Assembly (NCBI RefSeq): GCF_913055835.1
Contig: NZ_CAJXKQ010000008.1
Coordinates: 28,981 to 92,980 of the forward strand
Length of the DNA stretch: 64,000 bases
Source of the DNA: an uncultured Marinobacter sp.
GTDB taxonomy: Bacteria > Pseudomonadota > Gammaproteobacteria > Pseudomonadales > Oleiphilaceae
Reading direction: 5' to 3'
Shown: piece after piece, positions 1-64,000 of the stretch
Layout of the letters: each line of letters opens with the position of its first letter
How positions within the stretch are numbered: the first letter of the stretch is position 1
Made by a program: the position numbers and the translations under genes
Notes under the pieces: generated by a model
What the model saw: the letters and a program-made list of their open reading frames with translations, nothing else
Told to the model about the DNA's origin: nothing
Databases searched by the model: none

Positions 1-29
1 AATAAAGCCGGCCGAGAGCCGGCTTTATT
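1..29. terminator. Probable bidirectional intrinsic terminator downstream of the amidase
   Basis: Perfect 12-bp inverted repeat AATAAAGCCGGC-cgaga-GCCGGCTTTATT with A/T-rich outer ends, 20 bp past the amidase stop. Confidence 0.8.
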
Positions 30-49
30 CGTTTATACCCTCACCGATT

Positions 50-1537
50 TCAAAAGCCTTCCGGCTGAACAAATCCAGCCAGCCCCGCTTCTTCCAGCAG
101 TCCCGCAAACCCGATCGTCGTCAGATCCATCCCCGGTGCCCCGATCACCTGAACATTGAATGGCAGGCCCTCGGTCGTCCGTCCCATGGGTACGGAAGTG
201 GCGGGCAGTCCCAGCAGGGTGGCGAAGGCGATCCAGCAGAACTGGTCCATGTAGGCTCGTGGCTGGCCGGCGACGGTGATTCGGCGTTTGAAGACCGGGT
301 GGGTGTGGTCATGCCGGATGGCGGTGGTTGGTGTTACCGGCGTTAGTAGAACGTCCACTTCCTGAAACAGGGATTCGATTTCAGCCCGCATTTTCTCGCG
401 CATTTCGTTCCAGGCCATCCATTGGTGAACCGGTTGATTCACGCCCCGTCCGTATTCACCCACAAAAGGCGTCATCGGACCCAGGAACTTGAGCCAGGGT
501 TCCAGCCGGGCGATCCATTTCATCTGCCGGCGCTGGGCGGGTTTCAGGGACGTGCTGAGCAGAGTCCCGAGCAGATTGAAGTAAGCGGGCAGGATATGCT
601 CGAGGCTGAGCAAAGGATGGCTGGCGTCGGTGACCAGTGCGCCCCGTTCAGCCAGTGACTTGCCCAGGGCCTGATAGCCCTTGGTCAGTTCCTGCTCGAC
701 CGGGCACAGGGGGTCTTCCAGCCATAAACCCACCCGGGCCTGGTCGAGGCTTTGCAAGTCTGATGGCGCCATGTGAAGCGCCCAGCTTCGTTCCTCGGCT
801 GGCCGTGGCCCGGCAATGACTTTCAGCAAAAGCTCCAGGTCCCGCGCGCTGCGCGCCATCGGGCCGCCCTCGACCAGGTCGGGTCGGGATTGGGTGCCGG
901 GTGGTCCGGGTATGTGGCCGCGAAATGAGACGAGGGAACGGGTTGGCTTGTGGCCGAACACGCCACAGAAATGGGCCGGTGTGCGAATGGAGCCGGCCAG
1001 ATCACTGCCCACTTCGAGAGGCGTCATGCCGGCGGCCAGGGCAGCCGCTGCACCGCCCGAGGAGCCCCCGGGAGTGTGTGCCGGGTTATGGGGGTTGTTG
1101 GTAACCCCGAACAGCTTGTTGTAGCTCTGAAGGTCCGTGGCGTAGATGGGCACATTGGTTTTGCCCAGGATAATGGCGCCGGCGTTTTCCAGCCTCTGCA
1201 CCACATCAGCGTGGCGTTCCGGCTTATGGGTTCTGAGGGCCGGCGCGCCGGCGGTGCAATTCATACCTGCCACTTCCCAGGTGTCTTTCAGGGTAAGCGG
1301 TAGTCCGTGGAGAGGGCCTTTCACGGCGTTGGCTGCACGTTGTTCATCGGCCTGACGGGCGCTGGCGAGTGCCCGCTGTTCATCCAGGGTCACGACGGCA
1401 TTGATGGCCGGATTATGCTCGCGTATGCGGTTCAGCAGAGCAGTGGTCAGAGCTTCGCTGGTCAGGGTGGGGGCCTCCAGCTGTGCCAGAAGCTCATGGG
1501 CCGATTGATAGTGCAATGGCACTTGTGATGCATCCAT
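50..1537 (-). CDS. Amidase-signature family amidase
   Basis: 495 aa; LKDT (catalytic Lys), GGSSGGAAAA and GSDLAGSIRTPA (Ser-cisSer-Lys triad motifs). Confidence 0.92.
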   Translation of the reverse strand: MDASQVPLHYQSAHELLAQLEAPTLTSEALTTALLNRIREHNPAINAVVTLDEQRALASARQADEQRAANAVKGPLHGLPLTLKDTWEVAGMNCTAGAPALRTHKPERHADVVQRLENAGAIILGKTNVPIYATDLQSYNKLFGVTNNPHNPAHTPGGSSGGAAAALAAGMTPLEVGSDLAGSIRTPAHFCGVFGHKPTRSLVSFRGHIPGPPGTQSRPDLVEGGPMARSARDLELLLKVIAGPRPAEERSWALHMAPSDLQSLDQARVGLWLEDPLCPVEQELTKGYQALGKSLAERGALVTDASHPLLSLEHILPAYFNLLGTLLSTSLKPAQRRQMKWIARLEPWLKFLGPMTPFVGEYGRGVNQPVHQWMAWNEMREKMRAEIESLFQEVDVLLTPVTPTTAIRHDHTHPVFKRRITVAGQPRAYMDQFCWIAFATLLGLPATSVPMGRTTEGLPFNVQVIGAPGMDLTTIGFAGLLEEAGLAGFVQPEGF

Positions 1538-1582
1538 GGATGTTCTCTTTGTTGTTGGTTTCTGGAAAATCCCGCCGGTCTG

Positions 1583-2590
1583 TCAAGGCAACTCGGATCG
1601 CCAGTGTTTTACCTTTACCTGCCCCTTGATCGCGTCGATGATCTCGATAATCAGGTTGATCAGCGCTTCGTTCTGGGCCTCATTGGCTCTTACTTCACCG
1701 GGTGTCGGCAGGAAGACGTTCACGATGTCTTCAATAAAGGCATGGTTGGAGGCTGAGGCGAGGTCTTCGAGAATCTGGTGTATCACATGGGCAACGATAT
1801 CGCCCACGGCCTCTTCAAGGGTTTCCTGTATGGTGGGACCAACCACCGGCAGGTATTTCAGTCGCGACAGTTCCAGATTTTGCTTGAGGGCGTTGTCGAC
1901 CCGGTCCTCCAGATAGCTTCGCAGCGCTCCGCGGTTGGGTACGTAGCCTTCCTGGGCTGCCTCGGCAACCCGCTTGGATATCCAGTCTGAGAGCATGTCC
2001 CTGCGGGGATAGAGAATGTCCTCCTGGATCTTGTCAAACAGCGGTGAGCCCCGTTTGACTTCCTGCTGCACGCCACTCAGCACCTTGAGCACAATGCGGT
2101 CCGAAAGTTCTTCCATAAAGGCTTCGTAATAGAAATTCACGAACCGGTAGATCTTGGTGTTCGTGATATCGATGATCTTGTACTGGTGCAGGCGGTAGAT
2201 GATCGAGATTACCCGCAGAATACGGAGGAAACGCAGGCTTCCAACCGGAATACAGCCCACCAGGTCGTACCAGTGTATGAACGGGTAAAAGTACCAGCGG
2301 TCGTAGACCTTGGCCCTGATGGCGTAACCCCAGCGAATAAAGAACTCGGTCAGGAAGATGCTCACGAAGATCAGATCGTAGAAGATGAAGCGTTCGTGAA
2401 TGGGGTGGTAGGCCGACTGAATGGCGGGGGCGTGTTCTTTCAGAAGATTCTGAACAGCAACAAAGTTATAGATCGAGTCCCAGATAATGAACGCAAGGTT
2501 GATGATCAACAGCCCCAGCATCAGGAAATCAATGATGAACCAGATAAGCTGATGGCTCGATTTCAGGTTTTCTCGATTTATCTTCAGCAT
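1583..2590 (-). CDS. Membrane protein with an S1-S4 voltage-sensor-like domain and soluble C-terminal helical domain (ion-transporter-like, no pore)
   Basis: 335 aa; four N-terminal helices with IFLTEFFIRW (S2), WYDLVGCIP (S3) and LRFLRILRV (S4 RxxRxxR); no later hydrophobic S5-P-S6 segment. Confidence 0.7.
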   Translation of the reverse strand: MLKINRENLKSSHQLIWFIIDFLMLGLLIINLAFIIWDSIYNFVAVQNLLKEHAPAIQSAYHPIHERFIFYDLIFVSIFLTEFFIRWGYAIRAKVYDRWYFYPFIHWYDLVGCIPVGSLRFLRILRVISIIYRLHQYKIIDITNTKIYRFVNFYYEAFMEELSDRIVLKVLSGVQQEVKRGSPLFDKIQEDILYPRRDMLSDWISKRVAEAAQEGYVPNRGALRSYLEDRVDNALKQNLELSRLKYLPVVGPTIQETLEEAVGDIVAHVIHQILEDLASASNHAFIEDIVNVFLPTPGEVRANEAQNEALINLIIEIIDAIKGQVKVKHWRSELP

Positions 2591-2776
2591 TCCCCAGGGC
2601 CCGGTCTGTGGCTAAGTATCTGACAGGTTAGCTTATTTTGACGGCACAGACGACTCGCCGTGATGCCGCTCTAGACATGCCGCAGGGCCAACCATGGATT
2701 AACTTGACCGTCTGCCATTAAACTCCCACGCTTGAACGTGAATCCTTCTTGTTACCACCAACACTGAAATAGCCGG

Positions 2777-4531
2777 ATGCTATCAATCTACCAAGTTGTG
2801 AATTCGGGCCGGGTCCGGCTTCTGATCCTCCTGCTCTGCTGGCTGCCGTCGTGGGTCTTTGCGCAACAGGTGGTTGTTAATATCGAAGGAGACTATCCAA
2901 AGCTGAAATCGAACGCTGAGGCCTTCATTGGTGAGGTTGAAGGTCGAAGTGCCGGCAACCTGAGGCGATATGCCCCCACCGCTGTAAATCAGGCCCGGGA
3001 AGCCTTGCGTGCCTTGGGGTATTATGGCCCCCTGGTTGACTGGCGGTTAGAAGAGGGCGACTCGGACACAACGGCGACCCTCACCCTGTCCATTACCCCG
3101 GGTGAGCCGGTAAGAGTTACCTCCCGTATCGTGGGGATACGGGGCGAAGCTGCGTCTGATTCAAGGTTTACCTCTGATCTGCCGCCACATCCGGCAGAGG
3201 GCGATATTCTCAATCACGGCGACTACTCCAACCTGAGAGACACCATCCAGAACCGTGCCCGGCGCAGGGGGTATTTCGACGGCCGGTTTGTCACCCGCTC
3301 CCTGGAGGTGGATCCGACCGAGCGCAGCGCCGAAATTACGCTCATTTATGAGAGCGGCCAGCGATACCGGTTGGGAGAGGTTACCTTTGAAGAAGGGCAC
3401 TGGTTTGAGATTGAGCTTCTGAGGGATTTCGTCACCTTTGAACCGGGAACCCCCTATCACGCCGACGAAATAGCGCGGCTGAACAAGGATCTTCTGAACA
3501 GCGGCTACTTCAGCAACGTTGACGTCAATATCTCACCACAGGATGCCGAAAACGGGGTCATTCCTGTTAGCGTTGCCCTTTCCCGGCGCGAAGCGCGCTC
3601 GGTAGCCGCCGGTGTCGGTTTCTCGACCGACGTTGGTCCCCGGTTCCGGGGCACCTGGCGGGAGCATTGGATTAATCCCATGGGGCACAAGCGGGGAGCC
3701 GAAACGGAGCTATCGGTGCCTCGTCAGAACCTGAGCACCTGGTACGAGTTGCCCCTGGATCCTCCCATGACGGATCTGATCCGTCTTACCGCCGGATATC
3801 AGCGGGAGGATATCGAGAATGTTGAATCGGAACTTCTTACCCTTGGGCAGCAATGGCAGCATCAGCTTGATAACGGGTGGCTCCAGGTTCTGTCATTACG
3901 CTGGGAAGGCGAACGGTTCAATATCGGCAATGATGAGAAAGGTACGAGCACACTGTTGCTCCCGGGAGCTGGTTACTCGAAGATTCACGCGGATTCACCT
4001 CTGGACCCGTCCCGCGGCTACCGTTTGCAGCTGGATGTTACCGGCTCTCATCGGGCTGTGCTCTCGGATGTCGACATCCTGCACGTTAACGCCCTGGCCA
4101 AGGGGCTGTTTACCATTGCCGGCAAGCATCGCTTTGTCGGACGCTTTCAGGCGGGAGCCGTTGCCACAAACCAGTTCTCGGATGTGCCGCCGTCCCTGCG
4201 CTTTTTTGCTGGTGGCGATCAAAGCGTCCGGGGCTATGGTTATGAAACCCTTTCGCCTGAAAATGACAATGGTGTGCCAGTGGGCGGCCGCTTTTTGATG
4301 GTGGGTAGCGGAGAGTATCAGTACCAGTTTGCCGACCAATGGCGGGCAGCGGTGTTTGTCGATCACGGTAATGCCATTAATGATCTGAATGATCCCCTGG
4401 CAACGGGCGCGGGCATCGGCATTCGCTGGATCAGCCCGGTTGGTCCGCTGCGGCTGGACATCGCCAAAGGACTGGACCGGGAATTTGGCGGGGACTGGCG
4501 ACTTCACTTTTCCATGGGGCCTGAGCTGTGA
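2777..4531 (+). CDS. tamA: Translocation and assembly module outer-membrane subunit TamA (Omp85 family)
   Basis: Signal peptide, POTRA-like region, RFFAGGDQSVRGY motif, C-terminal ...LHFSMGPEL; 4-bp overlap with a tamB-like gene. Confidence 0.93.
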   Translation: MLSIYQVVNSGRVRLLILLLCWLPSWVFAQQVVVNIEGDYPKLKSNAEAFIGEVEGRSAGNLRRYAPTAVNQAREALRALGYYGPLVDWRLEEGDSDTTATLTLSITPGEPVRVTSRIVGIRGEAASDSRFTSDLPPHPAEGDILNHGDYSNLRDTIQNRARRRGYFDGRFVTRSLEVDPTERSAEITLIYESGQRYRLGEVTFEEGHWFEIELLRDFVTFEPGTPYHADEIARLNKDLLNSGYFSNVDVNISPQDAENGVIPVSVALSRREARSVAAGVGFSTDVGPRFRGTWREHWINPMGHKRGAETELSVPRQNLSTWYELPLDPPMTDLIRLTAGYQREDIENVESELLTLGQQWQHQLDNGWLQVLSLRWEGERFNIGNDEKGTSTLLLPGAGYSKIHADSPLDPSRGYRLQLDVTGSHRAVLSDVDILHVNALAKGLFTIAGKHRFVGRFQAGAVATNQFSDVPPSLRFFAGGDQSVRGYGYETLSPENDNGVPVGGRFLMVGSGEYQYQFADQWRAAVFVDHGNAINDLNDPLATGAGIGIRWISPVGPLRLDIAKGLDREFGGDWRLHFSMGPEL

Positions 4532-7500
4532 CGCAGACACCGGAAACGTCCGACGACAAGCATCAGCAGCAACCGGCTCGCCGGCACCGCCTGCGCTTCT
4601 GGCTGCTTGTGTGTCTGGGGCTTCTGTTCCTGGTGCCCGTTTTGTTGCTGGCGGCTGTCTTGCTTGCTCTGCGTTCCGAGACCGGAACTGCCTGGGTCAT
4701 AGAACAGGTGCCGGGGCTACAGGTCGAAAATGACCGCGGTTCACTATTTGGCCAGTGGCAGGCTGACCACCTGCAATGGCGTGGCTACGGGGTTGAAGTC
4801 ATCGTTGAATCCCCGCTCGTGGACTGGTCGCCTTCCTGCCTGTTGAAAAAGCAGCTTTGTGTCGAAAGCCTGAGGGCAGAGACCCTCGAAGTCACACAGT
4901 TGCCTCCTGCCGACAAGTCCGGAAGCGGGGGCGCAATCACGCTGCCGGGCGTGGACCTGCCCCTTGGGCTGAATATCAGCGGCGTCCGGATGGGGCCTTT
5001 CACCTTGAATGGTAACAGGGTCTGGGACCGGCTTGAGCTGGATGCCGGTGGGTCGGGTGCTGACTGGAGGATCGACCGCGCCTGGTATCAGTTGGGCGAT
5101 TACACCGTGTCCGCCGCCGGGCGGATCGAGACCCGACGGGATTGGCCCGTCAATCTGGAGGTCACCGCGGATATTCCGCCACCCTATGGTGACCAGTGGA
5201 TGCTGGACGCCATACTCTCTGGCAGCGTGCGAGACCTGATGGTGGAGGTCACGAGTCGCGGTTATCTGAATGCCGAACTCTCCGGGGAAGTCGAACCGCT
5301 GGATCCAAGCCTGCCGGCAAAACTTCGGATTACCTCTGAACAGTTCCGGGCAGTTGAGACCCTGCCGGAGACGCTGGTGCTCAACGACTGGTTCCTGGAA
5401 GCCCGTGGCAGCCTTCAGAGAGGTTTCCAGACCCGGGGTCAGGCCAGGTTGCCCGGCACAACGGGGCCGGTGCAGCTGACACTGGAGGGGCGCGTTACCA
5501 CACAGGCAGCCGAGAATATCCGTATTGAGCTGGCCACCGATGGGGAGAATGGCAGTGAGCGGGATACTGTGGTGGCCAACGGGCGTGTGGCCTGGAGTGA
5601 GGGCCTGGAGGCCAGCACCGATGTGCGCTTGCGTGGGTTTCCCTGGTACACCCTGGTTCCGGGCCTTGAAGAGCCTGCGGTTGTGCTTCGGTCGCTGGAT
5701 GGCACCGCCTCCTGGCGGGAGGGAAGCTACCACGCAGAGCTTGAAGCCGGGGTCGATGGCCCTCAGGGGAGTGCTGAACTGTCGACAACTGTCGATGGTG
5801 ACACCGAGCAAACCAAACTGACCGATCTGAGGATCAGTACCGGCGCCGGATCGCTTACCGGGAAGGGCTCGGTGAACTTTTCCGGGCCGCTATCCTGGCA
5901 GGCGGCGCTGGCCCTCCAGGATTTCAACCCGGGTTACTGGGTGCCGGTCCTTGAAGCCAGCCTGAGTGGCGATGTCACTACCGAAGGGCAGCTCGGAGAC
6001 GGCCCTATACCTGCCATGAGCGCCAACTGGGACCTCAAGGGTGACTGGCGCTCCAATCCCGCGTCTCTTGAAGGAAGCCTTGATACTTCATCCGGTAGCT
6101 GGGAGTTGTCCGGGCTGAATCTGGTGATTGGTAACAATCGGGTGGAAGGAAGTGGCACCTGGGGCAATCTGTTGCGCGGTGACCTGGCCCTGTACTTGCC
6201 CGAGCCCGAGATCGTTCTGCCCGGCCTGACCGGTAATCTTGAAGCGACCTTGATGGCTGAGGGAACGCCAGAGCGCCCGGCGGGAGAGCTGAAAGCGAGC
6301 GGCCAAAACCTTGCCTGGCAGGATCAGCTATCCATTGAGACCCTGAGCCTGGATGCCGAACTGGAAGACGGGCTGAGTCTTGCAAGCCGGCTACGGGCCG
6401 AGAATCTCCGGGGATTCGGCCAGGACCTTGAAACGCTCACGCTCCAGGCGAACGGAACCCCGGGGCAACACACATTGAGTGTGAGGGCTGAGCATTCCGA
6501 AGCAGATCTGGAGTTGGCGTTTGAGGGTGGGGCTGGTTCTGAATGGAAAACCTGGCAGGGTCAGCTCTCGAGCGGTCTGATCAATCTTCCGGAGCAGTCC
6601 CAGCGATGGCAGCTGGAATCGCCGGCGACCCTGGACTATGGCGCCAATGGAAAGCTGGCCTTCGGTAACCATTGCTGGCGCTGGCAACAGAGCACCGTCT
6701 GCGCCGATGATCAGACACTGCTACCTGTTCCCGATATCGCCTATCGCATCGACCGGTTCCCAACGGTGGCCCTGGCACCCTTGTTGCCGGAAACCGTGCG
6801 CTGGAACGCGCGGTTAAATGGCGAGATTGATTTTACGACGACAGCGGAAGGCCCGGATGGTCGGGTTTATCTTGATGCCGGTGACGGCGAGTTCCAGCTG
6901 TTGGTCGATGGTGAGTGGGAATCACTGGACTATGATGCGTTTACCACCGAGGTTGCGTTCAAGCCTCAACAAGCCGATGTCGCCGTTCGTCTGTCCGGTC
7001 CCGAGTTGGGCAGATTTACCCTGGATATGGGGCTGGACCCGAACTCCGAAAACCGCAATGTTGAGGGATCCTTCAATCTGGAAGGGCTGGATATTGCCCT
7101 TGCCGGGCTGCTGTCAGGGCTTGATGAGGTGGCGGGGCAGGTAAACGGCCAGGGTCAGCTTTCAGGCCCGCTGATGAAACCAGCTGTAACCGGCGAATTG
7201 CACCTGGTGGATGGACGGGTTTCAGATCCCCGGTTGCCGGTGCCCATTGAGGAGATGATTGCCAGTATCGAATTCTCGGGATATTCGGCACAAATTAGCG
7301 GCAGAATCCAGAGCAATGCCCGAAGTAAGACCATCCTGGATGGTGAGGTCGACTGGCAACAGGCGCCGCGGGGGGAAATCCGCATCTCCGGGGAGCGGAT
7401 ACCGTTCAATGTTGAGCCTTATGCCCAGCTTGAGGTAGAGCCGGATCTGACTCTTGTGTTCCGGGAGGGAACCCTGGAAATCGTTGGACAGGTTGCCGTT

Positions 7501-8289
7501 CCGAGAGGGGATATAGAAATAAAGGGGCTACCTGAACAGGCTGTGTCGGTTTCCGAGGATGAAGTCATCGTCGGTGTCGAGAGGGAGGAGCCCGTAGTCC
7601 GTTCACTCAACATGGATGTAAAGGTCGTAGTAGGGGAAGATCAGGTGACGTTTGCCGCCTTCGGCGTGACGGGCGATCTGGAGGGCTCCCTCAGGATCAG
7701 CAACGATATGGACACCCGGGGCACGCTTCAACTGGTCAATGGCCAGTATGAGGCCTATGGTCAGGAGCTCGAACTCAGGCGTGCCAGGCTGCTGTTCGTC
7801 GGTAACCTGGCTCAACCCTATCTCGATATCGAGGCCGTGCGGCGGGTGGATACCGTGGTTGCCGGTATACGTCTGACGGGGCCGGTGCAATCACCGGAGA
7901 CGGAGGTGTTCTCCAACCCGGATATGCCGCAGACAGATGCATTGTCCTACGTGATCCTGGGCAGGCCCCCCCAAAGCCAGGGTGACGAAGGTCAGATGAG
8001 CCGGGCGGCGCTTTCGTTGGGGCTGACCCAGGCCAGCAAGGTGACCGGGCAGATTGGCGAGGAGTTCGGTATTCGCCAGCTGACTCTTGAGGCAGAGGGC
8101 TCCGGCGATCAGACGTCGGTGGTGGCCAGCGGTTACCTCACGGATGAGTTGAGCGTTCGATACGGTGTCGGCATCTTTGAGCCGATCACCACCGTTGCCT
8201 TACGCTATGATCTGGGCCGGTACTTCTACCTGGAGGCTGCCAGTGGGCTGGCGGCCTCCCTGGATATCTTCTATACGCGGGATTTCTGA
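4528..8289 (+). CDS. tamB: Translocation and assembly module TamB (DUF490)
   Basis: 1253 aa; N-terminal TM anchor, long beta-rich body, C-terminal YGVGIFEP...LRYDL...SLDIFYTRDF. Confidence 0.93.
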   Translation: MTQTPETSDDKHQQQPARRHRLRFWLLVCLGLLFLVPVLLLAAVLLALRSETGTAWVIEQVPGLQVENDRGSLFGQWQADHLQWRGYGVEVIVESPLVDWSPSCLLKKQLCVESLRAETLEVTQLPPADKSGSGGAITLPGVDLPLGLNISGVRMGPFTLNGNRVWDRLELDAGGSGADWRIDRAWYQLGDYTVSAAGRIETRRDWPVNLEVTADIPPPYGDQWMLDAILSGSVRDLMVEVTSRGYLNAELSGEVEPLDPSLPAKLRITSEQFRAVETLPETLVLNDWFLEARGSLQRGFQTRGQARLPGTTGPVQLTLEGRVTTQAAENIRIELATDGENGSERDTVVANGRVAWSEGLEASTDVRLRGFPWYTLVPGLEEPAVVLRSLDGTASWREGSYHAELEAGVDGPQGSAELSTTVDGDTEQTKLTDLRISTGAGSLTGKGSVNFSGPLSWQAALALQDFNPGYWVPVLEASLSGDVTTEGQLGDGPIPAMSANWDLKGDWRSNPASLEGSLDTSSGSWELSGLNLVIGNNRVEGSGTWGNLLRGDLALYLPEPEIVLPGLTGNLEATLMAEGTPERPAGELKASGQNLAWQDQLSIETLSLDAELEDGLSLASRLRAENLRGFGQDLETLTLQANGTPGQHTLSVRAEHSEADLELAFEGGAGSEWKTWQGQLSSGLINLPEQSQRWQLESPATLDYGANGKLAFGNHCWRWQQSTVCADDQTLLPVPDIAYRIDRFPTVALAPLLPETVRWNARLNGEIDFTTTAEGPDGRVYLDAGDGEFQLLVDGEWESLDYDAFTTEVAFKPQQADVAVRLSGPELGRFTLDMGLDPNSENRNVEGSFNLEGLDIALAGLLSGLDEVAGQVNGQGQLSGPLMKPAVTGELHLVDGRVSDPRLPVPIEEMIASIEFSGYSAQISGRIQSNARSKTILDGEVDWQQAPRGEIRISGERIPFNVEPYAQLEVEPDLTLVFREGTLEIVGQVAVPRGDIEIKGLPEQAVSVSEDEVIVGVEREEPVVRSLNMDVKVVVGEDQVTFAAFGVTGDLEGSLRISNDMDTRGTLQLVNGQYEAYGQELELRRARLLFVGNLAQPYLDIEAVRRVDTVVAGIRLTGPVQSPETEVFSNPDMPQTDALSYVILGRPPQSQGDEGQMSRAALSLGLTQASKVTGQIGEEFGIRQLTLEAEGSGDQTSVVASGYLTDELSVRYGVGIFEPITTVALRYDLGRYFYLEAASGLAASLDIFYTRDF

Positions 8290-8291
8290 GG

Positions 8292-8996
8292 TTACTCCAG
8301 TTCGAAGGTCGCACTCACCGAAGCACGGATCTCCCGCTCGCCCACGCTTGAAACGGTATCTGACATTGATTTGGCTTCCGACATCATCATCGGCACCGGT
8401 CGATGCCCACCATTAATGTTGATGGTGACCACATCGCCGCAGGTCTGGTCGAGCCGGCTCGCCACGAACCTGCACCTCGCCTGCGCGTCGGCAATGGCTC
8501 TGGCCAGTGCTTCCTGCTCCATGCCGGTTTCATCCGAATGGAAGAACTGATGGGGCCCAAGCTGGTAATCCAGACCCACGGCCTGAGCTTCACGTAGTAG
8601 CGGGTTCAACAGGCTCAGGTCACTGATGCTGAAGCTTATGGTCTGCGAGGCGACAGCCTGTTTTTCGGGGTCCTCACCGCGCTCCGGCGCTGGAATCATG
8701 CGGGTGTAAAGGTTCACCGTCGCATCGGAATAGTCGTTGAGTCGATCCCGATAATCGGTGATGCGATCACGCCACTGCGACATCAGTTCAGCCACCCGTT
8801 CGGTAGCCTTTTGGGGGAGGGCGTGCTCGGCACTGGCGGTAAACTGTAGCCGGGCGCTGTCTGGCTCATAACGAACACTGCCTTCGCCGGTAAGCGTCAC
8901 CTCTCCCGCCAGGGCCACAGCCGGCAATGCGAGTGCCAGGGAAAGAAGATAACGGGATTGTCGAAGTATCCGGTGTTCGGGGTTCCGTCCGTTCAC
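8292..8996 (-). CDS. SIMPL/DUF541 family periplasmic protein
   Basis: Start moved to GTG at 8996, preceded by AAGGAGG; signal peptide ..AVALA-GEV; VTLTGEGSVRYEPDSA and EREIRASVSATFELE match the SIMPL pattern. Confidence 0.8.
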   Translation of the reverse strand: MNGRNPEHRILRQSRYLLSLALALPAVALAGEVTLTGEGSVRYEPDSARLQFTASAEHALPQKATERVAELMSQWRDRITDYRDRLNDYSDATVNLYTRMIPAPERGEDPEKQAVASQTISFSISDLSLLNPLLREAQAVGLDYQLGPHQFFHSDETGMEQEALARAIADAQARCRFVASRLDQTCGDVVTININGGHRPVPMMMSEAKSMSDTVSSVGEREIRASVSATFELE

Positions 8997-9027
8997 GGGA
9001 TTTCCTCCTTTGGAAATCGTTGATGGG

Positions 9028-9762
9028 TCAGGCTTCGCCGGAATCGGGTTCCAGGCGCGCCAGTTTGAATCGGCGGGCGGCATCCACGAACTGGCCAAAG
9101 ATGCGCCGATGCCCACCGTGATAGAGCAGGTATTCCGGGTGCCACTGAATGCCCGTTAACCACTGACCTCGCGTGCTCTCAATGGCCTGTACGAAAAGAT
9201 CATTGTCCACGGCGGTTACGCGCAGATTGCGGCCCAGGCGCTTGATCGCCTGGCTGTGGATCCGGTTGGCGCCGATTACCGGCGAGCGCATGGCCGCTTC
9301 AAGCCGGCTGGGCGTTACCAGGCGCACGGTTTGCAGAGGGAGCAGCAAGGGGCGGTGCCGGGTGTTTACCCTCAGCGGGGTCACGTTCTGGCACAGGGAC
9401 CCGCCGTGAAATACGTTGATGAACTGTGCGCCCCGGCAAATTCCGAGCACCGGGATACCAATGGCCTCAGCCTGCTCAAGCAGTGACTGATCGGTTGCAT
9501 CCCGTTTGCGATCATAGTTGGCGGTAACCTGGGGTTCCTGGCCATATCGCTCCGGATGGACATGGGTGCCGCCAGAGAGCACCAGGCCATCCAGCATGGC
9601 CACGGCGACCCGTGACCCGGGGCGAATGTAGTGGGTGCGGGCGCCGTGAAGACGCAGGCCCAGGCTGATCAGACGATGGGCCAGGCTTTTTCGGGCGGGA
9701 CCGCTGATGCCGATGGTCAGGCCGGGAACCTCGAGCTCCTGTTCGGGATCTTGTTCAGACAT
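9028..9762 (-). CDS. Class I glutamine amidotransferase-like / peptidase C26 (PuuD-like) protein
   Basis: DGLVLSGG, PVLGICRGAQ (catalytic Cys), GIQWHPE (His-Glu of the triad). Confidence 0.88.
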   Translation of the reverse strand: MSEQDPEQELEVPGLTIGISGPARKSLAHRLISLGLRLHGARTHYIRPGSRVAVAMLDGLVLSGGTHVHPERYGQEPQVTANYDRKRDATDQSLLEQAEAIGIPVLGICRGAQFINVFHGGSLCQNVTPLRVNTRHRPLLLPLQTVRLVTPSRLEAAMRSPVIGANRIHSQAIKRLGRNLRVTAVDNDLFVQAIESTRGQWLTGIQWHPEYLLYHGGHRRIFGQFVDAARRFKLARLEPDSGEA

Positions 9763-10756
9763 ACCCGTTCTTGGCCAGCCAGTCGTTGGTAGTTTCCTGC
9801 CAGCTGTGGGTCAGGTTGTGGAGATTGAGTTTCCGCCGTTCCCGGAAGAGTCGGCGCATATCGGCCAGATCGTCCGGATTATTGGCCAGTTGCTCCAGGA
9901 CGATCCAATCGTTCCACACGGTGGAAAAATGCCAATCAGGATTATCGATGTCGCAATCCGGCAAGCGGTAGTGCAGGGTGGGCCGGCTCTTGATCCTCGG
10001 ATCCCGCACATGGCGTTCAAGGCGCTCCCTGTCCAGATGGGCAAAGAGCGGCAGCAGATCAAGCGCCCGGTTGCGGGTCGGATTGAACTCCAGGTAGTCC
10101 TCCATCAGCTCGCCAAGGTTTGGATGGTAGTTTTCTTCCATCAGAAGCTCGGTGTAGCGGCCGTGCCAGGGTTCGATATAGGTGGTGAATTTGCGGCTGA
10201 CATCCAGCTGATGCCGGTTCTTGAGCCAGTCGTACAACGCCGCAAACGCCTGGAAGTAACGGACCATTGTCTCTGGCCTGAGATCGGGCAATTCCGGGTT
10301 AAGCTGCAGGCCGAACGCGAAGTAGATGGCATCCCGGCTGCCCAGTGCACCGGCCTCTCTGAGGTTGTCGACGAGGGATTCGATGGCTTCCAGGCTGGAA
10401 AATGGCAGGGGAGGGCTGATGATCTCCAGGGGCACAACGCGCTCGGCGGCTGCATCGATCACGTCCATTGCCTGGCCTCCCAACTCCCGGATGGATTCCG
10501 GAAGCCGCTCATCGGCCAGATCAAGATCCTTGATAGGATCGGAATCCAGTTCCACCGTGAATTCGCCCAGCTCTGTTTGCAGCGCCGTTACATATCGTGA
10601 CTTCAGTACCGGGGTTCCTTTCAGCAGTCTGGCGGCCAGTGTGACCAGCTCATCGTAGCCCAGACCAGACAATTCGATCTCGACGCCAACGCGGCGTTCC
10701 TTCCCTTCGTTTGTCTCCAGGACATCAGGCATCCTGCAGGTGCTGTCTTGAGTCAT
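9755..10756 (-). CDS. Amidoligase_2 family (glutamine synthetase / glutamate-cysteine ligase-like COOH-NH2 ligase)
   Basis: RRVGVEIELSG, LEIISPPLP, AFGLQLNPE, KSRPTLHYRLP; 8-bp overlap with the C26 gene. Confidence 0.8.
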   Translation of the reverse strand: MTQDSTCRMPDVLETNEGKERRVGVEIELSGLGYDELVTLAARLLKGTPVLKSRYVTALQTELGEFTVELDSDPIKDLDLADERLPESIRELGGQAMDVIDAAAERVVPLEIISPPLPFSSLEAIESLVDNLREAGALGSRDAIYFAFGLQLNPELPDLRPETMVRYFQAFAALYDWLKNRHQLDVSRKFTTYIEPWHGRYTELLMEENYHPNLGELMEDYLEFNPTRNRALDLLPLFAHLDRERLERHVRDPRIKSRPTLHYRLPDCDIDNPDWHFSTVWNDWIVLEQLANNPDDLADMRRLFRERRKLNLHNLTHSWQETTNDWLAKNGYV

Positions 10757-10852
10757 GCTGCTCCCAGGTTCGTGAGGACTCGTGCATCAACCATATCACA
10801 CCGCTGTTGATCATCATTGTTAAGCGAACGCAAGAAAATCATGGGGGTTGAC

Positions 10853-10881
10853 TTTACACTGGATAAAACACTGTATATAGT
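10853..10881 (+). promoter_or_regulatory. Candidate sigma70 promoter of lexA
   Basis: TTTACA-17 bp-TATAGT; the -10 overlaps the upstream SOS-like box. Confidence 0.55.
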
Positions 10882-10904
10882 CACTGTACTGTATATAAAA
10901 ACAG
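10871..10904 (+). promoter_or_regulatory. Tandem LexA (SOS) boxes
   Basis: Perfect CTGT-N8-ACAG (CTGTATATAAAAACAG, 10889-10904) and one-mismatch CTGTATATAGTCACTG (10871-10886) upstream of lexA. Confidence 0.88.
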
Positions 10905-10968
10905 GGCGCCCGAAACGGGTTTCCGTAAGGAAAATCCGAGCTCGGGCCCGAATTAGCGGAGTAGCTTG

Positions 10969-11577
10969 ATGAAGCTCACAGCAAGGCAGTCACAGGTACT
11001 GGAGATCATACGCCGATACGTCGATGAGACCGGCTATCCGCCAACCCGCGCTGAAATCGCTGCGGAGCTGGGCTTCCGTTCGGCCAATGCCGCGGAGGAG
11101 CACCTTCGTGCGCTGGCCCGGAAAGGGGCCATTGAAATGGTGCCCGGTGCCAGTCGCGGGATCCGCCTGCCTGAGGCCGAAGAGGATCTGGGGTTGCCGG
11201 TTATTGGGCAGGTCGCGGCGGGTAGTCCAATTCTCGCCCAGGAGCATATTGAGGATCATTGTACGCTTCAGCCTGAGTTCTTCTCGCCGTCTGCAGATTA
11301 CCTGCTGCGGGTTCGGGGCATGAGCATGAAGGATATTGGCATTCTTGATGGCGATTTACTGGCAGTGCACAGCACCCAGGATGTTCACAATGGCCAGGTG
11401 GTGGTTGCCCGGGTTGGCGATGAGGTCACGGTAAAACGTTTCCGCAGGGAAGGATCAAAAGTCTACCTGATTGCCGAGAACGAGGAATTCGCACCTATTG
11501 AAGTGGACCTGACCGAACAGGAACTGTTCATCGAAGGTCTGGGTGTCGGTGTTATCCGCCGCTCTGATCTGCACTGA
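10969..11577 (+). CDS. lexA: SOS repressor LexA
   Basis: [10 protein letters not shown] wHTH, VAAG autocleavage site, GMSM (Ser), VTVKRF (Lys); ATG at 10969 (in-frame TTG at 10966 also possible). Confidence 0.98.
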
Positions 11578-11618
11578 TCAGGCCGGATAGCCTCTGATAG
11601 ATTGAAAACGGGTGAATT

Positions 11619-12110
11619 ATGGAACAAATGAGCTTTAATCAGAATCTGGCCTACAATCCCAATGCTCTGTCCTGTTCAGTGCCGGCAACTGCCGCCCGCG
11701 AGCGACGCTCTGTCATTCGCGCCCGACGTTCTTCGGAGCCTTCTGATGCGAGGGCTTCGGGCAATGTAACGGAAATTATCCTGCCCGAGGGTCAGGTGGA
11801 AAACTTCCAGCTACTGTTGCCCATGCTTACCCAGCTGAATCAGGAAAAGCGTTGGCTGGCCTGGATCGACCCGCCTCAGGCGTTGGTCAGCAAGTGGCAA
11901 AAAATGCATGGCATCGTGGCGGGCGAGTTGCTGGTGCTTCGATCAACACCGGACTATCCCGCGCAGGAGCTGGCCGAGCGAGCCCTCAGCGCAGGTACGT
12001 GTCATGCGGTAGTGATGTGGACCCGTAAATTGGGCCGCACTGCCCTCGAATCCCTGCAAAAGGCTTCTGCCGAAGGCAACAGCCATGGGGTGGTTCTCAG
12101 GCAGCGTTAA
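11619..12110 (+). CDS. sulA: SOS cell-division inhibitor SulA
   Basis: LLLPMLTQL..RWLAWIDPP..ERALSAGTCHAVVMW; directly downstream of lexA as in pseudomonads. Confidence 0.85.
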   Translation: MEQMSFNQNLAYNPNALSCSVPATAARERRSVIRARRSSEPSDARASGNVTEIILPEGQVENFQLLLPMLTQLNQEKRWLAWIDPPQALVSKWQKMHGIVAGELLVLRSTPDYPAQELAERALSAGTCHAVVMWTRKLGRTALESLQKASAEGNSHGVVLRQR

Positions 12111-12114
12111 TTAC

Positions 12115-12375
12115 TCAGTGGAGAGTGTAGGAGGGCTGGGCGTCTGGGGCGTCCAGTTCGTCATCTTCCCAGTCGATATCGTGGGCAACATTGCCAACCG
12201 CCTCAATACCTGCGGCAATCATTGCTTTGGCGACTGACATATCACGGTCTTCCATCATTTCCCGGGCTTCTTCCGAGAAAGAGATTCTTACCAGCGGCGC
12301 ACTGTCATCATCAATGCGGCGCAGGGCGTAATCACCGTTGGTCAGTTGCACGATTTCAAAAAACGATGGTGACAT
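12115..12375 (-). CDS. Conserved small acidic hypothetical protein (type found next to lexA-sulA in pseudomonads)
   Basis: Start moved to MSPSFFEIVQL at 12375; ends ...SYTLH; position convergent on sulA. Confidence 0.65.
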   Translation of the reverse strand: MSPSFFEIVQLTNGDYALRRIDDDSAPLVRISFSEEAREMMEDRDMSVAKAMIAAGIEAVGNVAHDIDWEDDELDAPDAQPSYTLH

Positions 12376-12427
12376 TAAATAAACCTTCAAGTTAATAAGA
12401 TCTGAAACTGCCTGCCGCTGAAGTGGC

Positions 12428-12940
12428 TTACCACTCGCTGTGCTGGTCTTCCAGATCATCGGCAAAATGTTTGACGGCGTTCAGGGTTTTCAGTAACGCC
12501 GTAGCGGATCTATCCGGGCCGGCATCGGCGGATACCGCAATGATGTTCTCCGCGCTCACGGTTTTTTTGGTCGCCGGTGGTCGGCTCTGTGAGCGTTCCA
12601 GTTGTTCCATGTGGTTCCACCAGCTTCCTGAGCGCTGTTCCAGTTCTCTCAGCCGACCGATTTCATTCGGTTCTGGTCCGATCAGAGCGGCCAGTTCATC
12701 CAGAGTTGCAGGTTCTTCCGATTTTCTCTGGTACAGCCTGGCAACCATCACCAGCAATAATTTCCGGGACCGTAGGAGCAACTCGATTGCTCCCTGGATG
12801 GCTGCCTCACGGCGCAAGGCCTGTTCCGCCTCATTAGGGGGTTGGCCTTCACCCTCAGCTCCTGCCTGGTCCAGTTGTCCCAGCAAAGTGCGGGCGAGAA
12901 AGAGCTTTTGCGAAACCAGTGAGTGCCATTGCGAGGCCAT
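12428..12940 (-). CDS. Conserved hypothetical protein (DUF6586-like)
   Basis: 170 aa; SQKLFLARTLL N-terminus; syntenic position recalled from pseudomonads. Confidence 0.65.
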   Translation of the reverse strand: MASQWHSLVSQKLFLARTLLGQLDQAGAEGEGQPPNEAEQALRREAAIQGAIELLLRSRKLLLVMVARLYQRKSEEPATLDELAALIGPEPNEIGRLRELEQRSGSWWNHMEQLERSQSRPPATKKTVSAENIIAVSADAGPDRSATALLKTLNAVKHFADDLEDQHSEW

Positions 12941-13066
12941 GGAATACCTTCAATCGCCAGCGCGGGTGTAACCCCGGAAAATTAATTGGCCACTATACCA
13001 TTTCTGGTGGCAAATTTCTTCAACTGTCTGGGCAGGCAGGTTTCACAAGAAAATACAAACATTCAC

Positions 13067-13084
13067 TTGAAACGACCGTTTGAA
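13067..13084. promoter_or_regulatory. Candidate PsrA-type (TetR family, fatty-acid responsive) operator
   Basis: TTGAAACGACCGTTTGAA is near-palindromic and matches (C/G)AAAC-N4-GTTTG; about 80 bp upstream of the DUF1329 gene. Confidence 0.5.
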
Positions 13085-13163
13085 TTTGGCAAAAAGGCGC
13101 CCGGCTGTGCGAGTTCTGATCGTTGCGGCTACCCAACAGCATGAACTTCTGGAGGTGTAAGGG

Positions 13164-14522
13164 ATGCGAAGCCACATCGTTGCAGGTGTCGCCCTGGTTT
13201 TTCTCGGTTTTTCCGGACAGGCTCTGGCCAAAGTCACGACCGCCGAAGCCGAGCGGTTGGGTGAGGATCTCACTCCGGTTGGAGCCGAGCGGGAGGGCAA
13301 CCGGTCAGGCAGCATTCCCGAGTGGACCGGAGGCCTTGCTACGCCCCCGGAGGGTTGGCGCAAGGGCCAGGTTGAAATTGATCCATTTCCGGAAGATGAG
13401 GCCCTTTTCGTTATAACCTCCGACAATCTTGACCTGTACCGGGATAAGCTGTCGGATGGCCACATTGCCATGCTGGAGAAGTATGGGCCTGACTTTTTCA
13501 TGCCGGTTTACCAGACCCGGCGCACCGCCGCGTTTCCGGAGCATGTTTACGACAAGTTTCGCGACAATGCCCTCACAGCGGAGCTGCTCGACAATGGTAA
13601 TGGTGTCCGTGACACCATCATGACCAGCCCGTTCCCGATTCCGAAAGACGGCCTGGAAGTCATCTGGAACCACATCCTGCGTTACCGGGGGGAAGAGATT
13701 TCCCTGCGCAGTGCGTCTGCGACGCCGCAGAGGGATGGCTCCTACAATCCGGTGATCAATGATTACGACTACTTTTTTGCTTATAGTCAGAAAGGAGCGG
13801 AACTGGCGGAAATCGATAACAAGATTTTCTACCTGAAGACAGACACCATTGCGCCCTCGTCGCTGGCTGGCACCATTACGCTGGTCCACGAAACCCTCGA
13901 TCAGGTGCGCTCACCGCGTCTGGCCTGGCGTTATGATTCCGGTTCCCGGCGGCTTCGCAGGTCGCCCAACCTGGCCTACGAGACCGACCTTCCGAATTCA
14001 TCGTCCCTGCGTTCGGTAGACCAGAAAGATATGTACAACGGGGCGCCCAACCAGTACGACTGGGAGCTGAAAGGCAAGCGGGAGCTGTTCGTGCCCTACA
14101 ACGCCTACAAGCTGCACGGTCCGCAGGTTGAAGCCGATGACGTGATTCGTCCGGGCCACATCAATCAGGAACTGACCCGGTATGAGCTTCATCGGGTATG
14201 GGTGGTGGAAGCGAAACGCCGGACCGGGATCAGCCACATCTATGATCGCCGCGTTTTCTACGTGGATGAGGACAGCTGGCAGATTCTGGCCTCCGAGGAA
14301 TACGATGCGGAGGGAAATTTGTGGCGTGTGTCCGAGGCCCACAACATCAGCTATTACAGTGAGCCGGTTTTCTGGACTACCATGGAGATGACTTACGACC
14401 TGAAGGCGGAGCGTTACTACATTGATGGGTTGGATGATGGTTTCCCGGCGTATGATTTCAGCCCCGGGTTCCGGGGCAGTGAGTTTACTGCCTCAGCTGC
14501 CCGTCGTGCTGCTCGCCGTTGA
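13164..14522 (+). CDS. DUF1329 family periplasmic protein
   Basis: Signal peptide ..GQALA-KVT without lipobox Cys; LTPVGAEREGN..GSIPEW, RLAWRY..RRLRRSPN, ELHRVWVVEA, YVDEDSWQI. Confidence 0.9.
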   Translation: MRSHIVAGVALVFLGFSGQALAKVTTAEAERLGEDLTPVGAEREGNRSGSIPEWTGGLATPPEGWRKGQVEIDPFPEDEALFVITSDNLDLYRDKLSDGHIAMLEKYGPDFFMPVYQTRRTAAFPEHVYDKFRDNALTAELLDNGNGVRDTIMTSPFPIPKDGLEVIWNHILRYRGEEISLRSASATPQRDGSYNPVINDYDYFFAYSQKGAELAEIDNKIFYLKTDTIAPSSLAGTITLVHETLDQVRSPRLAWRYDSGSRRLRRSPNLAYETDLPNSSSLRSVDQKDMYNGAPNQYDWELKGKRELFVPYNAYKLHGPQVEADDVIRPGHINQELTRYELHRVWVVEAKRRTGISHIYDRRVFYVDEDSWQILASEEYDAEGNLWRVSEAHNISYYSEPVFWTTMEMTYDLKAERYYIDGLDDGFPAYDFSPGFRGSEFTASAARRAARR

Positions 14523-14539
14523 ATTTCAAGGAGACCGAC

Positions 14540-14869
14540 ATGGCAGACCCGCAGACTCACCTCGACCACCTCGACCAGCTGATGGCCGATCTTGGTCGCG
14601 CTCTCGCGGACAAAGACTGGGAGGCGATGGCCAGTCTTAACGAGAAGGTGAAGCCGGCCGTCGAGCCACTCATGGCTGCCCTGGAAGCGGGAGAGGTGGA
14701 GGCGGAGCCGGTGAGGCTCCGCTTGCAGGAGTTGCAGCAGTTTATTGACGCAGCGGATGAATCTGCCCGCATTGCCCGCAAGGAAGCGGAAGACGGTCTC
14801 AAGGGAGTCAACCGGAATCGAAGTGCAGCAAAGGCCTATCAGAACGTCTCCTCGAATCGACCGAAATAG
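14540..14869 (+). CDS. fliT: Probable FliT-like flagellar chaperone
   Basis: 109 aa all-helical; DWEAM..LNE, C-terminal RSAAKAYQ; directly upstream of fleQ; AGGAGA RBS before ATG 14540. Confidence 0.55.
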   Translation: MADPQTHLDHLDQLMADLGRALADKDWEAMASLNEKVKPAVEPLMAALEAGEVEAEPVRLRLQELQQFIDAADESARIARKEAEDGLKGVNRNRSAAKAYQNVSSNRPK

Positions 14870-14870
14870 C

Positions 14871-14884
14871 GTCATAAAATTGAC
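14871..14884 (+). promoter_or_regulatory. FleQ-box-like site overlapping a TTGACT -35 upstream of fleQ
   Basis: GTCATAAAATTGAC differs at one position from the P. aeruginosa FleQ consensus GTCaNTAAAtTGAC as I recall it. Confidence 0.55.
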
Positions 14885-14939
14885 TCTGTCGTCCTTACAG
14901 TCTTAAATACCGCACAAATCCCTCAAGAGATCCGGTTGA

Positions 14940-16391
14940 ATGTCTAAAAATAACAAAGTGCTGGTGCTGAGCGAGGACGATTCAAGATTGCGGGACATGG
15001 TCACCATTCTTGAGTTCATCGGCGAGGAGCAGGTCCTTGCTGGCGATGACGCCAGGGCACTTTTGAACAGCGGCGACGAGGATAGCCTTTCAGATATCTC
15101 GGTCGCGGTGGTGAACGGAGAGGACGCTGGCGCCACCGAGGCCATTACGACTGTCAGCAATGCCGTCAAGGGAGTTCCTTTGCTGGTTGTTGGGCATCCT
15201 GAACTGAAGGGCCTGCCCGATGATGCCAGCGGGCGCATTATTGCCCGCATGGAATGGCCGCTGAATTACACCAAGTTTGTTGATTCCCTCTACCGGGCCC
15301 AGATTTACCGGGACCAGTTCAGCCGTTCCCGGGAGCGGGGCCAGCAGCGAGGTCTTCAGCTCTTTCGCAGCCTTGTGGGAACCAGCCGTAAGGTCCAGCA
15401 GGTACGGCAGTTGATGGAACAGGTGGCCGATAAGGACGTCAGTGTCCTGATTACCGGCGAATCGGGCACCGGCAAGGAGGTGGTTGCCCGCAACCTGCAT
15501 TATCATTCGTCCCGCCGGGACAAACCGTTTGTGCCGGTTAACTGTGGCGCCATTCCGGCCGAACTGCTGGAAAGCGAACTGTTCGGCCATGAAAAAGGCG
15601 CCTTTACCGGTGCAATCACGGCCCGGGTAGGGCGCTTCGAGATGGCGGAGGGCGGTACCCTGTTTCTGGACGAGATCGGCGACATGCCGCTCAACATGCA
15701 GGTGAAGATTCTTCGGGTTTTGCAGGAGCGTACCTTCGAGCGGGTGGGTAGCAATCGGACCCAGTCCGCGGATGTTCGGGTAATTGCCGCCACTCACAAG
15801 CATCTGGAAGACATGATCGAGTCCGGGGATTTCCGGGAGGATCTCTATTACCGCCTGAATGTGTTCCCCATCGAAATGCCGGCTCTGCGTGATCGGGTGG
15901 AAGATATTCCCCTGCTGATCAACGAGCTTATTTCCCGGATGGAAAAAGAGAAGCGCGGTTCGTTGCGGATGAACTCGGCGGCGATCATGAGTCTGTGTCG
16001 CCACGATTGGCCCGGTAATGTCCGTGAGCTGGCCAATCTGGTTGAACGCCTGTCGATCATGCACCCCTACGGCGTGATTGGCGTGCAGGAGCTGCCCAAG
16101 AAGTTCCGCTATGTTGACGACTACGACGAAAACCGTCCGGTGGAGGACACCGGGATGCCATCCAGCATTCCCGGTCTGGTGGGTCTGGATGCCCCGGCGT
16201 TGTTGCCGGTGAACGGCATTGACCTCAAGGACTACCTCTCCAACCTCGAGAAGCAGCTGATCCAACAGGCGCTCGACGAAGCCGGTGGTGTGGTGGCCAG
16301 GGCGGCCGAGAAGCTGCGAATCCGTCGCACCACCCTGGTCGAGAAGGTTCGCAAGTACGGGCTCCGGGAAGAGGAATCCGAGGAATCCTGA
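14940..16391 (+). CDS. fleQ: Sigma54-dependent flagellar master regulator FleQ/FlrA
   Basis: [15 protein letters not shown]-terminal HTH; c-di-GMP-contact motifs LFRS and ELISR retained. Confidence 0.95.
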
Positions 16392-16537
16392 CCGGGAATG
16401 TCCGGTTTCTGAAGTTGCTGAAACGGCGTCAAAGGTTCGTAACCTGAGGCGCCGTTTGCATTTCCCGCCGACGTAAAATTGTCATTCCCCTCTTCCGGAA
16501 TTACCTTTCTTTCTGAAATATATAGAAAAATTCAAGT

Positions 16538-16553
16538 TGGCACGGTGCTGGCT
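16538..16553 (+). promoter_or_regulatory. Sigma54 promoter of fleSR
   Basis: TGGCACGGTGCTGGCT (GG-N10-GC) preceded by an AT-rich tract. Confidence 0.7.
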
Positions 16554-16621
16554 TAAGAACCTGCAAACGAAGTATCCGAACTATGGGGTCCGAACCGACG
16601 GGCCGATCGGGGAGTCAGGTT

Positions 16622-17860
16622 ATGAGTCAGGCACAGTTTGTTCTTCAGTCCGGCGCGGGCAGCGCGAAAGCCAACGCTGCGGCGGATGTAAACGACAAGG
16701 TTACGGCCCTGTTTCCAGAGCAGGACGACGCGGCGGTGGATTCCGCCCTGGAATTGTTCAACCGGATGTCGCGACAGATTACTGACTCCTACAGAACCCT
16801 TGAATCACGGGTCAACCAGCTTTCCGGCGAGCTGACTCAGGAATCGCTTCAGCGTCAACAGGAGCTTGAAGAGAAAGAGCAACTGGCGGACCGCCTGTCG
16901 ACCCTTCTGAAAGCATTGCCGGCCGGCGTTGTGGTCCTGGACAGCCAGGGCGTGGTGACGCAGACGAACCCGGCAGCCATTGCGTTGCTGGGAGAACCCC
17001 TGGATGGCGCCCGCTGGGTGGATGTCATCCATCGCTGTTTCGCGCCCCGGCGGGACGATGGCCACGAGGTTTCCCTGAAAGACGGTCGCAGGGTCAGCAT
17101 CGAGATCCGGACCATGGAGAACCAGCCCGGCCAGCTGATTCTGCTGACCGACCTTACTGAAACCCGGCATTTGCAGGCGCAGCTGGCCCACGCCCAGCGT
17201 CTGTCTGCCATGGGCAAGATGGTTGCGTCCCTTGCTCACCAGATTCGCACCCCGCTGTCTGCGGCCATTCTCTATGGCGGCCATCTGAGCCAGGAAGACC
17301 TGGATGAGGAAATGCGACAGCGCTGTGCCTCGCGTTTGATGTCCCGCCTGACCCATCTGGAGCAACAGGTGCGCGATATGCTGATCTTCGCCCGGGGCGA
17401 AACCCGGCTGGCAGAGGAGCTGTCTGCCGGTAAGCTGGTTTCAGCACTGGCCTCGGCTGTCGAAGGGCTGAAGCCTGCTCCCGGCGCACAGGTAAGTCTC
17501 GAGAACGACATCTCCAGCGACTGTCGTCTCATGTGTAACCGTGACGCCCTCGTAGGCGCCTGCACCAATCTTGTTAATAACAGCCTTGAAGCCGGTGCGA
17601 CCCATGTTGTCGTCCGGGTAAAGGAAGAAACCGGCGAACTCGTCATTCGTGTTCTGGATAACGGGCCGGGGTTCGAGTCTTCGGACGCGGGCCGTTTAAC
17701 AGAAGCTTTTTACACGACCAAATCCCACGGAACAGGGCTTGGTCTTGCGGTGGTACAGGCCGTTATCAAGGCCCATCAGGGGCGGTTCACCATTGAATCG
17801 CCGGACCAGGGCGGCGCCATCGCTACTTTGCGTCTACCGCAATTACGTAACAGACACTGA
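16622..17860 (+). CDS. fleS: PAS sensor histidine kinase FleS/FlrB
   Basis: LAHQIRTPL H-box, DNGPG, FYTTKSHGTGLGL; start moved to ATG 16622. Confidence 0.93.
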   Translation: MSQAQFVLQSGAGSAKANAAADVNDKVTALFPEQDDAAVDSALELFNRMSRQITDSYRTLESRVNQLSGELTQESLQRQQELEEKEQLADRLSTLLKALPAGVVVLDSQGVVTQTNPAAIALLGEPLDGARWVDVIHRCFAPRRDDGHEVSLKDGRRVSIEIRTMENQPGQLILLTDLTETRHLQAQLAHAQRLSAMGKMVASLAHQIRTPLSAAILYGGHLSQEDLDEEMRQRCASRLMSRLTHLEQQVRDMLIFARGETRLAEELSAGKLVSALASAVEGLKPAPGAQVSLENDISSDCRLMCNRDALVGACTNLVNNSLEAGATHVVVRVKEETGELVIRVLDNGPGFESSDAGRLTEAFYTTKSHGTGLGLAVVQAVIKAHQGRFTIESPDQGGAIATLRLPQLRNRH

Positions 17861-17872
17861 TCGGAGGCAACC

Positions 17873-19336
17873 ATGGCCAAGGCCCAGATTCTGATTGTTG
17901 AGGATGACCATGACCTGCGGGAAGCGCTGGTAACCACCCTTGAACTGGCAAAATTCCGGGTACGGGAAGCGTCCAATGCTAATGAGGCGCTCGAGAGACT
18001 GGCAGAGTCCCCGGTGGATATGGTGGTCAGCGATGTCAACATGCCGGGTCTGTCGGGGCACCAGTTGCTGGCCGAGGTCCAACGGTTGTATCCGGGGCTG
18101 CCAATGATGCTGATCACGGCCTATGGCCAGATTAGCGATGCGGTGTCGGCCATGCAGGCTGGCGCCATTGATTACCTGGTCAAGCCGTTCGAGCCGCGTT
18201 TCCTGGTGGACGCCGTCAGCAAGATCGTCGGCGGCGGGCGCGAAAAAGCCAGCGATGAGCCGGTGGCCGAGGATCCGATCAGCAAGCGCATGTTCCAGCT
18301 GGCAACCAAGGTGGCCGGCAGTGATTCGACGGTCATGATCTCCGGGGAAAGCGGAACCGGCAAGGAAGTGCTCGCCCGTTATATCCATCAGCAATCCCCA
18401 AGGGCGGATCAGCCCTTCGTGGCTATCAACTGTGCGGCGATTCCCGAAAACATGCTGGAGGCCATCCTGTTCGGGCACGAGAAGGGCGCCTTCACCGGTG
18501 CCGTCGCCTCTTCGCCCGGCAAGTTCGAGCAGGCCAACGGTGGCACCATTCTTCTGGACGAGATATCGGAGATGGACCTGGGGCTCCAGTCCAAGCTGTT
18601 GCGGGTGTTGCAGGAGCGCGAAGTGGAGCGGGTTGGTGGTCGCAAGACCATCAGTCTGGATGTCCGGGTAGTGGCAACGACCAACCGGGACCTCGCGGAT
18701 TACGTGCGCGAAGGCAAGTTCCGGGAAGATCTGTACTACCGCCTGACGGTGTTTCCGATGCACTGGCAGCCGCTCCGGGAGCGCCGACTGGACATCATGC
18801 CGTTGGCCACGTCGCTGCTTAAAAAACACTGCCGAAAAATGAAGCTGACCGGGATTGCCTTTGCCCAGGACGCGAAAAGCGCGTTGATGAATCATCAGTG
18901 GCCGGGCAATGTCCGGGAGCTGGACAACGCAATCCAGCGAGCCCTGGTGCTGCACCAGGGCAATGTTATTCACTCCGGCGACCTGTGCCTGGAGCTGGGT
19001 ATCACCGGCCGACCGGACATTCGGAGTGTGGAGCCGGCTTCGCCACCTGAATTCGGCGGCACCACAGAGGACGCGGCGGGCATTTCAGACTCCGGAAGTT
19101 CCGCCTGCGATCAGCCGCCTCATGGCCAGTTCGATGAGCCTGAAGGCGCAGTTTCGCTGGGGGATGATCTGAGACAGCAGGAATTCCGTATTATTATCCA
19201 GACACTCCGGAAAGAGCGTGGGCGTCGCAACAGGGCTGCAGAGCAATTGGGGATCAGTCCCCGAACACTCAGGTACAAGCTGGCCCAGATGCGCGACGCC
19301 GGAATCGATCTGGACGCCGAAATGGCCTTGGTCTGA
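17873..19336 (+). CDS. fleR: Sigma54-dependent response regulator FleR/FlrC
   Basis: Receiver domain (VVSDVNMP), [28 protein letters not shown]. Confidence 0.95.
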   Translation: MAKAQILIVEDDHDLREALVTTLELAKFRVREASNANEALERLAESPVDMVVSDVNMPGLSGHQLLAEVQRLYPGLPMMLITAYGQISDAVSAMQAGAIDYLVKPFEPRFLVDAVSKIVGGGREKASDEPVAEDPISKRMFQLATKVAGSDSTVMISGESGTGKEVLARYIHQQSPRADQPFVAINCAAIPENMLEAILFGHEKGAFTGAVASSPGKFEQANGGTILLDEISEMDLGLQSKLLRVLQEREVERVGGRKTISLDVRVVATTNRDLADYVREGKFREDLYYRLTVFPMHWQPLRERRLDIMPLATSLLKKHCRKMKLTGIAFAQDAKSALMNHQWPGNVRELDNAIQRALVLHQGNVIHSGDLCLELGITGRPDIRSVEPASPPEFGGTTEDAAGISDSGSSACDQPPHGQFDEPEGAVSLGDDLRQQEFRIIIQTLRKERGRRNRAAEQLGISPRTLRYKLAQMRDAGIDLDAEMALV

Positions 19337-19362
19337 CCCCCTGCAAGACGAACTCCTTCATT

Positions 19363-19388
19363 GGCACCCCTCGGGGTGCCGTTTTTTT
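19363..19388 (+). terminator. Intrinsic terminator after fleR
   Basis: GGCACCC-ctcg-GGGTGCC followed by GTTTTTTT. Confidence 0.85.
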
Positions 19389-19473
19389 ATCCGTCGTCAA
19401 AAGTCCGTCAGTGATTTCTTGCGCACCAGGCGTTAGATATCTAACTGTATGATATTTAATGTTAAAAACTACT

Positions 19474-19489
19474 TGGCCTGCCAATTGCT
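19474..19489 (+). promoter_or_regulatory. Sigma54 promoter of the fliE operon
   Basis: TGGCCTGCCAATTGCT (GG-N10-GC) with upstream AT-rich (IHF-like) tract. Confidence 0.8.
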
Positions 19490-19554
19490 TTATCGGGACT
19501 AATAGCACCCCAAGAGCAAATCCGTCCCGGGGAGGGCGGCGCCAGGAGAAAGTT

Positions 19555-19923
19555 ATGGTTCAGCGTGCCGACATCAACAGTGTTTTGTCCGATATCCGGT
19601 CCCTGCGTTCCCAGATGATGCAGAACCAGCGGATCGAGCAGGATCAATCGGTTCGTGGCCGCATCGACGGTCCCCGCCAGGTTCAGGAAACCCAGGAAAC
19701 GCCCAGCTTCAATGACATGCTGAGCAATGCCGTGAACAACGTGAACGACCTCCAGAAAACCGCGGGGGATCTGCGAACCGCATACGATATGGGCGATCCG
19801 AACGTGGACATCACGCGCGTGATGATTGCCGCCCAGAAATCCTCTGTCTCCTTCGAAGCGCTGACCCAGGTACGTAACCGGGTGGTTCGGGCCTACGAAG
19901 ACATTATGAACATGCCGATCTGA
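19555..19923 (+). CDS. fliE: Hook-basal body protein FliE
   Basis: VMIAAQKSSVSFEALTQVRNRVVRAYEDIMNMPI; AGGAGA RBS before ATG 19555. Confidence 0.95.
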   Translation: MVQRADINSVLSDIRSLRSQMMQNQRIEQDQSVRGRIDGPRQVQETQETPSFNDMLSNAVNNVNDLQKTAGDLRTAYDMGDPNVDITRVMIAAQKSSVSFEALTQVRNRVVRAYEDIMNMPI

Positions 19924-19938
19924 TAACGGAGCAGAGTC

Positions 19939-21648
19939 ATGGCCAGCGTACCTGCAGAAACCAACGCCTCGAACATGCCGGCGGCCCGCGAGGGTGATGC
20001 GTCAGAGAGCCGTAGCGACCTTTTCATGGGGTTCAACCGGCTGAACCTGCTGCGCCAGATCGGCCTGATGGTAGGGCTTGCCGCCAGTGTAGCGTTGGGC
20101 CTGGCGGTTGTGCTTTGGGCCCAGGAGCCCAACTACCAGCCGGTGGTGGGCGATCTCTCCTCCTACAACCCCCAGGACGTAACCACCATCCTCGAGAGCA
20201 ACGGCATCGACTATAAAATGGACCCGCGCACCGGCGCGTTGCTGGTTCCCTCGGATCAGGTCTACAACGCGCGGCTGAAGCTGGCGGCCGAGGGTGTTAC
20301 AGATCGGCAAACCATGGGCTACGAGCTGCTGGACCAGGAGCGCGGTCTGGGTACGTCCCAATTCATGGAAACCATTTCTTATCGTCGTGGGCTCGAGGGT
20401 GAGCTTGCCCGCACCGTTGCCAGTATGCGCGGGGTGCGGAATGCACGGGTGCACCTGGCGATTCCGGAGCGCTCTGTGTTTGTACGCGATGCCCGCGATC
20501 CGTCTGCGTCGGTATTTCTCGAAGTCTTTGCTGGCCGCCGGCCGGAACAGGAGCAGATCAGTGCCATTGTGAACCTGGTAGCCGGCAGTGTTCCCATGAT
20601 GAGCAAGGAACATGTGACCGTTGTCGACCAGAACGGCAATTTGCTGACCGGCAAGGAAAGCCAGACCAATGCCGACCAGATGGCGGACCAGTATGAATAT
20701 ACCGCCAAAGTCGAGGAGCGCCTTACCCGCCGAGTCGCCTCGCTGATTGCACCGATTGTGGGTGATGGTCGCTATCGTGCTGAAGTCTCGGCAGATCTTG
20801 ATTTTTCCTCGGTGGAACAGGCAGAGGAGCTGTTTAATCCTGAACAACAGGCTGTCCGCAGTGAGCGTGAGCTAACGGAACAGCGTGCCGCAGGGGCCCA
20901 GGGCGGTATTCCCGGCGCGCTGGCGAACCAGCCGCCGGCCGATGCCGCTGTTCCGGAGCAGGCTGCCGGTGCTCAAGGCGATGGCGAAGGGGCGGCTCCC
21001 CAGCCGGTCAACGTGCGTCGTGAATCCACCCGGAACTACGAGATGGATCGAACGGTGAGCTACCGGCGGCAGGAGCTGGGACGAGTTAAGCGGGTTACTG
21101 TCGCTCTGGCGGTGGATGACATGAAAGTGGTCGATCCCCAGACTGGCGAAGTCAGCTACGAGCCCTGGCCGGAGCAGGAACTACAGCGCCTGAGCATGCT
21201 GGTGCGGGATGCAGTGGGTTATTCCGCTGCCCGGGGCGACAGTGTTACGGTGATGAATACTGCCTTCGCACCGGAAGAAACGGTTGAATTCGAAGCCCCG
21301 GCCTTCTGGGAGCAGCCCTGGTTCTGGGACCTGATGAAGCAGGTACTGGCCGGCCTGGTCATACTGGTTCTGGTGCTTGGGCTGCTGCGTCCCACGCTCA
21401 AGAGCCTGTCGGGCGGTGGTCAGCGGGAGCGTGGGCTGGATTCCGGAGATAGCGGCGGCTACGGCGCTCTGGACGACATAGAGGGTGGCGATGAGTTGCG
21501 CAAGGCCATGTCCTCCCAGGATGATCTTCTTTTGCCGGGTGCCACGGACGGTTATGATAGGCAGTTGAACGCACTGAAAGGTCTGATTGCCGAAGACCCG
21601 GCGCGGGTCGCACAGGTAATGCGCCAATGGGTGAATGTCGATGACTGA
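19939..21648 (+). CDS. fliF: MS-ring protein FliF
   Basis: ALEGELART-like GLEGELART, ARVHLAIPERSVF, two TM helices, DPARVAQVMRQW. Confidence 0.97.
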   Translation: MASVPAETNASNMPAAREGDASESRSDLFMGFNRLNLLRQIGLMVGLAASVALGLAVVLWAQEPNYQPVVGDLSSYNPQDVTTILESNGIDYKMDPRTGALLVPSDQVYNARLKLAAEGVTDRQTMGYELLDQERGLGTSQFMETISYRRGLEGELARTVASMRGVRNARVHLAIPERSVFVRDARDPSASVFLEVFAGRRPEQEQISAIVNLVAGSVPMMSKEHVTVVDQNGNLLTGKESQTNADQMADQYEYTAKVEERLTRRVASLIAPIVGDGRYRAEVSADLDFSSVEQAEELFNPEQQAVRSERELTEQRAAGAQGGIPGALANQPPADAAVPEQAAGAQGDGEGAAPQPVNVRRESTRNYEMDRTVSYRRQELGRVKRVTVALAVDDMKVVDPQTGEVSYEPWPEQELQRLSMLVRDAVGYSAARGDSVTVMNTAFAPEETVEFEAPAFWEQPWFWDLMKQVLAGLVILVLVLGLLRPTLKSLSGGGQRERGLDSGDSGGYGALDDIEGGDELRKAMSSQDDLLLPGATDGYDRQLNALKGLIAEDPARVAQVMRQWVNVDD

Positions 21649-22684
21649 GCAAGCCAATCAACAGGGTGGCACTGAGCCAAAGAAGCCCCAGCGGAAAATC
21701 CCGAGGGTGGAGCAGGCTGCGATTCTGCTGATGTCACTGGGCGAAGCAGACGCGGCTGAAATCCTCAAGCACATGGGCCCCAAGGAGGTTCAGCGTGTGG
21801 GCGTGGCCATGGCCCAGATGAAGGATGTCAGCAAAGACGAAGTCACCTACGTGATGAACCAGTTTGTCGATGCCGTGGGCGGTCAGACCGGTCTGGGTGT
21901 GGGCAATGACGAGTACATCCGGACGATGCTCACTCAGGCCCTGGGCGATGATAAGGCATCCAGCCTGATCGACCGTATCCTGATTGGCGGCAATACCACA
22001 GGGCTTGATACTCTCAAGTGGATGGAGCCCCGTGCCGTTGGGGACATCATTCGTTACGAACACCCGCAAATCCAGGCCATTGTTATTTCCTACCTCGACC
22101 CGGATCAGGCGGCCGAAATTCTTGGCACCCTGGATGAAAAAGTGCGCCTGGACGTCATGATGCGAGTGGCATCACTGGAGAGTATCCAGCCCCAGGCGCT
22201 GCAGGAGCTCAACGACATTCTGGAGAAACAGTTCTCCGGCGGTGCCGCCTCCCAGACCAGTCGTATTGGCGGGGTCAAGCGCGCAGCGGACATCATGAAC
22301 TTCATGGATCGGAGCATTGAAGGCAATCTGATGGATTCCATCAAGGACATGGATCCTGACCTTGCCAGCACCATCGAGGATCTGATGTTCGTGTTCGACA
22401 ACCTGAAGGAAGTGGACGATCGGGGCATCCAGGCATTGTTGCGGGAAGTGTCCTCGGAAGTCCTGGTGGTGGCTCTGAAGGGCGCCGACGAGGAAGTCCA
22501 GAACAAGATCTTCAAGAACATGTCCAAGCGTGCAGCGGAGCTGCTGCAGGATGATCTTGAGGCCAAGGGGCCGGTCAAAGTCAGCGAGGTTGAGTCGGCC
22601 CAGAAAGATATTATTACCATCGCACGTCGTATGGCCGAGGCCGGGGAAATCTCCCTCGGCGGCGCTGGCGAAGAAATGATGTGA
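21641..22684 (+). CDS. fliG: Motor switch protein FliG
   Basis: AAILLMSLGE, EHPQIQA, MFVFDNL, DDLEAKGPVKVSEVE (alternative ATG at 21635). Confidence 0.97.
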   Translation: MTEQANQQGGTEPKKPQRKIPRVEQAAILLMSLGEADAAEILKHMGPKEVQRVGVAMAQMKDVSKDEVTYVMNQFVDAVGGQTGLGVGNDEYIRTMLTQALGDDKASSLIDRILIGGNTTGLDTLKWMEPRAVGDIIRYEHPQIQAIVISYLDPDQAAEILGTLDEKVRLDVMMRVASLESIQPQALQELNDILEKQFSGGAASQTSRIGGVKRAADIMNFMDRSIEGNLMDSIKDMDPDLASTIEDLMFVFDNLKEVDDRGIQALLREVSSEVLVVALKGADEEVQNKIFKNMSKRAAELLQDDLEAKGPVKVSEVESAQKDIITIARRMAEAGEISLGGAGEEMM

Positions 22685-23577
22685 TGAAAGATTCCAGCCG
22701 AGATGTAAACCGGATCCCGAAGGAGCAGCTGACCGCCTATGAACGCTGGGAGCTGCCACTGCTGGACGCCCGAGGCAACGAAGTGGCCCGGGAAGAGGAG
22801 CGGGAAGTCAAACCCCTGACGGCAGCTGACATAGACGAGATCCGTCAGGCAGCCCGTGAAGACGGCTATAAAGAGGGGCGTGACCAGGGCTACGAGGACG
22901 GTCTGAAAGCCGGGAAGGAAGAAGGGCACAGGGAAGGTCTGGAAAGCGGCCTTGAAGAAGGCAGGGAGCAGGGCAGAACCCAGGGCTACGACGACACGCG
23001 CAAGGAAATCGATACCAAACTCGACCGTCTCGAACATTTGCTGGGTGAGCTGCTGCTGCCAATAAAACGGCATGAAGACGAACTTGAAACCTCGCTGGTC
23101 AATCTGACCACGGTTCTGGCGCGGGCTGTCGTCTACCGTGAACTGACCATCGACTCCTCCCAGATCCGGCATGTGGTTCGCCGCGCCGTCGAAGCGTTAC
23201 CTTCCACCGCTGAAAACATCCGCATCCACATCAATCCCGAAGATTGCGAGATGGTCCGTGAGGTGACCGCTCGCCTGGATGCCTCCGCCTCGGTCATTGA
23301 AGACGCCAGCATTCTGCCCGGTGGCTGCAAGGTGGAAACCCGCCACAGCCTGGTGGATTTCACCGTTGAAAAACGCTTCCAGCGGGCGGTTCAGAGCATG
23401 CTGGACCAGCAGTTGAACGACAGCGAGGTCGGAGAAACCGAGGAGCTGGATTCCATGATGGAAGACCTGACGGGTTTCCATCGGGACGTACTGGATTCAC
23501 GGGATTCCGGCGAACCCGCAGACGACCCGAAGCCGGCTGAAGACGAAGGTGACGGCGATGACCTCGAACCTCGCTGA
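22684..23577 (+). CDS. fliH: Flagellar export protein FliH
   Basis: AYERWELP N-terminus, GxxxG repeats, GGCKVET. Confidence 0.93.
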
Positions 23578-24952
23578 TCGCCTGAACCGTTTTCAGGGCT
23601 TTCTGGGCAACGAACCTGAACCTGAGCTCTCCGGCCGATTGACCCGCATGGTCGGCCTCACCCTCGAGTGTGTTGGCTGTCCGATGGTCGTCGGTGACCG
23701 TTGCGTGATCTTCGGCCAGAACACCGGCAATGTTGAAGCCGAGGTGGTGGGGTTCGAGGACGACAAGGTTTACCTGATGCCCCTCACGGCGATTGAAGGA
23801 CTCAAGCCCGGTGCCAGGGTGGTGCCTCTTTCCGCAGCGAGCCGCGTGCCGGTAGGGCCGCAGTTGCTCGGTCGCGTAGTGGATGGCAGTGGCGAGCCCC
23901 TGGACGGGAAAGGCCCTCTGCAGGCCGAGGCTCGCGTTGCGCTTACCGGCGACATCATCAATCCCCTGAATCGTGCGCCGGTGCGACAGTCCATGGATGT
24001 GGGTATCCGGGCAATTAATGCGCTGATGACCGTCGGTCAGGGGCAGCGCCTCGGTCTGTTTGCCGGCAGTGGCGTGGGCAAGAGTATGCTGCTGGGTATG
24101 ATGACCCGTTTCACCGATGCCGACATCACCGTCGTCGGCTTGATTGGTGAACGGGGGCGTGAGGTAAAGGAGTTTATCGAAGACATACTGGGCGAGGAGG
24201 GCCTTTCCCGCTCGGTAGTGGTTGCAGCGCCGGCTGATGACTCCCCACTGATGCGGCTGCGCGCCGCCATGCTGACCACCCGGATTGCCGAGTACTACCG
24301 GGATCAGGGCAAGCGGGTGCTGCTGCTGATGGATTCCCTGACCCGCTATGCGCAGGCCCAGCGGGAAATTGCTCTGGCCGTGGGTGAGCCGCCGGCGACC
24401 AAAGGCTACCCGCCTTCGGTGTTTGCCAAGCTGCCCCAGTTGGTGGAGCGAACCGGCAACGGCCGACCCGGGGGCGGCTCAATCACTGCGTTCTATACCG
24501 TGCTTACTGAAGGCGACGACCAGCAGGACCCGATTGCCGATGCGGCACGTGCGATTCTGGACGGCCATATCGTGCTGTCCCGTCGGCTTGCCGAAGAGGG
24601 ACATTATCCGGCCATTGATGTGGAGGCTTCCATCAGCCGGGTGATGCCCCAGGTCACCGAGACCGAACATTTCTCCAGAGCCCAACGGTTCAAACAGGTG
24701 TATTCCCGTTATCAGCAGGCCCGGGACCTGATTTCCGTGGGCGCCTATGTGAAGGGCTCGGACCCGGAGACCGATTTTGCCATCACGCACATCGGCAATA
24801 TGCGGCAGTTTCTGCAGCAGGGGCTGAATGAAAGCGCCCCGTTGAAAGAAAGTGTTGAGCAGTTGCTGGCAGTGGTACCGGAGCGCCGGTCTCCCGAGCG
24901 GCGCAAATCGGCAGTTCCGAATCCGGCCTCGGGCGGCGGGGGTGACGCCTGA
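23558..24952 (+). CDS. fliI: Flagellar export ATPase FliI
   Basis: AGSGVGKS Walker [19 protein letters not shown]. Confidence 0.97.
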
Positions 24953-25395
24953 TGCTGCGATCCCGGCGGCTGGAAGTGGTACTTTCCCTTGAAGAGCGAA
25001 AGGAGCAGGAAGCTCTGGAGCGTATGGGCGAGGCTCGAAAACTGGCGGAGCAGCAGCGTGAACAGGTGCAGAACCTGAACCGGTATCAACAGGAATACCG
25101 GGATCAGATCCGCAACAGCCAGCAGGGTGTGGTGCAGGTGTCGCGTCTCCAGGCCTGGCAGGCCTTTATCGCGCAACTGGATCAGGTGATCCGTCAACAG
25201 CAGAAGCAGCTGGAGCAGGCTGAGCAGGTCTTCGAGGCGCGCAAGCAGGAATGGCAACAGGCCTGGGAGCGGCGGCGTGGCATGGAAAAGTACATCGAAA
25301 CCTGCCGCCAACAGGAGCAGAAAGAGCAGGATCTTCGCGAACAGAAAATCTCGGACGAGGCAGCCGGGCGGGCCTTTAATCGCCGTCGACGCTGA
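24952..25395 (+). CDS. fliJ: Flagellar export chaperone FliJ
   Basis: Coiled-coil, Q/E/R-rich, EQKEQDLREQKISDE; follows fliI. Confidence 0.92.
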   Translation: MLRSRRLEVVLSLEERKEQEALERMGEARKLAEQQREQVQNLNRYQQEYRDQIRNSQQGVVQVSRLQAWQAFIAQLDQVIRQQQKQLEQAEQVFEARKQEWQQAWERRRGMEKYIETCRQQEQKEQDLREQKISDEAAGRAFNRRRR

Positions 25396-25518
25396 ACCTT
25401 GCTCCACATCAAGTAAATACGGATGCAAAATCAGTCCACTCAGCTATCCTTACCGAAAGGAAGAACTGGCGGAAACCGCCGGTTTAATGCTGCTCTTGAT
25501 ACCCCGGGAGGTTAAGGA

Positions 25519-25824
25519 ATGCCGATTCAGACGCGCCGCGATGATGACGGTCAGACCCTTGTTATCAGTATCGAGGGGCGGTTTGATTTCAGCACCCATC
25601 AGGCGTTCCGGGACGCCTATGAGCACGGCGATCCGGATGTCCGCTACTACATTGTGGACCTGTCGGACACCACCTACCTGGACAGCTCGGCCCTTGGCAT
25701 GTTGTTGTTGCTCAGGGATTACGCGGGGGGTGACAGCGCCCGCATTGTGATCGAAAACTGCAATAACGATGTACGGCGGATTCTTTCCATCTCCAATTTC
25801 GAGCAATTGTTCAACATCCGCTGA
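25519..25824 (+). CDS. hsbA: STAS anti-anti-sigma factor (HsbA-like)
   Basis: GRFDF, TTYLDSSALGMLL (phospho-Ser motif); adjacent to HsbR/HptB-like genes. Confidence 0.85.
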   Translation: MPIQTRRDDDGQTLVISIEGRFDFSTHQAFRDAYEHGDPDVRYYIVDLSDTTYLDSSALGMLLLLRDYAGGDSARIVIENCNNDVRRILSISNFEQLFNIR

Positions 25825-25848
25825 TACTCGCGGACTGCCGGAGTAGTC

Positions 25849-27606
25849 ATGGATGATCCCGTCGCAGAACACACCAGGCCTCTGAGAATACTCATCGCTG
25901 ACGATTCGGACAGCGACCGGCTTATCCTCAAAACACTCCTCAAGCGTCTTGGGCACGAGGTTCTGGACGTGGCCAACGGGCTGGATGCAGTTTCATTATT
26001 CCGGCAGGAAGCACCGGATCTGGTTCTGCTCGACGCCCTCATGCCGATCATGGACGGGATGGAGGCTGCCCGTGAGATAAAATTTCTGGCTGGCGAGCGG
26101 CTGGTTCCGCTGATCTTCCTGACCTCCCTGTCTGAGGCCAGCGCGCTGGCCCGCTGCCTGGAGGCCGGTGGCGATGATTTTCTGAGCAAGCCCTACAACC
26201 GGATCATCATCGAAGCCAAGATCAAGGCGTTCAACCGGATGCGGCTCATGCACCAGACCCTGACGGACCAGCGGGATCTGATACGAGAGCGGAATCGACA
26301 GCTGACCGAAGAGCAGGAAATTGCCAAGCGGGTATTCGACAACGTTGCCCACTCGGGTTGCCTGGATGCCACCAACATTCGCTATCACGCCTCGCCCCAG
26401 TCCATTTTCAATGGTGATGTGCTGTTCGCCTCGCCACGGCCGGCGGGCGGGGTGTTGATCTTCATGGGGGACTTCACCGGCCATGGTCTGCCTGCTGCCA
26501 TTGGTGCCATGCCGGTTGCCGAGATCTTCTATGGTATGGCCAACAAAGGCTTTAACGGTCAGGACGTATTGCGGGAGATTAATCAGAAGCTCAAACGTAT
26601 TCTGCCCACCGGCATGTTCTGCTGTGGCGCCATGGTCGAGGCGGACTTCAAGCTCAACCAGGTGCAGATCTGGAATGGTGGTCTGCCAGACAGCTGGCTG
26701 ATTCGGGCCTCGGGGGAGCAGGTGGCATTGCCGTCCAGGCATCTGCCACTCGGTATCCTTGCGCCTGACCAGTTCAATGCCGAATTCGAAAGGGTCGGTG
26801 CTGCCCCGGGTGATCGGGTGCTGATGATGACCGACGGCTTTCTGGAATCTGCCGACAGCGCCGGCAACGTGTTTGGAGAGCGGGGGGTTACCGGCACGCT
26901 GGATCGACTGGATGTGGGCGACCACCCGTTTGACGCCATGATGGCCGCGGTTCACCGGTTTACCGGCAACTTTGAGGATGGCGACGACCTGACGCTTTGC
27001 TGTCTGGAAATGATGGACGAGGCGGGTTTTGCTACCCTGCCGGACCGCGCTGCACCGTCTGCTCTGGCAGGGCCGGCGGAATGGCGATGCACCTACGAAA
27101 TCCGGGAAAGGACCCTCGGCGAGTTCAGTCCCCTGCCTCTGTTGCTCCATATCTGCATGGAAGTGCCGGGCCTGCGAAGGAAAAGCGGCGAAATCTATAC
27201 CTTGCTGGCGGAACTCTATAACAATGCACTGGAACACGGTGTTCTGGAGCTGCCGTCGGAATGGAAGCACTCACCGGAGGGCTTTGGCCGTTATTATGCC
27301 GAGCGCAATCGGCGTCTGGCCAGCGTCGAGGGGCACTACATCCGGTTTACACTGCATCATTCCCTGAAACCGGATGGCGGCCGGCTTCGTGTTGTTTGCG
27401 AGGACAGTGGCCAGGGGTTTGATTTCCGGAATCATCCCAGTGTGGCCTCCGGTATTTCCCCAACGACGAGCGGGCGTTATGCAGGGCGGGGCCTGCTGCT
27501 CTTGAAACGTCTGGCTGAGACCATCAGGTTTCATGAACAGGGCAATCATGTTGAAATTGTTTATGATTGGCAGTTCGCCCGTACAGCGGAGAATCGAAAT
27601 GACTGA
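25849..27606 (+). CDS. hsbR: Receiver-PP2C phosphatase-Ser kinase fusion (HsbR-like)
   Basis: REC (VLLDALMP), GDFTGHGLPAA, MTDG, DDLT, then ELYNNALEHG, EDSGQGFD, GRGLLLL. Confidence 0.88.
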   Translation: MDDPVAEHTRPLRILIADDSDSDRLILKTLLKRLGHEVLDVANGLDAVSLFRQEAPDLVLLDALMPIMDGMEAAREIKFLAGERLVPLIFLTSLSEASALARCLEAGGDDFLSKPYNRIIIEAKIKAFNRMRLMHQTLTDQRDLIRERNRQLTEEQEIAKRVFDNVAHSGCLDATNIRYHASPQSIFNGDVLFASPRPAGGVLIFMGDFTGHGLPAAIGAMPVAEIFYGMANKGFNGQDVLREINQKLKRILPTGMFCCGAMVEADFKLNQVQIWNGGLPDSWLIRASGEQVALPSRHLPLGILAPDQFNAEFERVGAAPGDRVLMMTDGFLESADSAGNVFGERGVTGTLDRLDVGDHPFDAMMAAVHRFTGNFEDGDDLTLCCLEMMDEAGFATLPDRAAPSALAGPAEWRCTYEIRERTLGEFSPLPLLLHICMEVPGLRRKSGEIYTLLAELYNNALEHGVLELPSEWKHSPEGFGRYYAERNRRLASVEGHYIRFTLHHSLKPDGGRLRVVCEDSGQGFDFRNHPSVASGISPTTSGRYAGRGLLLLKRLAETIRFHEQGNHVEIVYDWQFARTAENRND

Positions 27607-27946
27607 TAAACCACACCTGGACGAGGAGGCACTGGCAGAACTTCGCGACGTCATGGAGGATGAGTTCGAAGTGCTGATACAGACCTATCTGGCAGATTCC
27701 CGGGACAGAATCCGGGCGCTACGGGAAGGCCTCAAGGCAGAGGACAGTGACGCATTTGCCAGAACCGCCCACAGTTTCAAGGGCAGTTGCATCAATATCG
27801 GGGCTCCCAGGCTTGGTGATCTCTGTCTGAAGGCCGAGGTGGCCGGGAAAGAGTCGCGGCTGGAAGATGCGCCGGATTTGCTGGATGAGATCGACAGGGA
27901 ATTCGAGCAGGTTATCAAGCGCCTGGACGGATTGCTGGTTCGATAG
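27599..27946 (+). CDS. hptB: Hpt phosphotransfer protein (HptB-like)
   Basis: TAHSFKGSCINIGA; 8-bp overlap with hsbR; start moved to ATG 27599. Confidence 0.88.
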   Translation: MTDKPHLDEEALAELRDVMEDEFEVLIQTYLADSRDRIRALREGLKAEDSDAFARTAHSFKGSCINIGAPRLGDLCLKAEVAGKESRLEDAPDLLDEIDREFEQVIKRLDGLLVR

Positions 27947-27959
27947 TTTTTCTTTGCTC

Positions 27960-27975
27960 TGGCATCACAATTGCT
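27960..27975 (+). promoter_or_regulatory. Sigma54 promoter of fliK
   Basis: TGGCATCACAATTGCT (GG-N10-GC). Confidence 0.8.
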
Positions 27976-28068
27976 AAGTCTTTCGCATAGAGAGGATTAA
28001 CCGCCCGAACACTGGCCAGGTCCGGCAAGGTGAGGGCGACAATGCGATAAAAGCGGCAAGAGGTTGCC

Positions 28069-29256
28069 ATGGCCCAGATGGTTCTCCCCCAAACCCCCGC
28101 GCCGGGGACTCAGCAAGATCCCGGCCCGTCAAAATCCGGAAACAGCCGGGACCCGGCTGACAGAAAAAGCGATTTTGAATCTGTCTCCCAGGCAGAGAAG
28201 AAGCGGCTGGACCGCCAGAAAGCGGATCGCCACGCCGATGCAAAGTCTGCTGATGAATCCCGGTCTGCCCGCGACGCGGACTCCGATGCAAAGACAGAAG
28301 CCAGCGCCCGCACCGAGGCAAAAGGCGGCGAGAAGGCCGATGCTGTCGCTGATGCCCAGCAGCGGGAATCTGCTGAAACGGCTGTTGCCGCTGAGGGCGA
28401 AGCCGAGCCAACAGCGCTGCCACTCACTTTTGTCGAGTTACAGTCCTGGTTGAACCCACAAGCCGGTCGATCCGGCGCGGCGGCCTTGTCTGCGGGAGGG
28501 CCGGGTGCAGGCGTCAATGGTGCAAGCGGTTCTGGTCAAACCAATGCCGTTGCCGGGCTGTTCAATGGTGTTCTCTCATCTGCCGCGGGGCAGAACGGGC
28601 AGGCCTCTGCGGGTGTTGTAACCGGCGATGCCACATTGACCGATGCTATGAAGGCTTCGGTACTGACCGATACCGGTCGAAACGCGGACTCCGGCTCGCT
28701 GATCGGCTCTGGCCGCTTTCAGTCGGCCATGGATCTCGTCTCGCAGCAGGTGGCCAATGGCGCTAATCGGGCGGCCAAACTGGCAGCCGAGAACGCTGCG
28801 CCGTTGCGAGGTTATGCCACCTCCATCGACGTGCCGGTCGGCCATGCCGAATGGGGCGACAAGCTGGTCGGCAAGCTGAGCTGGCTGACCGCCCGCAACA
28901 TGTCGGTTGCAGAAATCCACCTGACACCCCCGGATATGGGCCCCATGGAGGTAAAGGTACGGGTGCAGAATGAGCAGGCGAACATTACCGTGCATTCCGC
29001 GAATCCGGTGGTCCGGGACCAACTGGAACTTCACTCCCACCGGCTGAGGGACATGTTGGGTGAGCAGGGGCTGTCTCTGGCCGGCTTCGACGTTTCTGAT
29101 TCTCCCCGGCAGCAGACCGGCGAACAGGGTACAGGAAGCGGTGATGGCTCAAGTGCAGATTCGGCGTCGCTGGCTGCTGGCGATCAGGACGACGACAACA
29201 CCGGCTCTGGCAGCCTGGATCTGAGCTGGAAAGGCGAAGTGGATATCTTCGCCTGA
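28069..29256 (+). CDS. fliK: Hook-length control protein FliK
   Basis: Low-complexity N-terminus; C-terminal T3S4 domain AEIHLTPPDMGPMEVKV..RLRDMLGEQGL; ends VDIFA. Confidence 0.92.
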   Translation: MAQMVLPQTPAPGTQQDPGPSKSGNSRDPADRKSDFESVSQAEKKRLDRQKADRHADAKSADESRSARDADSDAKTEASARTEAKGGEKADAVADAQQRESAETAVAAEGEAEPTALPLTFVELQSWLNPQAGRSGAAALSAGGPGAGVNGASGSGQTNAVAGLFNGVLSSAAGQNGQASAGVVTGDATLTDAMKASVLTDTGRNADSGSLIGSGRFQSAMDLVSQQVANGANRAAKLAAENAAPLRGYATSIDVPVGHAEWGDKLVGKLSWLTARNMSVAEIHLTPPDMGPMEVKVRVQNEQANITVHSANPVVRDQLELHSHRLRDMLGEQGLSLAGFDVSDSPRQQTGEQGTGSGDGSSADSASLAAGDQDDDNTGSGSLDLSWKGEVDIFA

Positions 29257-29343
29257 CACCCTCCGAGTTTCTCCTTCAATCTCTTTTGCCCATCCTTCCC
29301 GGCAACGCTAAACTGCTGTTCTGAACGGGAAGGTTGGGCATTC

Positions 29344-29359
29344 TGGCCCGCCCTTTGCA
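29344..29359 (+). promoter_or_regulatory. Sigma54 promoter of the fliL operon
   Basis: TGGCCCGCCCTTTGCA (GG-N10-GC). Confidence 0.72.
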
Positions 29360-29421
29360 TCCAATCCTGAAAAGTCAGGGAAAAACTCGCTCTCTGACGG
29401 ATTTCTGGCAAATCAAAGACT

Positions 29422-29931
29422 ATGGCTGAAAATAACGAATCTGAAGCGGCTCCCGCCAAGAAAGGAAAACTGAAGCTGATCATCATGCTGGTCGTGGTGG
29501 TGATCCTGGCGATAGTGTTGTCTGTGGTGGGCACTCTTTGGTTCCTTGGTGACGGTTTGCCGGGCATGGGGGATGACGAGGGCGAAGCGGCCGAGACTGC
29601 AGAGCAAACCTTTGTACCCAGCAGCTACTACCTGATGGACAAGGCGGTGGTAACCACCGTTCAGGCGGAAGGCCGTCAGCGGTATGCCCAGGTTTATCTG
29701 GCGCTCGAGTCTACGGATCAACAGGCACTGGAAGCCGCCAAGTTGCATATGCCCTTGATTCGAAGCCAGTTGGTTACGGTTCTTGGGAGCAGCGATTTCA
29801 ATGACTTGCAGACACCCGAGGGTCGGAGCAGCCTGGCCGACCGGATGCTGACTACCGTCAATCAGGTGCTGGAGCAGGAAGGCGAGCCCGCTATCAAACG
29901 GGTGTTATTCAGAAATTTTGTCGTGCAATAG
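29422..29931 (+). CDS. fliL: Flagellar basal body protein FliL
   Basis: Single N-terminal TM, HMPLIRSQLV, VLFRNFVVQ. Confidence 0.93.
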   Translation: MAENNESEAAPAKKGKLKLIIMLVVVVILAIVLSVVGTLWFLGDGLPGMGDDEGEAAETAEQTFVPSSYYLMDKAVVTTVQAEGRQRYAQVYLALESTDQQALEAAKLHMPLIRSQLVTVLGSSDFNDLQTPEGRSSLADRMLTTVNQVLEQEGEPAIKRVLFRNFVVQ

Positions 29932-29967
29932 CGCACGGGCCACGGTACTTCAGGGGCAGGACTACGT

Positions 29968-30966
29968 ATGCAGGACTTGTTGTCACAGGATGAAATCGAT
30001 GCCCTCCTCCATGGGGTGGATGACGGTGACATTGATACCTATGAAGAAACCGATGATACCGGCATAAAGTCCTACGATCTTGCCAGCCAGGATCGCATCG
30101 TCCGGGGCCGGATGCCGACCCTGGAAATGATCAACGAACGGTTTGCCCGCTATACCCGGATCAGTCTTTTCAACCTGATGCGCCGCAACGCGGATGTCTC
30201 GACAGGCGGCGTCCAGATCATGAAATTTGGCGAGTACATCCACACCCTCTACGTGCCCACCAGCCTGAACCTGTGCAAGGTCCGCCCCTTGCGCGGCACG
30301 TCGCTGTTCGTCCTGGATGCCAAGCTGGTCTTCAAACTGGTGGACAATTTCTTCGGTGGGGAAGGGCGGCACGCCAAGATCGAGGGTCGTGAGTTCACTC
30401 CGACCGAGACCCGCATTGTCCAGATGGTGCTGGACCAGGTGTTCCATGACATGAAGGAAGCCTGGCATGCGGTACTCAAGGTGGACTTCGAATACCTGAG
30501 CTCCGAGGTCAACCCGGCGATGGCCAACATTGTCAGCCCCAGCGAGGTGGTCGTGGTGAGCACCTTCCACATTGAACTTGATGGTGGCGGCGGTGAACTG
30601 CATTTTGCCTTGCCCTATTCCATGATCGAGCCTATCCGCGACGTGCTTGATGCCGGGGTGCAGAGTGATATCGATGATGTTGACGAGCGCTGGGTGAACG
30701 CGCTTCAGGAGGACATTAAAGAGGTCAACGTACCGATCAATACCACGGTCTGTCGCCGTCGGATATCGTTGCGGGATATCGCCAAGATGAAAGCCGGCGA
30801 CATCATCCCGGTGGAGATTCCCGAGTACCTGACAGTTACTGCCAACGGAATTCCGATCTACAAGGCCACGCTGGGGACCCGTGACGGAAAACTGGCACTG
30901 CGAATTCATGAACGGGCATCAGTGCCCAAGGTAAAGAAACAATTGAAGGTGGGACGCAATGGCTGA
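29968..30966 (+). CDS. fliM: Motor switch protein FliM
   Basis: DLLSQDEIDALL, RGRMPTLEMINERFAR. Confidence 0.98.
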   Translation: MQDLLSQDEIDALLHGVDDGDIDTYEETDDTGIKSYDLASQDRIVRGRMPTLEMINERFARYTRISLFNLMRRNADVSTGGVQIMKFGEYIHTLYVPTSLNLCKVRPLRGTSLFVLDAKLVFKLVDNFFGGEGRHAKIEGREFTPTETRIVQMVLDQVFHDMKEAWHAVLKVDFEYLSSEVNPAMANIVSPSEVVVVSTFHIELDGGGGELHFALPYSMIEPIRDVLDAGVQSDIDDVDERWVNALQEDIKEVNVPINTTVCRRRISLRDIAKMKAGDIIPVEIPEYLTVTANGIPIYKATLGTRDGKLALRIHERASVPKVKKQLKVGRNG

Positions 30967-31450
30967 CGACGACAAGAAAGACGAGCAGGAACTCAGCGAA
31001 GACGAGAAGCTGGCAGCCGAGTGGGAAGCCGCCATGGAAGAGTCTGGTGACGAGGGCGACCGGGAGGACGAGTGGGCCGCTGCGATGGCGGAGGCCGGCG
31101 AGACCGGTGAGGCCGACGATGACGTTCAGGCTGCTCCCATGGAGGAATTCGATGCCGGCAGCGAACCCGCCCAGGGCGGTGGCCCGGCTCCGGACATTGA
31201 CGTCATCCTCGACATACCGGTCACCATTTCCATGGAAGTGGGCAACACCCAGATCCCCATACGGAACCTGCTCCAGCTCAACCAGGGCTCGGTGATCGAG
31301 CTTGACCGGCTGGCGGGTGAACCTCTGGATGTGCTGGTAAACGGTACGCTGATTGCCCACGGCGAGGTGGTCATGGTGAACGAGAAGTTCGGTATCCGTC
31401 TGACCGATGTGATCAGCCCGGGCGAACGTATCAAGCGGTTGCAGAAGTAA
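30959..31450 (+). CDS. fliN: Motor switch protein FliN
   Basis: ILDIPVTISMEVG, GEVVMVNEKFGIRLTDVIS. Confidence 0.97.
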   Translation: MADDDKKDEQELSEDEKLAAEWEAAMEESGDEGDREDEWAAAMAEAGETGEADDDVQAAPMEEFDAGSEPAQGGGPAPDIDVILDIPVTISMEVGNTQIPIRNLLQLNQGSVIELDRLAGEPLDVLVNGTLIAHGEVVMVNEKFGIRLTDVISPGERIKRLQK

Positions 31451-31451
31451 C

Positions 31452-31901
31452 ATGTGGTCCAGACTGATTGCCGTACTGCCGCTGCTGGTTATGTCTCCGG
31501 CCTTTGCCCAGGAAACCGCAAAGACTGCTGCGTCTGATTCCCCGGTGCGTGCCCCGGATACCGTCGGCACCATTGTCAGTCTGGGCCTGGGCCTGGTGGC
31601 GGTGGTTGCCGTCATCTATGGCTGCGCCTGGATCATCCGCCGGATGAACGGCATGACCGGCATGAACAACAACGCCATCAAAGTGGTGTCGGTAATGGCC
31701 ATCGGTGCTCGCGAGCGTATCGCCCTGATCGAGGTGGGTGGCCAGCAGATCCTGCTGGGGATTACGCCATCGGCGATACGGACATTGCATGTGTTCGACG
31801 AGCCGGTTGTCGACGCCGGCAACGCCGGTTCCAGCGATTTTGCCCGGCGCCTGCAGGGCATGATCGGCAAGTCCTGGACCTCCCCGACAAGGAACGACTA
31901 G
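31452..31901 (+). CDS. fliO: Flagellar protein FliO
   Basis: TM segment plus [22 protein letters not shown]; between fliN and fliP. Confidence 0.92.
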
Positions 31902-31905
31902 CCCC

Positions 31906-32682
31906 ATGCTTGCGGTAACCATCAAGCGACTGCTTCCATCCCTGATTGTATTGGCCGGCCTGGCCTGGGCACCGCTGGCCCTGGCCCAGGAGCCGTCGGG
32001 CATCCCGGGTATACCGGCGTTTACCGTCACGCCCGGAGAAGGCGAGGGCGCGCAGGAATACTCGGTTACCCTGCAGATCCTGGCGCTGATGACAGCGCTC
32101 ACCTTCCTGCCGGCCATGCTCATGATGATGACGTCATTTACGCGCATCATCGTCGTGTTTGCCATCCTGCGTCAGGCCATCGGCTTGCAGTCCACCCCCT
32201 CGAACCAGATTCTCCTGGGGCTGGCCCTGTTTCTCAGCATCTTCATCATGAAGCCGGTGCTGGAAGAGGCCAACCGGGTCGGTTTGCAACCCTATATGCA
32301 GGAAGAAGTGACTTCCCTGGAGGCGGTGGAGCTGGCCAGCCAGCCGTTCCGGAAATTCATGCTGGAGCAGACCCGAGAGAGTGACCTGGCGCTGTTCATG
32401 CGGATTTCCGACGTGCAGTACGACACCCCCGAGGACGTGTCTTTCTGGATCCTGATGCCGGCATTTGTGACCAGTGAGCTCAAGACCGCATTCCAGATCG
32501 GGTTTATCCTGTTCATTCCGTTTCTGATTATCGACATGGTAGTGGCCAGTGTGCTCATGGCCATGGGTATGATGATGCTGTCGCCGATCATCATCTCCCT
32601 GCCGTTCAAGATCATGCTCTTTGTACTGGTGGACGGCTGGGCACTGATCATGGGCACCCTCGCTGCCAGTTATGGAATATAG
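31906..32682 (+). CDS. fliP: Export gate protein FliP
   Basis: [27 protein letters not shown]. Confidence 0.97.
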
Positions 32683-32690
32683 GAGGCCTC

Positions 32691-32960
32691 ATGACTCCGG
32701 AAACCGTAATCGACATCCTGCGCGAAGCCCTCTGGATGATTGTCCTCCTTGCGTCGATCATCATCGGCCCGGGGCTGGTTATCGGTCTGGTGGTCAGTAC
32801 CTTTCAGGCGGCGACGCAGATCAACGAACAGACCCTCAGCTTCCTGCCGCGCCTGTTGGTCACACTAATCGTTATCATCGTCTGGGGCCCCTGGATGCTC
32901 ACGCAGCTGCTGGACCACGCCAACCGGCTGTTCGGTAACATTCCTTACCTGATCGGCTGA
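32691..32960 (+). CDS. fliQ: Export gate protein FliQ
   Basis: FQAATQINEQTLSFLPRL. Confidence 0.97.
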   Translation: MTPETVIDILREALWMIVLLASIIIGPGLVIGLVVSTFQAATQINEQTLSFLPRLLVTLIVIIVWGPWMLTQLLDHANRLFGNIPYLIG

Positions 32961-32963
32961 CGG

Positions 32964-33749
32964 ATGATACCGGCGGAAATCAGCGCGGACGTTATCGGCC
33001 AATGGGTCGGCCAGCATATCTGGCCATTGTTCCGCCTGGCCAGCTTCCTGATGGTTATCCCCATTTTCGGTACCCAGCTGGTGCCTGCGCGTGTGCGCCT
33101 CGGGCTGGCGCTGTTGATGACCATCCTTATCGCACCGATGATTCCGCCCGTTCCTCAGGTGGAAGCTTTGAGTGCTGATGCGGTAGTGATTACGCTTCAA
33201 CAGATTCTTATTGGCGTTGGCATGGGCTTCGCGCTCACGGCGCTCTGGCAACTCTTCGTCATCGCCGGCCAGATGATCGCCATGCAGATGGGCCTGGGCT
33301 TCGCTTCCATGGTGGATCCGGCCAACGGCGTTAACGTGCCTGTGCTGTCCCAGATCTACACCATCACCATCACCCTGCTGTTCCTGGCCATGAACGGGCA
33401 CCTGGTGGCCTTCGAAGTCTTTATCGAGAGCTTTCGCACCCTGCCCATCGGCATGGAGGGTCTCGGCCAAACCGGCGTCTGGGAACTCGCCCACCGGATC
33501 AGCTGGATGTTTGCCTCCGCCATGCTCCTGGCGTTACCGGCGGTGACTGCGGTGCTGATCGTCAACATCTCCTTCGGCGTGATGACCCGTGCCGCGCCCC
33601 AGATGAACATCTTCGCCCTGGGCTTCCCGATTGGCCTGATTTTTGGATTGTTTGCCATATGGGTGCTGCACGCCAATTTTCTGCCGCACTTCGATCAGTA
33701 CACCCGAGAAACCTTTGATTTCATGCGGGGACTCCAGGGGCAGCCGTAG
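32964..33749 (+). CDS. fliR: Export gate protein FliR
   Basis: QMGLGFASMVDP, RAAPQMNIFALGFP. Confidence 0.97.
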   Translation: MIPAEISADVIGQWVGQHIWPLFRLASFLMVIPIFGTQLVPARVRLGLALLMTILIAPMIPPVPQVEALSADAVVITLQQILIGVGMGFALTALWQLFVIAGQMIAMQMGLGFASMVDPANGVNVPVLSQIYTITITLLFLAMNGHLVAFEVFIESFRTLPIGMEGLGQTGVWELAHRISWMFASAMLLALPAVTAVLIVNISFGVMTRAAPQMNIFALGFPIGLIFGLFAIWVLHANFLPHFDQYTRETFDFMRGLQGQP

Positions 33750-33755
33750 AGACTC

Positions 33756-34892
33756 ATGGCCGAAGAAAACGACAACAGTCAGGAAAAAACGGAAGAGGCC
33801 ACCCCCCGAAGGCTTGAAAAGGCCAAGGAGGAGGGCCAGACTGCCCGTTCCAAGGAGCTGGCCACCATGGCCGTGCTGCTGGCTGGCGCCGGCGGCATGC
33901 TGATGTTTGGCGCCAGCCTCGGAGCCTCGCTCGAAGCGATCATGCGCGACAGCTTCGTGATCGAGCGCTCGGCCATCTTCGACATGCGCCACATGAGCGT
34001 ACAGCTTATCGAATCCTCCAAGGAAGCCGCCTGGGCTCTCTCGCCCATTCTGGTATTGCTGCTGATCGCAGCCATCTTCGGCTCTATCGGCATTGGCGGT
34101 CTGCTGATCAGCGGCAAAGCCGTGGCCCCCAAATTCAACCGCATGGATCCGATCAAGGGCCTGGGACGCATGTTCTCAATGCGCTCCCTGATCGAACTGG
34201 TCAAGGCCATCGCAAAGGTCGGCCTCGTTATGGCGCTGGCTATCCTTATCCTGGACCTGCGCACCGAGGATTTGTTGTCCATCGCCGAGGAACCAGTGGT
34301 GCCGGCGATGGAGCATGTGCTCTGGACCATTGCCTGGAGTTTCTTCCTGCTCTCCTGCGCCACCATCATCATCGCGGCGATCGACGTGCCCTTCCAGATC
34401 TACGATCACCAGAAAAAGCTGCGGATGACCAAGCAGGAGGTGAAGGACGAATACAAGGACACCGAGGGTAAACCGGAGGTGAAAGGCAAGATCCGGCAGC
34501 TCCAGCGCGAAATGGCCCAGCGCCGCATGATGCAGGATGTGCCGACCGCAGATGTGGTGATCACCAACCCGACCCATTACGCCGTCGCCCTGAAATACGA
34601 TCAGAAGGCGATGGCCGCGCCGATTGTGGTGGCGAAGGGGGCCGATGAGGTTGCCTTCAAGATCATGGAAATCGCCCGCGAGAACAAAGTCGAGATCCTG
34701 AGAACACCGCCGCTGACCCGGGCGGTGTACCACAACACCGACATCGGCGAGGAGATTCCCGATGGCCTTTACATGGCCATTGCCCAGGTGCTCGCCTATG
34801 TCTTCCAGCTTCGGCAGTTCCGAAAAGGGCGTGGGCCGAAGCCTGGGATGCCTGATTTCCCGATTCCTTCGGATTTGCGGCGGGATGTCTGA
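33756..34892 (+). CDS. flhB: Export switch protein FlhB
   Basis: EKTEEATPRRLEKAKEEGQ, intact NPTH autocleavage site, AVALKYD. Confidence 0.98.
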   Translation: MAEENDNSQEKTEEATPRRLEKAKEEGQTARSKELATMAVLLAGAGGMLMFGASLGASLEAIMRDSFVIERSAIFDMRHMSVQLIESSKEAAWALSPILVLLLIAAIFGSIGIGGLLISGKAVAPKFNRMDPIKGLGRMFSMRSLIELVKAIAKVGLVMALAILILDLRTEDLLSIAEEPVVPAMEHVLWTIAWSFFLLSCATIIIAAIDVPFQIYDHQKKLRMTKQEVKDEYKDTEGKPEVKGKIRQLQREMAQRRMMQDVPTADVVITNPTHYAVALKYDQKAMAAPIVVAKGADEVAFKIMEIARENKVEILRTPPLTRAVYHNTDIGEEIPDGLYMAIAQVLAYVFQLRQFRKGRGPKPGMPDFPIPSDLRRDV

Positions 34893-34942
34893 GTTTGGAG
34901 TTGGGTTCCTTTTGGTAGCCTGCGGGTTTGGGTGCTGGCGGG

Positions 34943-35042
34943 TTGTCGGGTGGGCCTCCCAAAAAACGCTACGAGCACATCCATGTGCGCTTGGCGTCGG
35001 CCATCCTTGGCCGCCGACATTTTTGGGAGGCCCACCCGACAA
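34943..35042 (+). repeat. 100-bp hairpin element A with perfect 23-bp terminal inverted repeats
   Basis: TTGTCGGGTGGGCCTCCCAAAAA (34943-34965) / TTTTTGGGAGGCCCACCCGACAA (35020-35042) enclosing a 30-bp core shared with element C. Confidence 0.88.
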
Positions 35043-35083
35043 GCCGCTTCCAGACGATTCGATATCGCATCAACAACCAGAAT

Positions 35084-35176
35084 CGTAGGTCGGATTAGGC
35101 GAAGCCGTAATCCGACAATGCCACTCTGGCTTTGATCTCATTTGTTGGATTACGGCTCCGCCTAATCCAACCTACG
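35084..35176. repeat. Inverted GTAG-type REP doublet (REPIN-like)
   Basis: CGTAGGTCGGATTAGGCGAAGCCGTAATCCGACAA and an inverted near-copy (reverse complement CGTAGGTTGGATTAGGCGGAGCCGTAATCCAACAA) about 23 bp apart. Confidence 0.88.
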
Positions 35177-35242
35177 TTTCCAAGTCAGCATAATCAGCCG
35201 TTTAAAAAAGCGATTCCGGGCGTTATCAGAGTCGTTAGACAA

Positions 35243-35348
35243 GTGGTGGTGGAAGGCCTTTCGAGGACTGTCTGTGGCCATGGATGGCCACAGCCAAGCG
35301 CACATGGATGTGCTCGTAGCGTGTCCTGGAAAGGCCTTCCACCACCAC
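35243..35348 (-). repeat. 106-bp hairpin element C, inverted relative of element A
   Basis: 20-bp perfect terminal IR GTGGTGGTGGAAGGCCTTTC / GAAAGGCCTTCCACCACCAC; 35293-35322 is the exact reverse complement of 34966-34995. Confidence 0.88.
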
Positions 35349-35385
35349 GCATCCCTGAAAACTATCAGGCTGCAATTCCAGAAAG

Positions 35386-36240
35386 TCAGCAACCAGCCTC
35401 TATAACCCGAACCATCGGCTCCCCGCGGCTTTCGGGAATGGGGAGCACGCCATACCAGGATCGCGGATCGTGCACGGTGGCCGAGGCGAACCCACAGGAT
35501 AGAAAATGCTCCCGTGCCTGCTCGTCGGTCTGGAAATGAAAGGATACCTGGCTGCGAGTAACGGCCCCGAGGACGCCGCCGAGTACTTTCAGGGTGGTGT
35601 TTAGTAGCGGCTGGCTCGGCTGGTAGTAGCTTTCGGACAGGTAAACCGAACCTGGACGTTTGGCCATGGCGGCGGCCAGTCTGCGCCAGAACTCGGTGAT
35701 GGTCTCCAGTGAAAAATAGCTGGTCAGGCCTTCGGTAACGATGATTACCGGCTCGTTGTTCTCGAACACCCGGTCAATGACCTTCTCCAATTGGTACTCA
35801 CCGTAGTCCGCGAGGATATCGATCGGCGTGACCTGGTGATGGTCGCCGAGGCGGCCAGTGGCCATCAGGCGAAGCGCCTTGCGAGCCGCCATGTCGGGCA
35901 GGTCGGCTTCGACCATGTGGAGAAGGGGGTGTTTCTGGCGTAAGCGGATGCCCCGCGGCGACATTCCGCAGGCGATTTCCAGCACCTGGGTGATGCCTTT
36001 GTCGCGGATGGCCTGATCAATCAGGTGATCAATGATCAGGTGCCGTTGCAGGAGGAAGGTACGGATGTTGCCGCCGATGGCCGCCTTGCTGGCGGCCTCG
36101 AAGGGGGACATCAGGCGGTAAAGCCAACGGCCTTTTTCCGTCGCCAGGGTATCGTCAGAAAGCCCGTACCGGTGCCAGACGGCACCGGTATACAGGGCAG
36201 TGAAGCTGATGCCGGAGCTATCAGTCCGCTTTCTGCTCAT
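35386..36240 (-). CDS. Class I SAM-dependent methyltransferase (leucine-carboxyl methyltransferase-like)
   Basis: ISFTALYTGAVW, VLEIACGMSPRG, VEADLP, IVTEGLTSYF. Confidence 0.82.
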   Translation of the reverse strand: MSRKRTDSSGISFTALYTGAVWHRYGLSDDTLATEKGRWLYRLMSPFEAASKAAIGGNIRTFLLQRHLIIDHLIDQAIRDKGITQVLEIACGMSPRGIRLRQKHPLLHMVEADLPDMAARKALRLMATGRLGDHHQVTPIDILADYGEYQLEKVIDRVFENNEPVIIVTEGLTSYFSLETITEFWRRLAAAMAKRPGSVYLSESYYQPSQPLLNTTLKVLGGVLGAVTRSQVSFHFQTDEQAREHFLSCGFASATVHDPRSWYGVLPIPESRGEPMVRVIEAGC

Positions 36241-37477
36241 AAACCGCTTTACCCCAGGCTTCGCGGCTGCCGGGGAGGATCAGGTTCAGGATGATGGCAG
36301 CCACCGCGCACAGGGCGATGCCTTCCAGGTGCCCGAGCACCATGCCGCCGATACCGAACACCAGGGTGACACCCACGATAACCAGGTTGCGGGACTGTGA
36401 CAGATCCACCTGGTGGCGGATCAGTGTGTTCAGGCCCACCACAGCAATCGAGCCGAACAGCAGGCACAGGATGCCGCCCATGACGGGGACCGGGATGGTC
36501 TGCAGTGCCGCGCCGAACTTGCCAACAAAGGCCAGGACGATGGCAACGCCGGCGGCCCACCACATGACCTTGGGGTTGAAGTTCTTGGTCAGCATGACCG
36601 CGCCGGTGACTTCCGAGTAGGTGGTGTTGGGCGGCCCGCCGAGCATGGAGGCGGCGCTGGTGGCCAGGCCGTCGCCCAGCAGGGTGCGATGCAGGCCCGG
36701 CTTTTCCAGATAGTTCTTGCGGGTTACGTTGCCGATGGCCAGCACGTCGCCAATGTGTTCGATGGCCGGTGCGATGGCTACCGGAATCATGAACAGCACG
36801 GCGCCCCAGCTGAATTCCGGCGCAACGAAGTTGGGAACGGCAAACCAGGCGGCTTCTTTGATGGGCGTGGTATCTACGATGCCGGCAAAAGCGGAGAGGA
36901 TGTAGCCGGTGATCACGCCAAACATGATCGGAATCAGGCGGAAGATGCCCTTGGCCCAGACAGACATAATGATGGTCACGGCCAGAGAGATCATCGCGAT
37001 CCAGATGGCAGTGTCATAAGGAATCAGCTGGTTGGCACCATCACCGGTACGGCCGGAGGCCATGTGAACAGCAACCGGTGCCAGGCCGAGACCGATGGTC
37101 ATGATCACGGGACCGATGACGACTGGCGGGAGCAGGCGCCGGACAAATCCGGTGCCGCGAAGGCGTACCAGGCCACTCAGGAAAATGTAGAGAATACCCG
37201 CGGCCATCAGGCCGCCGAGGGTTTCTTCCATGCCGAACCGGCCCTTGGAAGCAATAACCGGGGCGATAAAAGCGAAGGAAGATGCCAGGAAGATGGGGAT
37301 CTGACCGCCGGTCACCACGTGGAAGATCAGGGTGCCCAGGCCTGCGGTGAACAGGGCGACGTTCGGATCCAGGCCGGTGATCAGTGGCATCAGCACCAGG
37401 GCGCCGAAGGCCACCAGAAGCATCTGGGAGCCGGCAATGGCCTGTTTCCAGACCGGGTCGTTGGAATGGTCCTGCAT
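36221..37477 (-). CDS. uraA: Uracil permease, NAT/NCS2 family
   Basis: [41 protein letters not shown]. Confidence 0.93.
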
Positions 37478-37479
37478 GC

Positions 37480-38118
37480 TTAAACGTCCTTCTGCTTGGT
37501 GCCGAAGATCTTGTCGCCGGCATCGCCGAGGCCCGGAAGGATATAACCTTTCTCGTTCAGGCGTTCGTCTACGGAGGCCGTGTAGATAGACACATCCGGA
37601 TGGGTCTCGAGAACCTTTTTGACACCTTCGGGTGCAGCTACCAGGACCAGAGCGCGGATTTCGGTGCTGCCGGCTTTCTTGAGCAGGTCGATGGTGGAGA
37701 TCATGGAGCCGCCGGTGGCGAGCATCGGATCGACAATCATGGCCATGCGCTGGTCCAGTTCGCCTACCAGCTTTTCGAGGTAGGTGCTGGCCTCAAGTGT
37801 CTCCTCGTTGCGGATCTGGCCGACAACACTCACCCGTGCCACCGGGATCAGGCTGAGGACACCGTCAAGCATGCCAAGGCCGGCCCGCAGGATCGGAACG
37901 ATGGTGACTTTCTTGCCGTGAATCTGTTCCACATTGACTGGACCGGCCCAGCCTTCGATGGTCTTTTCCTGCAGGTTGAAGTCCTTGGTGGCCTCGTAGG
38001 TCAGAAGTGCACCAACTTCCTGTGCCAGCTCCCGGAAATTCTTGGTGCTGATATCCGCACGGCGCATGATGCCGAGCTTGTGGCGGATCAGAGGGTGTTT
38101 TACCTCGTGGATTGGCAT
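37480..38118 (-). CDS. upp: Uracil phosphoribosyltransferase
   Basis: Start moved to [15 protein letters not shown]; [37 protein letters not shown]. Confidence 0.97.
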
Positions 38119-38236
38119 GGGGTCACCTGTGTGTCTGGTTGGGGTTTTAGCGTCGCAATTAAATGGCGCAAGGATACCGCATCTGGCCAGGCGAGTCAGG
38201 CCGCAAATGGCCGGTTCACGGAAATCCACTAAGGGC

Positions 38237-38252
38237 TGGTACGGATCTTGCG
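38237..38252 (+). promoter_or_regulatory. Sigma54 promoter of flhA
   Basis: TGGTACGGATCTTGCG (GG-N10-GC); downstream GTCAGATTTTCGAC (38279-38292, GTC-N8-GAC) may be a leader-located FleQ site. Confidence 0.75.
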
Positions 38253-38336
38253 ATAACCCTTCCAAACGACGCTCCGGTGTCAGATTTTCGACCTTCAAAA
38301 CGCCAGCAGGCACAGTCAATCGGAGAAGTATCCGGC

Positions 38337-40517
38337 ATGGACAGAGCTTTAGTCCTCAATAACGTCAAAACCCTGACGCGGGGGAATCTTGGCATCCCCG
38401 TTATGCTGATGGGGCTGCTGGGCATGATGATCCTGCCCATGCCGGCGTTTCTCCTGGACGTGTTCTTTACGTTCAACATCACCCTATCGATTGTCATTCT
38501 GCTGGTGTGTGTGTACGCGCTCCGGCCCATGGAGTTCGCCTCTTTCCCCACTGTTCTGTTGGTTGCCACGCTCCTGCGTTTGGCCCTGAACGTCGCCTCG
38601 ACCCGTATCGTTCTACTGAATGGCCACGAAGGCGGCGACGCCGCCGGTAAGGTGATCGAATCCTTCGGCGCGGTCCTGATTGGCGGCAACTACGCCGTGG
38701 GTCTGGTGGTGTTTGCGATCCTCATGATTATCAACTTCCTGGTGGTAACCAAGGGTGCCGGCCGTGTGTCCGAGGTGAGCGCCCGTTTCACCCTGGACGC
38801 CATGCCCGGCAAGCAGATGGCGATCGATGCCGACCTGAACGCCGGCCTGATCAATCAGGACGAAGCCAAGCATCGCCGTGCCGAGATTGCGCAGGAAGCG
38901 GATTTCTACGGCTCCATGGACGGTGCGTCCAAGTTTGTGAAGGGCGACGCCATCGCCGGCCTGCTGATTCTGGCCATTAACATCATTGGCGGTATCGCCA
39001 TTGGCATGCTGCAGCACGGTCTGGATTTCGGGCTGGCCATGGAGCGCTATGCGCTTCTGACCATCGGTGATGGCCTGGTGGCACAGATTCCCTCGCTGCT
39101 GCTGTCCACATCGGCGGCGATCATGGTGACGCGGGTTACCTCCAGCCAGGATATGGGCGGCCAGATTCTCCAGCAGATGTTCAGTGCACCCAAGGCGCTG
39201 TCTATAGCGGCTGGGATCCTGATCATTCTCGGCCTGATTCCCGGCATGCCCCACGTGGCTTTCCTGGGTCTGGGCGCACTGGCCGCCGGCGCTGCCTGGT
39301 ATATCTGGAAGCACCAACGGCAGACCGTCGAGGAGGACGGCGCATTCCCGGCCAGGGGCGCTGGCGGCCCGGCACCGCGGCCTGCGGGTCGGGATCTGCC
39401 GCCGGGTGGTGATGCGGGTGGCGATCAGGGGCGCCAGCTGCCGGCCCCCGGAGAGACCAAGGAGTTGGGCTGGGATGACGTCTCCACCGTCGATATCGTC
39501 GGTCTGGAAGTCGGTTACCGGTTGATTCCGCTGGTGGACAAATCCCAGGGTGGCCAGTTGCTCAGTCGTATCAAGGGTGTTCGTAAAAAGCTCTCCCAGG
39601 ATCTGGGCTTCCTGATGCCCTCGGTCCATATTCGCGACAATCTGGATCTGATGCCCAACGTCTACCGCATCACCTTGATGGGCGTGACCATCGCCGAGGC
39701 CGAAATCCATCCGGACCGCGAGCTGGCCATCGACCCCGGTCAGGTATTCGGAAAGATAGAGGGCATAGAAGGCAAGGACCCGGCGTTTGGTCTCGATGCC
39801 AGCTGGATTGAGCCGGACAAGAAAGACCAGGCCCAGACCCTGGGCTATACCGTCGTCGATGCCAGTACCGTCGTTGCCACCCACCTGAATCAGGTATTGC
39901 AGAAGCACGCCCACGAACTGCTGGGTCACGAGGAAGTCCAGAAGTGGCTGGACCAGCTGGAAAAGATTTCTCCCAAGCTGGCCGAGGAGCTTGTACCGAC
40001 TACCGTTTCCATCAGCCTGCTGTTGAAGGTGCTGCAGAACCTGCTTAAGGAAGAGGTGCCGATTCGGGATATGCGGTCCATTGCCGAGGCCATCGTGAAT
40101 GTGCATCCGAAGAGTCAGGATCCGAAGCTGTTGACCACCGTGGCCCGGCAATCCCTGCGCCGGATGATTGTCCAGAGCATCTGCGGCAACGAATCGGAGA
40201 TACCGGTCATTACTCTGGATCCGGATCTGGAACAGTTATTGCTAAAGTCAGTTCAGCAGAGTCAACAATCCGGCGGACAGGAAGACATTGGCCTGGTGTT
40301 GGAGCCGAACATGGTTGAAAAGCTCCAGCGCTCGCTTCAGGAGAGCGTCCAGCGCCAGGAAATGCTCGGCAAGCCGGCCATTCTGCTGGTGTCCGGGCCC
40401 CTGAGGCCGGTGCTGGCGAAGTTTGCCAGCTACGGGATAGAGCGACTGCACGTGCTCTCGTACCAGGAAGTTCCGGATAACAAACAGATTACGATAGTGG
40501 CGTCCGTTGGCCAGTAA
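38337..40517 (+). CDS. flhA: Export apparatus protein FlhA
   Basis: Start moved to MDRALV at 38337; [41 protein letters not shown]. Confidence 0.98.
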
Positions 40518-40577
40518 CGGCGCGGATGACAGAGCGGACAGCGCCGGCACGGCGTTGCCGGTGGAGGAAGAGGCAGC

Positions 40578-41888
40578 ATGAAAGTAAAACGGTTTTTTGC
40601 TCAGACCATGGCAGAGGCGCTGAAACAGGTCAGCGAACAGATGGGGCCGGATGCCGTGATTCTTTCCAACCGTCGGGTCGATGGCGGCGTCGAAATCGTG
40701 ACGGCTCTCGACTATGACGAAAACATGGCGCGTCAGCGCCTGGGCAATCAGGCCGAGGAAGCGACCAACGGGTCCCGACTTGCGGAAATGCAGGCTGATC
40801 AGCATCGACGTCTTGAGGATGAATTGAGCCGGTCCCGTGATCGCATCCGGGAGGTTCGGGAAAAGCGTGCCTCCCAGGGCGCCAGCTACGCCGCATCGTC
40901 GTTTCCCGACATTCAGGAAGCCATAGGTGGCGGATTCAGTGACATTGAACCTCTGCCGCGGGCGCCAAAGGAGGGGTATTCCGACGAGCTGGCGCAGATG
41001 CGGGCCGAGATCAGTTCGCTCAAAGACATGATGCAGGGGCATCGGCCGAAACCGGAGTCGGAGGTTTCGGCAACCACCGCCGTCCAGCAGAGGCTGGCCG
41101 AGCGTTTGCAGGAATTCGGACTTGGCAGTGAGTTGGCGGGCTCGATTTCCCGTCGCCACAAGGCCGGGCGTCTCGAGGATGGCTGGAAACAGTCCCTGAA
41201 AATGCTGTGTACCGGCGTCCGGACCTCCCGCATGGAGTGGCTGGATGAGGGCGGCGCCTACGCGTTGGTGGGTCCGACAGGCTCCGGGAAAACCACCACG
41301 ATAGGCAAGCTCGCCGCTCGTTACGTGCTGAAGCATGGCTCAGATTCCGTGGCCCTGGTTACCACCGACCGTTATCGGGTAGCGGCCCACGAGCAGTTGT
41401 TCGTGTTCGGTCGTATCCTGAATGTGCCGGTTCGGGTGGTGGATGAGAGCCACAGTCTCGACGATATTCTGGATGAACTCTCAGACCGTCACCTGGTGTT
41501 GATCGATACCGCCGGGCTGACCAGTGCGGATAAAGGGTATCAGGAACAGCTGGCCGAACTGGCTCGCAGCCACCACAATGTGAAAACCCACCTGGTGGTC
41601 TCGGCAACCAGTCAGCCGCGGATTATGAAATCCGTCTGGCATTGCTATAAGATGGCAAATCTTGCGGGCTGTGTGATGACCAAGATCGATGAGGCCCTGA
41701 CGTTGGGCGAGTCCCTCGGGTTTGTGATGGAGACCGGTCTGCCGGTAGCCTATTACACAGACGGGCAGAAAATCCCGGAGGATCTGCACCACGCCGAAGC
41801 TGTTCCGCTGGTGCGGCTGGCCGTGGATCGGCTGAAAGCATTGCAGCAACAGCAGGCGGTCGCAGAAGGCCTGAAAGAGCACGCCTGA
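40578..41888 (+). CDS. flhF: SRP-type GTPase FlhF
   Basis: MKVKRFFA, GPTGSGKTTTIGKLAA, DTAG, TKIDE. Confidence 0.96.
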   Translation: MKVKRFFAQTMAEALKQVSEQMGPDAVILSNRRVDGGVEIVTALDYDENMARQRLGNQAEEATNGSRLAEMQADQHRRLEDELSRSRDRIREVREKRASQGASYAASSFPDIQEAIGGGFSDIEPLPRAPKEGYSDELAQMRAEISSLKDMMQGHRPKPESEVSATTAVQQRLAERLQEFGLGSELAGSISRRHKAGRLEDGWKQSLKMLCTGVRTSRMEWLDEGGAYALVGPTGSGKTTTIGKLAARYVLKHGSDSVALVTTDRYRVAAHEQLFVFGRILNVPVRVVDESHSLDDILDELSDRHLVLIDTAGLTSADKGYQEQLAELARSHHNVKTHLVVSATSQPRIMKSVWHCYKMANLAGCVMTKIDEALTLGESLGFVMETGLPVAYYTDGQKIPEDLHHAEAVPLVRLAVDRLKALQQQQAVAEGLKEHA

Positions 41889-41955
41889 GACCGGACAGAT
41901 TGATACAGGCGTCGGAAACGCACCCGGCGAAACGTGGCGAGAGAAAAAAAACAGT

Positions 41956-42768
41956 ATGAGCAGAGCACATCCGGTACAGGTGATTGCAGTTTCCGGCGGT
42001 AAAGGTGGAGTCGGCAAGAGTAACGTGTCGGTGAACCTCGGAATTGCCCTGGCGCAGAAAGGCCGGAGAGTGGTGCTGCTCGACGCCGATCTTGGGCTCG
42101 CCAATATCGACGTATTGTTGGGTATTACCGCCAACCGTAACCTTCAGGATGTTCTGGCAGGGGACTGTGACCTCAAGGACGTTCTGGTGAACGGGCCCGG
42201 TGGTATCAAGATTGTCCCTGCCTCCTCCGGCACCCAGAGAATGACCCAGCTCAGCTCTATGGAGCATGCCGGACTGATTAACGCCTTCAGCGAACTGGGG
42301 GATCAGATTGATGTCCTGATCGTGGACACCGCTGCCGGGATTTCCGAATCGGTCGTCAGCTTTCTGAGGGCCTCCCAGGAGCTTTTGCTGGTGGTTTGCG
42401 ACGAGCCAACCTCGATTACTGATGCCTATGCCCTGATCAAACTGATGAACCGGGACTATGGAACCAATCGTTTCCGCATTCTTGCCAACCAGGTGCGAAA
42501 TGAACAGGAAGGCCGGCATCTGTTCGAAAAACTGACACGGGTCACCGAGCGTTTCCTCGATGTAGCACTACAATATGTCGGCATAGTCCCCTACGATGAG
42601 GCGGTAAAGAAAGCGGTCCAGCGACAGCGCGCGGTGCTGGATGCGTATCCCAGAGCGAAAGCCTCGCTGGCCATCAAGGCTCTGGCGGACAAGGTAGACA
42701 GCTGGCCGTTGCCGTCCTCTCCCCGCGGGCACCTGGAATTTTTTGTGGAGCGGCTCGTCGAAGTCTGA
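41956..42768 (+). CDS. fleN: MinD-like flagellar number regulator FleN/FlhG
   Basis: SGGKGGVGKS, DADLGLANID, EPTSITDAYALIK. Confidence 0.96.
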   Translation: MSRAHPVQVIAVSGGKGGVGKSNVSVNLGIALAQKGRRVVLLDADLGLANIDVLLGITANRNLQDVLAGDCDLKDVLVNGPGGIKIVPASSGTQRMTQLSSMEHAGLINAFSELGDQIDVLIVDTAAGISESVVSFLRASQELLLVVCDEPTSITDAYALIKLMNRDYGTNRFRILANQVRNEQEGRHLFEKLTRVTERFLDVALQYVGIVPYDEAVKKAVQRQRAVLDAYPRAKASLAIKALADKVDSWPLPSSPRGHLEFFVERLVEV

Positions 42769-42799
42769 ATCGGATCCAGTCAAACAAGAAACCGGATAC

Positions 42800-43543
42800 A
42801 TGACATTGGCGAAAAACCTCGGAATCTATAACCAGTCGGGTGCGCAAAAGCCGTCTCAGCTCGTTGAGCAGCATGCACCGCTGGTCAAGAAAATTGCCCT
42901 TCACCTGATGGCTCGCCTGCCGGCTTCCGTTCAGCTAGAAGACCTGATGCAGGCCGGTATGATCGGCTTGCTTGAGGCTGCCCAGCGCTATAGTTCCACC
43001 AAAGGTGCCACCTTCGAAACCTACGCCGGTATCCGGATTCGCGGTGCCATGGTGGATGAAATCCGCAAGGGTGACTGGGTTCCCCGTTCCGTTCACCGTA
43101 ACGCCCGCCGTATTTCCCAGGCCATCAAGGCGGTTGAAGACCGTCTGGGCCGCGAGGCCCAGGATCTGGAAGTGGCCGAAGAGCTGGGCATGGGGCTGGC
43201 CGAGTATCATTCCTACCTTTCCGATTCCAACAGCGGCCGACTTTTTAGCCTCGATGAGCTCAATGAATCCGGAGAGCTGCCGATAGAACAGACAGAGACG
43301 CAGGATAATCCCCTTGAGGGGTTGTCCTCCGATGCCTTCCGGCGCAGCCTCGCTGAGGCCATAGAAGACCTGCCGGAACGGGAAAAGCTGGTGCTGAGCC
43401 TGTATTACCAGGAAGAACTGAACCTCAAGGAGATTGGTGCCGTGCTTGGCGTCAGCGAGAGCCGGGTAAGCCAGATTCACAGCCAGGCGGCCCTTCGCCT
43501 TCGGGGACGGCTGTCGGATTGGCGCCAGGAATCGGACAACTGA
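42800..43543 (+). CDS. fliA: Flagellar sigma factor sigma28 FliA
   Basis: DLMQAGMIGLLEA, FETYAGIRIRGAMVDEIR, VSESRVSQIHSQA; start moved to ATG 42800. Confidence 0.97.
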   Translation: MTLAKNLGIYNQSGAQKPSQLVEQHAPLVKKIALHLMARLPASVQLEDLMQAGMIGLLEAAQRYSSTKGATFETYAGIRIRGAMVDEIRKGDWVPRSVHRNARRISQAIKAVEDRLGREAQDLEVAEELGMGLAEYHSYLSDSNSGRLFSLDELNESGELPIEQTETQDNPLEGLSSDAFRRSLAEAIEDLPEREKLVLSLYYQEELNLKEIGAVLGVSESRVSQIHSQAALRLRGRLSDWRQESDN

Positions 43544-43705
43544 TTTCGTGAAGTCTGTGTCCGCGAACGGGCAGTCTGTAGTTTTTGGTAACCGATGCTT
43601 TACAACCGAAGCAAAGGCCTGACAATAAGCGGTTAAAACAGCGGCCTGCTAGACTTTGAACGCGAAGGTCAAACGAATTCCGGGTGTTACTAACTGGAGG
43701 TCCCA

Positions 43706-44089
43706 TTGGACAAAAACATGAAAATCCTCATTGTGGACGATTTCTCCACAATGCGACGGATCATCAAGAACCTGCTGCGTGATCTGGGCTTCACCAACAC
43801 CGACGAAGCAGATGATGGCAACACAGCCCTGCCGATGCTCAAGAGCGGCAAATACGATTTTCTGGTCACCGACTGGAACATGCCTGGCATGTCCGGTTTC
43901 GATCTGCTCAAAGCCGTTCGTGCTGACGAGAACCTGAAAACCCTCCCGGTGTTGATGGTAACGGCCGAGGCCAAGCGGGACCAGATTGTTGCCGCGGCCC
44001 AGGCGGGCGTGAATGGCTATGTGGTCAAACCGTTCACTGCTGCGGTGCTCAAGGAAAAGATTGAGAAAATCTTTGAAAGAATCCAGTAA
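43706..44089 (+). CDS. cheY: Chemotaxis response regulator CheY
   Basis: [26 protein letters not shown]; TTG start after GGAGG. Confidence 0.98.
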
Positions 44090-44100
44090 CCAGAGGTCGG

Positions 44101-44895
44101 ATGGCTCTCATGAGCGATAGCAAAAAGAACCATCGGGGCCTTGAACCGGAGGTGACGGAAAAGCTCCAGCGACAGGCAGCAGAACTCGCAGAGAGTGTTA
44201 ATGCGGGTGATTATGCCAAAGCCATGACCCTGATCAATGAACTTAGTGAGGTCAGGGATCAGAGTTTGTATCGCGAGGTGGGGCGATTGACCCGGAGCTT
44301 GCACGAAGCAATCCGGAACTTCCAGATTGACCCCCGTAACGCCGAACAGCAGGAAGCACTGTCGAAGATGACGGATGCCTCCGATCGTCTCGAATACGTC
44401 GTGCAGATGACCGGTGAAGCCGCCAACCGCACCATGGACCTGGTTGAGGAAACCATGCCGGTGGCCAACGCCCTGAGAGATGAGGCGGCGTCCTTGCGTG
44501 ATGAGTGGCAGCGTCTGCGTCGCCGGGAAATGCAGCCGGCCGAGTTCCGTGAGCTTTACGGACGGATTGATCGCTTTTTCGTCAGCATGGCCACTGACGC
44601 GGATGCCATGTACAGCAACCTGTCGGAAATCCTCCTTGCTCAGGATTACCAGGATCTGACCGGGCAGGTTATCCAGAAGGTTACGGCCTTGGTGAAAGAG
44701 GTCGAGGAGCAGATGCTCAGCCTGGTGGTGATGGCCAGTCATGTGGACCAGCTCACGGGCACGGTGCACCAGATTGAAGAAAAGGAAGAGTCTGCGGAGA
44801 AGGGCGTCGGGCCCCAGATCAAGGCCGATGAGCGTGAAGATGTAGTCTCGGGACAGGACGACGTAGACGACCTGTTGTCCAGTCTCGGTTTCTGA
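44101..44895 (+). CDS. cheZ: Phosphatase CheZ
   Basis: AQDYQDLTGQVI, GQDDVDDLLSSLGF. Confidence 0.97.
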   Translation: MALMSDSKKNHRGLEPEVTEKLQRQAAELAESVNAGDYAKAMTLINELSEVRDQSLYREVGRLTRSLHEAIRNFQIDPRNAEQQEALSKMTDASDRLEYVVQMTGEAANRTMDLVEETMPVANALRDEAASLRDEWQRLRRREMQPAEFRELYGRIDRFFVSMATDADAMYSNLSEILLAQDYQDLTGQVIQKVTALVKEVEEQMLSLVVMASHVDQLTGTVHQIEEKEESAEKGVGPQIKADEREDVVSGQDDVDDLLSSLGF

Positions 44896-44911
44896 ATAAA
44901 GAGGGTAACGC

Positions 44912-47053
44912 ATGGCGTTTGATGCTGATGAAGAGATTTTGCAGGACTTCCTGGTAGAAGCCGGCGAGATCCTCGAAAAGCTGTCAGAGCAGTTGGTAGA
45001 TCTTGAGCAACATCCTGACGACAGTGATCTGCTCAACGCCATCTTCCGTGGCTTTCACACCGTCAAGGGCGGCGCGGGCTTCCTTCAGCTGGAAGCGCTG
45101 GTAAATTGCTGCCACTCGGCCGAGAACGTTTTTGACATCTTGCGCAACCACAAGCGAAAGGTGGACTCTGAGTTGATGGACGTGGTCCTGGAAGCCCTGG
45201 ACAACGTCAATGCCATGTTTGAGCAGGTCCGCAATCACGAGGAACTGACACCGGCCCCCGACGAACTGATTGCCCGCCTGGATGCCCTGGCCCAGCCGGA
45301 GGGCGAGGGAGCACCTGCCGCTGCCACTCAACCCGAGCAGGAAGAAAGCGAACCGGCAGAAGACGGTGGCGACATCACCGACGACGAATTCGAACAGCTT
45401 CTGGATGCCTTGCAGGACGAAAAAAGCGAAGACCAGACCCCCGCTTCAGACTCCGGAGCGGCTTCCGGTGGCCAGGAGGGTTCCGGAGACGACGAGATTA
45501 CCGACGACGAGTTCGAGGCACTGCTGGACCAACTGCATGGAAAAGGGCAGTTTGCCGGTGCACCTGCGGGCGAGGAAGAGGCTGTCAGCAAAGAAGAAAA
45601 GCCGGCCGCCAAGGCAGAAGGCGGTGGCGGCGATGACCTGATCACCGACGACGAATTCGAGAAACTGCTGGACGATCTTCACGGCAAAGGCGGAAGCCCG
45701 ACCGCCGGGGGAGAGCCTTCAGCCCCGAAAGAGCCCTCAGCCCCGAAAGAGCCTTCAGCTCAGAAAGAGCCCTCAGCCCCTAAAAAGCCTTCAGCGCCAA
45801 AAGAGCCGGCCAAGCCAAAAGCAGAAGCACCGAAGCCCGAAGCCAAAGGCGCGGCGGCACCCGCCATGCCGGCTCGCGAAAATGCTCCGGCTGCGGAAAC
45901 GACGGTACGTGTCGACACCAAGCGCCTCGACGATATCATGAATATGGTGGGCGAGCTGGTACTGGTGCGCAACCGCCTGCAGCGGCTGGGCGCGGATAGC
46001 GAAGACGAGCATATGCACAAGGCGGTTTCCAACCTCGACGTGGTAACCACCGATTTGCAGTCTGCAGTCATGCAAACCCGCATGCAGCCGATCAAGAAAG
46101 TATTTGGCCGGTTCCCGCGGGTGGTGCGTGATCTGGCGAGGAACCTCAAGAAAGAGGTCAACCTGGTGATGCACGGTGAAGACACCGACCTGGACAAGAA
46201 CCTGGTCGAAGCGCTGTCTGATCCACTGGTTCACCTGGTTCGAAACTCGGTCGATCACGGGATCGAAGCCCCGGAAGTGCGCGAAAAAGCGGGTAAACCG
46301 CGCCAGGGTACCGTGACCCTTTCTGCCGAGCAGGAGGGAGATCATATTCTGCTGTTCATCGAAGATGATGGCGCCGGTATGGATCCGGAAGTGCTGCGCC
46401 GCAAGGCCGTGGAAAAAGGGATTTACGACCAGGATGCCGCGGATCGCCTGACCAATTCCGAGTGCTTTAACCTGATTTTTGCGGCCGGATTTTCCACCAA
46501 AGACCAGATTTCAGACGTCTCCGGCCGTGGTGTCGGCATGGATGTGGTGAAAACCAAGATTGGCCAGCTCAATGGTCAGTTGAGTATTGAATCGGAACTG
46601 GGCAAGGGCTCCCGGATTGTCATCAAGGTTCCGTTGACACTGGCCATCATGCCCACCCTGATGATCATGCTGGGGGACCAGTCGTTTGCGTTGCCGCTGG
46701 TCAACGTGGTGGAGATCTTCCACCTGGACCTGACCAAGACCAATATCGTCGACGGGCGTGAGTGTATTGTGGTTCGGGAAAAGGTCTTCCCGCTGTTTCA
46801 CATCAAACGCTGGCTGGTTCGTAACAGTGCCTCCCAGGAGGTGCCCGAGAATGCCCATGTTGTCATCGTGGCCATGGGGACCAAACAGGTGGGCTTTGTG
46901 GTCGACCAGTTGGTCGGTCAGGAAGAGGTGGTTATCAAGCCCCTCGGGCGCGCACTTCAGGGTACGCCGGGAATGGCCGGTGCCACCATTACCGGTGATG
47001 GCCGGATTGCGTTGATTATTGATGTTCCAAGCCTGTTGCAGCACTACGGCTGA
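44912..47053 (+). CDS. cheA: Chemotaxis histidine kinase CheA
   Basis: Hpt FRGFHTVKGGAGF, LVRNSVDHG, DDGAG, SGRGVGMDVV, C-terminal CheW domain. Confidence 0.98.
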   Translation: MAFDADEEILQDFLVEAGEILEKLSEQLVDLEQHPDDSDLLNAIFRGFHTVKGGAGFLQLEALVNCCHSAENVFDILRNHKRKVDSELMDVVLEALDNVNAMFEQVRNHEELTPAPDELIARLDALAQPEGEGAPAAATQPEQEESEPAEDGGDITDDEFEQLLDALQDEKSEDQTPASDSGAASGGQEGSGDDEITDDEFEALLDQLHGKGQFAGAPAGEEEAVSKEEKPAAKAEGGGGDDLITDDEFEKLLDDLHGKGGSPTAGGEPSAPKEPSAPKEPSAQKEPSAPKKPSAPKEPAKPKAEAPKPEAKGAAAPAMPARENAPAAETTVRVDTKRLDDIMNMVGELVLVRNRLQRLGADSEDEHMHKAVSNLDVVTTDLQSAVMQTRMQPIKKVFGRFPRVVRDLARNLKKEVNLVMHGEDTDLDKNLVEALSDPLVHLVRNSVDHGIEAPEVREKAGKPRQGTVTLSAEQEGDHILLFIEDDGAGMDPEVLRRKAVEKGIYDQDAADRLTNSECFNLIFAAGFSTKDQISDVSGRGVGMDVVKTKIGQLNGQLSIESELGKGSRIVIKVPLTLAIMPTLMIMLGDQSFALPLVNVVEIFHLDLTKTNIVDGRECIVVREKVFPLFHIKRWLVRNSASQEVPENAHVVIVAMGTKQVGFVVDQLVGQEEVVIKPLGRALQGTPGMAGATITGDGRIALIIDVPSLLQHYG
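45713..45802 (+). repeat. In-frame 18-bp tandem repeat (5 units) inside cheA
   Basis: GAGCC(T/C)TCAGCCCCGAAA-like units encoding EPSAPK-EPSAPK-EPSAQK-EPSAPK-KPSAPK. Confidence 0.92.
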
Positions 47054-47118
47054 GCCGCGCTGTCAGGAGACTGTGGCCAGAGAAGGCCAGAGAACGATGG
47101 ATTGGGTAGGAGAAGTGG

Positions 47119-48282
47119 ATGACAGTTTCTGTCCTGGTCGTTGACGATTCAGGGTTTTTTCGCAAACGGCTGACGGAAATCCTGACCAGCTCCGGCCAGA
47201 TCAAGGTGGTTGGTGCTGCAACCAACGGTCGGGAAGGTGTGGAGCTGGCCGAAAAACTGCGTCCCGACGTGATCACCATGGATTACGAGATGCCGGTCAT
47301 GGATGGCATCTCCGCTGTGCGCGAAATCATGCGCAAACATCCGATACCGGTGCTCATGTTCTCTTCGCTCACCTATGAAGGCGCCCGGGTGACCCTCGAC
47401 GCACTCGAGGCAGGTGCCGTCGATTTCCTGCCCAAGAATTTCGAAGAAATTGCCCGGGACAACAGCCAGCTCCAGAAAATCCTGATTGAGCGGATTCTGG
47501 ATGTGGCCCGAAGCCGGCCTGGAAACCGGCCTGCGGCTCCGGCCCGTCCCGAACCGTCGGTACCCGGTTTCCGGGCACCAGGCACGGCGCCACGTCTACG
47601 CCCGGACACCCCGCCACGCCAGCGCCCAGACACCCACAGACCTGCAGCCCCGGCCAGTTCATCCGGTGAAGCGGAGGCGCCGAGGCGTCATGCCCGCCGA
47701 GGTGCCGCCAAGCACTACGCCGTGGTTGGTATCGGTACCTCAACCGGTGGACCGGTTGCCCTGCAACGGGTATTGACGGCGTTACCCGCCACGTTTCCGG
47801 CACCACTCGTACTGGTGCAGCATATGCCGGCCAGTTTTACGCCGGCCTTCGCCGAACGTCTGAACAAACTTTGCCGGATTGAAGTCCGGCAGGCCGAGGA
47901 TGGCGACGTCTTGCGGCCCGGGCTTGCATTACTGGCACCCGGCGGCAAACAGATGATGGTCGAAAACCGGGGCGGCCAGGCCAGGATCCGTATTCTGCCC
48001 GGCGACGAACGGCTCAATTACAAGCCCTGTGTCGACGTAACCTTCGGCTCCCTGGCGAGGAGTTTTCCGGGCAAGACGCTGGGCGTCATTCTCACCGGCA
48101 TGGGTTCGGACGGCAAAGAAGGGTGCCGGATGATGAAACAGAGCGGTTCCGACATCTGGTCCCAGGATGAAAAATCGTCAGTTATCTATGGTATGCCCAT
48201 GGCCGTTGCCAAGGCAGGGCTGACTGACGACGTGCTCTCGCTGGACGAGATCGGGCCTCGCCTGGTTGAAGGTGTCTGCTGA
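47119..48282 (+). CDS. cheB: Chemotaxis methylesterase CheB
   Basis: REC domain plus GTSTGGP, QHMP, ILTGMGSDG. Confidence 0.97.
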   Translation: MTVSVLVVDDSGFFRKRLTEILTSSGQIKVVGAATNGREGVELAEKLRPDVITMDYEMPVMDGISAVREIMRKHPIPVLMFSSLTYEGARVTLDALEAGAVDFLPKNFEEIARDNSQLQKILIERILDVARSRPGNRPAAPARPEPSVPGFRAPGTAPRLRPDTPPRQRPDTHRPAAPASSSGEAEAPRRHARRGAAKHYAVVGIGTSTGGPVALQRVLTALPATFPAPLVLVQHMPASFTPAFAERLNKLCRIEVRQAEDGDVLRPGLALLAPGGKQMMVENRGGQARIRILPGDERLNYKPCVDVTFGSLARSFPGKTLGVILTGMGSDGKEGCRMMKQSGSDIWSQDEKSSVIYGMPMAVAKAGLTDDVLSLDEIGPRLVEGVC

Positions 48283-49022
48283 TGGATATCCTGAGTCTGC
48301 TCGGGGTCATACTGGCTTTTGCCGCCATACTCGGCGGCAATCTGCTTGAAGGCGGGGCCGTTGGCTCCCTGTTCAATGGCCCGGCAGCCATTATCGTCAT
48401 CGGGGGGACCCTGGCGGCGACCATCCTCCAGACCTCCTGGCCAATGCTCAAGCGCGCCTTTACCCAGGTCCGTTGGGTGTTCGTTCCGCCGTTCATCAAC
48501 CTCGAAGACGGTATTGGCAAGGTCATCGACTGGAGTGTCAAAGCCCGCAAACAGGGGTTGCTGGGTCTTGAAGGGCTTGCTGAGCGGGAGCCTGAACCCT
48601 TTGCCCGCAAGGGGTTGCAGCTGCTTGTGGACGGGGCCGAAACCGAGACCATCAGGGGCATCATGGAGGTGGACCTGGAGTCCCGGGAGCAGCGCGATCT
48701 GGAGTCCGCCAAAGTGTTCGAGGCCATGGGCGGATATTCCCCGACCATCGGTATCATCGGGGCTGTGATGGGTTTGATCCAGGTAATGACCAACCTCGAG
48801 GACCCGCAGTCCCTGGGTAGCGGGATCGCGACCGCTTTTGTGGCGACCATCTATGGTGTGGCCCTGGCCAACCTCCTGTTCTTTCCGGTTGCGAACAAGA
48901 TGCGCGGTATCGTGCGGGAACGTACCCGCTATGAGGACATGATGATTGACGGCATCATTGCCATCGCCGAGGGTGAAAACCCGAAATCCATCGAATTGCG
49001 GCTGCGGGGCTTCCTGCAGTAA
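48282..49022 (+). CDS. motC: Stator protein MotC (MotA family)
   Basis: GGYSPTIGIIGAVMGLI, AFVATIYG; after cheB as in pseudomonads. Confidence 0.9.
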   Translation: MDILSLLGVILAFAAILGGNLLEGGAVGSLFNGPAAIIVIGGTLAATILQTSWPMLKRAFTQVRWVFVPPFINLEDGIGKVIDWSVKARKQGLLGLEGLAEREPEPFARKGLQLLVDGAETETIRGIMEVDLESREQRDLESAKVFEAMGGYSPTIGIIGAVMGLIQVMTNLEDPQSLGSGIATAFVATIYGVALANLLFFPVANKMRGIVRERTRYEDMMIDGIIAIAEGENPKSIELRLRGFLQ

Positions 49023-49040
49023 GCATGCGCAGGCCAACTT

Positions 49041-49823
49041 ATGCGGCGCCGTAGGCAACCCCAGGATGATCTGCACAACAAGGAGCGGTGGCTGATTTCC
49101 TACGCGGATTTCATCACGCTGCTGTTTGCCTTTTTCGTGGTGATGTACTCAGTATCGTCTGTCAACGAAGGCAAGTACAAAGTCCTGTCCGAAACCCTGA
49201 CCGGTGTGTTTAACGCGCCCCAGAGGTCCTTTCAGCCCATCGAGGTTGGCGACCGGCCCCAAAGATCATTGAACGCGCCTGCAGAGAACGTTATTCCGCC
49301 GGCAGTGACCGAAGCCCCCCGAAATCCGGAGATGGACGCCCAGGCCCGAACGGAAGCCCTTCGAGCCATGGCCGACCAGCTGACGATGGAATTCGACGAG
49401 CTGATTAATCAGGGGGTGGTGTCACTGGAAACCAGCGACGAGTGGCTGGAGCTGAACCTGCCCAACAGTCTGTTGTTTGGCAGCGGCGACGCGGAGCCCC
49501 ATTACGACGCGTTTGAAGTGGTCGAGAAAATCGCCACGGCGCTGAATAACCGGGACAACGCCGTCAAAGTGGAAGGCTTTACCGATAACCAGCCGATCAG
49601 TACCTCCCGCTATCCCTCCAACTGGGAATTGTCTGCCGCCCGGGCGGCGTCGATGGTACGGATGCTCGTGATGGAGGGCATCGAACCGGAGCGTCTTGCC
49701 GCAGTGGGTTATGGCCAGTATCAGCCGGTTGCCCGGAATGATACGGAAGAAGGGCGGCGCAGGAACCGGCGGGTGGTGTTGCTGATTTCCCGTGACGCCA
49801 GCATCCGCGGAGCCATGCGCTGA
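49041..49823 (+). CDS. motD: Stator protein MotD (MotB family)
   Basis: WLISYADFITLLFAFFVVMY; OmpA-like PG-binding domain (EGFTDN, SNWELSAARA, NRRV). Confidence 0.92.
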   Translation: MRRRRQPQDDLHNKERWLISYADFITLLFAFFVVMYSVSSVNEGKYKVLSETLTGVFNAPQRSFQPIEVGDRPQRSLNAPAENVIPPAVTEAPRNPEMDAQARTEALRAMADQLTMEFDELINQGVVSLETSDEWLELNLPNSLLFGSGDAEPHYDAFEVVEKIATALNNRDNAVKVEGFTDNQPISTSRYPSNWELSAARAASMVRMLVMEGIEPERLAAVGYGQYQPVARNDTEEGRRRNRRVVLLISRDASIRGAMR

Positions 49824-49929
49824 CCGGGTCGTCGGCAGATGCGTATAGAGCCATTGGCACGGTTCCTGTATTACTCCCCGTTAACAAAAAGCCGCCGGCA
49901 ACTGCTTGCCGGATTTCCCGGAGATTGGT

Positions 49930-49956
49930 TCAAGTTGCTCGGGGAATGGCCGATAA
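49930..49956 (+). promoter_or_regulatory. Sigma28 (FliA) promoter upstream of the ParC/ParP-like genes
   Basis: TCAAG-N14-GCCGATAA, matching the pseudomonad sigma28 consensus. Confidence 0.8.
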
Positions 49957-50017
49957 ACGGGACTGTGGCGAGAGGTGATTGCCGGCCACACCGATGTATT
50001 CTCTGGAGAATCGAAGC

Positions 50018-50815
50018 GTGCGAATCTGGGCAGTAGCCAATCAAAAAGGTGGTGTCGGTAAAACCACGAGTGTTGTCGCGCTGGGCGGCCTGCTTGCCGA
50101 GCGTGGCAAGCGTGTTCTCGTTGTGGATCTGGACCCTCACGGCTCGCTGACCAGCTGGTTCGGCTACGATCCTGACACCATTGCCCACAGCGTTTTCGAT
50201 CTGTTCCAGCATCAGGGCAAGGTGCCCGAGGGACTCCCGGCCCAGTTGATTACTGACACCAGTTGCAGAGGGTTGTCTTTGTTGCCGGCGAGTGCGGCCC
50301 TGGCCACCCTGGAGCGCAGGATGATCGGTGTTGAGGGTATGGGGTTGATTATCTCCAGGGCCCTGACCCAGCTCTGGGACGATTTCGATTATGTTCTGCT
50401 GGACAATACACCCTCGCTGGGGGTTCTGATGGTCAATGCCCTGGCTGCGGCCCAGCACCTGATTATTCCCGTGCAAACCGAATTTTTGGCCATCAAGGGC
50501 CTGGAACGCATGCTCCATACCCTGAAGATGATCATGCGTTCCCAGAAAAACGAGCTGTCCTATACCATTGTGCCAACGCTGTATGATCGGCGTACCCAGG
50601 CATCGGTGAAGAGCCTCAACCTGTTGCGAAAAACCTATCGAGAATCCCTGTGGCAGTTTGCCATTCCCGTGGACACCAAATTCCGGGATGCCAGCCAGGG
50701 AGGTATCACCCCCTCCGCACTGGATTCGGAAACCCACGGCGTCCGGGCCTACAGCCATCTGTTGGATGATCTCATGTCCCGGGTGGGGATGGTGAAGGAG
50801 CGTCAGCATGGCTGA
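50018..50815 (+). CDS. ParA-family ATPase for chemoreceptor array positioning (ParC-like)
   Basis: ANQKGGVGKTT, VDLDPHGSL; GTG start after GGAG; inside the che cluster. Confidence 0.9.
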   Translation: MRIWAVANQKGGVGKTTSVVALGGLLAERGKRVLVVDLDPHGSLTSWFGYDPDTIAHSVFDLFQHQGKVPEGLPAQLITDTSCRGLSLLPASAALATLERRMIGVEGMGLIISRALTQLWDDFDYVLLDNTPSLGVLMVNALAAAQHLIIPVQTEFLAIKGLERMLHTLKMIMRSQKNELSYTIVPTLYDRRTQASVKSLNLLRKTYRESLWQFAIPVDTKFRDASQGGITPSALDSETHGVRAYSHLLDDLMSRVGMVKERQHG

Positions 50816-51623
50816 CGATAAATTGACAAGGCTGGCGGACCCGGAAACCGCCATTGCCAGTTACCTTGACGAGCTGCTGCACACGGCCACTGACACGGCG
50901 CTCCGGGAAGAAGCGGAGGCGCCTGAACCGGTGAAGCCGGCACCTCGGAAGCCTCAGGTAGCAACCCGACCAAGTCCGGCCCCGGTAACAACCGTCGAAA
51001 AACCGGCGACAAGTCCCGAAACGCTCAGACCGGTCCCGGAAAAGCCGGCAGAACCAGTGCGGCCAGTCGTGCGTCAGGCCCCGGAGGCGCTCGTACCGAA
51101 GGCAAAAGTGGAGGCTCGGCCTGAGCCACAACCAGAGCCGGCTGCTCCACCCTCCCGTCCGGAGTGGTCAGAGCAGCCTTTCGAGTGCCTTATATTTACG
51201 GTGGCCGGGTTACAGCTGGCGGTGCCACTGATTCTTCTCGGTGCCATTCATCGTATTGAGGAAGAGATCCGGCCGATCCCGGGCAGTCCACGCTGGTACA
51301 TGGGTATCCGTCCCGACCGGGACCAGAACCTTCGGGTGGTGGATTCCGCCGAATGGATCATGGCCGGGCGGGTGCCGCCCGGAGCCCGTGACAACTACCG
51401 GTTCGTGATCCGCCTTGATAACAGCGACTGGGGACTGGCCTGTGATGACGTGGCCCAGTCTTTCACCCTTCGGCCCGATGAAGTGCGCTGGCGGACTGCC
51501 CGCAGCAAGCGGCCGTGGCTGGCCGGCACGGTGATTGACCACATGTGCGCGCTGATTGATGTTCGCACCATGGCAGACTTGCTGGTGCGGGCCGAAAGAG
51601 AGCACCATCTGGATCTGAGCTGA
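50808..51623 (+). CDS. CheW-like domain protein (ParP-like)
   Basis: Pro-rich linker, PEWSEQPFECLIF, WRTARSKRPWLAGTV. Confidence 0.85.
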   Translation: MADDKLTRLADPETAIASYLDELLHTATDTALREEAEAPEPVKPAPRKPQVATRPSPAPVTTVEKPATSPETLRPVPEKPAEPVRPVVRQAPEALVPKAKVEARPEPQPEPAAPPSRPEWSEQPFECLIFTVAGLQLAVPLILLGAIHRIEEEIRPIPGSPRWYMGIRPDRDQNLRVVDSAEWIMAGRVPPGARDNYRFVIRLDNSDWGLACDDVAQSFTLRPDEVRWRTARSKRPWLAGTVIDHMCALIDVRTMADLLVRAEREHHLDLS

Positions 51624-51659
51624 CGCAAACAACGGTTACTGAATGAAACCGAGCCGTGC

Positions 51660-51675
51660 TGGCACGGTTTGTGCC
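51660..51675 (+). promoter_or_regulatory. Possible sigma54 promoter upstream of cheW
   Basis: TGGCACGGTTTGTGCC (GG-N10-GC). Confidence 0.5.
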
Positions 51676-51757
51676 CTTAACTATAGTATTGGGCACTGAT
51701 GATATTTTTTTGACGATCAGGTTGCCCGCCGGGCAGCCCAATAGGAGAAACATCGCT

Positions 51758-52246
51758 ATGGCATCCCCGAGCGGACAAACCAATCAGGCCCAGGACGATC
51801 AGGTACTGCAGTACGTTACTTTCAGGCTGGATGATGAGACCTATGGTCTGAATGTCATGCAGATCCAGGAGGTGCTGAGATACACGGAGATAGCTCCGGT
51901 TCCGGGTGCTCCGGATTATGTGCTCGGCATCATTAACCTCCGGGGTAACGTGGTTACGGTCATCGACACCCGTCGGCGATTTGGCCTGGCGGATGCGGAA
52001 GTCACCGATGCCACCCGGATTGTGGTAATGGAATCCGCCAACCAGGTCATGGGCATTCTGGTGGATTCCGTGGCCGAGGTGGTGTACCTGAAAGCCAGCG
52101 AAATTGAGACCGCACCGAACGTGGGTAACGAGGAAAGTGCCAAGTTTATCCAGGGCGTGTGCAACAAGGATGGCGAACTGATCATTCTGGTCGAGTTCGA
52201 CAAGATGCTGTCAGACCACGAGTGGGCTGAAATCGCGGCACTGTAA
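51758..52246 (+). CDS. cheW: Coupling protein CheW
   Basis: Start moved to ATG 51758 after AGGAGA; VLGIINLRGNVVTVID. Confidence 0.96.
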   Translation: MASPSGQTNQAQDDQVLQYVTFRLDDETYGLNVMQIQEVLRYTEIAPVPGAPDYVLGIINLRGNVVTVIDTRRRFGLADAEVTDATRIVVMESANQVMGILVDSVAEVVYLKASEIETAPNVGNEESAKFIQGVCNKDGELIILVEFDKMLSDHEWAEIAAL

Positions 52247-52313
52247 TCCGGGGCAACCCGTTGCGGGCCTGAAGATGGATGCCTTCCGTGGCAATTAACG
52301 GGAGACATCCGTC

Positions 52314-52706
52314 ATGTTTGCAGAAATTCCTTCCTACCTTCCCTGGGCGCTGACTGTGGCAGCATTGTCCCTGGTTTTCATTCAGGGCCTGGTTCTGGGT
52401 CGCCAGGTGCGAAGCCTCAGGGCGACGCTGAAAGAGCGCTGCGATACCCTTGGCCGGGAACTGCATGCCACAACCAGTGGCAGCATGGGGGTAGGGCAGC
52501 GGCTGGTCGCCTGTGAGCGCCAGTTGCACGAACTGCGGACCACGCTTGATGAAATGCGCCAGAACGATCCGCTACGAATCTCCTATGATGAAGCCTCTCG
52601 ACTGGTTGATCTCGGCGCCGATATCGACGATCTTATGAACACGTGCGGAATTTCCCGTCCCGAGGCCGAGCTGGTGTCAGCACTCAGAAAACGTCAGGCG
52701 GCCTGA
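52314..52706 (+). CDS. DUF2802 family membrane-anchored protein
   Basis: N-terminal TM, coiled coil, YDEASRLVDLGADIDDLMNTCGISRPEAELV. Confidence 0.88.
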   Translation: MFAEIPSYLPWALTVAALSLVFIQGLVLGRQVRSLRATLKERCDTLGRELHATTSGSMGVGQRLVACERQLHELRTTLDEMRQNDPLRISYDEASRLVDLGADIDDLMNTCGISRPEAELVSALRKRQAA

Positions 52707-52732
52707 TACCATGCCGTTACGGACGCTGCTGA

Positions 52733-55015
52733 ATGAAGAGACTTTATCCGAGGGCCCTTGAGGCCCTCCGATCTGTATCCCGCCATGATTTCGTTTCCGG
52801 TTCTGATCTGGTTCCCTCGATAACCGGCCACTCCATTCCCCGCGAAGAAACAGTCAGCCATATTCTCTCACTGCTGCCAGAGATCGAACCGGATCAGGTG
52901 GTGATGCACGTGGGTGGTGGCTCCGGGTATTTTGCCGCTGTGCTCTCGGGGCTGGCACATCGGGTGATTTACGTTGAGAGAAATGTAATTGTTGCCGAAG
53001 CGGCCAGAGAGCGGTTTTTCCGGCTCGGGATGCACAATGTCGATGTGGTGGTCGCCAATGCTGAAGACGCTCCTGCGCCTGACCCCTTATGCGATTTTGT
53101 CCTTTGTACCTCGTTCGTCAAAGAGCCTGGCAGCCTGGTTCGTCTGTTGCGCGAGGGCGGCCATCTGGTTTGCCTTGAGGGGCGCGCCGGGCCAGTGCCG
53201 AGCCTTGCCATGTTTGTGCACCGCAATGAAGGCCTGGAACGGGTGCGCACCCTCGGCTGGGTCGACTTCAACCGCAATGTGGAACAGATCCTGATTGACC
53301 AGGGTCTTGTGGATGACAAGATTCTGGCAGAGGCGAAAGCAGAGGCGGCAAAACAGAACTGCCGGCTTCTTGATGTGCTCCGGCGCAAACTGAATCTCGA
53401 GGAGATGGATCTCTACCGTTCTCTTGCGCGGCAGCGCGGCATGACCTTCACCGATGCGGACGAGATTCTGCCGGATCTCCAGCCGGCCCTGTTCCGACGA
53501 TTCTCACGCACATTCCTGGATCTTTCGAGGCTGATTCCTGTTGCCGAAGAGGATGGCAGAATCACCGTTGTCACCGATGATCCCGATGCCCGGACGGACC
53601 AGCTGGAGCGCTTGAGCCCCAACCAGGTGGTGGATTGTCTCCTGGTGACACCGACCGATTTTCGCCGTCTCTGGTCAGCGCTTGATCTGACCGCCAAGGG
53701 GCGCCGTTTTGCAGCCGATCACGAACATGGCCCGGAGCAGGAGAAGGATTCGACTGGCAGCCCGGACCAGCTGCTAGGCAAGGACCCGAACAACAAGCAT
53801 GTCAGTCCCTATCTGGTGTCGGTCTACGAGGCCATCCTGTTGGATGCGGTAAGCGAGAAAGCAAGCGACATTCATATCGAACAGTACGGTGACCGGATTC
53901 GCATCCGCCTGCGGGTGGATGGTGATCTGCACGATCTGCCGCAGTACCAGTTATCGCCCCGGGAAATTAAAGGGGTGATCAACGTGATCAAGCTACGGGC
54001 GGAATTGAACATTGCCGAGCATCGTTTGCCCCAGGGTGGCCGGTCCCGGCTTCAGCTTGGCGATATGGCTTACGATCTGCGTATCCAGACCCAACCCTCC
54101 CTGCATGGCGAGCATGCGATCATCCGGCTGCTGCCGCAAACCGGCCGGGCCATGACCATTGCCGAACTAGGCATGTCGTCGATGATTGGCGCGCGTTATC
54201 AGCGCCTGCTGGATAACCCGGCGGGGCTGGTACTTGTGGTAGGGCCGACCGGCTCCGGAAAATCCACCACCCTGTATGCCGGCCTGCAGACACTGGCCGA
54301 TGATGGGCGCCGGAAAGTGATTACGGTGGAGGACCCCATCGAGTACTCCATCGATAACATCCAGCAGACCCGGGTCCGGTCGGAAATCGGCTTCGGTTTC
54401 GCCGACGCCATGAGAGCGTTTGTCCGGGAGGATCCGGATGTGATTCTGGTGGGCGAGATCCGGGACCAGGAGACGGCACTGGAAGCGATCAGGGCTTCCC
54501 AGACCGGGCACGTGGTTCTTTCTACGCTGCACTGCAACGACGCGGTGGATTCACTCCAGCGTCTCTATGATCTGGGTATCCATCCCAACTCCATCGCCGG
54601 TGAGCTGTTGGCCGTTATTGCCCAGCGGCTGGCCAAGCGTATCTGCAAGCATTGCAGGCAGCCTGCGGAGCCGGATCCGGTGATTCTGTCCGAGGTGTTC
54701 CCGGATGGTCCGCCCGCAGATTTCCGCTGTTTTGAAGGCGCCGGCTGCGATAAATGCAGTGGTCGCGGCACCCAGGGCCGAGTGGCGATTGTCGAGTACA
54801 TGGAGGTGGATTCTGATATTCGAAATGCCATTTCCAGCCAGCCGCCCATCGGGGAACTGCGTTGGCGTGCGCTCGATGCCGGACTGGTGACCATGCGTGA
54901 CAGCGCTCTGGATCATGTGATTGAAGGCATAATCCCGCTTTCCGAACTGCCCCGGATTCTCCCAAGGGAGCGCATGGCACCAGAAGTTCGTGGCGGCCGC
55001 AGGAGTCAGCAATGA
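52733..55015 (+). CDS. GspE/PilB-family secretion/pilus ATPase with N-terminal PCMT-like methyltransferase-fold domain and degenerate MshEN-like region
   Basis: aa 1-179 resemble Pcm (ALEALRSVSRHDFV, VMHVGGGSGYFAAVLS, VIYVER, GGHLV); ATPase motifs ASDIHIE, GPTGSGKST, TVEDPIE, DPDVILVGEIRD, GHVVLSTLH, CKHC..CDKC. Confidence 0.88.
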   Translation: MKRLYPRALEALRSVSRHDFVSGSDLVPSITGHSIPREETVSHILSLLPEIEPDQVVMHVGGGSGYFAAVLSGLAHRVIYVERNVIVAEAARERFFRLGMHNVDVVVANAEDAPAPDPLCDFVLCTSFVKEPGSLVRLLREGGHLVCLEGRAGPVPSLAMFVHRNEGLERVRTLGWVDFNRNVEQILIDQGLVDDKILAEAKAEAAKQNCRLLDVLRRKLNLEEMDLYRSLARQRGMTFTDADEILPDLQPALFRRFSRTFLDLSRLIPVAEEDGRITVVTDDPDARTDQLERLSPNQVVDCLLVTPTDFRRLWSALDLTAKGRRFAADHEHGPEQEKDSTGSPDQLLGKDPNNKHVSPYLVSVYEAILLDAVSEKASDIHIEQYGDRIRIRLRVDGDLHDLPQYQLSPREIKGVINVIKLRAELNIAEHRLPQGGRSRLQLGDMAYDLRIQTQPSLHGEHAIIRLLPQTGRAMTIAELGMSSMIGARYQRLLDNPAGLVLVVGPTGSGKSTTLYAGLQTLADDGRRKVITVEDPIEYSIDNIQQTRVRSEIGFGFADAMRAFVREDPDVILVGEIRDQETALEAIRASQTGHVVLSTLHCNDAVDSLQRLYDLGIHPNSIAGELLAVIAQRLAKRICKHCRQPAEPDPVILSEVFPDGPPADFRCFEGAGCDKCSGRGTQGRVAIVEYMEVDSDIRNAISSQPPIGELRWRALDAGLVTMRDSALDHVIEGIIPLSELPRILPRERMAPEVRGGRRSQQ

Positions 55016-56115
55016 GTAACAGGCAATCTATGAACAAGGCGGCCCAGCGGGAACCGGTAGAAGTGGTCTATGCGGCTGAGCTGGACAAACTCCGGAGCAT
55101 GGATCATGGACCCGTGCCCCCCGGCTGGTTGATGTCCCCCCGTGCGGTGGAAAAGTTCGTGATGGGGGATGAGAAGCTCGGCATTGAACGAAAATTTGTT
55201 GCCGAGCGGGCCATGGTGGTCCGGATTATCATTTCCCTGTGCACCAGTCGCGGCTGCCTGCTGGTCGGGGAGCCCGGGACGGCCAAATCCTGGCTGTCGG
55301 AATTGCTGGCTGCCGGCATTTCCGGCAGCTCCACGCTGACGCTCCAGGGTGGCGCGGTGAACAGCGTCGGGCAATTGCTGTATAGCTGGAATGAGGCGGT
55401 TCTGCATACCGAGGGCCCCTGTCTGAAGGCGTTGGTGCCCAGCCCCTTGCTGCGGGGCATGATGGAAGGGCGGATGGTTCGGTTTGAAGAGATTGCCCGC
55501 TGCCCCCAGGCGCTGCAGGACGCGCTGCTCTCCGTGCTTTCCGACAGGGTGGTGGTGATTCCCGAGCTGGCGGGTGACGAGGGTGTGGTGCTTGCCCGTG
55601 AAGGCTTTAACGTCATCGCCACGTCTAACAGTATCGACGAGGGTGTGCACCGGATGAGTGCTGCCCTCAAGCGGCGTATGGACTTCGAGGAGATCCGGCC
55701 AATCCGGAACCTGGCGGACGAAATGGATGTTGTGCTCCGCGAAGTGAACAGGGCCAACAGGCGGGCAGGCATCGATGTGGAGCTTGATGAGACGGTCATC
55801 GAGATTCTGGTGACCATGTTCCACGAACTGCGCAATGGCCAGACCCTTGATGGGCGCAGTACCGATCGTCTCGCCGGCTCGGCACTGTCCACCGCGGAAG
55901 CCGTGTCGGTCGCTCACGCAGCCAGTCTCAACGCCTGGTATTACGGTGGCGGAAGTATCACGGTAGAGCAGCTGATGCACCACATCGTCGGCTCTGCCCT
56001 CAAGGACCAGCCCGAGGACCGGCGCCGGTTGCGCCACTACTTCGAAACCACGGTGGCGCCAAGACGGGGTGATAACTGGCAGCAGGCCTGGGCGTTGCGT
56101 TCACTCATCCATTGA
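55012..56115 (+). CDS. MoxR-type AAA+ ATPase, YehL-like subfamily
   Basis: YAAELDKL..PVPPGWLMSPRAV N-terminus, GEPGTAKS Walker A, VRFEE Walker B, IATSN, MSAALKRR; ATGA overlap with the upstream gene. Confidence 0.87.
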   Translation: MSNRQSMNKAAQREPVEVVYAAELDKLRSMDHGPVPPGWLMSPRAVEKFVMGDEKLGIERKFVAERAMVVRIIISLCTSRGCLLVGEPGTAKSWLSELLAAGISGSSTLTLQGGAVNSVGQLLYSWNEAVLHTEGPCLKALVPSPLLRGMMEGRMVRFEEIARCPQALQDALLSVLSDRVVVIPELAGDEGVVLAREGFNVIATSNSIDEGVHRMSAALKRRMDFEEIRPIRNLADEMDVVLREVNRANRRAGIDVELDETVIEILVTMFHELRNGQTLDGRSTDRLAGSALSTAEAVSVAHAASLNAWYYGGGSITVEQLMHHIVGSALKDQPEDRRRLRHYFETTVAPRRGDNWQQAWALRSLIH

Positions 56116-56418
56116 TTCATCCGGCGGCGTGCCGGGTTTGCGGTCCTCGGGCGTCAGCCCGCGAATATGGAAGGCAAACGCGAGGATTTCCGCAATCACC
56201 CGGTACAGCGACTCGGGAATCTCTTCGTTCAGTGACAGGCGCGCCAGAATGCTGGCCAGCTCCGCATTTTCGTAAAGAGGCACATTGTGCTCCCGGGCAA
56301 TGCGGATGATTTCTTCCGCCAGCTCGTGGGTGCCGGTGGCGCTGATGGTGGGCGCTGTCTCGCCATCGTACTTGAGGGCGACGGCGGCCCTGCTTGGCTG
56401 TTCGGTTTCTGATGTCAT
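56101..56418 (-). CDS. Stand-alone FlhB C-terminal (EscU/YscU/HrcU-like) domain protein
   Basis: Start moved to ATG 56418; AVALKYDG..AP, AEEIIRIAREHNVP, EIPESLYRVIAEILAF; no TM region or NPTH. Confidence 0.9.
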   Translation of the reverse strand: MTSETEQPSRAAVALKYDGETAPTISATGTHELAEEIIRIAREHNVPLYENAELASILARLSLNEEIPESLYRVIAEILAFAFHIRGLTPEDRKPGTPPDESMDE

Positions 56419-57797
56419 GCCCGTGTATCCACCAGTCTGTGTTCGAGTCGGGTAACGCTGCTCTGGGGCGTGCCGCGGCGGCAGTCCAGGTCCGTCACCT
56501 CCAGGCCAAGGTCGGTCAGGCTCTGTCGCAACGCGGGAAGCTCCTGGTTCACCTGGCGCAGGGTTGTCTGTTTTTCTGCCCACACCCGCGCGCTCACTGC
56601 CTGTTGTCGAAGGGCAACGTCAAAATGCAGGGGGCCAGCCTCATCCAGATCCATGGTCAGTGAAAGCCGCCACTCGGCTGTAGCGGTTTTCGCGGATCGG
56701 GTTTCCGAATCACCTTCCTGCGGGTACTGTTCGACCCGGACCTGCGCCAGCCTTGGCTCGTTCTGGGGTGTCAGCCACGGCAGATCGAGCACCAGGGTAG
56801 ACGCGGGCGCGGGGCCGGGCGCTTCGCCGCCGCCCCGAGCGGTCAGTACCTGGCTGTGCAATTGGTTGACGGTAATCCGGTTAAGCATCCCGGCCAGCAG
56901 GCGGAGCATCTGGCCCACGCTGGGCGCGTCGCCACTGCCCGGGGCCTGGGGCGTGGCCAGGGGCTGGGGAAACTGCAGTGGCGCCCGCATGAGCTCTGGC
57001 GTCGAGATGGGTGTCAGCCGGTTGAACTGTTCCGGTGTGCTGCCCTGTTGGGCGAGCAAAGCGGTGATTACCCGGCCCAGGGCCAGTTTGAGATCGGGCA
57101 ACTGGGCAGTCGGTGTCTGGGCCAGACGTGATTCGGCGAACAGGCCACTTTCCGACAGCCACTGGCGGACCTGTTGCGGTGTTGAGTCCTGGCCGCCGGA
57201 ACCGGGGAGCAGGCTCTTTCCGGAAGGCAATCTTGCCACCATCTGTTCGATAGCCTGTCTGGCGGCTTCCGGAAGTGGTTGGGGGGCCCTCGAGGAGGGC
57301 AGTTGGCCCGGGACGGGATCTTGCCGGAGACCCTGTGTCAGTGCGCCCATCAGTCTGGCTAGGCCAGCGTCCAGTGACTGCTGCCAGGGCAGGCGCTGGG
57401 CGAGGGCCCGGGCGATACCGGCTTCGGGCGCGGGCGCCAGTTTGCCCATCAGCTGGAGCTCATTGCCGGCACGCATCACCTTTACCCAGTCACCGGTCGC
57501 CAGTTCGGTCTTGCCGACGGCGGCCTGGACGAGAAGAGACTTGCCCCGGATGTCCAGTAACAGGTCCGCACTGGCGCCGCCCTGACGGTTGATGATCTCT
57601 GCCACCCGGGCCAGAGTGGTCTCCCGGTTTGTCAGCTGCAGCTGGTCGAGCAGCTGCCGCGCAGATGTCGTCACTGGCTCGCGGGCCGCTTCGGTGGTGA
57701 CGGCGGGCCGGGAGGTCTGCGGTGCAGGCTGGGTTGGCGGTGTAGGGGGCTGTTGTCCGCTGGGTAGTTTCATCGTCACTGATTTGATGTTGGACAA
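56415..57797 (-). CDS. Second FliK-like protein (C-terminal hook-length-control domain)
   Basis: Pro/Ala/Gln-rich; C-terminal WRLSLTMDLDEAGPL..LRQSLTDLGL..LVDTRA; 4-bp overlap with the FlhB-like gene; start uncertain (TTG 57797 or ATG 57773). Confidence 0.8.
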   Translation of the reverse strand: MSNIKSVTMKLPSGQQPPTPPTQPAPQTSRPAVTTEAAREPVTTSARQLLDQLQLTNRETTLARVAEIINRQGGASADLLLDIRGKSLLVQAAVGKTELATGDWVKVMRAGNELQLMGKLAPAPEAGIARALAQRLPWQQSLDAGLARLMGALTQGLRQDPVPGQLPSSRAPQPLPEAARQAIEQMVARLPSGKSLLPGSGGQDSTPQQVRQWLSESGLFAESRLAQTPTAQLPDLKLALGRVITALLAQQGSTPEQFNRLTPISTPELMRAPLQFPQPLATPQAPGSGDAPSVGQMLRLLAGMLNRITVNQLHSQVLTARGGGEAPGPAPASTLVLDLPWLTPQNEPRLAQVRVEQYPQEGDSETRSAKTATAEWRLSLTMDLDEAGPLHFDVALRQQAVSARVWAEKQTTLRQVNQELPALRQSLTDLGLEVTDLDCRRGTPQSSVTRLEHRLVDTRA

Positions 57798-57929
57798 GAG
57801 TAATCCGCCGGCGCTTTCGTTATAATACGCCGCGCCGGCAGGTCATGGGCAAACACTGTTCATGGCCGCTGCTGTCACGAATGCACCCGATGCCGTCTTC
57901 ACGCGCATCGTCCTGGTTACGGGGCCCTG

Positions 57930-58568
57930 ATGTCTGAGCCGTTATTACAGGCTGTCGATCTGCAGTGCGAACGGGATGAACGGATCCTGTTCCGTGACCT
58001 GTCGTTCTCCATACTGCCCGGTACGGTGACCCGTGTCGAGGGCCCGAACGGCTCCGGCAAGACCACTTTGCTGCGGATGCTGGCAGGCCTGAATGATGCC
58101 TGGTCGGGCAATCTGCTCTGGTGCGGCAAGCCCAGATCCGGCCAGCGTGAAGAATTCCTCCGCAATACCCTGTATCTTGGCCACCGGCCCGGCATCAAAC
58201 CATTGCTGACGCCCCTGGAAAACCTGCGGGCACTGACGGCAGGGCGGCGCCCGCTGCCGGATCCGCTTCTGCGCCAGGCCCTGGATGGTACCGGGCTGAA
58301 CGGGTTTCAGGATGTGCCTTGCCGGAACCTATCGGCAGGGCAGCAACGTCGTGTGGCTCTGGCGAGGTTGTTGATCGCCGATGAGCCGCTTTGGTTGCTG
58401 GATGAAGTCTTCACCGCCATTGACGCGAGCGGTGTCACCGCCATTGAGGACCTGCTGCAACAGCGGGCCGCTGAAGGCGGAGCGGTCGTCGTGACAACCC
58501 ATCACGACCTCGGATTGCCGGGGATGCAGCGCATTGTTCTGGGCGGAGGGGCAGCGAATGAATGCTGA
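57930..58568 (+). CDS. ccmA: Heme exporter ATP-binding subunit CcmA
   Basis: GPNGSGKTT, LSAGQQRRVALARL, LWLLDE. Confidence 0.96.
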   Translation: MSEPLLQAVDLQCERDERILFRDLSFSILPGTVTRVEGPNGSGKTTLLRMLAGLNDAWSGNLLWCGKPRSGQREEFLRNTLYLGHRPGIKPLLTPLENLRALTAGRRPLPDPLLRQALDGTGLNGFQDVPCRNLSAGQQRRVALARLLIADEPLWLLDEVFTAIDASGVTAIEDLLQQRAAEGGAVVVTTHHDLGLPGMQRIVLGGGAANEC

Positions 58569-59283
58569 TTGCCGGCCAACGCTGACCTTGCGGCAGGATT
58601 CCGTCGGAGCGCTGGCGGCGATGCAGGCTGTGTTTACCCGGGACATGAAGGTAGCATTCCGGCAGCGGCAGGATCTGCTCAACCCACTGTTGTTCTTTGT
58701 CATGGTCGTAACCCTTTTTCCCCTGGGGGTTAGCCCGGAAGTGTCATTTTTGAGAGAGGCCGGAGCCGGTATCCTGTGGGTGGCGGCGTTGCTATCGGTG
58801 CTGTTGTCGCTGGACCATCTGTTTCGCCATGATTTTGACGACGGCACGCTCGAACAACTCGTGCTTCAGCCCCAGCCCCTGTTTCTGCTGGTACTGGCGA
58901 AAACGGCGGCGCACTGGGTGTTAACAGGCCTTCCATTGGTGGTACTGACGCCGGTTTTGGGCGTAATGGTTCATCTCGACGGGAACTCCATCGGAGTTTT
59001 GTGTCTAACGCTGCTGATCGGTACACCGGTGCTGAGCCTGATCGGGTCCATCGGCGCGGCACTGACACTTGGATTACGGTCGGCCGGGGTACTCTTGTCC
59101 CTGTTGATCATTCCGCTGTACATTCCCGTCCTGATCTTCGGCACGGGCACGGTGGCTTCGGCTGCAGAAGGCGCTCCTGTGGGTGCCTATCTCGCTTTGA
59201 TGGGCGCATTTCTGGTGCTGGCATTGACCCTGGCGCCTTTCGCATCGGCAGCGGCGCTGCGTATCAGTCTGTCTAACGGGTAA
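58558..59283 (+). CDS. ccmB: Heme exporter permease CcmB
   Basis: LFPLGVSPE, FRHDFDDGTLEQ, PLYIPVLIFG; start 58558 or 58621. Confidence 0.95.
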   Translation: MNADCRPTLTLRQDSVGALAAMQAVFTRDMKVAFRQRQDLLNPLLFFVMVVTLFPLGVSPEVSFLREAGAGILWVAALLSVLLSLDHLFRHDFDDGTLEQLVLQPQPLFLLVLAKTAAHWVLTGLPLVVLTPVLGVMVHLDGNSIGVLCLTLLIGTPVLSLIGSIGAALTLGLRSAGVLLSLLIIPLYIPVLIFGTGTVASAAEGAPVGAYLALMGAFLVLALTLAPFASAAALRISLSNG

Positions 59284-59314
59284 AACAAGGTAACGGTAGG
59301 ACGGTGACCATCTG

Positions 59315-60058
59315 ATGTGGCAATTTTTTCACAAGCTGGGTTCTCCCAAATGGTTCTTCGGGATTGCAGCCCGGCTGATGCCCTGGCTACTGGCAGGCGG
59401 CATCCTGCTGTTGATGGCGGGCATTGTCTGGGGGCTGGCCTTTGCTCCCAAGGATTATCTTCAGGGCAACAGCTACCGGATTATTTTTATTCACGTGCCC
59501 ACGGCCTTCCTGGCCCAATCGGTCTACGTAATGATGGCGGTGGCAGCCGTTGTCACCCTGGTCTGGCGCATGAAGCTGGCGGATGTGTTCGTCAAGTCGG
59601 TCGCGCCGGTGGGGCTGGTACTGACCTTTCTTTCCCTGTTTACCGGTGCTGTCTGGGGCAAGCCCACGTGGGGAACCTGGTGGGTCTGGGATGCCCGTCT
59701 GACCTCGATGCTGATCCTGCTGTTCCTGTATGGCGGCGTGATCGCCCTGGACCGGGCCATCAACGATGAAAAATCTGCGGCTCGGGCGGTATCGGTGCTT
59801 GTGCTGGTCGGGGTGGTGAATATACCGATTATCCAGTACTCCGTTGAATGGTGGAATACGTTACACCAGCCGTCGACGTTCAAGCTGACCGAAAAGCCGT
59901 CCATGCCGGCAGAGATGTGGGTGCCGTTGCTGCTGTCTGTACTCGGGCTGTACCTGCTGTTCGGCTGGCTTGCCTGTTTGCGAATGCAGACCGAGATTCT
60001 TCTGCGCGAGCAGAGAACGCGCTGGGTTAAAGATTACGTGTTGGTCGGGAGGGGCTGA
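59315..60058 (+). CDS. ccmC: Heme exporter CcmC
   Basis: WWD motif [17 protein letters not shown]; HVP and TLHQP histidines. Confidence 0.97.
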
Positions 60059-60061
60059 AGT

Positions 60062-60301
60062 ATGGCATTTGATTCCTTTTCGGCATTTATGGTGATGGAA
60101 GGTCACGGGCCGTATGTCTGGTCCTGTTACGCCGCCTTCTTCCTGCTGATGATCGGCCTGATGGTCTGGTCCCTGCGCCGTCGCAAGGCCGCCATTGAGG
60201 CCTGCCGTCGTGGTTATGAATTGCAGGCAGATCGGCAGGATCCGCAGGCCGCATCGGCTTCGGCCGCCTCTTTCACCCGCGTCAAGGTTTCCCAAGACTG
60301 A
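60062..60301 (+). CDS. ccmD: Heme exporter CcmD
   Basis: [12 protein letters not shown] plus TM and basic tail. Confidence 0.92.
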
Positions 60302-60315
60302 AAGGCAGATATCTG

Positions 60316-60786
60316 ATGCATCCAATCCGAAAAAAGCGGTTGACCATTGTCCTGTTCCTGTTGGTGGGACTGGGCATCGCTGTGGGTCTGACCACCTATG
60401 CGCTGCGACAGAACATTAACCTGTTTTACGACCCTACCCAGATTTCTGCCGGTGAAGCGCCGGTGGATGTCAGGATCCGGGCCGGTGGCATGGTTGAGGA
60501 GGGCTCGGTTCTGCGTGATCCGGATAGCCTGATGGTTGAGTTCAAAGTGACCGACTTCAATGCCTCTGTGCCGGTGCAGTACACCGGTATCCTCCCGGAT
60601 CTGTTTGCCGAGGGGCAGGGTGTGGTTGCCATGGGCCGACTGGACCAAAACGGCCGCTTTGTGGCCGATCAGGTTCTGGCAAAACACGATGAAAACTATA
60701 TGCCGCCGGAAGTCGCGGATGCACTGGAGAAGGCCTCGAAAGGCCAGCATAAAGCCAGTGGCAGTGCCGAAACCGTATCCTACTAA
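60316..60786 (+). CDS. ccmE: Heme chaperone CcmE
   Basis: [22 protein letters not shown] (HxxxY). Confidence 0.97.
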
Positions 60787-60823
60787 CCGTTTTATCTGAC
60801 AGCCTGGTTTCTGGAGGCCTTTG

Positions 60824-62830
60824 ATGTATCCCGAACTCGGACAGCTTGCACTGATTCTCGCGCTGTTGTTGGCAGTGCTCCTCTCCGTAGTCCCCCTGGC
60901 CGGTTCGCTGACTGGCAGGGACAATCTTCAGGCGTTCGCCAGGCCACTGGCGTCCGGCATGTTTGTTTTCATCGGTCTTGCCTTCGCCGTTCTGACCCAC
61001 GCGTTCGTAACCGACGACTTTTCAGTGGCCTATGTTGCCAATAACAGCAACAGCCTGTTGCCCTGGTACTACAAGTTCAGTGCGGTGTGGGGCGGTCACG
61101 AGGGCTCACTGCTGCTCTGGATTCTCATGCTGGCCGGCTGGACATTGGCGGTTGCGATCTTCAGCCGCCGCCTGCCGGCGGTGATGATCTCCCAGGTGCT
61201 GTCGGTGCTGGGCATGGTTTGTGTCGGCTTCCTGCTGTTTATCGTTATCACCTCCAACCCATTCGACCGTCTGCTGCCCAATGTGCCCGCCGATGGCGCG
61301 GATCTGAACCCCTTGCTCCAGGATTTCGGGCTGATCGTGCATCCGCCGATGCTCTATATGGGTTATGTCGGTTTTGCCGTGGCCTTTGCGTTTGCAATCG
61401 CCGCCCTCATTAATGGCCGTCTCGATGCCGCCTGGGCACGCTGGTCGCGGCCCTGGACTACGGTTGCCTGGGCGTTCCTTTCCCTTGGCATTGCCCTGGG
61501 TAGCTGGTGGGCCTACTACGAACTTGGCTGGGGTGGCTGGTGGTTCTGGGACCCGGTCGAGAATGCCTCATTGTTACCCTGGCTTTCCGGTACTGCCCTG
61601 ATGCATTCACTGGCGGTCACAGAGAAACGCGGTGTGTTCAAAAGCTGGACGGTGCTGCTGGCCATTGTCACCTTTGCTCTCAGCCTGCTGGGTACCTTCC
61701 TTGTCCGGTCTGGCGTACTGACATCGGTTCACGCCTTCGCATCTGATCCTGAGCGGGGCACTTTCCTGTTGGGCCTGTTGGCAGTCACAGTAATCGCCAG
61801 TCTGGCGCTGTATGCGTTCCGGGCACCGGTGGTGCATGTCCGCTCCCGGTACGGCTCTTTGTCTCGGGAAGTGTTCCTCTTGCTCAACAATGTTCTGCTG
61901 GTATCGGCCACACTTCTGGTTGCAGTCGGCACGCTGTATCCGTTGGTGCTTGATTACCTGGAGCTGGGCAAACTGTCGATCGGTGAGCCGTTCTTCAATC
62001 TGACGTTCAGCCCCCTGGCGGTAGCGACCGGCCTGTTGCTGGGTGCCGGTATCTTCTCCCGCTGGAAGAAAACCGATGGTGGCTGGCTGGCGCGGAAGCT
62101 TCTGTGGCCCCTTGCAATCAGCGTCGTTGGCACCACGGCGGTCATGATCGGTTACGGTGGCTTCAAGCCCTGGGCATTCCTCGGCATTTTCGCCGCCATG
62201 TGGGTAACGGTTGCCACGTTCTGGGATCTCTGGGACAAGTCTTCTTCCCGAAAAGGTCGTTTGCACGGCTTGAAACGGCAGTCCCGCAGCTATTACGGCA
62301 TGGTGCTCGGGCATCTGGGACTGGCCATTACCATGGCGGGGGCTACGGTGGTTTCCAACTACGGCATCGAGCGTGACGTACGTATGGTACCCGGCGATGT
62401 TGCCACTGTCGGCGATTATCAATTTGCGTTCAGGGATATCGGTGCCCGCCAGGGCCCCAACTTTACGGCTCAATATGGCACTTTCGATGTCATGTTGGAT
62501 GGTGAGCTTGTATCCGTGCTTCATCCCGAGAAACGCCAATACACCGTCGGTATGAGCGTCATGACCGAGGCGGACATCGACGCCGGTCTGTTCCGGGATA
62601 TCTTCGTGGCCATTGGTGAACGCATCACCGACGAGGCCTGGGCCATCCGGCTGCAGTACAAACCACTGGTTCGCTGGCTTTGGCTGGGCTCCCTGTTCAT
62701 GGCAGCCGGCGGCTTCCTGGCGATCGCTGATCGCCGATACCGAATCCGGGAGGAAGCTGACAAAAAAGTGCCGGCCGGTACTGCCGCGCCTGAACCAGGC
62801 TCTGCGACGTCTGCTGGAGCAGCGTCATGA
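60824..62830 (+). CDS. ccmF: Heme lyase CcmF
   Basis: WGGHEGSLLLW, HPPMLY, WAYYELGWGGWWFWDPVEN, SVHAFA. Confidence 0.98.
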   Translation: MYPELGQLALILALLLAVLLSVVPLAGSLTGRDNLQAFARPLASGMFVFIGLAFAVLTHAFVTDDFSVAYVANNSNSLLPWYYKFSAVWGGHEGSLLLWILMLAGWTLAVAIFSRRLPAVMISQVLSVLGMVCVGFLLFIVITSNPFDRLLPNVPADGADLNPLLQDFGLIVHPPMLYMGYVGFAVAFAFAIAALINGRLDAAWARWSRPWTTVAWAFLSLGIALGSWWAYYELGWGGWWFWDPVENASLLPWLSGTALMHSLAVTEKRGVFKSWTVLLAIVTFALSLLGTFLVRSGVLTSVHAFASDPERGTFLLGLLAVTVIASLALYAFRAPVVHVRSRYGSLSREVFLLLNNVLLVSATLLVAVGTLYPLVLDYLELGKLSIGEPFFNLTFSPLAVATGLLLGAGIFSRWKKTDGGWLARKLLWPLAISVVGTTAVMIGYGGFKPWAFLGIFAAMWVTVATFWDLWDKSSSRKGRLHGLKRQSRSYYGMVLGHLGLAITMAGATVVSNYGIERDVRMVPGDVATVGDYQFAFRDIGARQGPNFTAQYGTFDVMLDGELVSVLHPEKRQYTVGMSVMTEADIDAGLFRDIFVAIGERITDEAWAIRLQYKPLVRWLWLGSLFMAAGGFLAIADRRYRIREEADKKVPAGTAAPEPGSATSAGAAS

Positions 62831-63363
62831 AACGGTTCCTGCTGTTTTTGCCGCTGCTGATTGCCGTTGTTGTCGGCATAGTGCTGTTCGCGGGCATTGG
62901 CAAGGATCCGACCAAGCTTGAATCGGCCCTGGTTGGCAAGCCGGTTCCCGAGTTCAGTCTCCGGGATCTGCACAATCCGGATGCCATGCTGGACAGGAGC
63001 GTATTCCAGGGCCAAGTCTCCCTGCTGAATGTCTGGGGCACCTGGTGCCCGGCCTGCAAGGATGAGCACGACGACCTGATGTGGCTGGCCGAGGAAAAGG
63101 GCGTCAATATCATTGGTCTGAACTACAAGGATAACCGCGAGGACGCGCTGGTCTGGCTCGACCGTCTCGGGAATCCGTACCGGAAAACCATCTATGACCC
63201 CCGCGGCACCCTCGGGTTTGATCTGGGTGTGTACGGCGCGCCGGAAACCTTTGTGATTGATGCCGAGGGCATGGTCCGCTTCCGCCATGTGGGCGTGGTC
63301 AATGAAACGGTCTGGGAACAGACGTTGCTGCCCGTGATCAATGATGTTCAGGGGAATGGCTGA
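62827..63363 (+). CDS. ccmG: Thiol:disulfide interchange protein CcmG/DsbE
   Basis: WGTWCPAC, GLNYKD, GVYGAPETF. Confidence 0.96.
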   Translation: MKRFLLFLPLLIAVVVGIVLFAGIGKDPTKLESALVGKPVPEFSLRDLHNPDAMLDRSVFQGQVSLLNVWGTWCPACKDEHDDLMWLAEEKGVNIIGLNYKDNREDALVWLDRLGNPYRKTIYDPRGTLGFDLGVYGAPETFVIDAEGMVRFRHVGVVNETVWEQTLLPVINDVQGNG

Positions 63364-63836
63364 TGGTCAGGGTCGTTTGTTTGATGTTGGCGCTGATATT
63401 TTCCGGTGTCGCTGCAGCCGAGGTGGCTGACGTATACGATTTTTCGGATCGGGCCCAGGAGCAGCGCTACCAGAACCTGATCGCGGAACTGCGCTGCCCT
63501 AAATGCCAGAACCAGAACATTGCCGATTCCAACGCGCCTATCTCCAAGGACATGAGGGAGGCGGTCTACCGGATGATGAAAGACGGTGCCAGTAACGAGG
63601 AGATTGTTGAATCCCTGGTTGGCAGGTTCGGTGAGTTCGTTCGCTACAAGCCCGAGTTTGACAGTCGGACGTTTCTGCTCTGGGCCACACCGGCCATTGC
63701 GGTCTTCGGCGGGGTTCTGGTGGTGGCCGGCGTGGTCATCCGCTCCCGGCGGGCGGGGCAGGATAGCCCGGCCCTGAGTGCCGAGGAAAAAGCCCGGGTC
63801 GACAAAATGCTGGCAGATGAGGACAAGCTGTCCTGA
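63363..63836 (+). CDS. ccmH: Cytochrome c biogenesis protein CcmH
   Basis: LRCPKCQNQNIADSNA. Confidence 0.96.
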   Translation: MVRVVCLMLALIFSGVAAAEVADVYDFSDRAQEQRYQNLIAELRCPKCQNQNIADSNAPISKDMREAVYRMMKDGASNEEIVESLVGRFGEFVRYKPEFDSRTFLLWATPAIAVFGGVLVVAGVVIRSRRAGQDSPALSAEEKARVDKMLADEDKLS

Positions 63837-63904
63837 AGCTGGCTTTGCCCGGTATGTTCTGGCTGCCGCCTCATTATTAATTCTGAACCTGTGACTGATA
63901 CTCC

Positions 63905-64000
63905 ATGACTGACACTTTCTGGATTGCCGCAACGGTACTGATCATTCTTGCCCTTTTGTTCGTGTTGTACCCGGTCTTTTTCCATCGGCTGGGTGCGCGG
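63905..64000 (+). CDS. ccmI: 5' part of CcmI/CycH (truncated by window end)
   Basis: MTDTFWIAATVLIILALLFVLYP; position after ccmH. Confidence 0.75.
   Translation, partial: MTDTFWIAATVLIILALLFVLYPVFFHRLGAR

Follow-up and report, generated by a model that had tools for sequence, protein, structure and literature searches.

The voltage-sensing domains (VSDs) of the bacterial sodium channels (BacNav; NaChBac and NavAb) and of Kv channels form the S1–S4 half of the Ion_trans family (PF00520), and in these channels the four helices are followed by an S4–S5 linker, S5, the P-loop, and S6. The voltage-sensing phosphatases Ci-VSP and TPTE contain a single VSD, with S4 followed directly by a cytoplasmic domain and no pore; Hv1 likewise has a VSD but no pore, and its C-terminus is helical. 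The eukaryotic protein TMEM266 (HVRP1) is also poreless and consists of a VSD and a cytoplasmic C-terminal region, for which an effector function is not known (PMC6392501). According to published accounts (PMC10377628, a 2023 review; PMC13095418), the VSDs known so far from prokaryotes all occur with a pore domain, prokaryotes have no Hv channels, and Hv-type pore-less sensors are a eukaryotic invention.

Analysis of the window, a stretch of 64,000 nucleotides from an uncultured Marinobacter sp. (contig NZ_CAJXKQ010000008.1), revealed an intact open reading frame for a protein that shares the four-helix topology of the BacNav and Kv VSDs and lacks the S4–S5 linker, S5, P-loop, and S6 that follow it in those channels (Table 1). 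Our best reading, to which we give a probability of about 0.6, is an inner-membrane protein in which a divergent but genuine S1–S4 VSD is fused to a helical cytoplasmic domain instead of a pore, and which would sense the membrane potential with a non-channel output.

The query has 793 close homologues and 320 representative-level homologues. The family forms 320 clusters at 50% identity and is carried by at least 573 species (GTDB) of several phyla; the named members belong to Pseudomonadota, Bacteroidota, Balneolales, Calditrichia, and Planctomycetota. Residue conservation is given below as counts among 102 representatives with approximately 23–51% identity to the query. The gene is under strong purifying selection in both domains, with dN/dS values of 0.03–0.19 in both gene halves and approximately 0.05–0.1 within the VSD. 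Pfam and NCBIfam assigned the query to no family; a weak match to NAD_binding_9 (E 0.16) was disregarded. The family itself has no Pfam or NCBIfam model and is not described in the literature searched, and its members are annotated as 'hypothetical protein' or 'ion transporter', the latter of which is misleading. The low G+C content of the gene (0.52) results from its amino-acid composition, as the GC3 of 0.71 matches that of the neighbouring genes, and a foreign origin was rejected.

Table 1. Features of the voltage-sensor-like gene and its downstream neighbour, in window coordinates
Feature	Residues	Position	Strand	Description
Whole gene		1583..2590	(-)	335 aa + stop; voltage-sensor domain, then conserved helical cytoplasmic domain (ORF, translation)
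S1 helix	15-41	2468..2548	(-)	AlphaFold2 helix; conserved Asp21, Asn31, Asp38
S1-S2 loop	42-67	2390..2467	(-)	Predicted periplasmic; AlphaFold2 helices 44-53, 55-66
S2 helix	68-93	2312..2389	(-)	Asp72, Phe79, Glu82, Arg86, Trp87; charge-transfer-centre-like
S3	100-116	2243..2293	(-)	Short, broken; W-x3-P-x3-WYD-x2-G-x2-P nearly invariant; AlphaFold2 helices 101-105, 107-111
S4	117-136	2183..2242	(-)	Every third residue Arg (Arg120, Arg123, Arg126), followed by Ser129, Arg133, basic 136
C-terminal domain	146-335	1586..2155	(-)	Acidic (pI 5.1), all-helical, ~190 residues, AlphaFold2 pLDDT >90
Post-S4 helix	146-179	2054..2155	(-)	AlphaFold2; YYxIxxEE(I/V)SDRVV, most conserved motif outside the sensor
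Spacer to amidase gene	 	1538..1582	(-)	45 bp; no terminator-like site
Amidase-signature enzyme		50..1537	(-)	495 aa; Pfam Amidase E 6e-103; NCBIfam NF004816 504 bits (cut-off 503)

Structure and conserved residues of the voltage-sensor half

Hydropathy analysis indicated four N-terminal hydrophobic segments in both the query and the family average. The preliminary description had read them as S1 (LIWFIIDFLMLGLLIINLAFIIWD), S2 (IFLTEFFIRW), S3 (WYDLVGCIP), and S4 (LRFLRILRV..YR), and all four quoted segments are present in the translation, at residues 15–38, 78–87, 107–115, and 119–133, respectively. AlphaFold2 modelled the whole protein with a pLDDT of 93.4 and the sensor alone with a pLDDT of 90.7 and a pTM of 0.80, yielding S1, S2, a short and broken S3, and S4 (helices 15–41, 68–93, 101–111, and 117–136). 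The N-terminus and the S2–S3 loop are basic and the S1–S2 loop is neutral, a distribution that obeys the positive-inside rule; the protein has four transmembrane helices with both termini in the cytoplasm.

In S1, Asp21 is found in 96 of the 102 representatives, Asn31 in 90 (with Asp in a further 9), and Asp38 in 85. Alignment with hhalign places Asn31 on the S1 Asn of BacNav and Asp38 on the Glu at the end of the BacNav S1. The S1–S2 loop carries conserved Pro55, Tyr61, and His65, and is extended by 130–150 aa in one subfamily (P0243, P0256, and others). S2 contains the conserved motif Asp72-x6-Phe79-x2-Glu82-x3-Arg86, a spacing equal to that of Shaker E283/F290/E293/R297, and its residues are highly conserved (Asp72, 92/102; Phe or Tyr at 79, 95/102; Glu or Asp at 82, 101/102; Trp87, 102/102), with Phe79, Glu82, and Arg86 aligning to the invariant Phe, Glu, and basic residue of the BacNav S2. 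In S3, Trp99, Pro103, Trp107, Tyr108, Asp109, Gly112, and Pro115 each occur in 90% or more of the representatives; within the conserved Asp109-x5-Pro115 pair, which hhalign matches to the BacNav S3 Asp and Pro, position 109 is acidic (Asp or Glu) in 101 of 102. The residues Phe79, Glu82, and Asp109 correspond to the invariant BacNav residues F64, E67, and D90. The family has the elements of a charge-transfer centre, namely an S2 aromatic residue three positions before an acidic one, the S3 Asp, and the outer acidic residues Asp72 and Asp38.

The S4 helix carries Arg at every third position, and these residues are conserved in the homologues: Arg120 in 88, Arg123 in 100, and Arg126 in 101 of 102 representatives, with Arg or Lys at 133 in 100. 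Arginine at all three of positions 120, 123, and 126 is by far the commonest pattern, and Arg120 is replaced in approximately 14% of members. BacNav has four arginines in S4, and the family arginines align with three of them; in a 260-aa pore-less relative, they correspond to R1–R3 and a fourth Arg occupies position 129. The S2 Asp/Phe/Glu/Arg, the S3 Asp/Pro, and the every-third S4 Arg of the BacNav and Kv VSDs are in register with the family. This pattern is not due to chance; the residues are kept across 102 divergent representatives and dN/dS is low. The family differs from BacNav and Kv in its short, aromatic-rich S3 (WxxxPxxxWYD), its conserved S1 Asp21, its three in-register S4 arginines instead of four, and its S3–S4 linker of 4 residues.

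Comparison with Hv1 revealed that the family lacks the RxWRxxR signature and has Asn31 at the S1 site that aligns with the BacNav Asn and to which the Hv1 selectivity Asp (human D112) would map. Both points had been made earlier, and the profile alignment to BacNav agrees with them. These residues bear on whether the VSD itself could be a permeation path, a voltage-gated Hv1-type or gating-pore (omega-current) conductance for protons or cations, with the C-terminal helices serving both to oligomerise and to regulate it like the Hv1 coiled coil. The pore-less architecture of Hv1, the long C-terminal helices, and an S1 with a nearly invariant Asp21 and a polar Asn31 are compatible with such a conductance, as are the Asp at position 31 in 9 of 102 representatives, at what the BacNav alignment identifies as the mid-membrane polar site of S1, and the small residue (Ser, Ala, or Gly) at position 129 in most members, where the 260-aa relative has its fourth Arg. 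However, Asn occupies position 31 in 90 of the 102 representatives, the S4 reads R-F-L-R-I-L-R, in which a Trp, if present, lies at R+1 and not at R+2, BacNav channels likewise have Ser after the last Arg yet do not conduct by this path, and Hv channels are reported absent from prokaryotes (2023 review, PMC10377628). We regard a conducting VSD as rather improbable.

Relationship to channel voltage sensors

The similarity of the query to PF00520 is below Pfam detection, with no match at E ≤ 1. Among the relatives, 23 of 102 match Ion_trans at E ≤ 0.1 (best 6e-5, below threshold), and no other family recurs. Profile comparison with hhalign gave 52% for the family against the BacNav of the same genome, and a probability of 82–86% (E 5e-6 to 1e-5) against a 26-sequence BacNav profile, collinear over S1–S4, with 2–6% for the reversed-profile controls. 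The 260-aa relative bridges the two, aligning with the family at 97.7% (E 1.9e-12) and matching Ion_trans positions 4–114 with 24.6 bits (cut-off 25). HMM searches of the PDB that used the family profile found no channel. In Foldseek searches of the PDB with the sensor-only model, all 14 matches were the voltage sensors of NavAb, KCNQ1, and KvAP, its only structural neighbours, at non-significant scores (E 1.4–8.6, TM 0.37–0.43, rmsd 5–9 Å). Homology of the family to channel VSDs is, on these profile alignments, very likely real but remote, and stays short of the curated Ion_trans threshold.

TRP channels contain voltage-sensor-like domains that do not sense voltage, and the four-helix module could similarly be an evolutionary relic, a membrane anchor or lipid-facing scaffold holding a static salt-bridge network with no response to voltage. 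The short and broken S3, the very short S3–S4 linker, and the weak structural similarity to working VSDs would suit this role. Relic sensors, however, usually lose the S4 charges and countercharges, whereas here every charge-transfer element is kept at 88–100% across phyla and the VSD evolves at a dN/dS of approximately 0.05–0.1, and we consider a relic unlikely. Features of the same kind count against the sensor reading: S3 is short and broken, the 4-residue S3–S4 linker may restrict the travel of S4, and only three S4 arginines are in register, of which Arg120 is replaced in some members. The missing Ion_trans match of the query, the PDB profile searches that found no channel, the non-significant Foldseek scores, the C-terminal domain that resembles no known one, and the varying gene neighbours weigh in the same direction.

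Pore searches and the C-terminal domain

Hydropathy analysis detected no transmembrane-grade segment after residue 140 in either the query or the family average, and no K+ or BacNav filter motif occurs in the translation. The protein has no S5–P-loop–S6 pore with a selectivity filter, bearing out the earlier observation of approximately 190 residues after S4 with neither. The same holds for its relatives: lengths range from 86 to 488 aa among the 150 best representatives and from 326 to 394 aa among the 120 best profile matches, and none of these homologues is long enough for an added pore domain. The 95 family loci (1.09 Mb in total) contain no pore gene, filter motif, or BacNav-like gene, so that the neighbourhood survey suggested in the preliminary description yielded no separately encoded pore. 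The only matches to the TLEDW motif were within very long ORFs of 497–1266 aa, which from their size we take to be TamB-like.

The Marinobacter genome retains an intact BacNav gene apart from this one, and other weak matches to the Ion_trans pore region occur elsewhere in it; a second Ion_trans match (C11) proved spurious, being an ABC permease. Those weak matches would be compatible with a separable voltage-sensing subunit that would bind, within the membrane, to a pore-only channel, transporter, or pump encoded by another gene and confer voltage dependence on it, as would the modularity of VSDs and the functional co-assembly of a VSP sensor domain with the pore-only Kir2.1 reported in a 2026 preprint (10.64898/2026.08.07.743441). 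Such docking appears distinctly improbable, as the 95 loci have no conserved neighbour that encodes a channel, pore, or transporter, one sampled family-bearing genome (G051) has no Ion_trans gene at E ≤ 1e-10, and the large conserved cytoplasmic domain would be left unexplained.

Analysis of this C-terminal domain revealed strong conservation of the post-S4 helix (Glu160, 95/102; Glu161, 99/102; Asp164, 99/102; Arg165, 88/102), a conserved LPxxG motif (Pro248 and Gly251), and a C-terminal VKxW motif. The domain has no match in Pfam, NCBIfam, or PDB sequences; PDB searches with the protein and the family profile returned only 14-3-3, pumilio, and designed helical proteins (E > 0.5), and Foldseek with the whole model returned only non-specific long-helix bundles (E ≥ 0.5), including chemoreceptor cytoplasmic domains, SH3BP5, and toxin helices. 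The chemoreceptor resemblance was not accepted as homology, and MCPsignal gave no match. No internal repeat was found in the domain, and no paralogue of it in the same genome. Candidate stand-alone versions, matches of approximately 200 aa, either start inside S4 or are contig-end fragments, and hence do not represent an architecture of their own. Derivation from a pore was rejected, with hhalign giving 1.1% against the BacNav pore or profile.

The missing pore, and nothing else, could suggest that a voltage-gated channel gene has been truncated or has decayed, leaving a pseudogene, or that the ORF is mis-called. A two-domain architecture of 330–390 aa recurs in hundreds of clusters, and the query copy is therefore not truncated; this recurrence across at least 573 species and the purifying selection on both halves refute decay, to which the C-terminal domain unrelated to a pore and the separate intact BacNav gene are likewise opposed. 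We consider decay next to impossible.

In contrast to the single coiled coil of Hv1, the C-terminal domain consists of several helices and spans 190 residues. The voltage-sensing phosphatases offer the best analogy for the proposed working mode. The family differs from them in being bacterial and in having an all-helical C-terminal domain with no PTEN or C2 match in Pfam; residues 146–335 contain no Cys, and the CX5R phosphatase motif is therefore absent. Any enzyme would be encoded separately, as the amidase is, and in one clade only.

Amidase neighbour, proposed mechanism, and significance

As described before, an amidase gene lies on the same strand, 45 bp downstream of the stop codon. In Ketobacter and in 8 of 20 diverse loci, the next gene downstream encodes an amidase, and in three lineages the amidase and sensor genes overlap by 4 bp. 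No adjoining amidase gene was present in 5 evenly drawn gammaproteobacterial genomes or in other phyla, and gene neighbours vary across the family. The amidase is probably an operon partner in one gammaproteobacterial clade only; a universal partnership was rejected, the co-oriented link being confined to that clade.

The preliminary description had proposed a membrane-potential sensor coupled to a cytoplasmic effector or scaffold domain. This reading is supported by the confident S1–S4 model, for which the Foldseek matches are all VSDs yet weak, by the conservation of the S4 arginines, and by the lack of pore-bearing relatives in the sets searched; from these features we infer voltage sensing with effector coupling. 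In the membrane-potential sensor that we favour, Arg120, Arg123, and Arg126, backed by Arg133 and Lys or Arg136, would lie within the membrane field and pair with the outer acidic residues (Asp38 and Asp72) and the inner ones (Glu82, Asp109, and possibly Asp21), with Phe79 as an aromatic plug in their midst. S4 would move with voltage, so that a change in membrane potential would shift it and, through the attached post-S4 helix with its EE-x-SDR motif, act on the cytoplasmic helical domain, which the architecture suggests to be the output. This domain may then alter its conformation, its oligomeric state, or its binding of partners, and for the Marinobacter/Ketobacter clade the most obvious candidate partner would be the amidase, which is probably co-transcribed.

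In a much more specific form of this reading, the protein might supply the sensor for a voltage-controlled enzyme made of two polypeptides, in which S4 and the helical domain would relay the membrane potential to the amidase and so switch its activity or its recruitment to the membrane; we consider this very unlikely. If true, a voltage-controlled amidase would be a bacterial analogue of the voltage-sensing phosphatases that works in trans, and, in a wider sense, the family would feed the membrane potential directly into bacterial physiology.

This large bacterial family breaks the reported rule that every known prokaryotic VSD comes with a pore. It is widespread and unstudied, and could directly sense the membrane potential. 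If the sensor works, it would provide a means of studying how bacteria gauge their membrane potential while carrying no current, a compact prokaryotic model of sensor-to-effector coupling, and possibly a new scaffold on which genetically encoded voltage indicators could be built.

The S1–S4 half and its probable relation to channel voltage sensors

The sensor gene is a 335-codon open reading frame, in which all four segments quoted in the preliminary description were recovered, at residues 15–38 (S1), 78–87 (S2), 107–115 (S3) and 119–133 (S4). A Kyte-Doolittle scan of the Marinobacter protein located hydrophobic segments at approximately 15–38, 67–88, 100–117 and 118–137. The positive-inside rule is obeyed, with a basic N-terminus and S2–S3 loop and a neutral S1–S2 loop, and the C-terminal domain would therefore be cytoplasmic, as is the C-terminal side of channels. 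Conservation was counted in an alignment of 102 full-length representatives, which are 23–51% identical to the query. The spacing D72-x6-F79-x2-E82-x3-R86 of the family is that of Shaker E283/F290/E293/R297, and D109-x5-P115 is that of Shaker D316/P322. S4 contains three in-register arginines and follows S3 after a linker of four residues.

Conserved positions of the sensor half, with counterparts in the profile alignment to bacterial voltage-gated Na+ channels (BacNav)
Segment	Position	Representatives (of 102)	BacNav counterpart
S1	D21	96
S1	N31	90 (Asp in 9)	Asn
S1	D38	85	Glu at S1 end
S2	D72	92
S2	F75	96
S2	F79	F/Y in 95	invariant Phe
S2	E82	E/D in 101	invariant Glu
S2	R86	79	invariant basic residue
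S2	W87	102
S3	W107, Y108, G112, P115	at least 90% each	Pro (P115)
S3	D109	D/E in 101	Asp
S4	R120	88	first of three consecutive Arg
S4	R123	100	second of these
S4	R126	101	third of these
S4	R133	R/K in 100

Pfam Ion_trans does not match the query even at E ≤ 1, and the family HMM found no channel in the PDB. Ion_trans is matched at E ≤ 0.1 by 23 of the 102 members (best 6e-5), with no second recurring Pfam family. Profile-profile comparison of the family gave a probability of 52% with the BacNav channel of its own genome, and of 82% (whole-protein alignment) or 86% (sensor-only alignment) with a profile built from 26 BacNav channels of Gammaproteobacteria, the latter match having E values of 1e-5 to 5e-6 and 98–109 collinear columns from S1 to S4; in a composition-matched control with either profile reversed, the probability was 2–6% over 26–27 aligned columns. 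The AlphaFold2 model of the sensor (residues 1–148, 50 sequences; pLDDT 90.7, pTM 0.80) was compared with 350,542 PDB chains by Foldseek, and the 14 matches at E ≤ 10 were all voltage sensors, twelve from NavAb, one from KCNQ1 and one the isolated sensor of KvAP; no match was significant (E 1.4–8.6, TM 0.37–0.43). Two extra loop helices (44–66) and a short, broken S3 (101–105 and 107–111) in the model probably lowered these scores.

A pore-less 260-aa reading frame in another gammaproteobacterium (locus L129, genome G253) matches the query family at 97.7% over 187 columns (E 1.9e-12), the LPxxG motif of the C-terminal domain included, and reaches 24.6 bits against Ion_trans positions 4–114, where the curated cut-off is 25. 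Its sensor is more canonical, with NWYE in S3, its C-terminal domain is truncated, and it may belong to a sister family. Its S4 carries four arginines, of which the last falls at Ser129 of the query, so the register (R1–R3 or R2–R4) is ambiguous by one step. The N-terminal half is very likely homologous to the voltage sensors of channels, among which it would be an outlying branch.

The C-terminal domain and the missing pore

In residues 146–335, which are acidic (pI 5.1) and free of Cys, long helices are predicted at 146–179, 183–193, 197–236, 251–278, 280–293 and 304–325. Searches of this region found no internal repeat and no sequence match in Pfam, NCBIfam or the PDB, and Foldseek of the whole-protein AlphaFold2 model (102-sequence alignment; pLDDT 93.4, pTM 0.72) returned for it nothing but generic bundles of helices, at E ≥ 0.5. 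Within this region, conservation peaks directly after S4, in Y154-Y155-x-I-x-x-E160-E161-(I/V)-S163-D164-R165-V-V, with E161 and D164 each present in 99 of the 102 representatives. Short matches considered as stand-alone C-domain proteins proved to be gene fragments beginning within S4.

The absence of a pore domain from the protein, as proposed earlier, was borne out: the query has no transmembrane-grade segment beyond residue 137 in the Kyte-Doolittle scan, and residues 146–335 resemble neither the pore nor the C-terminal domain of BacNav (1.1%). Family-averaged hydropathy agrees, its C-terminal maximum (1.05) lying in a stretch with four conserved charges. An exhaustive search of 50%-identity representatives gave 320 clusters related to the query, 123 with E ≤ 1e-30; among the best 150 of these 320, 101 are 320–400 aa long, most of them aligned over nearly the whole query, and nine are 449–488 aa long. 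The alternative that the Marinobacter gene is a truncated copy of a pore-bearing protein fails, because no homologue among the matches listed is long enough for an added pore and the long variants (P0243, P0256, P0257, P0259–P0262, P0264 and P0267) carry their 130–150 extra residues in the periplasmic S1–S2 loop. This subfamily retains the S1 pattern D..M......N.....FD, and four members scanned (P0243, P0256, P0259 and P0264) have no Pfam match; the insert may serve as an ectodomain through which a voltage sensor binds a ligand. The 95 family loci (1.09 Mb) contain no K+ filter, no BacNav filter inside a channel-like reading frame and no tblastn match to BacNav. The query's own genome also encodes one canonical 273-aa BacNav-type channel, with four arginines in S4, the filter sequence TFEDW and a coiled-coil-like tail at the C-terminus, so the pore-less protein coexists with a classical channel.

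Selection, distribution and gene neighbours

Comparison with twelve Marinobacter orthologues gave dN/dS values of 0.05–0.11 for the sensor half and 0.03–0.19 for the C-terminal half. The G+C content of the gene is 0.52 (0.59 for the window), which is attributable to amino-acid composition, as its GC3 (0.71) is like that of its neighbours. The gene is single-copy, and neither half has a paralogue in the genome. A word-indexed search returned 793 relatives, the best 120 at 80–94% identity, and almost all those carrying a name are Marinobacter. Two UniRef Marinobacter orthologues (P0025 and P0087) are named 'Preprotein translocase subunit SecA', which looks like a propagated mis-annotation; others are named 'Ion transport protein' or 'Ion transporter'. 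An 84%-identical copy in a EukProt TRINITY contig, from a eukaryotic transcriptome assembly (P0058), most likely stems from Marinobacter contaminating that culture.

A pattern scan with each GTDB species represented by one genome confirmed at least 573 relatives. The 80 loci retained from it are mostly from Marinobacter and Alteromonas, and also from Tamilnaduibacter, Halovibrio, Vreelandella, a Hahellaceae MAG and a Cytophagales MAG. Profile search added members, none with a precomputed Pfam domain, from Balneolales, Calditrichia, Flavobacteriales, Cyclobacteriaceae, Gimesia (Planctomycetota), Dongiaceae and Ketobacter. Few Gammaproteobacteria have a member (8 of 400 genomes drawn evenly).

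The amidase gene (Pfam Amidase, E 6e-103) does lie 45 bp downstream on the same strand, as first described, with no terminator-like hairpin between the two. Of 20 diverse loci, 8 have the amidase immediately downstream of the sensor gene (Marinobacter, Oleiphilaceae MAGs, Halovibrio, Vreelandella and UBA7310). So does Ketobacter, where the sensor protein shares 42% identity with the query. The overlap between the two genes is 4 bp in Halovibrio/Vreelandella and Ketobacter, and 1 bp in UBA7310. Adjacent amidases are absent from Alteromonas, five evenly drawn gammaproteobacterial genomes and the other metagenomic or MAG contigs inspected; at one Balneolales locus, a gene with the amidase signature lies 3.4 kb upstream. 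The pair is therefore a probable operon of one clade and does not extend to the whole family. Amide or C–N hydrolases of different folds adjoin the family gene in unrelated lineages, which could be chance, and nadA and nadB follow it in two metagenomic loci. Upstream, tamA and tamB diverge from the sensor gene across a shared 186-bp intergenic region, an arrangement conserved at loci L005, L050, L051 and L054 of several Marinobacter species.

Coordinates of the sensor gene, its neighbours and related loci
Feature	Location	Coordinates	Strand
Sensor gene	window	1583..2590	-
Amidase	window	50..1537	-
tamA (Omp85/POTRA) and tamB	window	2777-8289	+
BacNav-type channel	G000 (query's genome), contig C9	79991-80641
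Same channel	L001	1441-2262	+
Pore-less 260-aa ORF	L129	3770-4549	-
C92 papain-like amidase	L061	7057-8082
Amidohydro_1 hydrolase	L083	1906-3132
Amidase-signature enzyme, 3.4 kb away	L117	23-1576
Lnt CN-hydrolase	L065	4383-5903
nadA and nadB (quinolinate synthase, L-aspartate oxidase)	L119	6192-8799
nadA and nadB	L122	5157-7762

Proposed function

A full-text literature search found no description of the family. Like VSP, Hv1 and TMEM266, its members would be pore-less sensor proteins, but they are bacterial and carry a novel cytoplasmic domain. The four-helix module could be regarded as a mere membrane anchor, against which argues the conservation of all charge-transfer elements over phylum-level distances. 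Intrinsic proton conduction through the sensor is less likely because the Hv1 signature is missing. The best-supported reading, with a probability of about 0.6, is a putative membrane-potential sensor with a non-channel output. In such a sensor, S4 would travel through the F79/E82/D109 centre, and its movement would be passed to the conserved helix that follows S4 in rigid attachment, and from this helix to the cytoplasmic helical domain.

Follow-up and report, generated by a model that had tools for sequence, protein, structure and literature searches.

Results

Two overlapping ATPase genes at the end of a chemotaxis cluster

We analyzed a 64,000-nucleotide stretch of Marinobacter DNA (the window), in which two genes, A and B, occupy a slot between a DUF2802 gene and a convergent FlhB-like gene. 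The features are listed below in window coordinates.

52314..52706, + strand: DUF2802 gene, left border of the slot, outside the module
52733..55015, + strand: gene A, 760 aa; PCMT-like methyltransferase, MshEN/N1 domain and putative PilB/GspE-type extension ATPase
52733..53272, + strand: PCMT-fold domain of A (aa 1-180)
53273..53692, + strand: MshEN/GSPII N1 domain of A (aa 181-320), with degenerate c-di-GMP motifs
53693..53815, + strand: linker of A (aa 321-361), poorly conserved and predicted to be disordered
53816..54952, + strand: N2 and CTD ATPase core of A (aa 362-740)
54953..55012, + strand: conserved C-terminal extension of A, LPxERMAPE..GGRR, beyond the PilB core
55001..55015, + strand: translational coupling signal, a ribosome-binding site within A followed by the stop/start overlap
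55012..56115, + strand: gene B, 367 aa; YehL-subfamily MoxR AAA+ ATPase
56101..56583, - strand: FlhB-C-terminal-like gene, convergent with B; right border of the slot, outside the module

The original prediction described this locus as two ATPase genes joined by an ATGA overlap. Both open reading frames were confirmed, as was the ATGA at 55012-55015, which is common to the end of gene A and the start of gene B; the AGGAG ribosome-binding site at 55001-05 lies inside gene A. Open reading frame and domain calls also agree with the predicted placement between the DUF2802 gene and the FlhB-like gene, whose 3' end overlaps the last 15 nt of gene B. The CheW and DUF2802 genes are located upstream of A, and genes for FlhB-like and FliK-like proteins and ccmA are found downstream of B. 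The pair sits between the DUF2802 and FlhB-like genes at ~50 Marinobacter loci. Transcriptome contigs of related strains span the passage from DUF2802 into A and from A into B, and run from ParP through CheW and DUF2802 into gene A.

Gene A combines a PCMT-like domain with a PilB/GspE-type ATPase

The predicted PCMT-GspE fusion was recovered by Pfam as a PCMT domain (aa 7-147; 41.2 bits, cut-off 20.3), an MshEN domain (aa 248-318; 44 bits) and a T2SSE domain (aa 362-739; E 3.9e-108). In an AF2 model, the PCMT domain has a pLDDT of ~90 and the linker (aa 321-361) falls below 50; the ATPase half is poorly modeled because the alignment is shallow. Foldseek matched the PCMT domain to PCMT-fold structures with target TM values of 0.66-0.71 (0.68-0.71 for the Pcm proteins of E. 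coli and V. cholerae); the fold is that of a protein-carboxyl and not of a DNA methyltransferase. The SAM motif GxGxGY (Gly-61, Gly-63, Gly-65, Tyr-66) is invariant in A homologues, and the acidic position 82 is Glu or Asp in 80/80 sequences. The domain scores 68 bits against the NCBIfam equivalog NF001453, below its cut-off of 188. In PCMT enzymes, the Ser of a T-I-S-x-P segment binds the isoaspartate substrate; this segment aligns with H-S-I-P-R in A, where the Ser is replaced by Pro-36 in all 80 sequences.

In the ATPase core, which Foldseek matched to GspE/PilB, the Walker A motif GPTGSGKST, Asp box, Walker B motif and His box are invariant among the 23-80 sequences compared, as are Cys-638, Cys-641, Cys-672 and Cys-675 of the Zn motif. 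A remains below the cut-offs of the NCBIfam equivalogs for PilB (TIGR02538; 416 bits over aa 183-741, cut-off 675.65), GspE (403 bits, cut-off 630.25) and TfpB (350 bits, cut-off 850). It contains the N2 and CTD core motifs of extension ATPases together with an N1 domain and a four-cysteine Zn motif, the two features that separate extension from retraction motors. Judged by these features and by its full-length alignment with PilB, A looks like an extension motor. The C-terminal extension is also present in relatives that lack B. The A-B genes have dN/dS values of 0.01-0.12, with purifying selection on all three enzymatic domains; within A, this measure shows the tightest constraint for the N1 domain and the Zn motif, and the linker has a mean identity of 0.41 and dN/dS values of 0.1-0.45.

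Gene B is a YehL-type MoxR without the usual neighbors

Gene B contains an AAA_5 domain (aa 82-223, E 6e-26) with the Walker A motif GEPGTAKS and the Walker B motif RFEE. It shares 47-52% identity with E. coli YehL from end to end, N- and C-terminal extensions included, in line with its predicted assignment as a YehL-type MoxR. A Foldseek search with the B model returned only weak, generic AAA+ matches (NorQ, BchI, MCM), with NorQ as the best. The YehL locus of E. coli (yehLMPQ type) holds DUF5682, VWA_CoxE and SWIM genes, none of which flanks B in the neighborhoods of the pair across lineages.

The prevailing view is that MoxR AAA+ proteins depend on a VWA adaptor and PilB-type motors on a PilC-type platform. 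The predicted absence of PilC/GspF platform, secretin and DUF5682 genes from the window was borne out by a domain search of the whole assembly: T2SSF platform domains are confined to contigs C24 and C10, the nearest secretin gene lies outside the window, and DUF5682 is absent from the entire assembly and from 10/10 carrier genomes. The claim that VWA genes are missing as well holds for VWA_CoxE within the window; the nearest VWA_2 genes are located 4-5.5 kb past its end. We rejected the latter as partners of B, as they lie in a Bat operon that encodes an AAA_3 MoxR of its own. To our knowledge, the known MoxR proteins act via a VWA adaptor, and none is present beside the pair. No neighborhood of the pair contains a PilC/GspF platform gene. 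The carrier genomes each hold at least two T2SSF platforms, a number no different in genomes without the pair (p=0.35), and no extra PilC/GspF co-varies with the pair.

A and B form a strictly conserved, mobile module

The original prediction implied that the two genes should co-occur in other genomes. Indeed, A is located directly upstream of B at 82/82 B-bearing loci. The genes overlap by 4 bp at 71 of 86 loci and by 1 bp at 10, and are separated by 1 nt at four; the AGGAG ribosome-binding site is conserved at these junctions. The conservation of this translational coupling implies fixed co-production. The catalytic motifs of both proteins are all invariant, and no third gene is conserved with the pair across lineages. 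Nor are homologues in any lineage flanked by VWA, DUF5682 or pilus genes; such flanks would have marked the copy in the window as a decayed remnant.

The pair is found in Marinobacter, Pseudomonas, Halopseudomonas, Halomonas, Alkalimonas and Wenzhouxiangella, in unrelated neighborhoods; beyond Marinobacter, no association with chemotaxis genes is conserved. The Pseudomonas copies are nested inside the Marinobacter clade with a support of 100, which indicates that the pair was transferred as a unit. It occurs in 66 of the 151 Marinobacter species. Other genomes show clean empty sites, a single deletion scar or one of several decayed copies. The DUF2802 gene abuts the FlhB-like gene in Marinobacter genomes without the cassette, and the deleted site of genome G023 retains the 15 nt shared by B and the FlhB-like gene. 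The cassette lies at the end of the chemotaxis cluster, as predicted, but it is not a recent insertion: it is old at the Marinobacter site and has repeatedly been lost. Decayed copies include a remnant in genome G143, a split gene A in E. mendocina and a deletion fusion, P0103. We considered the A-B fusion in P0103 as a sign of physical linkage and rejected it, since it arose by a microhomology deletion removing residues 628-760 of A and 1-91 of B; the deleted parts include the Walker A motif of B, identifying the fusion as a decay product. Such frequent loss and decay fit any conditionally useful function. These findings together define A-B as a self-contained two-gene module that is horizontally mobile and can be lost.

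Degenerate MshEN motifs coincide with the presence of B

The MshEN domain of A matches the c-di-GMP-binding domains of PilF. Canonical MshEN domains contain two tandem copies of the motif RLGxx(L/V/I)(L/V/I)xxG(L/V/I)(L/V/I)xxxxLxxxLxxQ. In A, motif I reads N-V-E..G..L..K..A, and motif II keeps the R, L, L, L and Q positions, with both Gly residues replaced by Leu. A belongs to a family of PCMT-PilB fusions, comprising at least 25 clusters at 50% identity, that is much wider than the A-B pair and exists without B. More distant fusions (32-48% identity) have canonical c-di-GMP-binding motifs, and B is absent from five such loci. Of 107 clusters in the B-linked clade, 106 lack the LGxxLLxxG core; 48 of 61 more distant fusions have it. 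This correlation is qualified by 13 motif-less intermediate clusters (P0242, P0244 and P0429 types), which may or may not be paired with B, and it may rest on a single case, as motif loss and gain of B were possibly one evolutionary event.

A metagenome scan with generic GspE patterns for partners of the intermediate fusions returned only ordinary PilB genes. Genes for an exported lipoprotein and a SpoIID-like protein share the operon of some distant A homologues, suggesting a connection to the envelope. The partner of the 35%-identity fusions is a lipoprotein and not a diverged MoxR (hhalign probability 0.7%, no Pfam match), and proteins of ~1000 aa in a representative search, initially taken as candidate GspE-MoxR fusions, are tandem double T2SSE proteins. 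The literature searched contained no paper on the wider fusion family, and queries for yeh genes, DUF5682, PCMT with T2SSE, and isoaspartate with PilB/GspE gave nothing relevant.

Discussion

Our analysis partly supports the original interpretation of the two-ATPase cassette. A and B very probably are a dedicated functional pair. We regard A as an orphan hexameric ATPase of the extension type (PilB/MshE-like) that carries a SAM-binding PCMT-fold domain N-terminally, and B as a YehL-type MoxR AAA+ protein that has departed from its usual DUF5682/VWA/SWIM partners. In the mechanism we propose, B may bind A and remodel or activate it at the expense of ATP, most likely via the N-terminal PCMT/N1 region. 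B could thereby take the place of c-di-GMP, whose binding to MshEN acts as the switch in relatives, as suggested by the loss of the canonical motifs precisely in the clade linked to B. Once activated, the A hexamer would drive the platform of a type IV filament or T2SS whose genes lie elsewhere, like TfpB in Acinetobacter, and the PCMT-like domain may methylate, or sense via SAM, a component other than isoaspartate. Taken as a whole, from activation of A by B through replacement of c-di-GMP control to a pilus or secretion output, this chain is a tentative proposal, and we would expect it to fail somewhat more readily than to hold. Both a resident type IV filament machine and an autonomous function are conceivable outputs. 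Should a MoxR protein indeed switch the motor on, it would represent a new control mode for type IV filament motors and provide the first functional handle on the uncharacterized YehL subfamily, including the E. coli yeh cluster. The apparent exchange of c-di-GMP motifs for a protein partner offers a concrete, testable case of regulatory replacement.

High specificity of extension ATPases for the PilC that belongs to them has been reported (PMC11656802); that the pair has nevertheless moved between genera favors autonomy from resident machines. The pair might be an autonomous cytoplasmic proteostasis or stress machine that works without a platform, with both rings acting on cytoplasmic proteins and the PCMT-like domain methylating damaged or specific substrates. 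The module is self-contained and intact after transfer to other genera, no platform co-varies with it, its SAM-binding residues are conserved, and the PCMT and MoxR families are both associated with protein repair or chaperone roles. However, we know of no PilT/GspE-family ATPase that threads or unfolds substrates, the isoaspartate-binding Ser is Pro in 80/80 sequences, the N1 domain, which faces the machine, and the Zn motif are the most constrained parts of A, and distant relatives adjoin envelope-protein genes. We regard this explanation as rather unlikely. More speculative still, and improbable in our view, is a two-ring, dual-ATPase machine without a platform, in which PilB-like and MoxR hexamers would dock and the PCMT-like domains would methylate a protein client. 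Such an assembly would represent a new class of ATP-driven protein-modifying or remodeling complex, and the first MoxR with a motor ATPase as adaptor in place of a VWA protein.

An undescribed anti-phage or anti-plasmid defense system, made of two NTPases and a methyltransferase, could account for the patchy distribution (66/151 Marinobacter species), the repeated loss and decay and the horizontal transfer, and the methyltransferase part weakly matches the PADLOC model mad2 (1.3e-14). In PADLOC-DB 2.0, however, B has no match and A is matched only via generic methyltransferase and P-loop regions. The pair contains no nuclease or other effector domain, its neighbors are housekeeping genes and not defense islands, its methyltransferase has a protein-carboxyl rather than a DNA methyltransferase fold, and it has been inherited vertically for long at one site with very low dN/dS, all of which makes a defense role quite doubtful. 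A flagellar or chemotaxis accessory, encoded by the last genes of the che operon, is suggested by the position of the pair at ~50 Marinobacter loci and by the transcript contigs reaching A from ParP, CheW and DUF2802, but we find it highly improbable: Marinobacter lineages without che and FlhB-like genes at the locus keep the pair beside ccmA, flagellated Marinobacter lose it cleanly, and its contexts in five other genera are unrelated. Decayed copies occur elsewhere (G143, the split A of E. mendocina, P0103), but there is almost no chance that the copy in the window is a functionless, decaying remnant, its two frames being intact, its motifs invariant and its dN/dS (0.01-0.12) indicative of strong purifying selection.

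We finally compared the pair, for which we prefer activation of A by B, to known systems. Archaellum FlaI-FlaH likewise combines a GspE-family hexamer with a second P-loop ring protein; unlike B, FlaH is KaiC/RecA-like, not a MoxR AAA+ protein, and part of a complete archaellum operon. Acinetobacter baylyi has a second extension ATPase for its type IV pilus, TfpB, and so offers a precedent for an additional motor of this type (PMC8213720, PMC11656802). Like TfpB, A is PilB-like and encoded apart from platform genes in a genome with other extension motors; it differs by its N-terminal PCMT-fold domain, its obligate coupling to a MoxR gene and its score of 350 bits against the TfpB cut-off of 850. 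The genome containing A also carries a true TfpB-type gene. MshE, PilB and PilF are extension ATPases that bind c-di-GMP via MshEN (PMC5013675). A shares their N1(MshEN)-N2-CTD layout and Zn motif, whereas the B-linked clade has degenerate versions of both 24-residue motifs and an extra PCMT domain. This domain has the fold and SAM-binding motifs of Pcm/PIMT, but a sub-equivalog score, a Ser to Pro exchange and a fusion to a motor ATPase. B, in turn, differs from YehL of yehLMPQ loci in having no DUF5682, VWA_CoxE or SWIM genes nearby, with DUF5682 absent from the genome altogether. As in the MoxR-VWA systems NorQ/NorD, RavA/ViaA and CbbQ/CbbO, a MoxR-class AAA+ protein is associated with one dedicated partner gene; here, however, a second hexameric ATPase stands where the VWA adaptor would be, and there is no sign of a metal-cofactor client. 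A strictly conserved pair with neither a VWA adaptor nor a PilC-type platform departs from the expected needs of both families.

Results

The original prediction described two translationally coupled ATPase genes, joined by an ATGA overlap and running 15 bp into a convergent FlhB-like gene, and we find this arrangement exactly as stated:

52733-55015, + strand: gene A, ORF of 760 aa
aa 7-147 of A: PCMT-like methyltransferase domain (Pfam/NCBIfam)
aa 248-318 of A: MshEN domain (Pfam/NCBIfam)
aa 362-739 of A: T2SSE ATPase domain (Pfam/NCBIfam)
55001-05, + strand: ribosome-binding site AGGAG before B
55012-55015, + strand: A/B stop-start overlap ATGA
55012-56115, + strand: gene B, ORF of 367 aa (AAA_5 protein by Pfam/NCBIfam)
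56101-56583, - strand: FlhB-like ORF (longest version 160 aa), convergent with B and sharing 15 nt with its 3' end
56415-57797, - strand: FliK-like ORF

In this Marinobacter genome, genes for DUF2802, CheW and a ParP-like CheW protein lie upstream of the cassette, and downstream come the FlhB-like and FliK-like genes and ccmA. The longest FlhB-like ORF and the FliK-like ORF overlap by 169 nt. The FlhB-like gene probably starts near 56412, because it is called at 103 aa in relatives (locus L084). In Marinobacter metalliresistant (L016, 3587-5722), ~2.1 kb of additional DNA separates gene A from DUF2802, so that the slot varies to the left of the cassette as well.

Among 185,579 species genomes searched by pattern scan, 227 contain a relative of B. 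The gene-neighbourhood survey proposed with the original prediction reveals strict co-occurrence: gene A, with its PCMT part, is located immediately upstream of B in 82/82 loci (the best 80 of the scan and two obtained earlier). At 86 A/B junctions, we found a 4-bp ATGA or GTGA overlap in 71, a 1-bp overlap in 10 and a 1-nt gap in 4, with AGGAG or GAGG preceding the B start in most. All-against-all clustering of neighbours from 23 loci in different lineages yielded no third conserved gene, and the surroundings are wholly unlike among Wenzhouxiangella, Halopseudomonas, Pseudomonas and M. lacisalsi. In the A+B tree, three Pseudomonas copies are placed within the Marinobacter clade (support 100), and a second clade contains Alkalimonas, Halomonas/Halopseudomonas, the M. 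lacisalsi group and Wenzhouxiangella. Strict pairing, unrelated surroundings and this nesting together indicate horizontal transfer of A and B as one unit.

B is carried by 66 of 151 Marinobacter species genomes (60/123 among high-quality genomes). DUF2802 directly abuts the FlhB-like gene in seven cassette-less genomes, which occupy at least four separate positions among carriers in a flanking-gene tree. The cassette-less genome G023, sister of M. denitrificans, still has B's final 15 nt, a deletion scar that is also the 3' end of the FlhB-like gene. Decayed copies comprise a fragmentary remnant in genome G143 and a microhomology deletion joining A 48-627 to B 92-367. Gene A is also split in E. 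mendocina, where an IS element adjoins it, and in a single metagenome-assembled genome. Because the A+B tree is broadly congruent with the flank tree within clade I, the cassette is old at the Marinobacter site and has repeatedly been lost. The insertion envisaged at the end of the chemotaxis cluster is thus not a fresh one, given this age, the loss positions and the G023 scar. In Marinobacter lineages lacking che and FlhB-like genes at the locus, the pair stays beside ccmA, and no conserved tie to motility was seen in loci compared across lineages.

Decay with elevated dN/dS had been considered for the window copy, which instead shows low values and invariant motifs. In pairwise comparisons with eight relatives, dN/dS is 0.01-0.02 for the ATPase core of A, 0.02-0.06 for MshEN, 0.06-0.12 for PCMT and 0.01-0.12 for B, with relaxed constraint in A limited to a disordered linker (aa 321-361). 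Walker A, Asp box, Walker B, His box and four Zn-binding cysteines are invariant in A, as are Walker A, Walker B and most of the remaining sequence in B. In the PCMT domain, the SAM motif GxGxGY and the acidic residue at position 82 are either invariant or changed only conservatively. In related strains (~90% identity), transcriptome contigs run from ParP-CheW-DUF2802 into A and also cross A through B, with DNA carry-over possible in both cases; depth is lower over the cassette than over the che genes. Comparative sequence analysis shows A and B to be an obligate, co-translated, selectively maintained, mobile and dispensable pair without another conserved partner.

Residues 183-741 of A align to the PilB model TIGR02538 and score 416 bits, short of the model's cut-off of 675. 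The N-terminal half is confident in the AF2 model; in Foldseek searches, the first domain matches Pcm structures from bacteria (target TM 0.66-0.71) and the remainder matches GspE/PilB. The substrate segment of PCMT is T-I-S-x-P. It is replaced by H-S-I-P-R in A, with Pro36 invariant, which makes isoaspartate repair doubtful; SAM binding by the domain looks intact. Its best sequence match among solved structures is PDB 8qby chain t, a PCMT-like subunit of Paracoccus denitrificans respiratory complex I, which exemplifies a PCMT-fold protein as structural subunit of a large machine.

The window's genome encodes six T2SSE ATPases: a GspE with GspF, an MshE-like protein with a platform, a TfpB-type orphan, A and two PilT-like proteins. 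Its only two platform genes are both away from A, in line with the missing platform partner originally noted.

Contig C49:3-1547 (L104): orphan extension ATPase of the TfpB type, scoring 891.9 bits (cut-off 850), truncated by the contig start

The assembly is 94% complete, all of its genes score below the PilB equivalog cut-off, and its two platform genes compare with a median of three for the genus; pilB and pilC probably lie within an assembly gap. Genus-wide, carriers and non-carriers show no difference in platform counts (means 6.6 versus 6.3 domain hits, p=0.35).

When clustered at 50% identity, the PCMT-MshEN-T2SSE fusions recovered in an exhaustive search form at least 25 clusters, and they extend down to ~33% identity. 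Five distant members were inspected by locus, and tblastn detected B in none: two at 48% identity stand without B, two at 35% are followed by genes for a lipoprotein and a SpoIID-like protein, and one at 32% adjoins other uncharacterised genes. The 35%-identity fusions (L097:8001-12626 and L099:8001-12796, from metagenome-assembled genomes) belong to a conserved group of three genes, the other two encoding a coiled-coil lipoprotein of 364-380 aa outside any known family and a SpoIID-domain protein. Canonical MshEN motifs are kept in the inspected B-less fusions. LGxxLLxxG is absent from 106/107 clusters of the B-linked clade, and at least one copy occurs in 48/61 distant fusions; the B-linked clade has lost the canonical motifs, and 13 intermediate fusions are likewise motif-less. 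A family of ~1000 aa proteins (P0266, P0267, P0269, P0277 and others) has one MshEN domain followed by two T2SSE ATPase domains in tandem.

VWA genes near the window are only those of a canonical Bat-type operon with its own AAA_3 MoxR, its nearest end ~1.2 kb past the window end and unrelated to the cassette:

Contig C8:94157-101119 of the window's genome (L185:1658-8619), - strand: MoxR(AAA_3)-DUF58-DUF4381-BatA(VWA)-BatB(VWA+TPR)-BatD

Discussion

We propose that B may remodel or activate A as its dedicated partner, and that B may have taken over the role played by c-di-GMP in relatives of A. One possible output of A is to power a type IV filament or T2SS platform already resident in the cell: A carries every hallmark of an extension motor, TfpB provides a precedent, and distant relatives of A have envelope proteins as neighbours. 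Alternatively, A could act autonomously, without a resident platform, as the pair transfers between genera, while extension motors are reported to be specific to their platform (PMC11656802). Defence is a less likely function: the pair contains no effector, lies outside defence islands, matches no PADLOC system and evolves very slowly.

Outside its own clade, B is closest to E. coli YehL, with a full-length identity of 47-52%, which bears out the YehL-type assignment. A metagenome contig (L083:10001-11623) holds an E. coli yehL with a ~190-codon internal duplication (540 aa), probably an assembly artefact. YehL is set in a yehI-K-L-M-P-Q cluster with DUF4132, DUF5682, VWA_CoxE and SWIM genes, whereas none of these lies beside B, and DUF5682 was found in 0/10 carrier genomes (the E. 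coli positive control scored); the usual YehL-type partners are thus missing beside B, as predicted. Our literature search found no description of the A+B pair or of a PCMT-PilB fusion. A and B constitute a real, well-delimited module that brings known families together in an undescribed combination.

Follow-up and report, generated by a model that had tools for sequence, protein, structure and literature searches.

A predicted PIMT-derived domain fused to a PilB/GspE-type ATPase in Marinobacter and encoded together with an overlapping AAA_5 gene

The window analyzed here comprises 64,000 nucleotides from an uncultured Marinobacter sp. (contig NZ_CAJXKQ010000008.1, positions 28,981 to 92,980). 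According to the open-reading-frame list, positions 52733–55015 of its forward strand (stop codon included) form one unbroken reading frame of 760 aa. The encoded protein consists of three parts, i.e. a PIMT-like domain (aa 1–180), an MshEN domain (aa 181–331) and a T2SSE motor (aa 359–738). Pfam assigns PCMT (PF01135) to aa 7–147, MshEN (PF05157) to aa 248–318 and T2SSE (PF00437) to aa 362–739. The NCBIfam PilB model TIGR02538 covers aa 183–741 at model positions 2–560 of 564, and therefore about 180 extra residues precede a complete PilB-like protein. The last PIMT strand passes straight into the first MshEN helix without a linker, and the junction residues LG.VDF.R..E.ILID are conserved. 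An earlier note on this DNA had proposed that a PIMT-like domain is fused to the N-terminus of a pilus/secretion motor ATPase, which is borne out by the reading frame, the Pfam and NCBIfam assignments and the predicted fold. The fusion gene is preceded by a DUF2802 gene (52314–52706, forward strand; PF10975), the last gene of a flagellar/chemotaxis cluster, and followed on the same strand by the gene for an AAA_5 (MoxR-type) ATPase of 367 aa (55012–56115; PF07728, 91.6 bits), whose start overlaps the stop of the fusion gene (ATGA).

The fusion is not confined to this assembly, a case that the earlier note had allowed for: many genomes encode proteins of this architecture, and a search for it returned at least 115 protein clusters combining PF01135, PF05157 and PF00437. 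Among at least 49 sampled Marinobacter genomes, 30 carry the fusion (~60%). A 301-genome sample of the order contained it in 15 genomes representing 7 of 134 genera (Marinobacter and six others), and none was present among 399 other genomes sampled from the class. Overall, its conservation extends over several marine genera of the Gammaproteobacteria. In this class scan with the N-domain profile the E-value failed to separate fusions from canonical Pcm, and therefore the extent of the match past the junction and the length of the open frame were used instead. Three long frames flagged in this way turned out to be an unrelated fusion of PCMT with erythromycin esterase. Public databases label the fusion proteins either ‘ATPase, T2SS/T4P/T4SS family’ or ‘protein-L-isoaspartate O-methyltransferase’, neither of which fits well, and some public gene calls cut off the N-domain. 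Two members that seemingly lack this domain were set aside, one as a start-codon miscall (P0086, 701 aa) and the other as probably a further such miscall (P0085, 658 aa).

The N-domain (52733–53272, forward strand) scores 41.2–44.7 bits against PF01135 and passes the gathering cut-off of 20.3 bits. The AF2 model of aa 1–200 reached a pLDDT of 87.8 and a pTM of 0.86. When the N-domain model was compared with the PDB by Foldseek, the structure search that the earlier note had suggested for aa 1–179, a Rossmann methyltransferase fold of the PIMT type was found: the first 15 matches were all PIMT structures (TM 0.65–0.72), and non-PIMT methyltransferases in the same search did not exceed a TM of 0.53. 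The fold is common to the N-domain and Pcm/PIMT (PF01135; PDB 3lbf, 4l7v, 2yxe, 1jg1), including the PIMT-specific C-terminal strands. Judging from the model, the N-domain is a class-I methyltransferase-fold domain derived from protein-L-isoaspartate O-methyltransferase, which has kept the PIMT fold. It is under purifying selection (dN/dS 0.06–0.12) and therefore functional. Unlike Pcm proper, it fails the NCBIfam Pcm equivalog cut-offs (PRK00312, 71.3 vs 188 bits; TIGR00080, 56.3 vs 159 bits). Two canonical Pcm genes, scoring ~209 bits each, are present elsewhere in the genome and provide for canonical repair.

The by-eye motif matches of the earlier note were rechecked by aligning the fusion protein with the genome’s own two Pcm proteins, and residue conservation was counted over 76 fusion sequences. 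The matches stand in this alignment. The VPR..F helix, the GxGxGY motif I, the post-I acid and GG.L are common to Pcm/PIMT and the N-domain: RALEALRSVSRHDFV corresponds to PIMT RVLE.M..VPRH.F., motif I reads VMHVGGGSGY, the post-I acid sits in VIYVER, and GGHLV corresponds to GG.L. Within the glycine-rich SAM loop of motif I (G61-G-G63-S-G65-Y66; 52913–52930, forward strand), G61, G63, G65 and Y66 are invariant in 76/76 sequences. At E82 (52976–52978, forward strand), the acidic post-I position that contacts ribose in class-I methyltransferases, all 76 sequences carry E or D. By alignment, the N-domain thus retains that half of the SAM site which holds the glycine loop and binds ribose.

In contrast to Pcm/PIMT, the peptide-binding elements are altered, just as had been read by eye. 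The AYxD..LPI loop is missing through a deletion of 8–9 residues relative to the genome’s Pcm proteins, GQTISQP is changed to GHSIPRE, and the motif-I acid is replaced by His (H59). Where PIMT carries its isoaspartate-binding ‘GQTIS’, the fusion family has the signature G32-H-S-I-P36 (52826–52840, forward strand), in which G32 and P36 never vary among the 76 sequences and S34 and I35 reach a conservation of at least 90%. The Pro sits where PIMT has a Ser that cannot be mutated without loss of activity (PMC11522691). The signature, in the form G[HR]SIP, was seen solely in fusion-type proteins, and no standalone carrier was clearly identified. The Asp-Gly and Thr/Ser criteria for SAM and isoaspartate contacts were used as applied in PMC11522691. 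At the site of the PIMT ‘GDG’ SAM adenine contact (A108-N109-A110; 53054–53062, forward strand), the SAM-contacting Asp-Gly corresponds to N109-A110 in the window protein; the Marinobacter clade has lost this contact and varies at the position, with S, D, A, P or N in close relatives, whereas the Asp is retained in 32/39 distant fusions. A family-specific Glu, E149 (53177–53179, forward strand; 74/76 sequences), replaces Pro/Val of the PIMT ‘PVG’ region and forms part of a remodeled, invariant pocket together with G[HR]SIP, R17 and F20. The invariance of S34, E149, the post-I acid and GxGxGY is also compatible with a methyltransferase that is still active, but on a new substrate. Since the elements recognizing isoaspartyl peptides are replaced, the N-domain is predicted not to be a canonical isoaspartyl repair enzyme.

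The MshEN (GSPII-type) domain (53273–53725, forward strand) scores 44 bits against PF05157 (gathering cut-off 23.1) and is modeled by AF2 with a pLDDT of ~80; in the PDB, it is best matched by GSPII-B of Thermus PilF, a domain that binds c-di-GMP. The c-di-GMP receptor of MshEN, reportedly described by Wang et al. in 2016, is said to consist of paired 24-residue motifs starting with RLG. Here, the first motif reads N-V-E-QILIDQGLV rather than RLG, the residue immediately before it is the nearly invariant R181, and the second motif is partly retained (RLLDV...LYRSLARQ). On account of the NVE in place of RLG, c-di-GMP input to this domain is uncertain. A disordered, fast-evolving linker (aa 332–358; 53726–53806, forward strand; pLDDT 37, dN/dS 0.07–0.46) leads to the motor, which comprises N2 and the C-terminal ATPase (53807–54946, forward strand; PF00437, 361.8 bits). 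Walker A (GPTGSGKST; 54242–54268, forward strand), the Asp box, Walker B, the His box and the tetracysteine (C638, C641, C672, C675) are invariant in the 76 sequences, and dN/dS of the motor is 0.009–0.019. The closest folds are those of PilF, PilB and GspE, with whose structures identity is 34–38%. The pTM of 0.49 of the full-length AF2 model is too low to place the head relative to the motor.

MshEN, N2 plus C-terminal motor, ATPase boxes and tetracysteine are shared with MshE of V. cholerae, Thermus PilF, Geobacter/Myxococcus PilB and GspE. Unlike these c-di-GMP-regulated T4P/T2S ATPases, however, the fusion protein carries a PIMT-derived domain and a C-terminal tail, has an obligate AAA_5 neighbor and no adjacent platform, pilin or secretin gene, carries NVE at the first RLG, and fails the NCBIfam equivalog cut-offs for both PilB (416 vs 675.65 bits) and GspE (403 vs 630.25 bits). 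A search of the literature for a fusion of PCMT with GspE or PilB returned no paper describing one, in agreement with the earlier note, which knew of none. Judged from its sequence, the fusion protein falls into a separate subfamily of hexameric ATPases of the PilB/GspE/MshE type that has so far not been described.

The constant genomic partner of the fusion is the overlapping AAA_5 gene, which the earlier note had overlooked, and not the chemotaxis genes. The AAA_5 gene is adjacent to or overlaps the fusion gene in 11/12 contexts, and it is present in 14/15 fusion genomes of the order-wide sample. All 14 partner orthologs (at least 57% identity) lie 2.26–2.29 kb downstream of the start of a fusion gene and none elsewhere; the dN/dS of the partner is 0.03–0.055. 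The fusion protein ends with a family-specific tail, LPRILP.ERMAPE.RGGRR (aa 739–760; 54947–55012, forward strand), which is nearly invariant in the 76 sequences and was not found in the genome’s three canonical motor paralogs. Among nine sequences compared, ‘MAPE.RG’ of the tail is present in 7/7 members with the partner and in 0/2 without it; the N-domain signature stays in fusion members lacking the AAA_5 gene. We also considered the conserved tail as a methyl acceptor, but set this idea aside because its covariation with the partner makes a role in docking more likely.

The methylation-dependent chemotaxis genes upstream had suggested a functional link to the earlier reader. This link was not supported: the chemotaxis synteny is fixed within Marinobacter only (loci L020 and L021), where DUF2802 is the neighbor of the fusion, and is missing in every other genus examined, so that a conserved association was rejected. 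In other loci the pair is flanked by housekeeping genes, and integrase or mobile-element genes flank it in none. Genes for a platform (GspF/PilC), pilin or secretin are absent near the fusion in the window as well as in 11 other loci, and the genome’s T2SSF genes adjoin only two other ATPases (on contigs C24 and C10). A platform protein from another locus might serve the motor. The assembly is 94% complete, and one of the paralogs (contig C49) sits at the end of its contig. No conserved link to methionine/SAM metabolism genes was seen in any context examined, and there are no precursor or maturase genes near the fusion. RNA contigs from Logan (relatives, low word share) show that the locus is transcribed and run from DUF2802 into the start of the fusion gene, but they yield neither levels of expression nor the limits of an operon. 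A scan for promoters and terminators gave counts not above those of shuffled controls.

Departures of the PIMT fold from repair have precedents. The best PDB sequence match of the N-domain is chain t of 8qby, CI-PIMT, a catalytically inactive PIMT subunit of Paracoccus denitrificans complex I, which serves as a structural/stabilizing module (PMC11522691). CI-PIMT has lost the Thr/Ser isoaspartate and the Asp-Gly SAM contacts and coexists with a canonical ‘free’ PIMT; RPA2580 of R. palustris has been grouped with it as an inactive PIMT paralog (PMC11522691). By sequence match, motif I and the post-I acid are retained in the catalytically dead CI-PIMT too. The N-domain of the Marinobacter clade resembles CI-PIMT in that the SAM-contacting Asp-Gly is lost, motif I is kept and canonical Pcm is also encoded in the genome. 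CI-PIMT, in contrast, is a separate polypeptide on a respiratory complex, whereas the fusion N-domain is covalently joined to a PilB-type ATPase, has Ser at the Thr position and displays its own invariant signature. A second precedent is provided by the RiPP-associated PIMT homologs (OlvSA, TceM/LihM, graspimiditide and imiditide methyltransferases), which have been retargeted to one dedicated substrate, methylate a specific Asp and are sometimes fused to other domains (PMC13001092). Like these, the fusion N-domain is PIMT-derived and has moved away from isoaspartate repair, and it shows weak similarity to RiPP-type NCBIfam models (TIGR04364, 35 bits; TIGR04188, 33 bits). They are set apart by an extra C-terminal recognition domain with WxxxGxP and by their peptide biosynthetic clusters. 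The pairing of the two ATPase genes recalls archaeal type IV pilus loci, in which a MoxR/GvpN AAA+ ATPase, a predicted regulator, is linked to the pilus genes (Makarova et al. 2016, PMC4858521). A MoxR-class ATPase gene next to a T4P-type secretion ATPase gene is common to both arrangements. However, the archaeal modules carry a vWA-domain protein and full pilus loci, whereas the pair described here consists of two ATPases alone; no vWA-domain gene was found beside it in 12 contexts.

On balance we favor, with modest confidence, that a PIMT-derived regulatory head has been repurposed on an orphan PilB-type motor in a two-ATPase module. The PIMT-derived domain and MshEN would form a rigid head, tethered by the disordered linker, that gates the intact motor. 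What triggers the gating may be a protein partner or else a small ligand, which for the wider family would be SAM/SAH and which the Marinobacter clade may no longer bind. The motor, orphaned from platform, pilin and secretin genes, would work with the translationally coupled MoxR-type AAA_5 ATPase, which probably docks on ERMAPE.RG of the tail. The place beside the chemotaxis genes would then be a Marinobacter-specific insertion site with no conserved functional link. For the N-domain itself, a non-catalytic scaffold or regulatory role appears at least as likely as that of a sensor or a new methyltransferase, because the dead CI-PIMT keeps the same motifs, Asp-Gly is lost or variable and the motif-I acid is His.

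It is conceivable, if rather unlikely, that the N-domain acts as an SAM-dependent O-methyltransferase on a new dedicated substrate, which could be an Asp/Glu of the motor, the AAA_5 partner or another protein. Invariant GxGxGY and post-I acid, a pocket that is remodeled yet invariant, the GDG Asp of most distant members, the low dN/dS of the N-domain and the proven retargeting of the fold in RiPP homologs would all agree with catalysis. Yet the Asp-Gly is lost or variable precisely in the clade of the window, the motif-I acid is His, the Ser essential to PIMT activity is Pro, the two retained motifs survive in inactive CI-PIMT as well, and no conserved candidate substrate gene exists but the partner. 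Alternatively, the N-domain might bind SAM/SAH without catalysis and couple methyl-donor status to motor activity, as the earlier note had envisaged. This sensor appears unlikely: strict conservation of the glycine loop and ribose-binding acid alongside the loss of catalytic and substrate elements, and the rigid fusion to MshEN, a known type of ligand-sensing domain, speak for it, but the missing adenine and amino-acid contacts argue against binding just as they do against catalysis, CI-PIMT demonstrates that the motifs can persist without bound cofactor (PMC11522691), and no context holds a conserved link to methionine/SAM metabolism. A bolder proposal, which we regard as improbable, is that the pair is a two-ATPase machine, self-contained and independent of a platform, whose head still uses SAM to carboxyl-methylate a conserved acidic residue of the motor or the partner. 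If true, this would amount to a CheR-like reversible methylation switch on a PilB-type motor, possibly integrated with c-di-GMP via MshEN.

That the two genes form a mobile anti-phage defense or accessory module, with the methyltransferase-like domain in a self/non-self or modification role, is very unlikely. The patchy spread over 7 of 134 genera and ~60% of Marinobacter and the recurrence of the two-gene unit in unrelated neighborhoods might be read this way, but nuclease or other effector domains and flanking mobile-element genes are lacking, the flanks are of the housekeeping type, and within Marinobacter the position is fixed and purifying selection is strong. In PADLOC, the AAA_5 gene had no match and the two genes did not jointly match one known defense system; the weak similarity to mad2 (E 1e-14) is limited to the methyltransferase fold and therefore lends no support to a defense role. 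A canonical PIMT tethered to the motor for repair of isoaspartyl damage in the machine or its substrates is scarcely credible, given the deleted AYxD loop, the invariant Pro for the isoaspartate Ser, Pcm equivalog scores of 71 and 56 bits vs 188 and 159 and the two canonical Pcm genes in the same genome, even though the PCMT score exceeds the Pfam gathering threshold and the fold is PIMT-like. Finally, that the fusion arose from misassembly or misannotation, e.g. through a stop codon lost between pcm-like and pilB-like genes, can practically be dismissed, as nothing in its favor was found and the identical unbroken frame recurs in dozens of independent genomes and metagenomes, with a direct, conserved strand-to-helix junction and no clearly identified standalone protein bearing G[HR]SIP.

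The repurposed head on an orphan motor remains the reading that we prefer. ATPases of the PilB/GspE class are thought to act only on the membrane platforms of pili and secretion systems, with N1 or MshEN domains mediating their regulation, e.g. by c-di-GMP. The subfamily departs from this picture on three counts, i.e. a repurposed repair-methyltransferase fold, an obligate MoxR-type AAA+ partner and the lack of a cognate platform, which suggests either that these motors are regulated in a new manner or that they serve a new cellular purpose. It would also represent a second, independent case after Paracoccus CI-PIMT in which the PIMT fold has been recruited to a large machine with loss of isoaspartate recognition. 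Since the fusion is frequently encoded by members of the tractable marine genus Marinobacter, these ideas are directly testable.

A PilB-type motor, itself intact but an orphan, has a PIMT-derived domain (PIMT, protein-L-isoaspartate O-methyltransferase) rigidly joined to its MshEN head. The gene, a single uninterrupted ORF at 52733-55015 (+), encodes 760 aa, in which Pfam recognizes PCMT (PF01135, aa 7-147; 41 bits in the whole protein and 45 bits for the excised piece at a gathering cut-off of 20.3), MshEN (PF05157, aa 248-318) and T2SSE (PF00437, aa 362-739; 362 bits). The NCBIfam PilB model TIGR02538 covers aa 183-741 at positions 2-560 of 564, i.e. nearly in full, and the protein is therefore a complete PilB-like protein with ~180 extra residues in front. 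At the junction, whose residues are conserved, the last PIMT strand (LGWVDF) leads directly into the first MshEN helix (EQILIDQG). The full-length AlphaFold model comprises a confident head (pLDDT ~90 for the PIMT-like and ~80 for the MshEN part), a disordered linker (aa 332-355, pLDDT 37) and a PilB-like motor; at an overall pTM of 0.49 the domain orientation is not readable from the model. For the MshEN part, the closest similarity is to the c-di-GMP-binding GSPII-B domain of Thermus PilF, but NVE takes the place of the first RLG. The motor has every catalytic box as well as the tetracysteine motif and resembles PilF, PilB and GspE most closely (34-38% identity). It ends in a family-specific, nearly invariant tail, LPRILP.ERMAPE.RGGRR, which is not present in the three canonical paralogs of the same genome.

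The earlier note had recognized the PIMT likeness by eye, and both structure and alignment bear this out. AlphaFold2 modeling of aa 1-200 with a 76-sequence alignment yielded a pLDDT of 87.8 and a pTM of 0.86, the only low-confidence region being the loop aa 27-32 directly before GHSIP. In a Foldseek search of the PDB, the first 15 matches were all PIMT structures with TM scores of 0.65-0.72 (among them 2yxe, 4l7v, 3lbf, 8qby_t, 4o29, 1jg1, 1dl5, 1vbf, 1r18, 1i1n and 1kr5), while generic class-I methyltransferases ranked after them at 0.53 or lower; the idea that a Rossmann methyltransferase fold is absent thus fails. When the fusion was aligned with both canonical Pcm proteins that the genome encodes, all matches made by eye were corroborated, including the altered elements: the AYxD..LPI loop is deleted in the fusion, which also has GHSIPRE where Pcm has GQTISQP and carries His at the position of the motif-I acid.

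Residue conservation was counted over 76 diverse fusions. G61, G63, G65 and Y66 of motif I as well as G32 and P36 are invariant, S34, I35, R17, N102 and E149 are conserved to at least 90%, and all 76 have E or D at the post-I acid position, but none has an acidic residue at that of the motif-I acid. Of 39 distant members, 32 retain the Asp of "GDG"; the Marinobacter clade has lost it, and the position varies there (N109-A110 in the window protein). The G[HR]SIP signature is confined to fusion-type proteins, whereas the closest standalone relatives retain QTISQP. In comparisons with six congeners, the dN/dS of the motor was 0.009-0.019, that of MshEN 0.025-0.063 and that of the linker 0.07-0.46; with values of 0.06-0.12, the PIMT-like domain is clearly under purifying selection. 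It is hence a conserved and selected PIMT derivative devoid of isoaspartate-recognition residues and, judged from its sequence by criteria of the type applied to CI-PIMT (see below), it is not an isoaspartate repair enzyme. Canonical repair is also unlikely as its role because two normal Pcm genes (C1:202033-202623 and C39:16245-16838 of the window's genome; ~209 bits each) already cover this function.

PCMT domains also occur in other composite proteins. In P0151 (637 aa), a full PCMT domain (198 bits) follows or precedes no separate gene but shares one polypeptide with an archaeal-type S-adenosylmethionine synthetase (PF01941), which unites methyl-donor synthase and repair methyltransferase, and P0128, a giant of 4611 aa, has three PCMT-like stretches. 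An apparently widespread fusion of 658-710 aa links a canonical-looking PCMT (~214 bits) to an erythromycin-esterase-like domain (PF05139; protein clusters P0089/P0090; loci L032, L034 and L035 in genomes G399, G492 and G340); frames of this type (672-686 aa) are present in the same-genus genomes G041 and G114.

The best PDB sequence match of the N-domain is 8qby chain t, the CI-PIMT subunit of Paracoccus complex I. CI-PIMT was judged catalytically dead, as it has lost the isoaspartate-binding Thr/Ser and the SAM-binding Asp-Gly and shows no cofactor density; an S-to-A change abolishes activity of Drosophila PIMT, and RPA2580 of R. palustris is inactive (PMC11522691). We rank first, and consider slightly more probable than not, a regulatory or adaptor role other than repair. 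Second, and a good deal less probable, the domain may be a methyltransferase with a new substrate, which is conceivable since in RiPP-associated PIMT homologs the fold has been retargeted to a specific Asp (PMC13001092). A SAM/SAH sensor ranks third, slightly behind. Like the window's domain, inactive CI-PIMT retains motif I and the post-I acid in the alignment, and these motifs alone are therefore no proof of SAM binding.

An artefact is unlikely, as the fusion recurs in at least 115 listed protein clusters and, among at least 49 genomes of the genus, in 30; it is thus not unique to this assembly. A search with the N-terminal 200 residues retrieved ~90 clusters of the same length and PF01135+PF05157+PF00437 architecture, nearly all from Marinobacter, and an exhaustive search detected full-length fusions with no more than 27-36% identity in the N-domain. 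A profile built from the latter yielded the at least 115 clusters, among which are members from Halopseudomonas salina, Pseudomonas sp., a Pseudomonadales MAG and Ca. Pelagadaptatus aseana. Across the family the motor is conserved far above the PIMT-like part (full-length identity 44-54%). In the order sample (301 genomes, 134 genera) 15 genomes from 7 genera carry the fusion; in the even class sample of 400 genomes it was found in the window's own genome only, and three long PCMT-containing frames there proved to be the unrelated PCMT-erythromycin-esterase fusion. P0086 (701 aa), a candidate member lacking the domain, was rejected as a start-codon miscall: the stop-to-stop frame 7821-10106 of its locus L014 contains the domain in full and may begin with a non-standard start codon. 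The public gene call of P0085 (658 aa) probably also begins inside the gene, hiding the PIMT-like domain. Full-text literature searches gave no paper on PCMT/PIMT fused to a GspE, PilB or MshE ATPase or on the ATPase pair described below, and in public databases the family carries generic or misleading names.

The earlier note had further related the gene to the chemotaxis genes upstream, a link that did not hold beyond the genus. The window's upstream genes (motCD, a ParA-like gene, two cheW genes and DUF2802, the latter only 26 bp from the fusion) have the same order in M. nauticus and M. zhejiangensis, but unrelated housekeeping genes flank the fusion in the nine contexts outside Marinobacter (Pseudomonas sp., Halopseudomonas, Pelagadaptatus and six contigs of metagenomic or other origin). 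The chemotaxis neighborhood would accordingly be a Marinobacter-specific insertion site; the pair appears to be inserted there between DUF2802 and FlhB-/FliK-like genes at the end of a flagellar/chemotaxis cluster. In the window, an FlhB-C-terminal-like gene (56101-56583, -; PF01312 in orthologs) and a FliK-like gene (56415-57797, -; PF02120) converge on the downstream gene.

The sole constant neighbor is this downstream gene (55012-56115, +), which encodes an AAA_5 (MoxR-type) ATPase (367 aa in the window, 360-367 aa over the contexts). It directly follows the fusion in 11 of 12 contexts, and the two genes usually share a 4-bp ATGA. Partner orthologs (at least 57% identity) in the order sample lie only 2.26-2.29 kb downstream of the fusion start (14/14), and the pairing was confirmed in genome G704; the motor is tightly co-inherited with this ATPase. 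P0082 (846 aa, metagenomic) has PCMT, MshEN, T2SSE and AAA_5 in one frame, representing either a fused pair or a frameshift or assembly artefact. In RNA contigs of close relatives the sequence runs on from DUF2802 into the fusion, and the partner gene is covered in part; hence the locus is transcribed. No platform, pilin or secretin gene lies beside the pair in any of the 12 contexts, and in the window's genome T2SSF genes adjoin two other ATPases only. In four of nine non-Marinobacter contexts (L016, L017, L019, L030), which exceeds chance expectation, GGDEF, GGDEF-EAL or PilZ genes lie a few genes away from the pair at most; this is a weak hint at c-di-GMP input, perhaps through MshEN. That the pair is a defense module is unlikely; the nearest precedents are CI-PIMT and the MoxR/GvpN-vWA modules located close to archaeal T4P loci.

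The "MAPE.RG" part of the tail (aa 739-760; window 54947-55012) is present in all seven checked members with the partner, a small sample, and absent from both fusions without it (genome G640 and cluster P0130), which keep the N-domain signature; covariation of tail and partner was noted in the window and at loci L039 and L019. The tail rather than the N-domain thus seems to be the element tied to the partner, with ERMAPE.RG as a candidate docking motif. The two ATPases would form a complex through the tail, and binding of a ligand or protein by the head would regulate the motor.
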